Origin: Acaryochloris thomasi RCC1774
GTDB taxonomy: Bacteria; Cyanobacteriota; Cyanobacteriia; Thermosynechococcales; Thermosynechococcaceae
Assembly (NCBI RefSeq): GCF_003231495.1
Contig: NZ_PQWO01000039.1
Span: forward strand, 1 to 24,555
Length of the DNA stretch: 24,555 nucleotides
Direction: 5' to 3'
Shown here: piece after piece, positions 1 to 24,555 of the stretch
Numbering within the stretch: position 1 is the first letter of the stretch
Layout: the number at the start of each line of letters is the position of its first letter
Made by a program: the position numbers and the translations under genes
Notes under the pieces: generated by a model
Database searches by the model: none
The model's input: only the letters and a program-made list of their open reading frames with translations
Told to the model about the DNA's origin: nothing

Positions 1-127
1 CCTATACCTAGAAAGGAATGTGTCAATTTCGCTGCCTCGAAAAATGCGAAAATTAGCGCCTGAAACCTATACCCTCAAAAAGTTACAGCCTTAGCGTTGT
101 TTTCTGTTCCGATGTACCCTAAACACC
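1..127. mobile_element. One arm of a ~480-bp non-autonomous Tn3-family-like miniature element (the other arm is 24203..24555 if the sequence is circular)
   Basis: The reverse complement of 1..127 aligns with 24203..~24335. The first 42 nt are identical and the rest is roughly three-quarters identical by eye. No ORF. The outer tip at 127 abuts TATTT (128..132). Confidence 0.6.
86..127. repeat. Tn3-family-type terminal inverted repeat, copy 1 (tip at 127, element interior to the left)
   Basis: The reverse complement is GGTGTTTAGGGTACATCGGAACAGAAAACAACGCTAAGGCTG, identical to 24203..24244. It shares the Tn3 IR signature (GG tip, GGAAC.GAAAAC core, ACG.TAAG inner end), as recalled from GGGGTCTGACGCTCAGTGGAACGAAAACTCACGTTAAG. 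Confidence 0.75.
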
Positions 128-132
128 TATTT

Positions 133-170
133 CATCAGCACTATCGATCACATTTGATTTTGATGAGTAG
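133..170 (+). other. Orphaned 3' tail (about 12 codons plus stop) of the gene interrupted at 24202
   Basis: Deleting the element and one TATTT copy joins ...CCT ATT T to CA TCA GCA CTA TCG ATC ACA TTT GAT TTT GAT GAG TAG. The join is in frame, giving ...SPISSALSITFDFDE*. Confidence 0.55.
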
Positions 171-190
171 TGTACAACGCCAAGTTAGTA

Positions 191-213
191 GAGAGTGATC
201 AAAACCAGGGGAA
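191..213. repeat. Left 23-bp inverted repeat bounding an 884-bp decayed transposon remnant
   Basis: GAGAGTGATCAAAACCAGGGGAA matches the reverse complement of 1052..1074 at 22/23 positions. It abuts the stop codon of the transposase fragment (214..216). Confidence 0.6.
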
Positions 214-510
214 TCAAGCAGCCATAGGCATTTCCTCCACTGGTCCTGCTCGTGGGTACCATTCTTCAATCGTCTCCTTCCACTCAGCATTGAGAACCTT
301 TGTTCTCACTTGAAGCAACAAATGAGCACCCTTGGGTGTCCAGCGCATCTGTTGCTTTTTCTCCATCCGCTTAGCAATGATCTGATTGACAGCAGACTCC
401 ACAAACCCGGTTGAAATCCTTTCACCACAACGATATCGCTCTCCATAGTTTTGGATAAACCCCTGGTTGTTGTGGATGTACACCCTGAATTCTCGGATCG
501 CCTTGACCAT
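214..510 (-). pseudogene. DDE transposase, C-terminal ~98-aa fragment (ISKra4-like by remembered motifs)
   Basis: ...NYGERYRCGERISTGFVESAVNQIIAKRMEKKQQMRWTPKGAHLLLQVRTKVLN... is a C-terminal transposase signature. No N-terminal catalytic region is present. The fragment ends at ~510, where a resolvase fragment begins. Confidence 0.6.
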
Positions 511-1025
511 CTTGCTCGCAGCTCGATAAGCTCAGGGGCTGTGACAAGATTTTTCAGGAGAAGCGCAGTGGTGTTTCAAACCAACGGCCTCGGCTTAAGG
601 CTTGTCTGGAGTATGTCAGGGATGGAGACACGCTGGTAGTGACTCGGTTAGATCGGCTGGCCCGCTCTACGCTCCACTTGTGCCAGTTGGCAGAGCAATT
701 GAATAGCAAGCAGGTCCATCTACAAGTGCTTGACCAGAGTATTGATACTGCTGATGCAACTGGTCGGTTGCTCTTTAATGTGCTGGGAGCGATCGCACAA
801 TTTGAAACTGAAATCAGAGCAGAACGCCAGATGGATGGAATCAAAAATGCGAAAGTTCGTGGGGTCAGTTTTGGGCGTAAGAATAAGTTGAATCAACAGC
901 AGTGTTCCGAGCTACGGCAAAGGCGAGAGCAGGGGGAGCTGATCCGGGTGCTCATGAAGGATTACGGTCTTGCTAAGGCCAGTGTCTATCGATACCTCAA
1001 TGATGCCGAAGAGGGATGTGACTGA
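507..1025 (+). pseudogene. Serine recombinase/resolvase lacking its N-terminal ~20-25 residues (catalytic Ser region missing)
   Basis: The frame is open from 507: ...QLDKLRGCDKIFQEKRSGVSNQRPRLKACLEYVRDGDTLVVTRLDRLARS, then ...GAIAQFETEIRAERQMDGI..., then a C-terminal HTH (LAKASVYRYL). The usual MxxGYxRVSTxxQ start is absent. The ORF track reports only the 639 GTG-initiated part. Confidence 0.8.
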
Positions 1026-1051
1026 AGGATCTCAAGTGCAAGGGATCCAGC

Positions 1052-1074
1052 TTCCCCCGGTTTTGATCACTCTC
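1052..1074. repeat. Right 23-bp inverted repeat partner of 191..213
   Basis: TTCCCCCGGTTTTGATCACTCTC is the reverse complement of 191..213 with one mismatch. It lies 26 bp after the resolvase stop. Confidence 0.6.
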
Positions 1075-1091
1075 CAATTCCGCCTAGCTAC

Positions 1092-2681
1092 TTACTCAAA
1101 ATCAGCCCGTCTTTGAGCTTCCTTGACGGCTTCACCCGCATTCACTCTTCCAAAACCAAAGCGAGGACTAAATCCGTTGCCATCGTAACTAGATGAAGGG
1201 CCAATCTTTTTAGCGGTTTTCTGTAAAATCTCTCGTATCTCATCAGCACTTAATTCGGGATTTACAGATAACATTAGTGCTGCAATGCCAGCTGCGAGAG
1301 GGGTTGCCGATGAAGTACCACCAAAATCATTAGTATATAAGCCATCGGAACCACCTGCAGTACTTGAGCCAAGATTGAAACCACGATTATTCAAAGAAAT
1401 ATCGGTGGTAAAAATTCCTTTAATTCCACCACTTGAAGGAGCCACAAAATCAATTTCTTCCCCAATATTTGAGTAATTTGCAAGAGTTGCATTATCAGTT
1501 GATGCCCCCACCGCGATGGCCTCGCTGTGAGCTGCAGGAAAACTGACTGGACTAGCAAAGCCATTCCCCACAGCACAAAAAATAGCGGCTCCTTTTTCAT
1601 TTCGCCCTAACTGCTTAGCATCTTCTATAGCCAACTCAATATCTGGACTTTGAGGACCACTCCAAGAACAAGACAAAATATCTGCATTTGCAGCTGCATA
1701 ACGAATTGCATTGGCAACATGTTCATCAGGTGCAAGATCATCAGCATGAAATATTTTAATCGGAAGAATACGACAGCCGGGGGCAATTCCGACAGCACCT
1801 CCACTTTCACCATCAGAAGCAATGACTCCAGCACAGGGCGTGCCATGAATATCATTACCCGCTAATACATCGAACGGAAACTGGAAAATCTTAGGACTAG
1901 GATTGGAATGATCAGGATGATCCTCAGGAATAAAAAAATCACGACCATTAGGAGTAATACGAGAGACTAGATTAGAGTGCTCGATCTCTACACCATCATC
2001 AAGCACAGCAACCACAATAGAAGAATTTCCTGTTGTAATCTCCCAGGCACTCAGGGCATCAACGTCTTCACCGGCAGTTTGGCTATCCTTACCTAAATTA
2101 CGAAGATGCCATTCCTCCGTACGAATACTGGGGGGAGCGTCCCGAACAAATTGCGACACAAAGTTTGGGGTGGCAAAAACAACATCATCAGTCTCAGACC
2201 AATCATTGGCAACATCCACTAGGCCTTCATTTCGATACTGATTGTTGGGGTCATATACAATCACCTGTTCAGGCACGAATGGGTTAACTTTTCTGACTTG
2301 AAAGCCATATCGTGCCAACAAGTTAGTACGAGTTTGCCCAGATGTTCTGGCATTAAATCGAACGACAATCTCGTGATAAGCCGTGCGAATTAAACCTGAC
2401 TCAACCTCACGAACAACAAGAGGAGCCTCGACTGAAGCTGGGGAACTTGAGCGCACAACACCTTGTTGAAGCCCTATAAGAAAAAAAGATCGACAGGCAC
2501 GTGTGATTAGCTCTGAAACATCAGTTTGACCAATAGATGTTCGTCCAGTTGCGATAATAGATGGCGGCAAACCTAGTCGTTGATCTTCAACACTAGTAGA
2601 GACAATCTCTAACTCAACCCGCTGTTTATTTTTATTGAAAATATGCATTTTATAAGACCTTTTCAAATTATTTTTGTTCAC
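1092..2681 (-). CDS. Subtilisin-like serine peptidase (family S8) with a long N-terminal prodomain-like extension and no signal peptide
   Basis: Catalytic triad contexts: VAVLDDGVE (Asp), HGTPCAGVIAS (His), GGTSSATPLAAGIAALM (Ser). The oxyanion Asn is in AVGNG. The N-terminus lacks a hydrophobic signal segment. The annotated start is GTG; the ATG at 2648 (MHIFNK), preceded by AAAAGG, is a plausible alternative. Confidence 0.9.
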   Translation of the reverse strand: MNKNNLKRSYKMHIFNKNKQRVELEIVSTSVEDQRLGLPPSIIATGRTSIGQTDVSELITRACRSFFLIGLQQGVVRSSSPASVEAPLVVREVESGLIRTAYHEIVVRFNARTSGQTRTNLLARYGFQVRKVNPFVPEQVIVYDPNNQYRNEGLVDVANDWSETDDVVFATPNFVSQFVRDAPPSIRTEEWHLRNLGKDSQTAGEDVDALSAWEITTGNSSIVVAVLDDGVEIEHSNLVSRITPNGRDFFIPEDHPDHSNPSPKIFQFPFDVLAGNDIHGTPCAGVIASDGESGGAVGIAPGCRILPIKIFHADDLAPDEHVANAIRYAAANADILSCSWSGPQSPDIELAIEDAKQLGRNEKGAAIFCAVGNGFASPVSFPAAHSEAIAVGASTDNATLANYSNIGEEIDFVAPSSGGIKGIFTTDISLNNRGFNLGSSTAGGSDGLYTNDFGGTSSATPLAAGIAALMLSVNPELSADEIREILQKTAKKIGPSSSYDGNGFSPRFGFGRVNAGEAVKEAQRRADFE

Positions 2682-2714
2682 AGGACAGAAAAAAACTCAA
2701 GAGTAAATTTTCTC

Positions 2715-3215
2715 TCAAATTCTCTGATAACGAGCATAGGCATTTGCCCACGCTGCTTCAACGCCCTTTATCTTTGATATAGACTGAATTAAATCTGGGA
2801 GAAAAATTTCTGAGAGCTTGAGAGGTCTAAAAATAAGTTGTTGTGGAATATATTGGTTCACCTTTTCAAGAATTAAATTAAATTGACAAGAAAATTTTTC
2901 AATCTCAGTTTCAGTAGACACATTTGTGAACCGTACTGAAATGGCACCTGTTGGAATCAGATTATGTCCGGCTTCATCTATCATGATCGGCTCAACAGCC
3001 TCTTGATCTGTTAGATATTGTTGAAGGAATTCCCAACCTTGACGAGATGTAGAAGTATTCTTGATTTTTACGAGAAAAATACTTTGATTACCTACTTCAA
3101 GCGTCAGTTTTTCAACGTCAGATAGTCGAGCTAACTGATCCAGTAGATCATGATCATCTTCAGAATCAGTCATGACTCTAAAGGTATCTATACTAGGATG
3201 AAATTTCGTTGGCAT
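2715..3215 (-). CDS. Hypothetical 166-aa protein resembling the prodomain (I9-like) region of the downstream S8 peptidase
   Basis: It lies 33 bp upstream of the S8 gene on the same strand. By eye, VEPIMIDEAGHNLIPTGAISVRFTN...KVNQYIPQQLIF...VEAAWANAYARY parallels VEAPLVVREVESGLIRTAYHEIVVRFNA...KVNPFVPEQVIV...VVFATPNFVSQF in the S8 protein. No signal peptide. Confidence 0.5.
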   Translation of the reverse strand: MPTKFHPSIDTFRVMTDSEDDHDLLDQLARLSDVEKLTLEVGNQSIFLVKIKNTSTSRQGWEFLQQYLTDQEAVEPIMIDEAGHNLIPTGAISVRFTNVSTETEIEKFSCQFNLILEKVNQYIPQQLIFRPLKLSEIFLPDLIQSISKIKGVEAAWANAYARYQRI

Positions 3216-3390
3216 ATCAATTCACACATATGTCGCAACATAACCATCCATATCTTACGAATTACCTGTTAGTATGACCAGAGCCATTCTAAAGACTTAA
3301 TATAATTCTCGTTCTAACGAATTCTGGGGTCACCTGAAATCTCCTATCTACGTCCATTTATCGACATAGTTAGCGACTAGAAGGTATGGG

Positions 3391-3925
3391 TTAAGGAGTG
3401 GTAGCAAGGGGAAGAATTTCCCTATCAACCCTATAGAGATCCCACGCCCGATTGAGCATGACTGTCTTCGTTTCAGCGAGTGCATCAGCTGTGGCTTCCG
3501 ACCAATACATTCCTTTATTCTTCTGTCGTTTAGCGACAATCAGATCGCAGGCTTTCTCTGTATGAGCACTGCCCATATATTGTCGGTTTAAACGTCGCTC
3601 ATTGTAATTGACGATATAGGAGTTTCGAGCCTTGAGATAGTCAATCAATTCTTGGAGCCTTTGCTCATTCTTGGTGTGCGGACGGCAAGCTTCTAACGCT
3701 TTAAGCGCAGACCCTACCCGTCCTATCCATATCGAAGAATGGAGCTTACTGTTGAGTGCCTTCTTTTCTGCACGAGTCGAACAAATCATCCCCGTAAAAT
3801 CAGCACATTTTCGATGAAGATGATACCAGTCAAGAAGTAGCTCCTTCTGGGTAAACTCGCTCAGCTCCCTATCGAAATAATTGCGAAGCCACTTGGCCCC
3901 ATCTCACAGCAGTGTCACCCAACCA
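3391..3925 (-). pseudogene. DDE transposase remnant (ISKra4/ISLre2-like), 5'-truncated and frameshifted
   Basis: The frame is open upstream of the listed Met as far as 3903: DGAKWLRNYFDRELSEFTQKELLLDWYHLHRK..., then ...YIVNYNERRLNRQYMGSAHTEKACDLIVAKRQKNKGMYWSEATADAL. A WLGD just upstream is in another frame, so the GDGAxW motif is split by an indel near 3904..3920. Confidence 0.6.
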
Positions 3926-4086
3926 TTGAATCCAGCACAGAAGAATAACAACAATGACAACTGTCTGAGCACCAGTGAGCCGGTCCCACTCAAATACCGA
4001 TATCCTGTGGCAGTGGCAATACAAGCTACCCGAATGGTCAACCATTTACTCGCCTGTAGCCGACGAACCAAAATGTCATCCTCATT

Positions 4087-4605
4087 TTAAAGACAGGCTT
4101 GTAATAGCTGATTTATTTCATCATTACTCAAACCATCTTGGTCAATTTTAGATAAAGCTTCAATTCTTTCTATAAGAACTCTTATATTGGCAAAAGAAAC
4201 TCCACCTGATGTCCCCAAAGTCGCGAGAGCAGCTCCAATATCAATAAAGGCAGCAACAAATCTTAAGGCCGATCGAATTTTATTTAATTTATCAATGGCA
4301 ATCTTAACTTTAGAAGTGACGCAACCAATTGTAGCTACCGCTTCAATAACATCAGTAGATGTTATGATACCTAAGGCTGCTTTAGTGTCAAGTTCTATTG
4401 CTTTTGTAAAACATTGATTAATTCTAGCGCTCGTTAAATCTATATCATCACGTTTTCTTTCAATGGAATCTTGCGGATCACCATTATTTATCGAGTCTCC
4501 GAGTTCATTCTGCAATATCAGTACACGAGATGTTAACTGATTTCCCATTTCGCGAAAATCAGCGGCTGTTTTTTGTAAGTTTTCTGAACTTAAATCTTGA
4601 GACAT
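4087..4605 (-). CDS. Hypothetical 172-aa all-helical protein with a small-residue (Gly/Ala) hydrophobic segment
   Basis: Complete ORF, 38 bp downstream of the lipoprotein gene on the same strand. The segment ALRFVAAFIDIGAALATLGTSGGVSF looks like a glycine-zipper or membrane-active helix. I recognise no family. Confidence 0.5.
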   Translation of the reverse strand: MSQDLSSENLQKTAADFREMGNQLTSRVLILQNELGDSINNGDPQDSIERKRDDIDLTSARINQCFTKAIELDTKAALGIITSTDVIEAVATIGCVTSKVKIAIDKLNKIRSALRFVAAFIDIGAALATLGTSGGVSFANIRVLIERIEALSKIDQDGLSNDEINQLLQACL

Positions 4606-4643
4606 AGCACACTCCGTTAAATAATGAAGATAAAAAACTGAAT

Positions 4644-5645
4644 TTAATCTGTAAAGACTTTGTCCGCTCTATCATTGAGAATTGCGACTTCTCTCGAATA
4701 GCTTTCAATAACTAAAACTAGATCTTCTGGGTATATAGTGCTCGATTTGGCAAATAAGCTTTCAAGGCCAGGAGTATTTTCGCATGTCAAATTCTCAGCG
4801 TTCTCAGTTTTGGTTTTTAGAAACAGGTTCTTTAAGCTTGCGTGATCACATGCAATTCCTTTCAGTAATGTCAAATAACTAGCAGCAAGATCTTGTTTTA
4901 GACGAATAGTTTCTTGATTCTCTGACCAATTTGACTTTAATACCTCAGTTACGTACTGCCGAACGGCAATCCCTTGACCTTCTCTTTGGTTAAAAATAGG
5001 GTTGATTAACAGTTTATAATAGGAGTCAAGGCTATTTCGCTCAGTCTCTAGAAGACCATTAACATAGTGATTCTTAATGGAGGTATCTAGTGCTACTACA
5101 AGCTTCGTCAAAGATGGATCTGCTGTAATAACTGCTTCTTTTAACTCCCTGCGGCGATAGTTGTTGGTAAATGCTGTGAATAGTATGCGTGCTAGTGCTG
5201 TCCCAGCACTAACTGCCTCTTGGCGTTGACCCGAATCTAGGCCAGGTAGTCGCTGAATCGATTCTCCAACGGCATTAATTTCGGTATCATAATTAGTCAG
5301 ATCATTTGCTGCAAGAGCACCCAAGGAACCTAAATATTCACGAATGATATTGTGTGTTTGGGTATACGCTTTTTTCAAGGCAATCGAACCGGTCTCGGGA
5401 TTATTGCAAACAGCTTCCCTTACACCTCTATCTGTATCAATAGTTTCACGATTTAGAATAATATAGTCTAGTTGTCGAATGCAAGTTTTATATACGTCAT
5501 CAGAAATTTTAGGAAAAAGCTCGGCAGACTGTGTTTGAAATTCTGCATATTTTTGTACTGCTTTAATTTCTAGAGGGGTTCCACACCCACTAAATAAAAA
5601 AACCGCAGGAGCAAGAAAGGGAATAAATTTTTTCTTTGATAGCAT
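4644..5645 (-). CDS. Putative lipoprotein, 333 aa, helical, unknown function
   Basis: The N-terminus MLSKKKFIPFLAPAVFLFSGCG has basic residues, a hydrophobic core and the lipobox LFSG|C. The mature part is predicted helical by composition. An AT-rich promoter-like region lies upstream. Confidence 0.65.
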   Translation of the reverse strand: MLSKKKFIPFLAPAVFLFSGCGTPLEIKAVQKYAEFQTQSAELFPKISDDVYKTCIRQLDYIILNRETIDTDRGVREAVCNNPETGSIALKKAYTQTHNIIREYLGSLGALAANDLTNYDTEINAVGESIQRLPGLDSGQRQEAVSAGTALARILFTAFTNNYRRRELKEAVITADPSLTKLVVALDTSIKNHYVNGLLETERNSLDSYYKLLINPIFNQREGQGIAVRQYVTEVLKSNWSENQETIRLKQDLAASYLTLLKGIACDHASLKNLFLKTKTENAENLTCENTPGLESLFAKSSTIYPEDLVLVIESYSREVAILNDRADKVFTD

Positions 5646-5810
5646 AACAACTTTCTCAATAGTTTTCGATAATGGATAAAATGATATTTACATAATAGAG
5701 TAGTATTTTCTTGATAAATACAACTTTATTAATTAATCCATTCTTCTTAAGAGATTTTTTTGCATAACTTCCCGAAAAGGTATACTCCAGATTGAAATGA
5801 GTGAGTTTTA

Positions 5811-6038
5811 TCAGAGTGGGAGCTGCATCAACTGCTGAAGAATTGCTTTCATATCAATGAGCTCAGGTTTTCTACTAAACTCATAGCGGCCATAGAAGTT
5901 GATATGCTGCCATGCCACTAGCGACACGAGTCTAAGCATCGCAATCCTGGCGGCATTCCCCTGGCTTTCACTGCAGAGAAATAGGTCAGATAAGATGGGC
6001 ATGTTGTAGTAGATGATGCAATTGATCAGCAGGCAATA
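5811..6038 (-). pseudogene. Tn3-family transposase (TnpA), extreme C-terminal ~75-aa remnant
   Basis: The extended frame reads YCLLINCIIYYNMPIL...LRLVSLVAWQHINFYGRYEFS. This matches the conserved Tn3-family C-terminus (LL.N.I..WN ... LSP..W.HIN..G.Y.F). Nothing upstream of it is present. Confidence 0.65.
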
Positions 6039-6095
6039 TCATCTGAAATTTCATTTGAAACACCTAATTACTCGACCTCAATATCATCAATAGAA

Positions 6096-7658
6096 TCACG
6101 AAATACGCGCTTTAAATCCCATTTTTACTGAAGAATTTGTGATATCGTAAATTTCTAAATTTGATAACGTACCATCCCACCATCGACTGTCAGGTGTAGT
6201 ATTGTCATTAAATTGATCATTATTCCCGGCATAGAAAAGATCTGTAGCATCACCTTCCCAATTCCCCTGCTTTTTTTCTAAATCATATCTGCCATCTGCT
6301 TGAACAAGTGAGCATTCAAAATGATACTTAGCTGTCATTTGTTCATGATTGTTGCTGCCGTCTATATCAACATGCCAAATAGCTATTCCTGCAGAAGGAA
6401 TATTTTTATCACGTCCACTCTGCTGCCGATTTTCAATTATAAAATATTCACGTTCATTTTTTCTGTGTATATAGAAATTATTTGTTCCAGATTGAATTAC
6501 TAAATTACTATCTTCTTCAACATTCAATATATTATTAGACCAACCAGCACGGTATTTGAGGTAGGCGCAAACTTGACTTGGATTTTTGTCATCAATATCT
6601 AAGCTATTACTCATCAAGCAAAAAGCACCAACACCAAATGAGGGTGGTTTAAATTCATCATATAGATCTGGAAAATTGCATATTAAATGTCCTGTTTCAT
6701 GACAAATCGTCCCCAATAATAATTGATCACTAATGTTTACTACGATATAGTCATTAGCTATTTTTTCTGGACTCAACATATATTCCTTTGAAAAATAACC
6801 AGTATGAGGGAATAGACCATCTACTCCTAATTGGGTATCATGATCGAAATCGCCTGCATATAAGATACTAATCGCATGAACGTAATTTTCATCGTCTACA
6901 GATAAACTAGAAAAATTAAAATCATTCAATTCTAAATATTCTAAGGCTTCAATTACTAATTCTTCTGAACGAGTACCGTATGGCTGAGTTTTATCTGAAT
7001 AGTATGACTTATTTTGTTTAGCTGTATAATACGGAGCAATAACATTCTTATATTTCAATTTACCATCTGAGTTTTCTAAGAAATAATCGCAAACAGAGCC
7101 ATTATTTCCAAAACCCGTATAACCTCTCAAATTAAAAAAATCATCAACTTCTGATGTAGTAATAAAGCTAGGAATAGATTCGTCAGGAAAAGCAACTACA
7201 ATACATAATCCTACAATATCGCCAACTACGTGGTGCTTGTCTGAATCTAACAGCGGTGCTGAATCTGACAAATTCGAGGATATCTGATCAGCATTAATTT
7301 GCTCGTATCTTTGTAGCCAACGAGGTTTTACTAAACTATCTACTGAGTTTATAAAATCATCTTGTTTCTGTTTTTCATGTATGAGTCTCAAGTTTTTTGC
7401 AAAGCTTAGATTTGTGGCTTCTCTTTCTTTGTCAAGAATAATTCCACTTGGAATAAGTTTATCAGAAGTTTCATTAAGTCTTGCATATTGATAAGTTCCA
7501 GTATATTGATCCTTTATTACTCTAAAACCATCAACCGTTTCGAATATAGTGTAATGGTGATTTCCCCAACCAATTACATCGAATGAATTACCATCTGGCT
7601 GACTAAATGCTAATTGTCGTCCAGCAAAAGGAAATGATTTAATATACGGTTTGTCCAT
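6096..7658 (-). CDS. M6 (immune inhibitor A-like) family zinc metalloprotease domain protein, no obvious signal peptide
   Basis: HETGHLICNFPDLYDE fits the HExxH...PD.Y signature of InhA/M6 peptidases. The protein is 520 aa and its N-terminus MDKPYIKSFPFAGRQ is not signal-like. Confidence 0.6.
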   Translation of the reverse strand: MDKPYIKSFPFAGRQLAFSQPDGNSFDVIGWGNHHYTIFETVDGFRVIKDQYTGTYQYARLNETSDKLIPSGIILDKEREATNLSFAKNLRLIHEKQKQDDFINSVDSLVKPRWLQRYEQINADQISSNLSDSAPLLDSDKHHVVGDIVGLCIVVAFPDESIPSFITTSEVDDFFNLRGYTGFGNNGSVCDYFLENSDGKLKYKNVIAPYYTAKQNKSYYSDKTQPYGTRSEELVIEALEYLELNDFNFSSLSVDDENYVHAISILYAGDFDHDTQLGVDGLFPHTGYFSKEYMLSPEKIANDYIVVNISDQLLLGTICHETGHLICNFPDLYDEFKPPSFGVGAFCLMSNSLDIDDKNPSQVCAYLKYRAGWSNNILNVEEDSNLVIQSGTNNFYIHRKNEREYFIIENRQQSGRDKNIPSAGIAIWHVDIDGSNNHEQMTAKYHFECSLVQADGRYDLEKKQGNWEGDATDLFYAGNNDQFNDNTTPDSRWWDGTLSNLEIYDITNSSVKMGFKARIS

Positions 7659-7697
7659 TGCAGTGCTCCAATAGATTTATGAAAATCAAACAGTATT

Positions 7698-7875
7698 CTA
7701 GCTTACAAAATTAGCCTTGATATAAGTCTCATCCACTTTCCATGAATCGTTGGTAGGCTTGAGTTGTGGACGAGCCCACTCATCAAGTTCAGGGCCATAA
7801 TGGAGAACCCATCGATTAATGATGCTGTGATCTACCTCCAAACCTCGCTCAAGCATCATCTCCTCCAAGTTCATG
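7698..7875 (-). pseudogene. IS6-family transposase, N-terminal ~55-aa fragment
   Basis: NLEEMMLERGLEVDHSIINRWVLHYGPELDEWARPQLKPTNDSWKVDETYIKA matches the IS6/IS26-type N-terminal HTH plus the SWxVDETYIK motif. It then stops (NFVS*). It is below the ORF-track size cutoff. Confidence 0.7.
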
Positions 7876-8629
7876 AACTTCCTGTAAAAATCAGCCTTCC
7901 CATATACACGTACAGATAGTATTCTTTCTCGGTGTTTCAGATTAATCCAAATCTGTACTTTGATCTCACCATCAGTTAAACTATCAAGATCAATATTATT
8001 GCCCCTCCAACAATCACGGTTTGTATCTCTAATTAGGAGACCATCATACTTATCTATTTTCTGACCTCAGCTCTCTCAAAACCAGCTCACTAGGAATATT
8101 TCACCTCTTATTTCTATATTCTCTAAATCAATCGTGATTGAAAATTCGATACCATCAATTTCTATTTTCATGATCGATATCTTTAAGAATCAATCTAGAC
8201 GTATTTTATTTGATTGCTTAATTTTACAAAAAAGAAAACATGCAAACGAATTCATGTAACTACAAATTTAAGCGCAGAAATATTGTCAACCTTCGCTAGA
8301 AGAGCAAAACTTATCCGCACAAAAAGATTGCTACGCAACAGGTTTAATATTTAATTTTTGAAATCCTAATCCAAGATAGCTATTTTTATTTACTAGAATC
8401 CCCACCTAAAATAGGCATACCATAACAAAACCCCTCTTACACCATGAAAACAGAAAAAGTTAATAGAATCAGAATTCATATTTTCAACACTTAACAAATT
8501 AAATACTTCCCTTAAAATATTCTGAACAAATAAAATTATTAGTTTTGGCAATACTGCTTCTCTTTTTCTGTTCCGTCAGTTCCAGATATAAAGCTAGCCA
8601 CAGCAGAAGCCTTGCCCCTGAAACCATTT

Positions 8630-11600
8630 CTATCGGCTGAAAGAGGGGCCATAATGGTCGATGGACTGTTTTACTTGATACCGATACTCGAATGATTGAG
8701 CAGCAGTAGCGATGTCTTGATAACCATCTTTCGTGACTTTCATCTGCCGCACTTCTAAGTAGCCTCCTGCTGAACGCAGGTCAAGCATCTCTAGAATTGG
8801 TTCCTCTATTTCATTTTGCCAAACTCGCAGCTCTGTCCCATCTAGTCTCAATAGATATCGCTCACCCCGATAAACATATGCACTGCCCTCTTGAGATCCC
8901 GCCTGCTTAAGTATTGTCAGAACATTTGTATGTAGCTCATAGGCCATCGTTAAATCTTGCAGTCTTGATTGCACCTGAGACTCTTGTAGCTGCCTAGCCT
9001 TCTCTCGCATCAGCTCCGTCTGTGGATCCTCATCCCACTTCTGGTAAGCATCCATTTGCCCTTGCCATCCTTGTAACTGTCTCTGTGCCTTCCTTAGAGT
9101 CCGCTCCACTTGGCTCAACTGCTGCTGAGATTCGTGCAATAGCTGCCGCTTTGCCTCTATCACCTCCGGCCTTTCTCCACTCCAATTAAATAAAGACCGC
9201 TGTGGCCCCATCTCCTCAAGTTCCTGCTGCTGCTCCCGACAGTCAAACACTAAATCAGATCGCTGAACCGATAGCTGACTCACCCTCTGCTTTAATCTCT
9301 CACCCACAGCCAGATCTGGCTGTTCAGGACGGTCTTGCGCTAACCATGCCTTCACCTCCTGCTGCAGCTTCAGTAGCTCGGTATCTCTTCTCCTCACCGG
9401 AACCTCAATCAAATCCTGAGCATTCTCCTGACCTCTGGAAAACTGGGCACTCAATCCCAACCCTGTACGGTCAGTCGTCACAATCTCTAACTCAGACTTA
9501 GCTCTAGAGAGCGCTACATAGGTCTGCTCTTTACCAGGACTCTTCCCCGGTGCCCAAATCGCCTCCTGCGCCGTCCAACCCTGCGCGGCATACACCGTCC
9601 GGCAATAGGCATAATCAACATGCACTAATTGGTCAGGGGTCAGCCTCTCTATCTTCCCCTTGGTATTGATGGAGATCGTGCCATCAGGGTTGAATGAATC
9701 AATCGTGAACAGCTGGCCATTGATCTGCCCCCACTCTCGATGGTTCCGAGTAAACCGCAGACGGTCCCCTACTCGTAGCTCAATCTCTTGAGCAGAAAAC
9801 ACCTCTCTATCTTTGTACTTATCAATAGGGCAATCTTTGACCTCACCAAAGCGGTCCTGCAGCTTCAGTCGGTTGGGTTGAACATCAACCACCCGATAGT
9901 AAGGTTCAGGAAACTGCTTCGTAGAACGCCGAAACCGCACCACATCTCCGACCTCATAGCTATAAGCCTGAGCGATCGCATTTTTATCTAGATTCTTCGG
10001 ATGCAGCATCTCAATCACTTGAGCCTCAGTTCCCAGCGTCTGACGGTCGATATAGGCGGCTCTGATTTGATGAGTAATGTCTTGGCGGTCCTGATTGGTA
10101 TCACAGATGATCAAGGTCTGTACCTGTCGCTCATGGGGTCGGGATAGGTACCGCTTAGCAACACTATGATTACGGGCCTTCAATACTGGAATCTCTTTGA
10201 CGCAGCCATGACCATCCAAGATCTCTAGCGCTGCTTGAGACTGCTGCTCTGCTGCTAGATCAACTGCTTCTTTAAGCTGCGGTGTCACCTGCCTTAAGTT
10301 CTCATCAATGGTTACTGTTTTGAGCTGGGAACGTTCCTGCAAGAGTCGGAATGGGGCACCCGCCTGCACCGCACTGAGCTGCTTGGTATCGCCCACTAAG
10401 ATCAAGCGACTACTGAGGTCATTGGCTTTCTCAATCAGCTTCGCCATCTGCTGAGTCGAGAGCATTCCGGCTTCATCAATCACTAGGATCTCGTCTCGCT
10501 GTAGCTGCTTATTAGGTATCAACAGATAGCGATCCACCGTACTTGATTGCATTCCTGCTTCTTGTCCTAAGACTTCAGACGTTGCTGCACTGGGTGCAAG
10601 TCCTCTCAATCTTTGTTGAGCATTTTCATCTAGTACATCTCTAAAGGCTGATAGGGTATAGGTCTTTCCAACTCCCGCATTCCCCTGCAGCAAAGTGATC
10701 TGGTCGGTGCTCGTTGCCATGTGCAGCAGTCCAGCCGCTTGACCTTCGTTTAGACCTTTCTCTTGAGCGATGGCATTGACCTGCTCTGGTGTCACTAAGG
10801 CTTCTCTAGATTCCTGTCCATTATTCGCAACCTCAAGGATCAATTGCTCTCGCTGAATCGCTCTGTTAGTCGTTAGGCGTCCATCGTCCGTAGAAATCAA
10901 TTCCTCAGACTGCTCCAAAGCTTGCTCTATCTCTACTGGAGAATAGAATGCTTGAGCATGACGTAGGCAGTCCTGCAAGAGTCGCGGTCGGGAGACGGCA
11001 ACTTGATGCGCTGTAGCGCTCTCAATGGCAGCTTCAATCACCGTCTGTATGCTGCCGGGATGTGAGTCTCTTGTATAAGCTCGTTCTAAGTCTTGTTGCG
11101 GTTGCGGATGAATAATATTGAGTTCAGCAGATATTCTTTTCCAGCTCTCTCGCTGCAGTTCATGATCTGCGGGTGTTAGTTTATGAACCTTGGCCGTTCG
11201 ACTCTCTAAACAAGCAATCTGCTTTTGATGCTCCGTCGCTTGCTCTAGCTGAATATTCTGTTGCTCTAAGTATGCTCGGATATCCTGCCGTCTGCTGCTG
11301 AACGATTCTAGTTGCTCTGGTTCGTAGCCTCGAATCTCAAAGGTATGCTCACCCGTCCAGTCAATCTCAAAGCCTTGCTTATGTAATTGGTGAGCAAAGG
11401 AATGGTCATAGTAAGCACCGATAGTCTTCTTCTGATTGAACAGCTCTCGACTATCCAAAGTTCTCGATTTACCATCGACACACAGGGTCTGATTAAGAAT
11501 CACGACATGGGTATGCAGCTGCGGCTCTTGGTTGCGATTATCATCATGCTTAAATAGGGCAAACTGACCTTGCTTCGTTTGCTCACTGATCACCTGTCCC

Positions 11601-11983
11601 TGCTGCTTCACCTGAGCAAAGATGCAGTGCTCCTCAATATAGTTGACGGTGGCAGTGACAGCTTGTCGGTGAGCTTCTAGAACTCGTGGGTCTTGATCTA
11701 CCAAGGCTTTGAGCGAAGCAGACTTATTAGCTGAAAGCGTAATATCCCATCCGGCTCTGCTGTTCTTCTGCTGTCGTCTAAGAGCTTGGCCTTGATTGTC
11801 TTTTCCATTACAAGCTTGCTGCCATTGCTCAGCAGTGATTCTTCCTGTTAGTCCTTGATGCTCTGAGAATTTGCCTTGCCATTGAGAGTTCTCTAGTCCA
11901 TCTCCTTGGCTGTAGTAATTATCCTTGGAGTGATAGGTCTCCAAGGCTTTCGCATTCATCGGTTTGCTGATGCTAGCAACCAT
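8630..11983 (-). CDS. MOBF-family conjugative relaxase fused to a RecD-like helicase (TrwC/TraI type), with a long C-terminal coiled-coil extension
   Basis: N-terminal relaxase motifs: YHSKDNYY (catalytic Tyr cluster), SQWQGK...GLTG, ITLSANKSASLKALV, and the three-His motif FKHDDNRNQEPQLHTHVVILN. Helicase motifs: LLQGNAGVGKTY (Walker A), ILVIDEAGML (Walker B), LVGDTKQLSAVQAGAPF, YAYCRTVYAAQGWT, TYVALSRAK. Confidence 0.9.
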   Translation of the reverse strand: MVASISKPMNAKALETYHSKDNYYSQGDGLENSQWQGKFSEHQGLTGRITAEQWQQACNGKDNQGQALRRQQKNSRAGWDITLSANKSASLKALVDQDPRVLEAHRQAVTATVNYIEEHCIFAQVKQQGQVISEQTKQGQFALFKHDDNRNQEPQLHTHVVILNQTLCVDGKSRTLDSRELFNQKKTIGAYYDHSFAHQLHKQGFEIDWTGEHTFEIRGYEPEQLESFSSRRQDIRAYLEQQNIQLEQATEHQKQIACLESRTAKVHKLTPADHELQRESWKRISAELNIIHPQPQQDLERAYTRDSHPGSIQTVIEAAIESATAHQVAVSRPRLLQDCLRHAQAFYSPVEIEQALEQSEELISTDDGRLTTNRAIQREQLILEVANNGQESREALVTPEQVNAIAQEKGLNEGQAAGLLHMATSTDQITLLQGNAGVGKTYTLSAFRDVLDENAQQRLRGLAPSAATSEVLGQEAGMQSSTVDRYLLIPNKQLQRDEILVIDEAGMLSTQQMAKLIEKANDLSSRLILVGDTKQLSAVQAGAPFRLLQERSQLKTVTIDENLRQVTPQLKEAVDLAAEQQSQAALEILDGHGCVKEIPVLKARNHSVAKRYLSRPHERQVQTLIICDTNQDRQDITHQIRAAYIDRQTLGTEAQVIEMLHPKNLDKNAIAQAYSYEVGDVVRFRRSTKQFPEPYYRVVDVQPNRLKLQDRFGEVKDCPIDKYKDREVFSAQEIELRVGDRLRFTRNHREWGQINGQLFTIDSFNPDGTISINTKGKIERLTPDQLVHVDYAYCRTVYAAQGWTAQEAIWAPGKSPGKEQTYVALSRAKSELEIVTTDRTGLGLSAQFSRGQENAQDLIEVPVRRRDTELLKLQQEVKAWLAQDRPEQPDLAVGERLKQRVSQLSVQRSDLVFDCREQQQELEEMGPQRSLFNWSGERPEVIEAKRQLLHESQQQLSQVERTLRKAQRQLQGWQGQMDAYQKWDEDPQTELMREKARQLQESQVQSRLQDLTMAYELHTNVLTILKQAGSQEGSAYVYRGERYLLRLDGTELRVWQNEIEEPILEMLDLRSAGGYLEVRQMKVTKDGYQDIATAAQSFEYRYQVKQSIDHYGPSFSR

Positions 11984-12196
11984 CTTTTTTCTTTAGCGTT
12001 ATTGGGTGCTGCTATTCGTCTCTAGATTTTGGATTATTATTTTTAGTAAGTTATGTGTAACTCTTTCTTATCTCGGATTTTTGCATTGTACTAGAATCTC
12101 TGGCTTGCCGCGTAGCGGGTACGTCTAAGTCACTCTTCGTTGGCTATTGGTTTCAACTAGGTTTAGCTGTAGGATGCTCTTGTAGTCTTTCTTTGG
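11984..12196. promoter_or_regulatory. Divergent promoter region and candidate oriT between the relaxase and the leader-like operon
   Basis: The call is positional (oriT usually adjoins MOBF relaxase genes). There are weak nic-like strings: TTGCATTGTACTAG (12081..12094), and CCGCGTAGCGG followed by GTACGTCTAAG (12108..12129), reminiscent of the R388 ...ATTGTCT/ATAG site. Neither is convincing. Confidence 0.3.
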
Positions 12197-12574
12197 ATGA
12201 TGGAGATGGCTAAGGGTAGTTCGACTCAATTCATTTCGCCTGCTGAGTTAGCGGATATCAAAGCAGAACTGGAAGGTCTCTCTAAGTTAGAACCAGGAGC
12301 TAAGACGGTTAAGGATGCGATTGAAGAACTGATGCCAATTATCCGGGGCTGTCGTGCTCGGGGGCATTCCTGGAAACGCATTGCTGAATCCTTTAGTCGG
12401 GTCGATAGCATCTCTTCAGCGTCTTTGCGGAAGTATGCCTATGAGCTAGATCCATCTCTAAAGGAGCCAGTCAAGGGAATTGTCCCTAAAGCCAAAAAGA
12501 CGGATAAGCCTCCGGTCTTTCGTAGAAAAGAAGTTCCTGTAAATGAGAAAGATGCAAAAACCGTGAGCTTCTAA
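12197..12574 (+). CDS. Small hypothetical protein with an HTH-like segment; possible relaxosome accessory (TraK-position) protein
   Basis: First gene of the operon divergent from the relaxase. GHSWKRIAESFSRVDSISSASLRKY resembles a helix-turn-helix. Basic C-terminal tail. Confidence 0.4.
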   Translation: MMEMAKGSSTQFISPAELADIKAELEGLSKLEPGAKTVKDAIEELMPIIRGCRARGHSWKRIAESFSRVDSISSASLRKYAYELDPSLKEPVKGIVPKAKKTDKPPVFRRKEVPVNEKDAKTVSF

Positions 12575-12632
12575 ATTAGGTCTTCAGTTCAGGGTTGAGG
12601 CTTAGTGAGTAGGGAGCACTGACAAGGTTGAT

Positions 12633-13412
12633 ATGCCAAAGAAGAAAGCTGTAGCAAAAAACGAGCAAGGATATTACGTCAATCTCTGGTCTGGACAGAA
12701 GGGCGGTACTGGTAAGTCCTGGGGGTCTCGTCTCGATTGTCAGCGACACATTGACCGCGAACAGGATTTCTTTTTGCTCGATGTCGATGAGGGTAATTCT
12801 TCTACAGCTCAGTTCTATGGTGATTATCTATTCCATCAAGCTGCAAAGCTAACTGAAGTAGTAGAACGCTCTAGTCTGGCGAATGCGCTTCTAGATGCAC
12901 CACGCACAAAACCAACGGTGGTGAACTGTCGGGCGGGTAGCAATGAGGCGTTATTGACGTGGCTCAGTACGAAGCCAGTGACGAAGATGGCGCAGAAATT
13001 CGGCATTAAGATGCGCTATATCTTCGTCAGTGATTTAGATAATGATTCGTTGAAGCTATTTAGACCCACAGTAGAAGCATTTTCTCCCCATATGCCACTG
13101 ATCTTTGTGGCGAATCTCGGACGCAATACGATGGGCACAGAGTTCTTTGATTCGGATGATTTCCAAAAGTTATTGAAGCAATACAAGGTGCCAATCATTA
13201 AGGTGCAGCAGTTTGACCTAGAGCTAAAGCGCAAGATGGAGGGGCACAACCCAGACAAGCGGTTATTGACCTGGGGGGAAGCACTCAATCATGAGTCATT
13301 TGGAATTCTAGGTCAGGCTGAGGTGCAGGCGTATTTAGATGACTTCTATGAACAGTTGGACGGAGCCGAACGACTCGCCGATCTGGACTTTTCTCCAGGA
13401 TCATCACGCTAA
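12633..13412 (+). CDS. ParA/MinD-superfamily P-loop protein, TraL-like position in the leader operon
   Basis: N-terminal deviant Walker A SGQKGGTGKS. The length (~259 aa) and the order of conserved patches recall IncP TraL (from memory). Second gene of the operon next to the putative oriT. Confidence 0.5.
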   Translation: MPKKKAVAKNEQGYYVNLWSGQKGGTGKSWGSRLDCQRHIDREQDFFLLDVDEGNSSTAQFYGDYLFHQAAKLTEVVERSSLANALLDAPRTKPTVVNCRAGSNEALLTWLSTKPVTKMAQKFGIKMRYIFVSDLDNDSLKLFRPTVEAFSPHMPLIFVANLGRNTMGTEFFDSDDFQKLLKQYKVPIIKVQQFDLELKRKMEGHNPDKRLLTWGEALNHESFGILGQAEVQAYLDDFYEQLDGAERLADLDFSPGSSR

Positions 13413-13983
13413 TCTACCAGAACCCATTAAGCAGCTAGTCTTTTTGCGGCTGCAGGAAACTGAGGTACCAGCGACAGATAAGATCTTTCCTTGGGTGGTG
13501 GTTGCGGTCATCAATCGGGTGATTGAGGAATTGTTGAGGGGCGATCTTCAGGAGCTACGGCGAGAGATAGAGCAGGTACCCCAAGAGATTGGACGGCAGT
13601 TAGTTTCTAGTGTTAGGGAAGCGTTGACGGAGCCAGTTCAGGAAATTCGGGCGGCTCGGCAGGATTTTAGGACGTTAGCGCAGGAGCTGAGAGCTTCAGC
13701 GGTTTTAGATGCCTCTTTATCTCAGTCTGGATGGCGAGGAATCGGCGCGGCAGTGGGAGCCATCTTCCGGTTAGAGAATCTAATGGTTGTGTTTGCGGGT
13801 ACGGTATTCGTGAGTTTAATCATGGGGATATTACTCTCCAATTGGCTCTCGGCGAGAGATCGGCACATCATCAAGTTCAATAAAGGGGTCATCCGCGACT
13901 GTAAAGAAAACTATGCGGCAGATGCTGATAAGAATGGCTGGTACACTTGCCCCATCTTTCAGTTGCCAATGCCTAAAAAGTGA
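13339..13983 (+). CDS. Hypothetical protein with a C-terminal transmembrane helix (start uncertain)
   Basis: The ORF overlaps the previous gene by 74 nt, so the real start may be an internal TTG/GTG after 13412. Hydrophobic segment LMVVFAGTVFVSLIMGILLSNWL. Confidence 0.45.
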   Translation: MTSMNSWTEPNDSPIWTFLQDHHANLPEPIKQLVFLRLQETEVPATDKIFPWVVVAVINRVIEELLRGDLQELRREIEQVPQEIGRQLVSSVREALTEPVQEIRAARQDFRTLAQELRASAVLDASLSQSGWRGIGAAVGAIFRLENLMVVFAGTVFVSLIMGILLSNWLSARDRHIIKFNKGVIRDCKENYAADADKNGWYTCPIFQLPMPKK

Positions 13984-14034
13984 TAACTGCCCTTGTATTG
14001 AGCGCAAAAGCTATGTCTATGGTAGGACTAGATT

Positions 14035-14877
14035 ATGGCAATCAAAGACTATCAGCCTCCCGTTTCAAAACTCCTCACCTATGGCGAGTGCGACCTATCC
14101 CAACGTCAATCGTGGCCCAATTATGTTCAGGAACTCGCTCTAACGGAAGAGCACATTCCTCAATTGCTCCAAATCCTCACTGATAGCAGTCTTCAGCCAG
14201 ACAACATAGAGGGCATTGAAATCTGGGCACTGGTTCACGCTTGGCGGGCATTAGGACAGTTAGAGACTCCAGCTGCCACGACACCGTTACTAGAGCTGCT
14301 GGAGGACCAATATAACGACTGGGCACATGAAGAAGTACCGACTGCTATTAGTCTCATTGGCCCCCCAGCTCTCCCTGAAGTCCAGCAATACTTAGCTGAT
14401 CCCAGCCGTGACATGTTTGGGCGGATTACCGCGATCACCTGTTTAGTAAAACTCCAAGCCCGTCATCCACAGGAACGAGAACAGTGCGTCGAGATCATTA
14501 CCCAGCAGCTGGCAAACGATCCGAAGAATGAACCAGCTCTCAATGGATTTCTCATTGCTGGCCTCTGTGATCTTCATGCGGTTGAGAAGGCTCCTGAGAT
14601 CGAGCAAGCCTTTACTGCTCAACGAGTCGATCTCTCCATCGTGGGAGACTGGGACGAAACGCAGGTGGAGCTGGGTCTCAAAACACGTCAAGAGGTTCCC
14701 CTACAGCGCTTCTCGACCACGGAAGCACTCGGAGTACTCTCGCAGCTAAAAGAGGGTTCAATTTCTGTTCGACGGGCCGAACAGCTACTCGCCCAACGGC
14801 GACAGCCACCTAAAGGTTTTGGTCAACCCTCTCAATCACAGTCCCGCAAGCTCAAGAAAGCGAAGAAGAAGCGCTGA
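14035..14877 (+). CDS. HEAT/ARM-like helical repeat protein (DUF1186-like by memory), lysine-rich C-terminal tail
   Basis: LLTYGECD...WPNYVQELALTEEHIPQLLQIL...HAWRALGQL...PLLELLE...IGPPALPEVQQYLAD is a pattern I associate with cyanobacterial DUF1186 proteins. It ends KLKKAKKKR. Confidence 0.4.
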   Translation: MAIKDYQPPVSKLLTYGECDLSQRQSWPNYVQELALTEEHIPQLLQILTDSSLQPDNIEGIEIWALVHAWRALGQLETPAATTPLLELLEDQYNDWAHEEVPTAISLIGPPALPEVQQYLADPSRDMFGRITAITCLVKLQARHPQEREQCVEIITQQLANDPKNEPALNGFLIAGLCDLHAVEKAPEIEQAFTAQRVDLSIVGDWDETQVELGLKTRQEVPLQRFSTTEALGVLSQLKEGSISVRRAEQLLAQRRQPPKGFGQPSQSQSRKLKKAKKKR

Positions 14878-15011
14878 TAAACTCTCTCTGCATAACGAAA
14901 GGGATTGAGCATAATGATAGGTCTGTGATAGGACTAGATTATCGGTAATGACTCCATCCAGAACTGATACCTTCAGGCGACCCACAACGGAGGGGATAGC
15001 AGAGGCGGAAA

Positions 15012-15284
15012 ATGATGCAGCAAGAATTTACCACTCAAGAACACATCAACGCCGATGGTGTCTTACTTCTCAACGTACCGGAGCTGAAAGACAAAGATGT
15101 CGAAGTGGTGGTGAGACCCATCGCATCCGCTGCCCTGGAAACAGAACCACAACCGGAAAGCTTAGCAAAGGCCCTAGAAGGACTGATCGGTGTATGCAGC
15201 TTTGAACCGGACGATTTATCCGAGCACACCAGCGAAACCTATGCGGCTTTACTCGCTCGTGATTATGACCAAACGCAACAATAA
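15012..15284 (+). CDS. Putative antitoxin of a VapBC-like pair
   Basis: 90-aa ORF whose stop overlaps the PIN gene start (TAATG), which is typical translational coupling. Confidence 0.6.
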   Translation: MMQQEFTTQEHINADGVLLLNVPELKDKDVEVVVRPIASAALETEPQPESLAKALEGLIGVCSFEPDDLSEHTSETYAALLARDYDQTQQ

Positions 15285-15700
15285 TGCTGCTGTGTGACAC
15301 TTCTCCTCTCATTGCAATCATTAACAAACGAGATAGAAATCATCATCGCTGTGTTGATGCGCTCTCAACATTAGAAAAGCCTTTACTCACCACATTATTT
15401 TGCTTTACGGAAGCCATGTACTTACTGGGAGCGCGCGATGGCTGGCGAGGTCAAGAAACACTCTGGCAATTTCGGCAACGGGACGTACTGTTGCTCTATC
15501 CCTTAAATGATCTGCAGCTGGACCGTGCCTATGCTCTGATGGAGCAATATAGAAACGTACCGATGGATCTAGGCGATGCCTCTCTAGTCGTTGCTGCTGA
15601 AACCCTCAAGCAGAACCGTATCTTTACGCTGGATAAGGATTTCTACATCTATCGCCTGCCAGGGAACCAAGCCTTTGAGGTGATTCCAGGATTGCAATGA
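15284..15700 (+). CDS. PIN-domain ribonuclease toxin (VapC-like)
   Basis: MLLCDTSPLIAI (first acidic residue), FTEAMYLL, DLGDASLVVAAE and FTLDKDF match the four conserved PIN acidic positions. Confidence 0.8.
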   Translation: MLLCDTSPLIAIINKRDRNHHRCVDALSTLEKPLLTTLFCFTEAMYLLGARDGWRGQETLWQFRQRDVLLLYPLNDLQLDRAYALMEQYRNVPMDLGDASLVVAAETLKQNRIFTLDKDFYIYRLPGNQAFEVIPGLQ

Positions 15701-15714
15701 CAATTAAGGGATCC

Positions 15715-16737
15715 CTAAAGTGATTGCAGCCAGCGGATAGGTTTCATATCCCGCAATATACGCAGCGGAAAAGCAAAGGCGAGTTCGGTCCACGGTTGCC
15801 AGTCTCCTTGTTCGGGGTCGGTACAGACGCACATCTGACCACCCATCGGCAGTGAGGCGGTGACGATGCCTTTCTCACGGGCGAGATCAAACCATTCGCT
15901 AAAGCCATCGGGCATTAGATCTACAGATTTATCGACTGGGTTGGGGATCCAGCGTTCTTGAATGGCGCGAACGAGCAGTCCTGCAGGACGTTTAGCTTTA
16001 CCTGCTCTTTTCTGTTGGCGGACGACGGCCAGAGCATCTTGAACCACAGCTAGAGACACGGACATCACCGCTCGTTTGATGTTGAGGTTCAGCGGCATGG
16101 GGGCGATCACCTCTTCGACTTCGGCCTGCAGCTCCCTATTTATTTTTATTTCTTCGGAGGATAGCGGCACGTCCTGAGAATCAGAGTTTGTTGGGGAAGC
16201 TGTTCTTAATTCAGAATCTTGAATATTTTTCAAATCCAGATTGGGGTGTTGGGGACAGTTAGCTAGTCCTTCCTTGTTGTCCAATAAAACAGGGTGGAGT
16301 GAGGGGGGTATGTTTGTTGTTTCTTTACTCTCTATATAAAAGGCAACGGTGGAATGCGGGTTTGAGGCTTGTTTTTTGGAAATTTCTTTCCTGTTTTGGG
16401 AAGTTTTCTTCTTGATCTGGGAAGTTTTTTTCTCGCTTGGCTGATCTGGGTGGTGGGCGATTAGCTTCCAGTATTGGGCGCTGAATTTACGAATGTTCTC
16501 GACGAGGCCGCGTTCAATGAGGGCATCAAGGGCGTTGCGGATCTGGCGGGTGCAGTAGGGGCGCTTACGGCTTTGGCTGCTGAAGGTTTGAAATTCGGCT
16601 AGGTCAAATTCTTGGCTCTGTCCGGCGGGGCGGCGGCGTAAAAGCCACTGGTACAGGGAGCGGGCAGCGGGCGGAAGCTGCATCAGGATGAGGTCGTGCT
16701 CATCGGTGATCATGGCAAAGGCGGTCATTTCTATCAC
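15715..16737 (-). CDS. Putative plasmid replication initiator (winged-helix N-terminal domain); family not recognised
   Basis: LPPAARSLYQWLLRR...TRQIRNALDALIERGLVE is wHTH-like. The gene is divergent from parA across a 612-bp repeat-rich intergenic region. It is the only Rep candidate in the window. Confidence 0.4.
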   Translation of the reverse strand: MIEMTAFAMITDEHDLILMQLPPAARSLYQWLLRRRPAGQSQEFDLAEFQTFSSQSRKRPYCTRQIRNALDALIERGLVENIRKFSAQYWKLIAHHPDQPSEKKTSQIKKKTSQNRKEISKKQASNPHSTVAFYIESKETTNIPPSLHPVLLDNKEGLANCPQHPNLDLKNIQDSELRTASPTNSDSQDVPLSSEEIKINRELQAEVEEVIAPMPLNLNIKRAVMSVSLAVVQDALAVVRQQKRAGKAKRPAGLLVRAIQERWIPNPVDKSVDLMPDGFSEWFDLAREKGIVTASLPMGGQMCVCTDPEQGDWQPWTELAFAFPLRILRDMKPIRWLQSL

Positions 16738-16930
16738 GTCTCCTATCGAGTGAATGGAGCGAGTTCGATAGATGGCGTTAAGCTCTCTTAAAGAATGCTT
16801 GTCATCTCTGACGTAGACACACTAAAATAGATAAACGACATTATGGGTTCCTAACTTCCTGCCGTCCAAAGCGTTCAGTTAGATCCCGCGAATACTCGCT
16901 AAAGAACTTTTTGTTTTTTGCCCTAGAGAA

Positions 16931-16956
16931 CCTGGCTGTTCAGAGCCGGGTTTTTT
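16931..16956 (+). terminator. Rho-independent terminator-like hairpin on the + strand, upstream of and antisense to the rep leader
   Basis: CCTGGCT gttcag AGCCGGG (7-bp stem with one G-U pair) followed by TTTTTT. No + strand CDS ends upstream of it. Confidence 0.45.
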
Positions 16957-17128
16957 GGGTTTCTGGGGGATTAGACGATACAGGTCTCCAAAAAGAGAAT
17001 CAACAAGCCCGAAAGCTTGATGATCTATACTACGCCGTCAAGCTGGCTTAAGAAAACTCTTTAAAACAAATGATCACTTAGATAGGCATTCCAATGTCAT
17101 TGACCTTAAGTATATGGATAGCACCGAC

Positions 17129-17345
17129 ATAGCGATTTAGCGAAATCTATCTTTAGCTAAATCGTTCCTAATAGCAACTGAAGAAACTCAGCTAACAATC
17201 TCGCTAAACAGCGACTTCGTGTTTTCGCTAAATAGCGAAAACACGAAAAGAGTGATACTGTATTTCCGTGAAACAGGTTTTCAGAGATAAAGCATATGCG
17301 TGTTTTCGTTCTAGCGCGAAAACGGTCTTTAGCGAAATAGCGAAC
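17129..17345. repeat. Array of TAGCGAA/TTCGCTA motifs and palindromes upstream of parA (putative partition site and operator)
   Basis: TAGCGATTTAGCGAAAT (17130..17146); the 13-2-13 perfect palindrome CGTGTTTTCGCTA AA TAGCGAAAACACG (17218..17245); GTTTTCG...CGAAAAC (17302..17323); TAGCGAAATAGCGAAC (17330..17345). There is an extra TCGCTAAA at 16897..16904. Confidence 0.6.
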
Positions 17346-17349
17346 AATT

Positions 17350-17991
17350 ATGACTGAGTTTATCGGCCTCATCTCACAAAAAGGGGGAGTTGGTAAAAGT
17401 ACGATGGCCCGTTTGATCGCGCGGGAATATGCAGCAGCGAAGTGGGATGTCAAAATCGCGGATCTGGATACCTCCCAAGGTACAAGCACGGAGTGGAAGC
17501 TCCGCCGTGAGGAAAATGGTCTTAAGCCAGAAATTGCTGTCGAGCCGTTCCGAAGCGTGAAGCAGGCACTCAAACATGCTTCGACCTATGACCTCATAGT
17601 ATTTGACGGTCCACCACATTCGATGGCGGGCACTGTAGACATTGCTCAAGCTTCAAAGCTAGTTGTATTGCCCACAGGTCTCTCATTGGATGATCTTCGG
17701 CCTACAATCCGCCTAGCTCATGAGCTAGTAGAAAATAGCATCGATCAAGAAAAGATCGCCTTGGCTCTCTGCAGAGTAGGAGATCGAGAGAATGAAATAA
17801 AAGAAGCACGAGCCTACATAAAAAAAGCAGGCTATACCCTACTGCAAGGCTCTATCCCAGAGAAAACAGCCTATCGGAGGGCAAGTGATGACGGTAAGGC
17901 CGTTTCTGAAGTCACATTCCTATCCCTCAAAAAACGGGCAGAAGAAGTTGCCCAAGATGCCATCAACTTAATGTCACGCGAGGCCACCTAA
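17350..17991 (+). CDS. parA: ParA-type partition ATPase (small, type Ib-like)
   Basis: Deviant Walker A LISQKGGVGKST, then DLDTSQG and VFDGPP motifs. 213 aa. Followed immediately by a small RHH protein. Confidence 0.85.
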   Translation: MTEFIGLISQKGGVGKSTMARLIAREYAAAKWDVKIADLDTSQGTSTEWKLRREENGLKPEIAVEPFRSVKQALKHASTYDLIVFDGPPHSMAGTVDIAQASKLVVLPTGLSLDDLRPTIRLAHELVENSIDQEKIALALCRVGDRENEIKEARAYIKKAGYTLLQGSIPEKTAYRRASDDGKAVSEVTFLSLKKRAEEVAQDAINLMSREAT

Positions 17992-18255
17992 ATGGCAACA
18001 AAACCACCGCCACCACCGAAAAGAAGTAAAGGGAAGGGAGAACCACCAATATCCACCGTCAAAGGTGATCCACCTACTGCGACAGATACACGTTCTAACC
18101 TTGGGAAGCCCGAGCCAGGAAAAATCATCGATATGAACTTTAAAGTTCCGGCAGAATTTAAGCGTGATTTTAAAATTGCAGCAGCGACACACGGGATGAC
18201 ACAGAAAGACTTACTTATGGAAATCTTTCACGAGTGGTCTCAGAAAAAAGGATAG
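17992..18255 (+). CDS. Small ribbon-helix-helix centromere-binding protein (ParG-like)
   Basis: The start abuts the parA stop. A Pro-rich, disordered, basic N-terminus is followed by an RHH pattern, MNFKVPAEFKRDFKIAAATHGMTQKDLLMEIFHEW. Confidence 0.65.
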   Translation: MATKPPPPPKRSKGKGEPPISTVKGDPPTATDTRSNLGKPEPGKIIDMNFKVPAEFKRDFKIAAATHGMTQKDLLMEIFHEWSQKKG

Positions 18256-18275
18256 TAGAAGTTTTCACAGAAATC

Positions 18276-18331
18276 ATTTTTAGCGAAAGAGCGTTTTAGC
18301 GAAGTTACTAAAACGCTCTTTCGCTAAAAAT
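18276..18331. repeat. Perfect 24-bp-stem inverted repeat (8-nt loop) carrying TAGCGAA motifs; a bidirectional terminator and/or a second partition site
   Basis: ATTTTTAGCGAAAGAGCGTTTTAG cgaagtta CTAAAACGCTCTTTCGCTAAAAAT, located between convergent genes. It overlaps the stop of the 124-aa ORF by 1 nt. Confidence 0.7.
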
Positions 18332-18705
18332 CATTCGATATTGCCAAAGCCTCTCACCTGCGCTCTCCGTTTGCGGATAGGTAACTTTTTGTCATCAGGT
18401 CTAGGTGCTTCAAGGGTGAAGGCTCCCATCTGCTCGTCAATGGTCAAGGCCATGACCATTTGCTGTTCTGGATCATGTGCCTCAAATTGCGCTTGTAAAC
18501 TTGATAGGCCACTATCCTCGATAAAGGTAGAGACTTGAGACGCTTTGAGAAAACGAGCTTCTAGATCACAGAACTCCGACTCAGGATAAACGTTAACCTC
18601 AAGTACACCAGGTCCCTTCTCTGACGAAAGCTCAAAATAATAGGACTTTAGATCTGGTAGTTCATCAGATATCTGTTGAAGGAGTTGCTGCTCGTCACCC
18701 GACAT
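18331..18705 (-). CDS. Hypothetical acidic 124-aa protein, third gene of the antitoxin-PIN operon
   Basis: It starts 26 bp after the PIN gene stop on the same strand. No recognisable motif. Basic C-terminal tail KKLPIRKRRAQVRGF. Confidence 0.45.
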   Translation of the reverse strand: MSGDEQQLLQQISDELPDLKSYYFELSSEKGPGVLEVNVYPESEFCDLEARFLKASQVSTFIEDSGLSSLQAQFEAHDPEQQMVMALTIDEQMGAFTLEAPRPDDKKLPIRKRRAQVRGFGNIE

Positions 18706-18731
18706 ATAAGGTCTCTCTCCAGAACAACTCC

Positions 18732-19205
18732 CTACATGTTGCCATCATCTTGGGCAAGCTCAAACTCATCATCCACCTGATCGGGAGAAACAGCCGTAAT
18801 CTCCTCGAACCGTTTGAAGTCCTTCACATTGAAGGTCAGGATATGGGTAATGCCATGAACCAGCATCGCTGCAACCAGCCTAGTGTCGTGAACCTTTGCC
18901 CCCTTGACGTTATACCTTGTCACTAGAGAGCGCCAGTGAGAGTATATTGCGGGTGTATCACCTTTAAGGATAAATGCAGCCTCTATTTCTTCAAGCTTGA
19001 TTTCTGCCTGACTAATACTCAACCCAAGCCCATTATTCTCAAGCGGTCGGGTACATACATTCCAGAACTCAGCCATAATTTGGGGAACGATCACCAGCTC
19101 TTGCTTAGCAAGATGCAGAGAACGTAACGCTGCGGCTGCTTGCTTATACTGGGGATGATCTGGTTGCTGCTTTCGTAACAGAACGTTGGTATCGACAAGA
19201 AACAT
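18732..19205 (-). CDS. PIN-domain toxin (VapC-like)
   Basis: MFLVDTNVLL, AEFWNV, VHDTRLVAAM and LTFNVKDF are PIN acidic-residue contexts. ATGA overlap with the upstream antitoxin. Confidence 0.8.
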   Translation of the reverse strand: MFLVDTNVLLRKQQPDHPQYKQAAAALRSLHLAKQELVIVPQIMAEFWNVCTRPLENNGLGLSISQAEIKLEEIEAAFILKGDTPAIYSHWRSLVTRYNVKGAKVHDTRLVAAMLVHGITHILTFNVKDFKRFEEITAVSPDQVDDEFELAQDDGNM

Positions 19206-19450
19206 CAGCCGCGTGATGAATATAGATTTTCTCGGCTGATCGCTTCGTCAGAGAGTAAAGGAGCATCAGGGATGGTCGAAGCCATGAAGACTTCAAAAGC
19301 TTTACGCCGCTGTTCTACCTCACTTTGAACAGAAGTAGTCTGCTGTTGCTCTGGTAGATCCAGAACAATCACCCGTACTCGATGACCTTGCAGCTCAGGG
19401 GCATGGGTTAAGACTTCTTCCCAGGTTCCTTCAAGTGTTTGCCCAGTCAT
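19205..19450 (-). CDS. Putative antitoxin for the PIN toxin
   Basis: 81 aa, with a 1-nt ATGA overlap with the PIN gene. The C-terminal ...LSDEAISRENLY resembles cyanobacterial PIN-associated antitoxin tails. Confidence 0.6.
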   Translation of the reverse strand: MTGQTLEGTWEEVLTHAPELQGHRVRVIVLDLPEQQQTTSVQSEVEQRRKAFEVFMASTIPDAPLLSDEAISRENLYSSRG

Positions 19451-19681
19451 CCCAAAATCTCCGCGTACTGCCTAAAGTCTAGCAACAACATTACAAGATT
19501 TTTTAGCATCGCCTATTCACTGCCGCCCATCAACCTAAAACCGCTTGAAGCGGAAGAGGCCCAATATTAAAAGTGCAATACTTCAATTCAGCCAATCATT
19601 CTCAACATCCTCCACCCATTCTCAATAACCAATCCTTCACTTCAAAAGATCAACGCATTCGCAAGCATTAGCCCCTAGTAT

Positions 19682-19704
19682 GTAATGAAATTACCTTTCA
19701 TTAC
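19682..19704. promoter_or_regulatory. 9-5-9 perfect inverted repeat immediately upstream of the recombinase start (candidate core recombination site or operator)
   Basis: GTAATGAAA ttacc TTTCATTAC ends 3 nt before the ATG at 19708. Confidence 0.4.
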
Positions 19705-19707
19705 GTT

Positions 19708-20274
19708 ATGGATTTTGAAATTAAAAAGCCTAAGAGTAAGGCGGCTCGAAAACAAAATGGAAGTGGAAAGGCGAGGGTGCTTTCTAGCGATGAGGCTAGG
19801 GAGCTGTTTGAAGGGGGGTTTGTCAGGGACCGCGATCGCGCTTTGTTTGGAATCTGCTATTTCTGTGGGTGCCGCATTGGGGAGGCGCTGCAGTTGAAAC
19901 GAGAGAATATTGATCTAAAGCTGGGGGTGATTACGTTTCCCAAGGGGATTACGAAGGGGAAAATTCAGACAAGGCAGTTGGAGGTTGGGGCGACGCTGTT
20001 GCAGTTGCTGGAATGGTATGAGGAGATGCCGTCGCAGGGGTACATTTTTCCGGCTCATGCGAAGGCAGTGAAGAATGGGTATTTATCGACCGTGCAGGCG
20101 CATCGGATTTTAAGGGCGGCTTGTGACACAGTGGGGTTGGAGGGGGTAAGTACACACTCTTTTAGGAGAAGCTATATTACGGGACTGTGGAAGCAGAAGA
20201 TGAGTCCTTGGAAAATTAAGCAGTTCTCTGGGCATAAGTCGATGGCTTCGCTGATGGAATACCTAGAAGCTTAA
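19708..20274 (+). CDS. Small tyrosine recombinase (phage-integrase family catalytic domain only)
   Basis: Catalytic residue contexts: CGCRIGEAL (Arg), HSFRRSYIT (His-x-x-Arg), GHKSMASLMEYL (His ... Tyr). Only 188 aa. Confidence 0.8.
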   Translation: MDFEIKKPKSKAARKQNGSGKARVLSSDEARELFEGGFVRDRDRALFGICYFCGCRIGEALQLKRENIDLKLGVITFPKGITKGKIQTRQLEVGATLLQLLEWYEEMPSQGYIFPAHAKAVKNGYLSTVQAHRILRAACDTVGLEGVSTHSFRRSYITGLWKQKMSPWKIKQFSGHKSMASLMEYLEA

Positions 20275-20538
20275 GTCAGAGGACAGTACAGTTAATCAAC
20301 GAAAATAGATTAAGGAAAGTTTGCATAACTGTGAATAGATTCTCTGATAGCTAAGAGGATATCTATAAAATTTTCATTCACAAATCAATCTAAATATATT
20401 TTTCTAGAGATAATTTACGAATCAATATTTCATGTTATATGTAATATCAGGTGGGAAAACGCAAAAAACTGGAGTAAGTTTAATCCAGTCAATCTAATAT
20501 CCATAACACTGAACCTCATAGTACATTAGCAATTTACT

Positions 20539-20577
20539 AGACTGTATATTTAATTCGTACTATTAAATATACAGTCT
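20539..20577. repeat. 15-bp perfect AT-rich inverted repeat with a 9-nt loop
   Basis: AGACTGTATATTTAA ttcgtacta TTAAATATACAGTCT, in the AT-rich spacer between the recombinase and the pentapeptide gene. Confidence 0.5.
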
Positions 20578-20873
20578 AATAAATTTATTTTCTGTTGAGG
20601 GTATTTTTGCTAGAAAAATGCAGTATTGGTAATAACAGCAAATATTCATATTCTTTAGTGTTTAAAATTACTACAGAAGCATAATAACTAACCCACAGAG
20701 AAAAGATAGGAATAGAAATTTTTTTGCTTTTTGACCTGCAGTTGAAATAGTGAGCCATACTTTTCGCTGCCAGCATTAAGGATGTGTCCACATCAAATTT
20801 ATAGAGCGCAAAGTATTTGATTGGTAAGTCCTCAAAAGACTATTTCAATTAAGTTTACTTAAAGGAACCTCAT

Positions 20874-22718
20874 ATGTCCGGTAAAAGAAAGACATTGAAG
20901 ATAATTGAAAGAGGAAGCATCTGGGCCAGTATCTTTTTAGTCTTATCAGGTGCTATAGCTGGTGCATCAATATCTATACTCCGAAAACAACCTAATGAAA
21001 ATCATAATCCTTGGTTCTACATAATTGGAGCTTTGGCAGGCTTAGCATTAGCTTTAACTGGATTTCTACTTTATAAGCATCCATGGTCAAAGTGGTCCGG
21101 GTTCTCTTCAAAAAAACTTTGGGACTGGCTAAATTTGCTAATTGTACCCATTATTTTAGCCGTTGGTGCCTTCTTTTTTGACTTTCAGTCTGGCATACGA
21201 AATAGTATCATTATTGAGAAGCAAAATCAACAAGAAGCACTTAAAAACTATTTCTCACAAATGAAAGATTTGGTGAGTACTGAAAGAATAAATAAAGGCA
21301 GAAACTCACAGAATACAGATAAAATCGCTGAATCTCTTACATTGGCTGTTTTGAATGAGCTTAGTGGCGACCAAAAAGGTCAGATACTAAAATTTCTTCA
21401 CAATATAAATAAAACGAGGATTAATAAGGATAAAGATTGTATTCTTGAAAAAAGAATCAGTGTATTATCAGAAATATCTCTTGAATCAGCTAATCTTGCA
21501 AAAGCTAACTTAGAGAATATGGATCTAAGTTGTATCAATCTGAAAAAATCTAATCTTACAAAAGCAAATATTAAAGGAGCTAATTTAAAAGGGGCAAATA
21601 TTGAAGGGGCTAATCTCGAAGGAGCTTCTCTAGAATTAGCAAATCTAAATGGAGTCATACTCAATAAAGAGACAAACATTGATTCTAAATGGTCTTCAGT
21701 AGTCGACATTTTTAGTCAACTCAACACAAATAAGGAATATGAAGGTTACGATCTTAGAGATGCTCATTTAGCTGGATTAGACCTTAAAAATGCCAATCTA
21801 AAAAATTCTAATTTAAGAAATACTAATCTTGAAAATGTAGATCTAAGTGGAGCAAACCTAGAGGGAGCTGATTTAAGAGGGGCCAATCTTATAAAAGCAA
21901 ATATTAAAGATACGAAGATTAATATTGATACGAAGTTAGACCCAAAAGCACATTTATATTGGAGTCTTATAAATATACGAGAAATAGGTCATAACTTAAA
22001 TGAGTACAACTTGAAAGAAGCTAATTTGCGCAGAGCTTATTTAGTCCAATCAACATTGAATTTTGCCAACATGGAAAAAGCCGATTTGAGAGATTCATTT
22101 CTAAGATCTTCCAACTTGGATTATTCCAATTTACGAGAAGCAGTTCTCTCTAGTGAAAACTACATAACTGACTTAATTGAGGTTTCCATGATTGAAGCAG
22201 ATCTAAGTCACGCCAAGCTTGAGAATGTAATCCTCACTGGAAGCGTGCTACTGAAAGCAAACTTATACAAAGCAAATCTTAATTCAGCAGTTATAATTGG
22301 TAGTAATTTTAGGCTAGCAAACTTAGAACAAGCAAAATTGGAAAAAGCAAACTTAAGAGGAAGTAATTTATCTCAAGCAAATCTATTTAGTGCACAGATG
22401 AAATTAGCTAACTTGAGAAATACCAACTTCAAAGGAGCAATTCTCGATAGCTCTAACTTACAAAAAGCACAGCTTCAAGAGAGTGACCTGAAAAGAGCAT
22501 CATTGAGAGGAGCATCATTAAAAGGGGCAGCTCTAAGAGATGCCGATATGAGAGGAGCTGATCTAAGAGCTGCTGATTTAAGTGAAGCAGATCTTAGAGG
22601 GGTTGATCTAAGAGACGCCGATCTAAGAGGGGCTAATCTAGAAAAAGTAATTATGAATGAAGTAACCCAAATTTCTGCTAATTATTATGCTAAAGATAAG
22701 TACTTAGCTATTCAATAA
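20874..22718 (+). CDS. Membrane-anchored pentapeptide-repeat protein (3 N-terminal TM helices, linker, several pentapeptide blocks)
   Basis: TM segments IWASIFLVLSGAIAGASISIL, WFYIIGALAGLALALTGFLLY and LNLLIVPIILAVGAFFFDF. Long runs of A(N/D)LxG-type pentads follow (ANLKGANIEGANLEGASLELANL ... ADLRGVDLRDADLRGANL). Confidence 0.9.
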   Translation: MSGKRKTLKIIERGSIWASIFLVLSGAIAGASISILRKQPNENHNPWFYIIGALAGLALALTGFLLYKHPWSKWSGFSSKKLWDWLNLLIVPIILAVGAFFFDFQSGIRNSIIIEKQNQQEALKNYFSQMKDLVSTERINKGRNSQNTDKIAESLTLAVLNELSGDQKGQILKFLHNINKTRINKDKDCILEKRISVLSEISLESANLAKANLENMDLSCINLKKSNLTKANIKGANLKGANIEGANLEGASLELANLNGVILNKETNIDSKWSSVVDIFSQLNTNKEYEGYDLRDAHLAGLDLKNANLKNSNLRNTNLENVDLSGANLEGADLRGANLIKANIKDTKINIDTKLDPKAHLYWSLINIREIGHNLNEYNLKEANLRRAYLVQSTLNFANMEKADLRDSFLRSSNLDYSNLREAVLSSENYITDLIEVSMIEADLSHAKLENVILTGSVLLKANLYKANLNSAVIIGSNFRLANLEQAKLEKANLRGSNLSQANLFSAQMKLANLRNTNFKGAILDSSNLQKAQLQESDLKRASLRGASLKGAALRDADMRGADLRAADLSEADLRGVDLRDADLRGANLEKVIMNEVTQISANYYAKDKYLAIQ

Positions 22719-22764
22719 ATTGGTCAAGATAGTTTACGAAATTGAGTAGTATGGAGTTCGCCTA

Positions 22765-22935
22765 ATGAAAACAGTGACCGGAATCGTATTACTACCTCTA
22801 ACATTGAGTTATATAGTAGGTCTTCCAGCCATAACCGCCGAGACCCCCTGCTACTACAGAGAGCAGACTTATCCCCATGGCACTCGACTCGGAGCATATA
22901 TCTGCAACTGTGGTACTTGGGAACCAATACAGTAG
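22765..22935 (+). CDS. Unannotated 56-aa secreted Cys-containing peptide
   Basis: GGAG lies 8 nt upstream of the ATG. MKTVTGIVLLPLTLSYIVGLPAITA|ETPCYYREQTYPHGTRLGAYICNCGTWEPIQ* has a signal-peptide-like N-terminus. The C.Y....Y..G.....C...G.W pattern recalls DUF1496-type small proteins (from memory). The listed 67-aa minus-strand ORF is its shadow. Confidence 0.5.
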   Translation: MKTVTGIVLLPLTLSYIVGLPAITAETPCYYREQTYPHGTRLGAYICNCGTWEPIQ

Positions 22936-23124
22936 ATGGGGCTACCTTTAATTATAAATATAGACATGGTCTTGAGATGAGAAAGCTTGTATCTCACTAA
23001 TATCAGATCATCTGAGTACACTAAGTTTTCGGGCTATCTCTTTGAAACTGAGCGATGCGTAAAACAGACGCTCTAAGTCAGTAAACCCAAAATCGGCCTC
23101 AAGACTATACTGAATCAGTCTTTC

Positions 23125-23180
23125 CAGTTCCCCCTCTTATATTAACTTTTCCGTAAAAGTTAATATAAGAGGGGGAACTG
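23125..23180. repeat. 56-bp perfect palindrome (26-bp arms, 4-nt loop)
   Basis: CAGTTCCCCCTCTTATATTAACTTTT ccgt AAAAGTTAATATAAGAGGGGGAACTG, located 70 bp upstream of the 23251 ORF. Confidence 0.8.
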
Positions 23181-23250
23181 CATCTTTGAGGAAGGGTCCT
23201 ACTGTGTGTTTTATAATCAGAAACTGTGATTAATTATTTGATGTCCAACA

Positions 23251-24255
23251 GTGATGAGTGATAAGCAAGAGTCTTCTATTTCTCCTAATACATCTACAAA
23301 AAAAGTAAATGATCTGTCTTTAATTTATCCTCGTCCTGATTTAGCTTTGCCAGATGATATAAAGAACTTTTTGTTTCAGCTTTTTTCTGACTGCAACAGG
23401 AAAATATCGTATCAATTTTGCACCTTCCCAAATGCTCATGAAGAGTCTCTAGATCTAATATTTATATCTCACTTTGCATCTATGCAGGGAGCAATTAAGT
23501 TTGGTTCACATTGGACATTAAAAATTGATGCTCACTTTATTGGAGGAGGTAGACATTACCGGACATGGGAGGTAGCAGATATTGGCTTGATGGTAATGTT
23601 CCGAAAGAATGGCAAGATAACTCGTAGCAAATTAACCTTTCTACAATCCAAAAAACTGTACGCTAGTACTCTTAAGTATAAGCCTTCTGATCCTTACCAC
23701 CGCTCTGGGCTAGGAAGATTATTAGTAACGGAAGAAGAGCATAGAGATCTAGTAGAACCAAAAACTATCAATTTTTCTGAAAATTCAAAATATAAAGCAA
23801 TAAAATCAAATAATGATCAGCATATTGCGATGAGTGAATTCTCTATCGAAAACAAAATAACGCTTCACTATCTATTATATAATCCTTCAATCATACCTTG
23901 GACAATTAAATCTCCAATTGAAGAATTACCTTATGAAAACAAAAACCTAGTTGGCTGTAGAGTTATTCCTAAACCAATAATGGATAACATGCTTATAGAT
24001 AAAAACAATGATTATTCACCATCTTATAAAGATGTAAAAGAAAAATTTAAATTGGATCAATCAAATAGAGAGTCTAATGCAGGTTGGAGAATGGAGGATT
24101 TTATCTGCGATTTATTTATACAAGGTGAAGAAGGTTTAGTTGATGATTCTCCTAACTTTGAAACTATGCTTAGTATAATGAGTCGGAAAACAAGTCCTAT
24201 TTGGTGTTTAGGGTACATCGGAACAGAAAACAACGCTAAGGCTGCAGCGCTTTGA
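23251..24255 (+). CDS. PD-(D/E)xK nuclease-like hypothetical protein, 3' end interrupted by the Tn3-type miniature element at 24202/24203
   Basis: NAHEESLDLIF ... EVADIGLMVMFRKNGKITRSKLTFLQSKKL gives an E ... D-x22-QxK arrangement with hydrophobic strands after the D and before QxK. The last 17 residues (WCLGYIGTENNAKAAAL) are encoded by the transposon IR. The likely true start is the ATG at 23254. Confidence 0.55.
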   Translation: MMSDKQESSISPNTSTKKVNDLSLIYPRPDLALPDDIKNFLFQLFSDCNRKISYQFCTFPNAHEESLDLIFISHFASMQGAIKFGSHWTLKIDAHFIGGGRHYRTWEVADIGLMVMFRKNGKITRSKLTFLQSKKLYASTLKYKPSDPYHRSGLGRLLVTEEEHRDLVEPKTINFSENSKYKAIKSNNDQHIAMSEFSIENKITLHYLLYNPSIIPWTIKSPIEELPYENKNLVGCRVIPKPIMDNMLIDKNNDYSPSYKDVKEKFKLDQSNRESNAGWRMEDFICDLFIQGEEGLVDDSPNFETMLSIMSRKTSPIWCLGYIGTENNAKAAAL

Positions 24256-24555
24256 CAGCATAGGTTTCAGGCGTTATTTTTCGCCTTTTTCAGAGCACCT
24301 AAATCGATGTATCTCTTTCTATGTATAGGTTTGAGAGAAATAACTTTTTCAGTATTGAGCTTATAAACCGATGAAAGCCTTACAGGTATTGTCTTTCATC
24401 GGTTTCCGTTACAGATGAAGTCATAGTGTGTTGTTCCAGAGTAGGTCTACTACTCCAGGCCAAATACTAAAAATGCTGAATTACGAGTCACAGTCTGTTG
24501 CTTCTGATGAGAATGCTCTACTCACTGATCACTTTCTTTAGTGCGCTCATTGCGA
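24203..24555. mobile_element. Other arm of the ~480-bp Tn3-family-like miniature element (tip at 24203, interior to the right)
   Basis: It begins with the 42-nt IR GGTGTTTAGGGTACATCGGAACAGAAAACAACGCTAAGGCTG, preceded by TATTT. Subterminal ATAGGTTT motifs are repeated. There is an internal 13-bp-stem hairpin at 24365..24405 (AAACCGATGAAAG ... CTTTCATCGGTTT). No ORF. Confidence 0.65.

Follow-up and report, generated by a model that had tools for sequence, protein, structure and literature searches.

A small, unnamed protein encoded beside an S8 subtilase gene in the cyanobacterium Acaryochloris thomasi has a C-terminal half that is recognizably paralogous to the prodomain of that protease. The small-protein family comprises 349 clusters and has no Pfam or NCBIfam model. 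Judged from sequence, the two genes probably specify an undescribed bacterial pair consisting of a protease and a trans-acting prodomain that serves as inhibitor or chaperone. The interpretation that we favor on balance is that of a cytoplasmic zymogen-type subtilase accompanied by a cognate prodomain paralog, which would act in trans as an inhibitor and/or a chaperone.

Locus layout and domain structure of the two proteins

The window, i.e. the whole stretch of 24,555 nucleotides that was analyzed, derives from a plasmid-like contig of A. thomasi. Both open reading frames proposed in the first-pass annotation were present on the minus strand at the coordinates it gave, with the small gene upstream of the S8 gene and co-directional with it. 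The following features were assigned, in window coordinates:

2715..3215, minus strand: small gene, an open reading frame of 166 aa plus stop
2976..3215, minus strand: N-terminal domain of the small protein (residues 1-80), a ferredoxin-like fold by AF2 secondary structure
2718..2975, minus strand: C-terminal domain of the small protein (residues 81-166), paralog of the S8 prodomain (hhalign 97.7%, E = 1.9e-12)
2649..2714, minus strand: intergenic spacer of 66 nt, with the SD-like sequence GAAAAGG 9-15 nt before the ATG at 2648
1092..2648, minus strand: S8 subtilase gene, 518 aa plus stop, without a signal peptide (PF00082, 3.8e-44)
2403..2648, minus strand: N1 subdomain, S8 residues 1-82 (AF2 strands 2-4, 10-15, 17-21 and 30-34, helix 44-55, strand 77-81)
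2139..2402, minus strand: prodomain-like N2 domain, from AF2 and hhalign to the small C-terminal domain (coordinates verified)
2079..2138, minus strand: prodomain-catalytic linker, S8 residues 171-190, APPSIRTEEWHLRNLGKDSQ, with an invariant W-H-L in the alignment and pLDDT of 86-95
1095..2078, minus strand: S8 catalytic domain, residues 191-518, with columns invariant in 120 homologues
1998..2000, minus strand: catalytic Asp217 (codon verified)
1845..1847, minus strand: catalytic His268 (codon verified)
1563..1565, minus strand: oxyanion Asn362 (codon verified)
1311..1313, minus strand: catalytic Ser446 (codon verified)

The start of the S8 gene was assigned to the ATG at 2648 and not to the GTG at 2681, given the family N-terminus (MH/YIxN) and the position of GAAAAGG. 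The gap between the genes is therefore 66 nt and not the 33 bp of the operon first described, of which the co-directional arrangement stands. The small protein of 166 aa is annotated by NCBI with 152 aa, 14 aa too short. With these assignments, the public annotation is corrected at two gene starts. Neither reading frame can be extended further upstream. Given the 66-nt gap and the lack of any terminator predicted in this spacer by a promoter/terminator scan, co-transcription of the two genes in the window is plausible.

Membership of Peptidase S8 is clear from the PF00082 score of 151.6 bits (cut-off 21.8), the Asp-His-Ser order and the oxyanion Asn. D217, H268, N362 and S446 are invariant among 120 S8 homologues, and the tetrad is intact in the window protein, for which full-length homologues occur at about 55% identity. 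The solved structures closest to the S8 protein (AF2 model, pLDDT 91.9) were mirolase and then the catalytic domains of Kex2 and furin, which Foldseek matched over about 365 columns, all within the catalytic domain. Alignment to the mature mirolase chain starts at about S8 profile position 177. By eye, the DDG and HGTxCAG motifs are kexin-like; the P-domain of kexins (S8B) is absent, the protein ending in a helix (504-517) directly after the catalytic domain. The N1 subdomain has a mean pairwise identity of 35%, and a PDB profile search with the S8 N-terminal region gave nothing meaningful.

The small protein was modeled with a pLDDT of 88.7 and a pTM of 0.83. Its C-terminus reads ...WANAYARYQRI-COOH, with the conserved Arg165 encoded at 2721..2723, and it matched no family in Pfam or NCBIfam. 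A single-sequence search with the window protein recovered only itself and one close relative; homologues were reached only via the neighbors of S8 homologues, followed by profile search, which yielded 130 homologues and, in a further search, 349 clusters at 50% identity. Members are unnamed and typically about 163 aa long; 8 of their residues are invariant and about 28 nearly so. With the whole model as query, Foldseek retrieved nothing beyond generic tandem ferredoxin-like folds (RRM, ACT), which are not discriminating. In a PDB profile search with the small family, neither ORF2 of Aeromonas sobria (see below) nor pro-subtilisins were recovered. The only match in the PDB profile searches, with the small family and the S8 N-terminal region, was Rpp30 (E = 0.7), which was treated as chance. 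Literature searches on the small/S8 family and on PrcA found nothing specific.

The first-pass annotation had remarked that neither protein has a signal peptide, and this was borne out in both families. None was found in 108 small and 120 S8 homologues, in which the highest 12-residue Kyte-Doolittle score within the first 45 aa was at most 2.0, compared with 2.2-2.8 for three control signal peptides; the impossibility of upstream extension supports the same reading. In AF2 models the N-termini of both proteins are conserved structural β-strands, and no lipobox is present in either protein. From their sequences, the protease and the small protein are apparently cytoplasmic.

Homology of the small protein to the protease prodomain

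Comparison of the two window proteins by BLASTP gave 27% identity over 55 aa (E = 2e-4), pairing residues 76-128 of the small protein with 87-141 of the S8 protein (529-aa S8 numbering). Alignment of the family profiles with hhalign returned a probability of 96.3% (E = 1.6e-9, 88 columns), and the C-terminal domain against the S8 prodomain gave the value listed above. The small-family HMM also matched the S8 prodomain region at other loci (E = 2.6e-7 to 1e-4). The similarity that had been noticed by eye is thus significant in both pairwise and profile alignment, and the patches then named (LI.T..I.VRF, KVN..P.Q.I and V..A.[AP]N) are conserved columns. The proposed paralogy holds for the C-terminal half of the small protein but does not extend to its N-terminal half, which showed no detectable homology to either S8 N-terminal subdomain (hhalign probability <1%). 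The same result (<1%) was obtained for the N-terminal domain against its own C-terminal domain. Two candidate relationships, a match of the N-terminal half to S8 N1 and an internal duplication of the two halves, were accordingly rejected.

The secondary structure of MEROPS I9-type propeptides is found in both proteins. In the small C-terminal domain, AF2 places a strand at 85-96, a helix at 102-111, strands at 114-119 and 126-131, a helix at 139-147 and a strand at 152-160; the corresponding elements of the S8 prodomain are strand 87-98, helix 104-114, strands 117-121 and 128-132, helix 141-151 and strand 156-161. The I9/fervidolysin-type layout suggested at first pass is therefore upheld by these elements, with sub-threshold matches to PF22148 (Fervidolysin_NPro-like), but not by a sequence match to PF05922 (Inhibitor_I9), which was absent among the families matched (E up to 10) when 108 small proteins and 20 S8 N-terminal regions were searched. 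Weak PF22148 matches were seen in 11 of the 108 small proteins, the best scoring 19.6 bits (GA 21) and covering profile positions 8-79 of 81, and in 4 of the 20 S8 N-terminal regions. PF18492 (ORF_2_N) likewise matched 26/108 small proteins weakly (best E = 3.4e-4), two individual matches scoring 12.5 and 13.2 bits, below the cut-off of 29.2. In the small protein, these sub-threshold matches to both families map to the C-terminal domain.

The motif [AP]-N-x-[LV]-S-x-[FY]-x-R ends both the small protein and the S8 prodomain, where it reads PNFVSQFVR, with Arg169 encoded at 2142..2144. Small proteins stop 1-4 residues past the motif Arg, which is kept in 104 of 108 family members, and among the 349 clusters the profile match reaches the C-terminus nearly always. 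No co-variation of the variable residue in [FY]-x-R with the partner was evident by eye. A kexin-like P1-Arg specificity for this tail is not claimed, since by eye the S1-pocket region of the protease resembles that of subtilisin, with Gly/Ser at its bottom, and does not look acidic.

The two-domain build of the small protein allows another role to be considered, that of a regulatory or adaptor subunit, which might dimerize with N2 through its sheets, activate the protease by competing with N2, or deliver targets as a substrate adaptor. The non-homologous N-terminal domain could bind something else, tandem ferredoxin-like folds such as ACT and RRM often dimerize or bind ligands, and prodomain-driven dimerization is documented for Plasmodium SUB1 (PMC10936178). 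Adjacency and co-divergence of the genes (below) would be compatible with any physical partnership. However, the strict C-terminal end and the tail motif held in common with the cis prodomain point to a propeptide-tail mode of binding, and the residues conserved in both paralogs lie mainly on β-strands, which would correspond to the surface turned toward the catalytic domain in the known complexes of propeptides. An adaptor role is therefore considered rather unlikely, and a propeptide-like role is preferred.

Conservation and genomic context of the pair

Conservation of the pairing in other genomes, on which the first-pass proposal had been made to depend, is pronounced. An S8 gene was adjacent at 31/31 small-centered loci, and a small gene was adjacent at 63 of the 66 informative S8-centered loci in a metagenome survey, the three exceptions being L105, L112 and L115. 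Besides A. thomasi, the pair was found in Acidobacteriota, Planctomycetota, Betaproteobacteria and Actinobacteria. All four orientations occur, about 58% of loci being co-directional and 37% convergent; in the S8-centered survey, 23/63 pair-carrying loci were convergent and 3/63 divergent, and most of the genome loci were likewise convergent. Divergence of one protein is correlated with that of the other (r = 0.80, Mantel p about 0.001, 45 pairs), and the small protein evolves faster, with a mean pairwise identity of 37% versus 58% for the protease. All-against-all ORF clustering for a third conserved gene returned only lineage-specific synteny (comEC, miaA, hfq), the clusters being swamped by spurious high-GC ORFs.

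A link through history only, in which a partial tandem duplication of the 5′ region of the protease gene left a small protein of unrelated or absent function, would account for a homology limited to one domain and for the faster divergence of the small protein. Adjacency kept through repeated inversions across five phyla, the preservation of the invariant and near-invariant residues noted above and of a fixed C-terminus over 349 clusters, and co-divergence with the protease at r = 0.80 would not be expected of a duplicate that has no function or no link to the protease. This is the explanation to which we give least credence.

In the window, the module lies between remnants of mobile elements:

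3391..3789, minus strand: C-terminal fragment of an ISKra4-family transposase in the upstream flank (NF033572, 8.6e-14, profile positions 308-422 of 422)
191..1074: mobile-element debris in the downstream flank, bracketed by 23-nt inverted repeats
191-213 and 1052-1074: the 23-nt inverted repeat that brackets this debris
214..510, minus strand: ISKra4 transposase fragment within the debris
639..1025, plus strand: resolvase fragment within the debris, lacking the first ~69 positions of the catalytic domain
8630..11983: TrwC relaxase

At the DNA level, the upstream fragment is 83% identical to an Acaryochloris plasmid. Bracketing of the module by transposon debris on a plasmid, as originally described, is thus substantiated, and the module was probably gained horizontally in Acaryochloris on a relaxase-bearing plasmid. 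Elsewhere its surroundings are of another kind. In Thermoanaerobaculia the pair sits in a conserved housekeeping synteny, comEC-S8-small-miaA-hfq, at another locus it adjoins lon-clpXP-tig, and the six sampled neighborhoods hold housekeeping, metabolic or proteostasis genes.

These contexts bear on the toxin-antitoxin or abortive-infection logic that the first-pass annotation had attributed to the pair, whereby a labile trans prodomain would restrain a toxic protease, and a cell that lost the small protein, for example when infected by phage or deprived of the plasmid, would be killed by the proteolysis set free. Co-directional genes on a mobilizable plasmid-like contig with IS remnants at the flanks, together with an apparently cytoplasmic protease, would suit such a module, as would locus L008, where the protease has decayed and the small gene is intact, the direction of loss that a toxin-antitoxin pair tolerates. 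The conserved bicistronic operon of type II toxin-antitoxin systems is nevertheless not seen: the genes at the 23/63 convergent loci cannot be co-transcribed, a further 3/63 loci are divergent, and co-transcription is thus not obligatory. The PADLOC model “subtilase” does match the S8 protein (8e-27), but this match concerns the generic catalytic domain only; PADLOC returned no match for the small protein or for ten window neighbors. No defense genes were found in the sampled neighborhoods, a placement that the first-pass annotation had suggested surveying, and a viral-contig scan found no relatives. Neither a specific defense model nor recurrent placement among defense genes, the marks of an anti-phage system, therefore accompanies the pair. 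Moreover, S8 genes without an adjacent small gene occur and the protease keeps its own cis prodomain. Taken with the housekeeping contexts, these data leave a toxin-antitoxin or abortive-infection role very improbable.

Comparison with known systems and proposed function

By analogy, the favored pairing of a latent subtilase with a trans prodomain is best read as a bacterial counterpart both to the stand-alone I9 inhibitors of eukaryotes and to the ASP/ORF2 system of A. sobria (PDB 3WQB). In the latter, the C-terminal residues of ORF2 lie at the catalytic site of ASP, which ORF2 inhibits (PMC5638518). As in the present pair, a small gene lies next to that of a bacterial subtilase whose catalytic domain is kexin-like; 3wqb is among the structural neighbors of the S8 model, and the small C-terminal domain has the ORF_2_N matches described above, all below threshold. 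ORF2 is a folding chaperone in trans and a temporary inhibitor, a role that the small protein may share. The differences are several. ASP, the known bacterial case of a trans chaperone, is secreted and has no propeptide of its own, whereas the S8 protein lacks a signal peptide and has a cis prodomain; the ORF2 gene lies downstream in its operon, whereas orientation varies here; and the small protein has an additional N-terminal ferredoxin-like domain and did not recover ORF2 in the PDB profile search.

Free-standing mimics of propeptides inhibit subtilases potently, their regulatory use is documented in fungi, plants and apicomplexans, and the gene for one of them, SUB1-ProM, lies beside subtilase genes (PMC6993865). 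Yeast PBI2, Pleurotus POIA1, Arabidopsis SPI-1, Toxoplasma MIC5 and Plasmodium SUB1-ProM resemble the small protein as prodomain mimics in trans. The characterized examples in PMC6993865 are, however, all eukaryotic and single-domain, possibly convergent in origin, and mostly without similarity to the propeptide of their target, whereas the partner described here is bacterial and two-domain, has a detectable paralog in the cognate prodomain, appears to be cytoplasmic with its protease and has no Inhibitor_I9 Pfam match.

Among solved structures, the one nearest to the S8 catalytic domain is mirolase of Tannerella forsythia (with potempin C, PDB 8EHE), with E = 5.7e-59 in hmmsearch and E = 5.5e-31 at 36% identity in Foldseek. 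Mirolase is exported via the type IX system, and potempins are not known to be related to the prodomain. PMC9890683 places KLIKK peptidase genes directly downstream of the genes for specific inhibitors and describes potempins as outer-membrane lipoproteins and mirolase as secreted, unlike the two proteins here, neither of which has a signal peptide or lipobox. Fervidolysin-type and classical pro-subtilisins (1R6V, 3WHI) were aligned by Foldseek to more than 430 columns of the S8 model, and both proteins here have weak, sub-threshold PF22148 matches; those enzymes are secreted and lack a free-standing paralog. Superimposed on pro-subtilisin E and fervidolysin, the S8 model gave an rmsd of about 21 Å, so that the modeled S8 prodomain may lie off the canonical position.

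Within the layout N1, prodomain-like N2, linker and catalytic domain, the C-terminal domain of the partner would dock at the site on the catalytic domain that is used by the cis prodomain. Its free tail (...N-x-L-S-x-[FY]-x-R plus 1-4 residues) would then lie in or near the substrate cleft, as does a cleaved propeptide, and the partner would act as a trans inhibitor and/or folding chaperone, the protease remaining latent until the partner is removed. We infer physical binding at this site, inhibition or chaperoning as its effect, and autoprocessing of the cis prodomain. A prodomain is already built into the S8 protein, and a second one in trans needs a reason. A bolder extension, which we regard as improbable, would make the pair an intracellular protease switch in which a labile trans prodomain paralog gates the latent cytoplasmic subtilase, and in which degradation or titration of that paralog upon stress, plasmid loss or infection frees proteolysis that remodels or kills the cell, an undescribed protease-based addiction or abortive-infection module captured by an Acaryochloris plasmid.

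Should the proposed mechanism be true, the pair would represent a bacterial means of holding a cytoplasmic subtilase latent, a function would be assigned to a family of hypothetical proteins, and the small protein would provide a clean evolutionary case of a prodomain turned independent regulator.

The protease gene, its small neighbor, and their kinship

The window is a 24,555-bp contig of Acaryochloris thomasi RCC1774, in which the small gene and the adjoining S8 (subtilase) gene lie as follows.

2715..3215, minus strand, small gene, an ORF of 166 aa starting at ATG 3215
1092..2681, minus strand, longest ORF of the S8 gene, 529 aa from GTG 2681

Residues 220-511 of the larger ORF matched Peptidase_S8 (E = 3.8e-44); the small protein matched no family in Pfam or NCBIfam. 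The start of the S8 gene was set by aligning its product with full-length homologues (51, later 119), whose N-terminus reads M-[HY]-I-x-N. In the window this places the start at ATG 2648, with an SD-like GAAAAGG 9-15 nt upstream. Given that ATG 2648 rather than GTG 2681 is the conserved start, the protease is 518 aa long and its gene is separated from the small gene by 66 nt instead of the 33 bp of the first-pass annotation. The public call for the small gene (P0001, 152 aa) is 14 codons short, because a start at ATG 3215 is needed to take in the conserved P7-S8 and the first beta-strand of the model (residues 6-16). No terminator was predicted in the 66-nt gap, and co-transcription of the two genes is plausible.

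The small protein had been proposed as a paralog of the S8 prodomain. BLASTP aligned the two window proteins over 55 residues at 27% identity (E = 2e-4), and hhalign comparison of 65 small proteins with 52 S8 proteins gave a probability of 96.3% (E = 1.6e-9, 88 columns), rising to 97.7% (E = 1.9e-12) for domain against domain. The small-family HMM independently matched the S8 pro-region at other loci (E = 2.6e-7 to 1e-4). The homologous stretch joins small-protein residues 81-166 with S8 residues 83-170 (518-aa numbering). By hhalign, the N-terminal halves of the two proteins have no detectable kinship, either with one another or with the C-terminal domains. The similarity is thus real, but sequence comparison confirmed paralogy for the second domain only.

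The two families also share a C-terminal tail. In the small family it reads W-A-N-T-L-S-x-[YF]-x-R, to which P-N-F-V-S-[QE]-[FY]-x-R corresponds in position in the S8 family. The tail Arg is kept in 104 of 108 small members, with the chain stopping 1-4 residues later, and across 349 clusters (50% identity) the small-family match nearly always reaches the C-terminus, even where a longer N-terminus was called. In S8, the motif is followed by a linker into the catalytic domain, and the mature mirolase chain begins to align a few residues past it. Mimicry of a cleaved propeptide by the small protein would predict such a layout. The C-terminal residues of ORF2 occupy the catalytic site of ASP, which ORF2 inhibits with an IC50 of ~84 nM (PMC5638518); by analogy, this placement may be relevant to the Acaryochloris locus.

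Predicted fold and localization

AlphaFold2 modelling from family alignments gave confident predictions for the small protein (pLDDT 88.7, pTM 0.83) and S8 (pLDDT 91.9). Mirolase was closest to the S8 catalytic domain by sequence (E = 5.7e-59) and fold (E = 5.5e-31), followed by Kex2/furin, and pro-subtilisin E and fervidolysin aligned with the S8 model over >430 columns at an rmsd of ~21 A. Foldseek with the whole small model returned just generic tandem ferredoxin-like proteins, and nothing was found with the small-family profile among PDB sequences. Recurrent sub-threshold matches in the C-terminal domain of small members were to Fervidolysin_NPro-like (11 of 108; the cut-off being 21 bits, the top match scored 19.6 and spanned profile positions 8-79 of 81) and ORF_2_N (26 of 108; best E = 3.4e-4). 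Fervidolysin_NPro-like was also matched, below threshold, by 4 of 20 S8 N-terminal regions, and the Pfam scan of family members yielded no match to Inhibitor_I9. As it falls below the sequence thresholds of all three, the module was not filed under I9, PF22148 or PF18492. Weak matches to DUF3693 ("Phage related protein") in 14 of 108 small proteins (residues ~48-65, best E = 5.7e-5) cover only a short helix (profile positions 8-25 of 60) and are probably spurious.

Neither ORF can be extended upstream, and both N-termini are conserved beta-strands. Hydrophobic stretches like those of signal peptides are absent from the first 45 residues of all members of both families, where the Kyte-Doolittle value reached at most 2.0 versus 2.2-2.8 in three controls. 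The lack of signal peptides noted earlier is therefore upheld. In the model, the S8 chain stops at the end of the catalytic domain and has no sorting domain. To judge from these sequences, both proteins are apparently cytoplasmic, though they might be exported by a non-classical route. Some S8 homologues carry Lys/Ala-rich C-terminal tails in the alignment. A Lys/Ala/Gly-rich, histone-H1-like tail (columns ~625-722), missing from the window S8, is present in P0031, P0034, P0051, P0064, P0073, P0078, P0087 and P0119 and may be a polyanion or nucleic acid-binding extension.

Conservation and surroundings of the pair

The pairing is strongly conserved in other genomes. Scanning genomes with the small family as seed gave 31 loci, with an intact S8 homologue directly adjacent in 30. 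At the remaining locus (L008, a Thermoanaerobaculia MAG), S8 has decayed to an N-terminal remnant beside an intact small gene:

5969..6691 (-) and 6001..6474 (+), L008, comEC - S8 remnant - small gene

With the N-terminal region of S8 as seed, a metagenome scan gave 80 loci, of which 14 lay on contigs too short to judge; the small gene was adjacent in 63 of the 66 informative loci. The exceptions (L105, L112 and L115), among the most divergent S8 matches of that scan, have room on both flanks yet no adjacent small-family gene, and may represent a sister subfamily without a partner or have the partner encoded elsewhere. Four further neighborhoods all contained the small gene. In one of them (L120), the small homologue (8567..~9040, plus strand), missed by the gene caller, lies downstream of the protease on the same strand, a fourth arrangement. 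Hosts include Acidobacteriota (Thermoanaerobaculia, Pyrinomonadaceae, Bryobacterales), Planctomycetota, Betaproteobacteria (Casimicrobiaceae), Solirubrobacterales and the cyanobacterium A. thomasi. Divergence in one protein tracks divergence in the other across 45 pairs (r = 0.80, Mantel p ~0.001), the small protein evolving faster (mean pairwise identity 37% versus 58% for S8). Given this conservation, a functionless duplication relic is an unlikely account of the small gene.

Orientation varies. The small gene precedes S8 on the same strand in Singulisphaera and follows it convergently in a Thermoanaerobaculia MAG; among the 63 paired loci it was upstream on the same strand in 37, downstream and convergent in 23, and upstream and divergent in 3. 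At convergent loci (e.g. L012, L019, L065, L072) the 3' ends lie ~10-110 bp apart, overlapping in L019, so that transcripts could overlap, leaving room for antisense coupling.

In the window, the module is bracketed by mobile-element debris, as the first-pass annotation had described.

191-213 and 1052-1074, 23-nt inverted repeats, 96% complementary
214..510, ISKra4 transposase C-terminal fragment, downstream flank of the module
3391..3789, ISKra4 transposase C-terminal fragment, other side of the module, same orientation as 214..510
8630..11983, TrwC relaxase

The repeats (191..1074) enclose the first ISKra4 fragment and a resolvase lacking the first ~69 positions of its catalytic domain, and the two same-orientation fragments give a composite transposon-like layout around the module. 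Apart from one metagenomic contig at 89%, the nearest relative is only ~58% identical; horizontal acquisition of the module in Acaryochloris is likely. Three further genes lie upstream (4087..7658, minus strand), encoding a 172-aa protein of no family, a 333-aa protein with a lipoprotein-like N-terminus (…FLFSGC) and a 520-aa protein whose M6-family metalloprotease domain (TIGR03296, 8.7e-41) makes it a second protease gene in the region.

At other loci the pair has housekeeping neighbors, whether as comEC-S8-small-miaA-hfq in 14 Acidobacteriota loci, beside lon-clpX-clpP-tig (e.g. L120), or among transporters and metabolic enzymes. No defense genes were seen in the neighborhoods examined, no relatives were found on the viral contigs searched, and PADLOC matched none of ten window neighbors; its "subtilase" match to S8 reflects the generic catalytic domain only. 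The toxin-antitoxin or abortive-infection logic first proposed for the pair is weakened by the frequent convergent arrangement, these housekeeping contexts, the lack of any link to defense genes and the occurrence of partnerless S8 genes, and we consider it highly improbable.

Proposed role and relation to known systems

The reading we favor, with modest confidence, is that the pair comprises a cytoplasmic zymogen-type subtilase and a paralog of its prodomain that is cognate to it and acts in trans. Docking on the catalytic domain in the manner of a propeptide, the paralog would serve as inhibitor and/or chaperone of the subtilase. The homology and fold of the two proteins, the tail they share, their adjacency and co-divergence, the intact active site and the lack of signal peptides form its observed basis; from these we infer binding, the binding site, inhibition and autoprocessing. 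A serious rival, to which we give a distinctly smaller chance, is that the small protein acts as a regulatory or adaptor partner through prodomain-prodomain pairing.

As an inhibitor or chaperone of this kind, the module would by analogy work like ASP/ORF2 (PMC5638518) and the eukaryotic stand-alone I9 inhibitors PBI2, POIA1, SPI-1, MIC5 and SUB1-ProM (PMC6993865), and its arrangement resembles that of potempin/KLIKK, with an inhibitor gene beside a protease gene (PMC9890683). The Acaryochloris-type module is set apart in that it is bacterial and apparently cytoplasmic, its S8 keeps its own prodomain, and its partner is a detectable paralog of the cognate prodomain bearing an extra N-terminal domain.

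Follow-up and report, generated by a model that had tools for sequence, protein, structure and literature searches.

Transposons of the Tn4430 type encode a transposase (TnpA) together with a tyrosine recombinase, TnpI, that acts at an internal resolution site (IRS). In Tn4430 the IRS is made up of inverted core motifs and accessory direct repeats (PMC2847244). Miniature elements bounded by Tn3-type repeats have been described as TIMEs (PMC4133298), and two of these, IS101 and TIME244, carry res sites (PMC13367494). The locus studied here can be compared with both kinds of element. It consists of the two ends of a single Tn3-family insertion, which lie at the opposite ends of a contig of 24,555 nt (the whole stretch of DNA that we analyzed, hereafter the window). 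Most likely, the transposon is of full length and an ordinary representative of the tyrosine-recombinase branch of the Tn3 family, carried by a cyanobacterial plasmid, and the contig ends result from assembly. Whether the element turns out to be full length or miniature, it is of a known kind.

The window is one whole contig, as the record of its protein P0001 on a contig of 24,555 bp shows; it has a G+C content of 42.7% and no terminal overlap of at least 10 nt. In a repeat scan, its longest inverted repeat pairs positions 24203-24329 with positions 1-127. The outermost part of this repeat, 24203-24244 (GGTGTTTAGGGTACATCGGAACAGAAAACAACGCTAAGGCTG), is the exact reverse complement of 86-127 (42/42), as the sequence-only reading had reported. 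The imperfect similarity that it had described further inward also exists, and over the full 127 nt the complementarity is 105/127 (83%) without gaps. An exact inverted match of 42 nt within 24.5 kb is far beyond chance. Both tips face outward, and the plus-strand pentamer TATTT touches each of them. The features of the two ends are as follows.

24198 to 24202, plus strand: left copy of the target-site duplication, TATTT, abutting the left tip; removal of the element and one copy brings back the reading frame of the interrupted ORF.
24203 to 24244, plus strand: left terminal inverted repeat (IR), 42 bp, of Tn3-family type (GGTG...GGAACAGAAAACAACGCTAAGGCTG), 42/42 with the reverse complement of 86-127.
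24203 to 24337, plus strand: left subterminal arm, about 130 nt, 83% complementary to 1-127.
1 to 127, plus strand: right arm, made up of precisely the terminal 127 nt of the element and located at the start of the contig.
86 to 127, minus strand: right terminal IR, 42 bp, the complement of the left IR.
128 to 132, plus strand: right copy of the target-site duplication, TATTT, abutting the right tip.

The assignment of the repeat to the Tn3 family is borne out by related elements, since the same core occurs at the ends of elements that encode DDE_Tnp_Tn3 transposases. Tn3-family IRs measure about 38-48 bp and have a conserved inner core; here, the IR is perfect over 42 bp and has the core GGAACAGAAAACAACGCTAAGGCTG. 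Two ATAGGTTTSAG-like motifs lie in the left arm, about 58-68 and 120-130 nt inward of the tip. This arm shares 76-85% identity with those of two relatives, one on a Logan contig (L027) and one in Acaryochloris marina (L005). If it is read across the contig ends, the right arm is 81.6% identical to the L027 arm over 136 nt. In the relatives as well, the two arms of an element resemble each other, over about 75-135 nt.

The insertion interrupts a gene. An ORF on the plus strand (23251-24255) runs from the plasmid backbone into the left IR and stops at 24253-24255, and the remainder of the gene is found at the other end of the contig.

23251 to 24202, plus strand: first part of the target gene (316 codons, N-terminal), whose ORF continues into the IR in the assembly.
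133 to 170, plus strand: C-terminal 13 codons of the target gene (SSALSITFDFDE), separated from the rest by the insertion and followed by a stop at 168-170.

The first Ser codon of the displaced tail is 132-134, and its first base is also the final base of the target-site duplication. When we excised the element and one TATTT in silico, joining 24202 to 133, we obtained a protein of 329 aa ending in ...SRKTSPISSALSITFDFDE*. The closest homologues that we checked (13 sequences with 62-71% identity, from Trichocoleus, Leptolyngbya, Myxacorys and metagenomes) end in ...SPISSAL/SAALSITFD(F/I)..., nearly all of them in ...SPISSALSITFDFEE, and the restored tail SSALSITFDFDE agrees with them. Only a duplication of 5 bp, the length made by Tn3-family elements, restores both the frame of the target ORF and its conserved C-terminus. 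The sequence-only reading had suggested looking for related plasmids with an uninterrupted target site, and such a site does exist in a JGI contig (L029), where it reads AGTCCAATCTCATCAGCA against the restored AGTCCTATTTCATCAGCA and is collinear with the restored target at the nucleotide level. Because excision restores a 329-aa ORF whose last 13 residues match the homologues, the two ends belong to one insertion with a 5-bp duplication, as originally proposed. And because the tail of the target gene is encoded at the opposite end of the contig, the backbone is circularly permuted around the insertion and closes into a circle through the element.

As it stands in the contig, the insertion exchanges the last 13 residues of the target for 18 residues encoded by the IR. 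The target family (about 325 aa) corresponds to no Pfam or NCBIfam model; it has 182 matches, most of which are cyanobacterial, while a few come from elsewhere, for example Paraglaciecola. A strong intergenic hairpin with perfect arms of 26 nt (23125-23180) immediately precedes the target gene. On L029, a gene for a 1,019-aa Tn3-family transposase (6217-9276) lies about 1.8 kb downstream of the uninterrupted target gene, and the ends of that element have no similarity to those of the focal element.

The backbone itself is plasmid-like. It encodes a MobF/TrwC relaxase (8630-11983), ParA (17350-17991), two PIN toxins and an integrase, and it is, in patches, about 78% identical to Acaryochloris plasmids of 16-28 kb. 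The only Tn3 transposase sequence in the window is, as had been noted before, a stub at 5811-6038 on the minus strand, which covers Pfam DDE_Tnp_Tn3 positions 340-389 of 389 (E 4.5e-10); tblastn of the window with three full-length relatives found no other. We considered this 75-aa stub as a remnant of a partner transposon and rejected it, as it belongs to a different subgroup (26% identity over 54 aa to the TnpA of L012, a relative described below), and no IR of the focal type is recognizable beside it. The tyrosine integrase of the window (19708-20274) was likewise rejected as the cognate recombinase, being unrelated to the transposon recombinases.

Several other repeats occur in the window. 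An inverted repeat of 23 nt (191-213 and 1052-1074, 22/23), separated from the Tn3-type insertion by only 59 nt, encloses a C-terminal fragment of an ISKra4-family transposase (214-510, minus strand) and a 5'-truncated serine resolvase (639-1025, plus strand); together they look like a decayed composite element. Strong intergenic hairpins are found at 18272-18335 (28-nt arms, 96%) and 20531-20585 (24-nt arms, 96%), and a gene for a 614-aa pentapeptide-repeat protein (20874-22718) is the source of a 15-nt periodic family of direct repeats in the repeat scan. An Rfam search of the window returned no RNA family.

What lies between the left tip and the end of the contig is a segment of 353 nt. Inward from the left arm, it contains the following features.

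24365 to 24406, plus strand: hairpin with a 13-bp stem (AAACCGATGAAAG...CTTTCATCGGTTT), between the arm and the accessory site.
24419 to 24427, plus strand: accessory motif resembling a half-site (AGTCATAGT), located between the core and the tip.
24436 to 24458, plus strand: palindromic core CCAGAGTA-GGTCTAC-TACTCCAG, a putative tyrosine-recombinase (TnpI-like) resolution core, found as a motif match.
24518 to 24555, minus strand: 3' end of a tyrosine recombinase gene (VAMSALKKVISE), with the stop TAG at 24518-24520 and the reading frame open at the contig end.

The sequence-only reading had described the element as lacking any ORF. The inner end of the 353-nt segment is instead the end of a tyrosine recombinase gene: positions 24553-24518 (minus strand) encode the last 11 codons and the stop, AMSALKKVISE*. 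The codon before these reads xTC, which would be Val if x is G, and it is completed only if base 24555 joins base 1 or else by the true next base. The tail fits the consensus of the recombinase family, VA.xALxx[LIV].... It agrees at 8 of 12 positions with the equally long tail VAMQALKKLTSG of P0124, the recombinase encoded on L027; other tails of the family are MVAHQALDLLIQSSE on plasmid pMB04, EVAKYALGVIQGAEQG on L011 and VVAKRALSDLVK* on L012. Moreover, the recombinase end of L027 is collinear with all 353 nt, from the recombinase tail through the spacer, the core (24/24), the accessory motif and the arm to the IR (41/42). A related contig, L026, additionally holds an HTH gene and the remainder of the recombinase gene. 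By comparison with these relatives, the left segment is the recombinase-side end of an element of the full-length type, with the contig end cutting 12 codons into the gene.

The pattern CCRGAGTA-N7-TACTCYRG matches the window once, at 24436-24458, with 0 matches expected, and it occurs in one copy each in L001, L006, L008, L010 and L011. The window core shares an 18-nt block with the site on pMB04, which is located about 70 nt downstream of the recombinase gene of that plasmid. It lies in the same orientation relative to the recombinase gene as the identical core of L027 (about 455-480), and the site on pMB04 (L023, about 6955-6980) has the same half-sites around an inverted 7-nt spacer (GGTCTAC vs GTAGACC). 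The core adjoins the recombinase gene in L011, pMB04 (L023), A. marina pREB4 (L024) and L027, at about 50-70 nt downstream of the stop. An accessory motif (TCAKAGT) is found at the same spacing, and always on the tip side, in L011, L006, L010, L001, L023 and L027. Inverted motifs with an accessory half-site, the architecture of TnpI/IRS-type sites, are conserved across seven elements, and we infer that the core is a putative cointegrate-resolution site. The hairpin at 24365-24406 is not formed by the homologous stretch in L027 and L005. When the element was scanned for promoters and terminators, no signal exceeded the expectation from shuffled sequence.

What kind of transposon do these ends belong to? 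A scan of GTDB genomes with a degenerate IR core found 13 loci, mostly in Acaryochloridaceae, Thermosynechococcaceae and Leptolyngbyaceae. Two of the elements bounded by the focal IR core are long: L012 (315-5673, 5,359 bp) and L011 (2494-7247, about 4.75 kb). Each encodes a TnpA of 987-994 aa (DUF4158 and DDE_Tnp_Tn3, E about 1e-140), an HTH/zinc-ribbon protein and a Phage_integrase tyrosine recombinase. The element on pREB4 shares this layout and has an IR of another subtype. The recombinase family is present on 57 PLSDB plasmids, which are cyanobacterial throughout among the matches listed.

There are also shorter relatives of about 1 kb that have no ORF and retain both arms and the core site, namely L006 (1840-2866, with the target-site duplication ATCAT) and L001 (10001-11029). 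Part of the L006 element recurs in L008 and part of the L001 element in L015 (9001 onward); the hosts are MAGs of Acaryochloridaceae and Thermosynechococcaceae as well as Acaryochloris plasmids. The miniature relatives L006 and L010 part from the autonomous L011 exactly at the core site, and beyond the core these miniature relatives have no L011-like recombinase 3' end. This suggests that modules may have been exchanged at the core.

The focal subtype itself is rare in the collections that we searched. Queries of 480 nt and 127 nt against PLSDB (blastn) gave distant IR matches only; among the 13 GTDB loci, the subtype is absent except for a solo end in A. marina; and two scans of JGI metagenomes gave 0 loci and 1 unrelated locus. 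The solo end measures about 180 nt and lies beside an ABC transporter gene on the A. marina chromosome (L005; the locus recurs in L016-L020). Apart from this solo end and the ends on L026-L028, PLSDB, the GTDB representative genomes and the JGI metagenomes contain no second copy of the subtype. Searches of PLSDB, GTDB and JGI recovered neither a full-length copy of the exact focal subgroup nor a sequence that bridges the 24555/1 junction.

We consider it rather probable that the ends belong to a longer transposon, the interior of which was lost in assembly, and not to a miniature element of 480 bp. The plasmid would be a circular MobF/ParA replicon of about 24 kb from an Acaryochloris-like cyanobacterium, opened within a single Tn3-family transposon that had entered a conserved gene of 329 aa at its 3' end, with duplication of TATTT. 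In the cyanobacterial Tn3 subgroup to which it belongs, the order is tip, tnpA, HTH/zinc-ribbon gene, tyrosine recombinase gene, core with accessory motif, arm of about 130 nt, and tip. Of this transposon, the contig would contain 353 nt on the recombinase side and no more than the terminal 127 nt on the opposite side. The missing interior would amount to about 4-5 kb, comprising the recombinase, HTH and tnpA genes, and was most likely repeated elsewhere in the sample; a de Bruijn assembler run at k=127 would have been unable to place it, and 24555/1 would not be a physical junction. The transposon would move by replicative (paste-and-copy) transposition, and its cointegrate would be resolved at the core by the tyrosine recombinase, as in Tn4430. 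The single insertion, its 5-bp duplication, the circularly permuted backbone, the family of the ends, the conserved core and the recombinase stub are shown by the sequence; the missing interior, its multi-copy state and the role of the core in cointegrate resolution are what we infer.

Several observations point to an assembly break. First, SPAdes and metaSPAdes use k values of up to 127, and a contig next to a repeat retains exactly k nt of the repeat. With its length of precisely 127 nt, the right segment argues for a contig broken inside a repeated, longer transposon; k=127 was presumably the setting used for this contig. Second, the contig ends in a recombinase gene that continues in the relatives, and the left segment is collinear with L027, which argues that an interior is missing. 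Third, the window is a whole contig without terminal overlap, which argues for the same. Fourth, counted back from the contig end, the final 127-mer begins at 24429, in the gap that separates the accessory motif from the core, 7 nt outside the latter. This position favors the model with a missing interior, since a second copy with the same recombinase side and another arm would converge there; the 1-kb relatives L006 and L010 also part from L011 at this core. Finally, for a closed circle to start exactly at a deletion junction would be a coincidence.

Some results stand against a missing interior. If the element were fully repeated, the left side should have been cut at 127 nt as well, and the 353 nt that are present require another copy that differs in the left 226 nt. 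No transposase in a set of 5.8 billion proteins ends in the frame-0 translation of the right arm (frame 1 of this arm is also open). Other copies were not found in PLSDB, GTDB genomes or JGI metagenomes. A further candidate argument, that the arms encode a TnpA C-terminal tail (..VISLKPIP..) whose LRP motif would prove the continuity of the junction, was rejected, as the mismatches show no codon-position bias; in the same protein set, the only protein with a ..VISLKPIP.. tail is a 30-aa ORF of the A. marina solo end.

One could also argue that base 24555 is joined to base 1 after all, a reading that we regard as possible if rather doubtful. The plasmid would then be a closed circle of 24,555 bp with a non-autonomous, TIME-like derivative of 480 bp, as the sequence-only reading had it. 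The derivative would have arisen by an internal deletion between imperfect short repeats, CATTGCGACCT in the recombinase tail and CTTTGAAACCT in the right arm of relatives, and would retain the two IR arms together with the accessory site, the core site and 12 codons of the recombinase gene as a stub. The transposase for its mobilization and the recombinase for its resolution would both be encoded elsewhere and act in trans. Neither a cognate tnpA nor a cognate recombinase gene is present in the window, including the 480 nt held in the contig, which is in line with this reading.

The contig ends in ...CATTGCGA and starts with CCTATACC..., and the joined junction would read ...CTCATTGCGA followed directly by CCTATACCTAG.... 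Across it, the recombinase homology to L027 runs on for 3 nt (CCT) and the arm homology for 1 nt (A), giving a microhomology of 4 nt, ACCT, which is typical of real deletions and would arise by chance with an estimated probability of about 2%. ACCT lies inside an imperfect 11-nt repeat, which in L027 reads CATTGCTACCT in the recombinase tail and CTTTGAAACCT in the arm. Base 1 would complete the Val codon of the recombinase tail (GTC), and the right arm aligns for 9 nt across the junction with L005 and L027, weakly (6/9). Precedents exist both in the ORF-less relatives of about 1 kb that have both arms and the core (L006, L001) and in the TIMEs with resolution sites (IS101 and TIME244; PMC4133298, PMC13367494).

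Against a direct join, the contig boundary must coincide with the deletion junction. The probability of this is about 1 in 10^4 for an arbitrary start. With the start set by k=127, counted from the tip, the deletion must have left exactly 127 nt, for which the probability is about 1e-2. The lack of terminal overlap speaks against it, as does the fact that PLSDB, GTDB and JGI yielded no second copy and no sequence across the junction. The known miniature relatives, too, diverge from L011 at the core and do not continue into an L011-like recombinase 3' end. A TIME is recognized by several copies or by demonstrated mobilization in trans by a matching transposon of the host; PLSDB, the GTDB genomes and the JGI metagenomes contain no second copy. 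Of the circular plasmid proposed earlier, the circular permutation of the backbone around the insertion is supported, and the direct join of 24555 to 1 in a closed circle of 24,555 bp is not supported in that form. The 480-bp miniature element is likewise not established, given that the 353-nt segment is collinear with a full-length recombinase end and its gene runs off the contig.

An unresolved cointegrate, in which the 24-kb backbone sits in a larger replicon between two copies of the element and each end abuts a different copy, is quite improbable. Replicative transposition of Tn3-family elements gives the order IRR-TSD-target...target-TSD-IRL, exactly the arrangement seen here, and would predict the same contig. 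A cointegrate also needs the element at least twice, in line with a break at the tip (for the scheme, see PMC13367494). On the other hand, the backbone has its own genes for a MobF relaxase, ParA and PIN toxins and resembles free Acaryochloris plasmids of 16-28 kb, the element carries a putative resolution core, and the topology is without direct support. Finally, two unrelated elements, or an internal slice of a larger replicon with noncontiguous flanks (the scenario that the sequence-only reading had named as its own refutation), have nothing in their favor and can be set aside as extremely improbable, since both tips carry the same pentamer, the window is a whole contig, only one insertion into one site gives a precise in-frame restoration of the conserved C-terminus, and the empty site in L029 contradicts it as well. 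The weights that we give to the longer transposon, to the direct join and, for the rest, to a cointegrate or another topology are rough and assume a de Bruijn assembler.

If the transposon is indeed longer, the true plasmid may measure about 29 kb and may carry an active element. Before the 24555/1 junction has been checked, the record should not be taken as a closed plasmid of 24,555 bp, nor the element as a 480-bp MITE. The Tn3 subgroup with tnpA, an HTH/zinc-ribbon gene and a tyrosine recombinase is widespread on cyanobacterial plasmids and has arms of about 130 nt, and its conserved palindromic core appears to be the point at which relatives exchanged modules and gave rise to the ORF-less derivatives of 1 kb. 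This is of use for the annotation of Acaryochloris-type plasmids and will not surprise specialists.

We see it as a tentative, less favored possibility that the locus is a putative cyanobacterial TIME, formed by a microhomology-mediated deletion that kept both 127-nt arms and a TnpI-type resolution site. If so, trans-acting proteins could carry out both steps of replicative transposition, and the element would be the first TIME of the tyrosine-recombinase branch, as far as the TIME literature that we examined goes. Together with L006 and L001, it would then suggest that cyanobacterial plasmids carry a family of miniature, resolution-competent Tn3 derivatives.

How does the locus compare with known systems? 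With transposons of the Tn4430 type it shares IRs of about 40 bp with the core GGAAC...GAAAAC...ACG.TAAG, an AT-rich target duplication of 5 bp, relatives that combine a DDE_Tnp_Tn3 transposase with a tyrosine recombinase, and a putative site of two inverted half-sites with a directly repeated accessory half-site (PMC2847244). It differs in the dimensions of this site: the motifs of Tn4430 are 14 bp with a 4-bp spacer, whereas the focal core has arms of 8 nt and a spacer of 7 nt. Unlike in Tn4430, the focal core lies downstream of the recombinase gene and next to one arm, the subgroup has an extra HTH/zinc-ribbon gene between tnpA and the recombinase gene, and the two arms are alike over about 130 nt.

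The locus resembles TIMEs in its Tn3-type IRs, its 5-bp direct repeats, its location on a plasmid and the retention of a putative resolution site (PMC4133298; PMC13367494). Only if 24555 joins 1 does the likeness extend to the absence of a transposase between the IRs and to a size of up to about 0.5 kb. The TIMEs known so far come from proteobacteria, and their res sites are for serine resolvases, whereas the focal element, considered as a TIME, would have a site for a tyrosine recombinase and a stub of the recombinase gene, and its size hinges on the join between the contig ends.

A third comparison is with Tn3-family elements on cyanobacterial plasmids, such as pREB2, pREB3 and pREB4 of A. 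marina, pMB04 of Acaryochloris 'Moss Beach' and plasmids of Nostoc, Pseudanabaena and Picosynechococcus. These elements differ from the focal one in their IR tips and arms, which vary by subgroup (GGCCTTCC..., GGGGTATGAC..., GGGGTTCAGGG...). They share with it the recombinase family and the order of recombinase gene, core, accessory motif, arm and tip, and the closest end is that of the Logan contig L027, with its nearly identical IR and identical core.

What the first reader, a model, noticed from the sequence alone, without database searches (positions are those of the whole stretch)
23251..24255. Nuclease-like orphan gene inactivated at its 3' end, with a reading frame that is restored across the circle
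The 334-aa ORF carries a PD-(D/E)xK-style core (EESLD ... EVADIGLMVMF-x-LTFLQSKK). This is the kind of fold used by many stand-alone or two-component anti-phage effectors, such as HamA/DUF1837- or DUF4365-like proteins. Its last 17 codons are read out of the transposon IR. Removing the element and one TATTT copy continues the frame into 133..170, ending ...SPISSALSITFDFDE*. The insertion therefore replaced only the last 13 residues. The gene is AT-rich, sits in an accessory island on a mobilizable plasmid and is preceded by a 56-bp perfect palindrome. It may be a new single-gene defence or addiction nuclease, or the first gene of a system whose partner was lost.
Basis: partly seen in the sequence, partly recalled or inferred. 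Interest (0 to 1): 0.65.

Follow-up and report, generated by a model that had tools for sequence, protein, structure and literature searches.

The report
Transposon-disrupted nuclease-like gene of uncharacterised family
The gene is a copy, broken at its 3' end by a mobile-element insertion, of a widespread but unstudied bacterial protein family that looks like a stand-alone DNA-cutting enzyme and often sits among anti-phage genes. It is therefore not an orphan, and the family is only a moderately interesting candidate defence gene.

Summary
The sequence-level observation holds. An ORF (ATG 23254) runs into a Tn3-type inverted repeat at 24203. A TATTT duplication flanks the element (24198-24202 and 128-132). 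Removing the element restores a 328-aa protein ending SSALSITFDFDE, which is the conserved C-terminus of its homologs. Three corrections apply:
- The gene is not an orphan. About 480 sequence clusters across at least eight phyla match it, and none has a Pfam, NCBIfam, PHROG or PADLOC model.
- Twelve residues were replaced, not 13. In a confident AlphaFold model (pLDDT 89.6) they form a terminal beta-strand, so this copy is probably dead.
- Closure of the circle is not shown. The left contig end lies exactly 127 nt inside the element, so 480 bp is only a lower bound for its size.

E63, D109, K126, Q131 and K133 are invariant in 84 diverse members, and the secondary-structure order fits the core fold shared by restriction endonucleases (helix, three strands, helix, strand; PD-(D/E)xK). 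However, Foldseek finds no significant PDB match, and profile comparison with Mrr fails, as do the HamA, DUF1837 and DUF4365 models. No neighbouring gene is conserved. Many loci lie in defence islands or mobile elements.

Best reading: a disrupted member of a new stand-alone nuclease-like accessory family. The nuclease and defence functions are inferred, not shown.

The parts
23254..24202 (+). Native part of the disrupted CDS: codons 1-316 plus the first base of codon 317. The mechanical ORF start is GTG 23251; homologs align from ATG 23254.
23440..23454 (+). E63-E64-S-L-D67 at the N-terminus of the predicted helix 63-75. E63 is invariant and D67 is at least 90% conserved.
23569..23580 (+). 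E106-V-A-D109, immediately before the predicted strand 110-118. D109 is invariant and E106 is at least 90% conserved.
23629..23652 (+). K126 through Q131-S132-K133 on the predicted strand 121-134. K126, Q131 and K133 are invariant. This is the QxK half of the proposed D...QxK site.
24203..24255 (+). Foreign tail: 17 codons (WCLGYIGTENNAKAAAL) and a stop, read out of the element's inverted repeat. The W codon uses T24202 as its first base.
133..170 (+). Displaced native 3' end: the rest of codon 317, codons 318-328 (SSALSITFDFDE) and a TAG stop. It encodes the conserved C-terminal beta-strand.
24198..24202 (.). Target-site duplication TATTT, left copy.
128..132 (.). Target-site duplication TATTT, right copy.
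24203..24555 (.). Left end of the inserted Tn3-type element. It holds a 38-nt terminal IR (GGTGTTTAGGG...CGCTAAG), an extended imperfect arm to 24330 and an internal hairpin at 24365-24405. No frame is open in this stretch.
1..127 (.). Right end of the same element, in inverted orientation. It is 83% complementary to 24203-24329 and its outer 42 nt are identical. It is exactly 127 nt long and cut by the window boundary.
23125..23180 (.). Perfect 26+4+26 palindrome, 73 bp upstream of the ATG. Its function is unknown. It has no T-run, gave no promoter or terminator call, and has no match elsewhere.

Best explanation
The ORF is a 3'-disrupted copy of a conserved protein family of about 300 aa. 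The family is patchily distributed among bacteria and has no curated model and no characterised member.

Shown: a Tn3-type element with 38-bp terminal IRs and a 5-bp TATTT duplication inserted after codon 316. It replaced the last 12 residues with 17 IR-encoded ones. In the intact protein those 12 residues are conserved and form a confidently predicted terminal beta-strand.

Inferred: this copy is therefore most likely inactive or destabilised.

Inferred: the intact family protein is most likely a stand-alone, metal-dependent DNA endonuclease. Its active site would follow the PD-(D/E)xK pattern in its 'PD-QxK' version. E63/D67 lie on the helix before the sheet, E106/D109 at the start of one strand, and K126 and Q131-x-K133 on the hairpin-partner strand. 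By the usual scheme for this kind of site (my inference), the acidic residues would hold Mg2+ and K133 would position the attacking water.

Inferred: it behaves as a horizontally moving accessory gene, most plausibly for defence or exclusion against foreign DNA. No methyltransferase, antitoxin, helicase or ATPase is conserved beside it. Discrimination between self and foreign DNA would therefore have to be built into the protein, for example dependence on modified DNA as in Type IV enzymes, or activation on infection.
For: Disruption and restoration: and alignment A1.

C-terminal strand: residues 318-326 form a strand, the last pLDDT block is 94, and the model has pLDDT 89.6 and pTM 0.87. P315, S317, S321, I322, T323 and D325 are conserved.

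Family size and lack of annotation.

Invariant residues: E63, D109, K126, Q131 and K133 are invariant in 84 sequences down to 24% identity. They are also invariant in the 10 most divergent members.

Secondary structure: the order is H63-75, E87-95, E110-118, E121-134 ... H188-200, E204-209, which is helix-strand-strand-strand-helix-strand. D109 sits at the start of the second strand and QxK on the third. The QxK motif on beta3 is the documented Mrr-like 'PD-QXK' subgroup (PMC11347163 and PMC11037411).

Recurrent sub-threshold structural hits to nucleases of this fold: Hjc, EcoRV, HincII and CinB; UL24 and a Holliday-junction resolvase; Hjc, HincII, EcoRV and tRNA-splicing endonuclease.

Single-gene status: no neighbour family is shared by 3 or more of 21 loci, and adjacent genes are unrelated to each other.

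Defence or mobile contexts:
- Type I R-M, Dcm-type methylase, Fic and HicB.
- Type I R-M, PDDEXK_13 and Wadjet JetABCD.
- PLD plus AAA, and ATP-binding plus UvrD.
- Abi_alpha immediately adjacent in two loci.
- An HNH/PtuB-like gene 490 bp away.
- A three-integrase element that appears to be inserted in yhcG.
- RteC.
- Toxin-antitoxin modules.

Other copies are also degraded: L015 is truncated, and L020 is frameshifted and abuts an insertion sequence (IS). The distribution spans at least 8 phyla.
Against: The high-confidence model has no significant Foldseek match in the PDB (best E about 1) or in BFVD (best E 2.6e-3, to an unnamed protein).

No Pfam family of this nuclease superfamily is hit by any of 84 members at E<=1. 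Profile-profile comparison with the Mrr family gives probability below 1%. Searching the PDB with the family profile finds nothing. The fold assignment therefore rests on motif, strand order and noise-level hits.

E63 sits at the very N-terminus of its helix, which is not the usual place for the helix acid in this fold.

Several loci are in ordinary metabolic neighbourhoods (RecF sits upstream of the gene in L009).

The defence association was not tested against a background rate. No homolog is found in 50,697 phage records and only 5 in 72,556 plasmids.

Nothing here shows that the tail-swapped protein is inactive.

Confidence: 0.55

Rival explanations
1. The family is an enzyme or binding protein with a fold unrelated to restriction endonucleases. 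The conserved E/D/K/Q residues would then serve another chemistry, and the D...QxK resemblance would be coincidental.
For: A confident model (pLDDT 89.6) has no PDB neighbour below E of about 1. There is no Pfam, NCBIfam, PHROG or PADLOC link for any member. hhalign against Mrr is null. Other invariant positions (Q189, P211, Y206, Y209, R236, E281) are not part of any nuclease motif.
Against: The invariant acid and lysine residues fall on the helix, strand start and hairpin-partner strand where the nuclease fold places them. Among otherwise random sub-threshold structural hits, nucleases of that fold recur in three independent searches. The genomic contexts fit a DNA-targeting accessory gene.
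Confidence: 0.25
2. It is a toxin or addiction-type gene, or a mobile-element maintenance gene, controlled by a variable regulator such as an HTH protein, an upstream operator or a small ORF. It would not be an anti-phage effector.
For: An HTH_3 gene lies 280 bp upstream in Trichocoleus. One homolog (P0208) carries an N-terminal HigA-like HTH extension, named as such by JGI. A perfect 56-bp palindrome lies upstream in the window. The gene is carried on plasmids, in a three-integrase element and next to toxin-antitoxin modules. Copies are repeatedly inactivated.
Against: No antitoxin-like neighbour is conserved. The HTH association is seen in 2 of about 27 loci plus one fusion, and Pfam does not confirm the HTH of P0208. 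Many loci have no regulator nearby.
Confidence: 0.12
3. The insertion is functionally neutral. The IR-encoded tail (WCLGYIG...) is also hydrophobic and strand-prone and could substitute for the lost strand, so the window's gene would still be active.
For: The rest of the ORF is intact and keeps every invariant residue. Only 12 of 328 residues are replaced.
Against: The replaced segment is among the best conserved parts of the family (SSALSITFD). It is modelled as a structured strand with high confidence. Other copies of the family are clearly decaying.
Confidence: 0.2
4. The family has a housekeeping role, and its neighbourhoods are uninformative.
For: Some loci sit among metabolic genes or next to RecF.
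Against: The distribution across phyla is patchy, with close relatives in unrelated lineages. No synteny is conserved. Composition is AT-rich against the host plasmid. Pseudogenised copies exist. Copies are carried on plasmids and in what appears to be a three-integrase element.
Confidence: 0.04

Closest known systems
Mrr-like 'PD-QXK' modification-dependent restriction endonucleases (Mrr_cat PF04471; BisI/NhoI family)
   Same: Both have a D ... Q-x-K arrangement with QxK on the third core strand. Both are stand-alone genes of about 300 aa without a cognate methyltransferase, found in defence islands.
   Different: No sequence or profile similarity was found (hhalign probability below 1%). There is no Mrr_N winged-helix domain. 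The nuclease-like motif lies in the N-terminal half here, not the C-terminal half. No Foldseek hit was found to any solved Mrr- or BisI-type structure.
Archaeal Holliday-junction resolvase Hjc, a minimal nuclease of this fold
   Same: It is the most frequent sub-threshold structural hit (2wcw, 2wj0, 1gef, 2eo0, 4tkd, 1hh1). It has the same helix-acid, strand-start D and (E/Q)xK layout.
   Different: E-values are 0.1-5 and TM-scores normalised to the query are 0.1-0.2. Hjc is about 125 aa, whereas this family is 300 aa with about 170 extra structured residues. There is no sequence similarity.
HamA (DUF1837) of Hachiman, and DUF4365
   Same: Both are nuclease-like defence-associated proteins of the restriction-endonuclease kind.
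   Different: No PADLOC or Pfam hit was found for the protein or for 84 family members. No HamB-type helicase or any other conserved partner is present.
[quoted passage not shown]
   Same: The terminal IRs are 38 nt and end in TAAG. They match the canonical Tn3 IR, recalled from memory, at 23 of 38 positions. There is a 5-bp target duplication. The 480 nt that are visible hold no open frame. A related gene-less element of about 1,029 bp with similar IRs exists in Acaryochloris pMB01. The TIME concept is described in PMC4133298 and PMC13367494.
   Different: The IR starts GGTG rather than GGGG. The arms extend to at least 128 nt at 83% identity. The interior may be incomplete. No intact Tn3-family transposase is present in the window, only a possible 3' remnant at 5811-6002.

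Membership tests
PD-(D/E)xK (restriction-endonuclease-like) superfamily | Core of helix, three strands, helix, strand | tested here: inconclusive
   The secondary-structure order of two AlphaFold models fits: H63-75, E87-95, E110-118, E121-134, H188-200, E204-209.
PD-(D/E)xK (restriction-endonuclease-like) superfamily | Conserved acid on the first helix, D at the start of the second strand, (D/E/Q)xK on the third strand | tested here: met
   E63, D109, Q131 and K133 are invariant in 84 sequences and in the 10 most divergent ones.
PD-(D/E)xK (restriction-endonuclease-like) superfamily | Significant structural similarity to a solved member | tested here: not met
PD-(D/E)xK (restriction-endonuclease-like) superfamily | Sequence or profile similarity to a curated family of the clan | tested here: not met
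   Pfam scans of the protein and of all 84 members at E<=1 give no clan member. A PDB profile search finds nothing.
Mrr_cat / PD-QxK Type IV restriction enzymes | Homology to the Mrr catalytic domain | tested here: not met
   hhalign of A3 against E. coli Mrr, and against a 28-sequence Mrr alignment, gives probability 0.2-0.5%. The template alignment had low diversity (Neff 2.4).
Mrr_cat / PD-QxK Type IV restriction enzymes | Cleavage depends on modified DNA | not testable with these tools
   Needs biochemistry or genetics.
HamA/DUF1837 (Hachiman) or DUF4365 | Match to the family HMM, and for HamA an adjacent HamB helicase | tested here: not met
   There are no PADLOC or Pfam hits. No conserved neighbour exists.
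Type II restriction-modification system | Cognate DNA methyltransferase gene adjacent | tested here: not met
   A DNA_methylase gene lies within 400 bp in only one locus (L003). It is absent next to the gene in the window and in the other loci examined, about 25 in all.
Type II toxin-antitoxin toxin | Conserved small adjacent antitoxin gene | tested here: not met
   Adjacent ORFs share no similarity between loci (phmmer at E<0.1).
Tn3-family element / TIME (the insertion) | Terminal IRs of about 38 bp of Tn3 type, and a 5-bp target duplication | tested here: met
   The Tn3 IR used for the comparison was recalled from memory.
Tn3-family element / TIME (the insertion) | Miniature, with no transposase inside | tested here: inconclusive
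   The 353 + 127 nt that are visible hold no open frame. The window ends inside the element, and closure is not demonstrated.

The most novel reading that the evidence does not exclude
The family is a new single-gene anti-phage or anti-plasmid nuclease whose fold has no solved relative. It would use a D...QxK site embedded in a 300-aa single domain, would recognise foreign DNA without any partner (for example through DNA modification), and would be costly enough to be repeatedly knocked out by mobile elements, as in this plasmid.
Probability: 0.3. Interest if true: 0.6.

Novelty: new variant of a known kind. Interest (0 to 1): 0.42.

Why it matters
If the family is an autonomous defence nuclease, it would add a compact system of about 900 bp and one gene. 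That system is currently invisible to Pfam, NCBIfam, PADLOC and structure-based annotation, although it is present in at least eight phyla. It would also give a new structural template.

The specific locus gives a clean, dated example of a Tn3-type element knocking out such a gene on a small cyanobacterial (Acaryochloris-like) plasmid.

If the family is not a nuclease, it is still a well-conserved 'dark' family with a confident model and no structural neighbour. That has some value for fold cataloguing, but little beyond it.

Tried and rejected
- Orphan status: rejected.
- Pfam, PADLOC, NCBIfam and PHROGs on the restored protein and on homologs: nothing. A Pfam scan of all 84 members at E<=1 gave only scattered single chance hits.
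- PDB sequence search with two family profiles: only chance hits.
- Foldseek, three runs: nothing significant.
- hhalign against Mrr, as a single sequence and as a family alignment: null.
- Reaching outward from the 10 most divergent members: more of the same family and no annotated relatives.
- N-terminally extended members scanned for fused domains: none confirmed. The kinase hit in P0251 is a likely chimera.
- Conserved-partner search by all-against-all BLAST and phmmer of neighbours: none.
- Near and distant DNA searches against plasmids, for the gene region and for the upstream region: no match.
- Two metagenome scans for the IR, one exact and one degenerate: 0 hits. Other copies of the element, or its autonomous partner, could therefore not be found.
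- The Tn3-family transposase of Acaryochloris pMB01 is not flanked by this IR type.
- Exact-protein look-ups of two window proteins, made to find another assembly spanning the junction: not on record.
- Rfam scan of the window: nothing.
- Promoter and terminator scan around the palindrome: nothing.
- Accession numbers of named homologs in the literature: none found.

Full report
**Observation**

The window holds an ORF at 23251..24255 on the + strand. Its likely start is the ATG at 23254, because the cyanobacterial homologs begin at the aligned MS(D/E)K. The ORF leaves native sequence at 24203. That is the first base of an inverted repeat whose outer 42 nt recur, reverse-complemented, at the other end of the window and end at base 127. 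TATTT flanks both ends, at 24198-24202 and 128-132.

Deleting the element and one TATTT copy joins 23254..24202 to 133..167. The result is a 328-aa protein ending SSALSITFDFDE, followed by TAG. This is not a chance open frame: 24 homologs from many phyla end with the same motif, SSALSITFD(F/Y/I/L)EE, directly after the shared K-x-S-P-I.

The AT-richness is real: 32.9% GC for the ORF against 42.7% for the window, within a 31-39% block at 20.4-24.2 kb. The 56-bp perfect palindrome at 23125-23180 is also real.

**The inserted element and the 'circle'**

The IR is 38 nt long and ends in TAAG. It matches the canonical Tn3 IR, which I recalled from memory, at 23 of 38 positions. Together with the 5-bp duplication, this points to the Tn3 family. 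The visible part, 353 nt on the left and 127 nt on the right, has stops in every frame. Its arms are 83% complementary over 128 nt. A related gene-less element of about 1,029 bp with similar IRs lies in Acaryochloris pMB01 at L029:5051-6079. If the window is a closed circle, the element is a 480-bp miniature Tn3 derivative, a TIME (described in PMC4133298).

Closure is not shown, however. The window ends do not overlap. The left end lies exactly 127 nt inside the element, and the arm similarity stops exactly at the window boundary. A random origin would give this pattern with a probability of about 1 in 24,555. A de Bruijn assembly with k=127 that breaks in a repeated element would give it by construction (the k value and the assembler behaviour are my own knowledge and inference). 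I therefore treat 480 bp as a lower bound.

Three things support the view that both ends belong to one insertion in one replicon:
- The two halves of the gene lie at the two ends.
- The IRs have the correct relative orientation.
- The gene order integrase ... S8 peptidase ... relaxase is shared with Acaryochloris pMB09.

Two metagenome scans for the IR found nothing. Exact look-ups of two window proteins also found nothing.

**The gene is not an orphan**

The restored protein has 173 hits in the word-indexed search. The 119 listed homologs are 45-71% identical over 65-100% of its length, most of them over at least 90%. Its profile finds 482 clusters at 50% identity in 1.84 billion representatives. 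Most members are single-domain proteins of 295-330 aa.

Genome loci come from Cyanobacteriota, Acidobacteriota, Verrucomicrobiota, Bacteroidota, Gammaproteobacteria, Planctomycetota, Polaromonas and Actinomycetota. Homologs also occur on Rubrobacter, Rhizobium and Methylobacterium replicons in the plasmid collection, with a partial match in Paraburkholderia.

Every source name that describes the family domain is 'hypothetical protein'. The single different name, JGI's HigA label on P0208, refers to its N-terminal extension. No Pfam, NCBIfam, PHROG or PADLOC model matches the family. The accession numbers of named members appear in no searchable paper.

**Is it a nuclease?**

In 84 sequences that fall to 24% identity, the invariant positions are E63, D109, K126, Q131, K133, L135, Q189 and P211. 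D67, E106 and S132 are at least 90% conserved. The ten most divergent members keep the same set.

With the deeper alignment, AlphaFold gives a confident model (pLDDT 89.6, pTM 0.87). Its element order is helix 63-75, strands 87-95, 110-118 and 121-134, a 50-residue insert, helix 188-200 and strand 204-209. This is the order of the restriction-endonuclease core. D109 lies at the start of the second strand. QxK lies on the third strand, which is the hairpin partner of the second. That is the 'PD-QXK' layout described for Mrr-like modification-dependent enzymes, with QxK on beta3 (PMC11347163 and PMC11037411).

Against this, Foldseek finds nothing significant. The best BFVD E-value is 2.6e-3, to an unnamed protein. 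Nucleases of this fold do recur among the noise in all three runs: Hjc many times, EcoRV, HincII, CinB, herpesvirus UL24, a viral Holliday-junction resolvase and tRNA-splicing endonuclease. No single hit is evidence on its own.

Profile-profile comparison with E. coli Mrr, and with a 28-sequence Mrr alignment, gives probability below 1%. My position is therefore as follows. The family probably works like a nuclease of this kind (about 0.55-0.6). It cannot be filed as a member of any known family. A genuinely different fold remains possible (about 0.25).

**Consequence of the insertion**

In the confident model, residues 318-326 form a beta-strand and the last pLDDT block is 94. The segment is one of the most conserved in the family. 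Replacing it most likely destabilises or inactivates the protein. This is an inference, because the IR-encoded tail is itself hydrophobic. The rest of the ORF keeps every invariant residue, so the insertion is probably recent.

**Context and likely role**

All-against-all comparison of ORFs around 21 loci finds no family shared by three or more loci other than the gene itself. Directly adjacent genes are unrelated to one another. This is therefore a one-gene module. The idea of a lost partner has no support.

Contexts that are defence-related or mobile:
- Between a type I R-M system, a Dcm-type methylase, Fic and HicB.
- Between a type I R-M system, a PDDEXK_13 protein and Wadjet JetABCD.
- Beside a PLD plus AAA pair and an ATP-binding plus UvrD pair.
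- Immediately next to an Abi_alpha gene in two unrelated loci.
- 490 bp from an HNH/PtuB-like gene.
- Flanked by two P-loop ATPases in L012.
- Beside MazEF or RelE/Phd modules.
- Next to three tyrosine-integrase genes, with fragments of a yhcG gene on either side; I read this as cargo of a mobile element that split yhcG, but did not verify it.
- In an RteC-type region.
- On plasmids.

Other loci look metabolic. I did not test enrichment against a background rate. No homolog occurs in 50,697 phage records.

Two of the 18 genome copies are themselves degraded. One is truncated after residue 226. The other is frameshifted and abuts a transposase gene that I read from its sequence as IS3-type. This fits a dispensable and possibly costly accessory gene.

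A constitutively toxic nuclease could not spread as a single gene. Self/non-self discrimination must therefore be intrinsic. Dependence on modified DNA, as in Type IV enzymes, is the simplest model, but it is purely inferred.

**The window as a whole**

The window is a small MobF-relaxase plasmid. It carries TrwC, ParA, two PIN genes and a tyrosine integrase. Its backbone (8.9-17.1 kb and 19.7-20.3 kb) is 74-80% identical to Acaryochloris pMB09. The relaxase is 76% identical at the protein level to those of two Acaryochloris plasmids.

The gene lies in an AT-rich accessory block that starts just after the integrase gene. A 614-aa pentapeptide-repeat protein precedes it. After the element come the relics of an ISKra4 transposase and a truncated serine recombinase.

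**Verdict**

'Orphan', the HamA/DUF4365 likeness and the lost-partner idea are wrong or unsupported. The nuclease and defence reading is plausible but unproven. Interest is moderate, because the value lies in the family rather than in this broken copy.

Noticed in passing
window 1-127 and 24203-24555: The left window end lies exactly 127 nt inside the inserted element, and the 128-nt inverted-repeat similarity stops at the window boundary. The ends do not overlap. This suggests an assembly break in a repeated element (k=127) rather than a proven closed circle, so the size of the element is unknown (at least 480 bp).
   Followed up: partly
window 191-1074: A 23-nt inverted repeat pair (191-213 and 1052-1074, 96% complementary) encloses the 3' fragment of an ISKra4-family transposase (214-510, minus strand). 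It also encloses a 5'-truncated serine recombinase, whose Resolvase domain starts at profile position 70 (639-1025). The stretch has DNA homology to recombinase and ISKra4 genes of Picosynechococcus, Synechocystis and Acaryochloris plasmids.
   Followed up: partly
window 5811-6002 (minus strand): A 63-aa ORF matches the extreme C-terminus of the Tn3 transposase DDE domain (PF01526 positions 355-389, E 2e-4, below the curated cut-off; motif AWQHINFYGRYEF). This is a probable Tn3-family transposase relic. No IR of the element's type lies beside it, and the window has no intact transposase of this family.
   Followed up: partly
window 18272-18335, 20531-20585, 23125-23180: Three long intergenic palindromes with arms of 28, 24 and 26 nt, 96-100% complementary and unrelated in sequence. 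None has a T-run. Their roles (terminators, operators or plasmid sites) are unknown.
   Followed up: partly
window 22765-22935 (+): A 56-aa ORF with a signal-peptide-like N-terminus and four cysteines (MKTVTGIVLLPLTLSYIVGLPAITAETPCYY...CNCGTWEPIQ), lying between the pentapeptide gene and the palindrome. It has no Pfam hit, so it may or may not be a gene.
   Followed up: partly
window 4087-7658: An AT-rich block (32-41% GC) of minus-strand ORFs (172, 333 and 520 aa) with no Pfam hits, absent from the related plasmid pMB09. It is a second accessory segment of unknown function.
   Followed up: no
window 15012-15700 and 18732-19450: Two PIN-domain (VapC-like) genes, each abutted by a small upstream ORF (90 aa and 81 aa) in the usual toxin-antitoxin arrangement. 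The small ORFs have no significant Pfam hit.
   Followed up: partly
L029:5051-6079 (Acaryochloris sp. 'Moss Beach' pMB01, record 240283-241311): A gene-less element of about 1,029 bp, bounded by IRs 75-79% identical to those of the window's element and starting GGGG. It lies in an unannotated gap, which indicates that miniature derivatives of this IR family exist in Acaryochloris plasmids.
   Followed up: partly
L028:2472-9247: A homolog lies next to three consecutive tyrosine-integrase genes and two unknown small genes. The whole block lies between a YhcG gene (DUF1016_N/YhcG_C) and a separate YhcG_C fragment. It looks like a three-integrase mobile element that split yhcG and carries the family gene as cargo.
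   Followed up: no
L015:10001-10609 and L020:10001-10848: Two other family copies are pseudogenes. One loses homology after residue 226. The other has a frameshift near residue 140-146 and a diverged 5' end next to a transposase ORF that I read as IS3-type.
   Followed up: yes
protein P0208 (409 aa, JGI metagenome): One family member has a 98-residue N-terminal extension that reads like a HigA-type HTH antitoxin and is named as such by JGI. Pfam gave no hit at E<=0.01. It may be a real fusion or a gene-calling artefact.
   Followed up: partly
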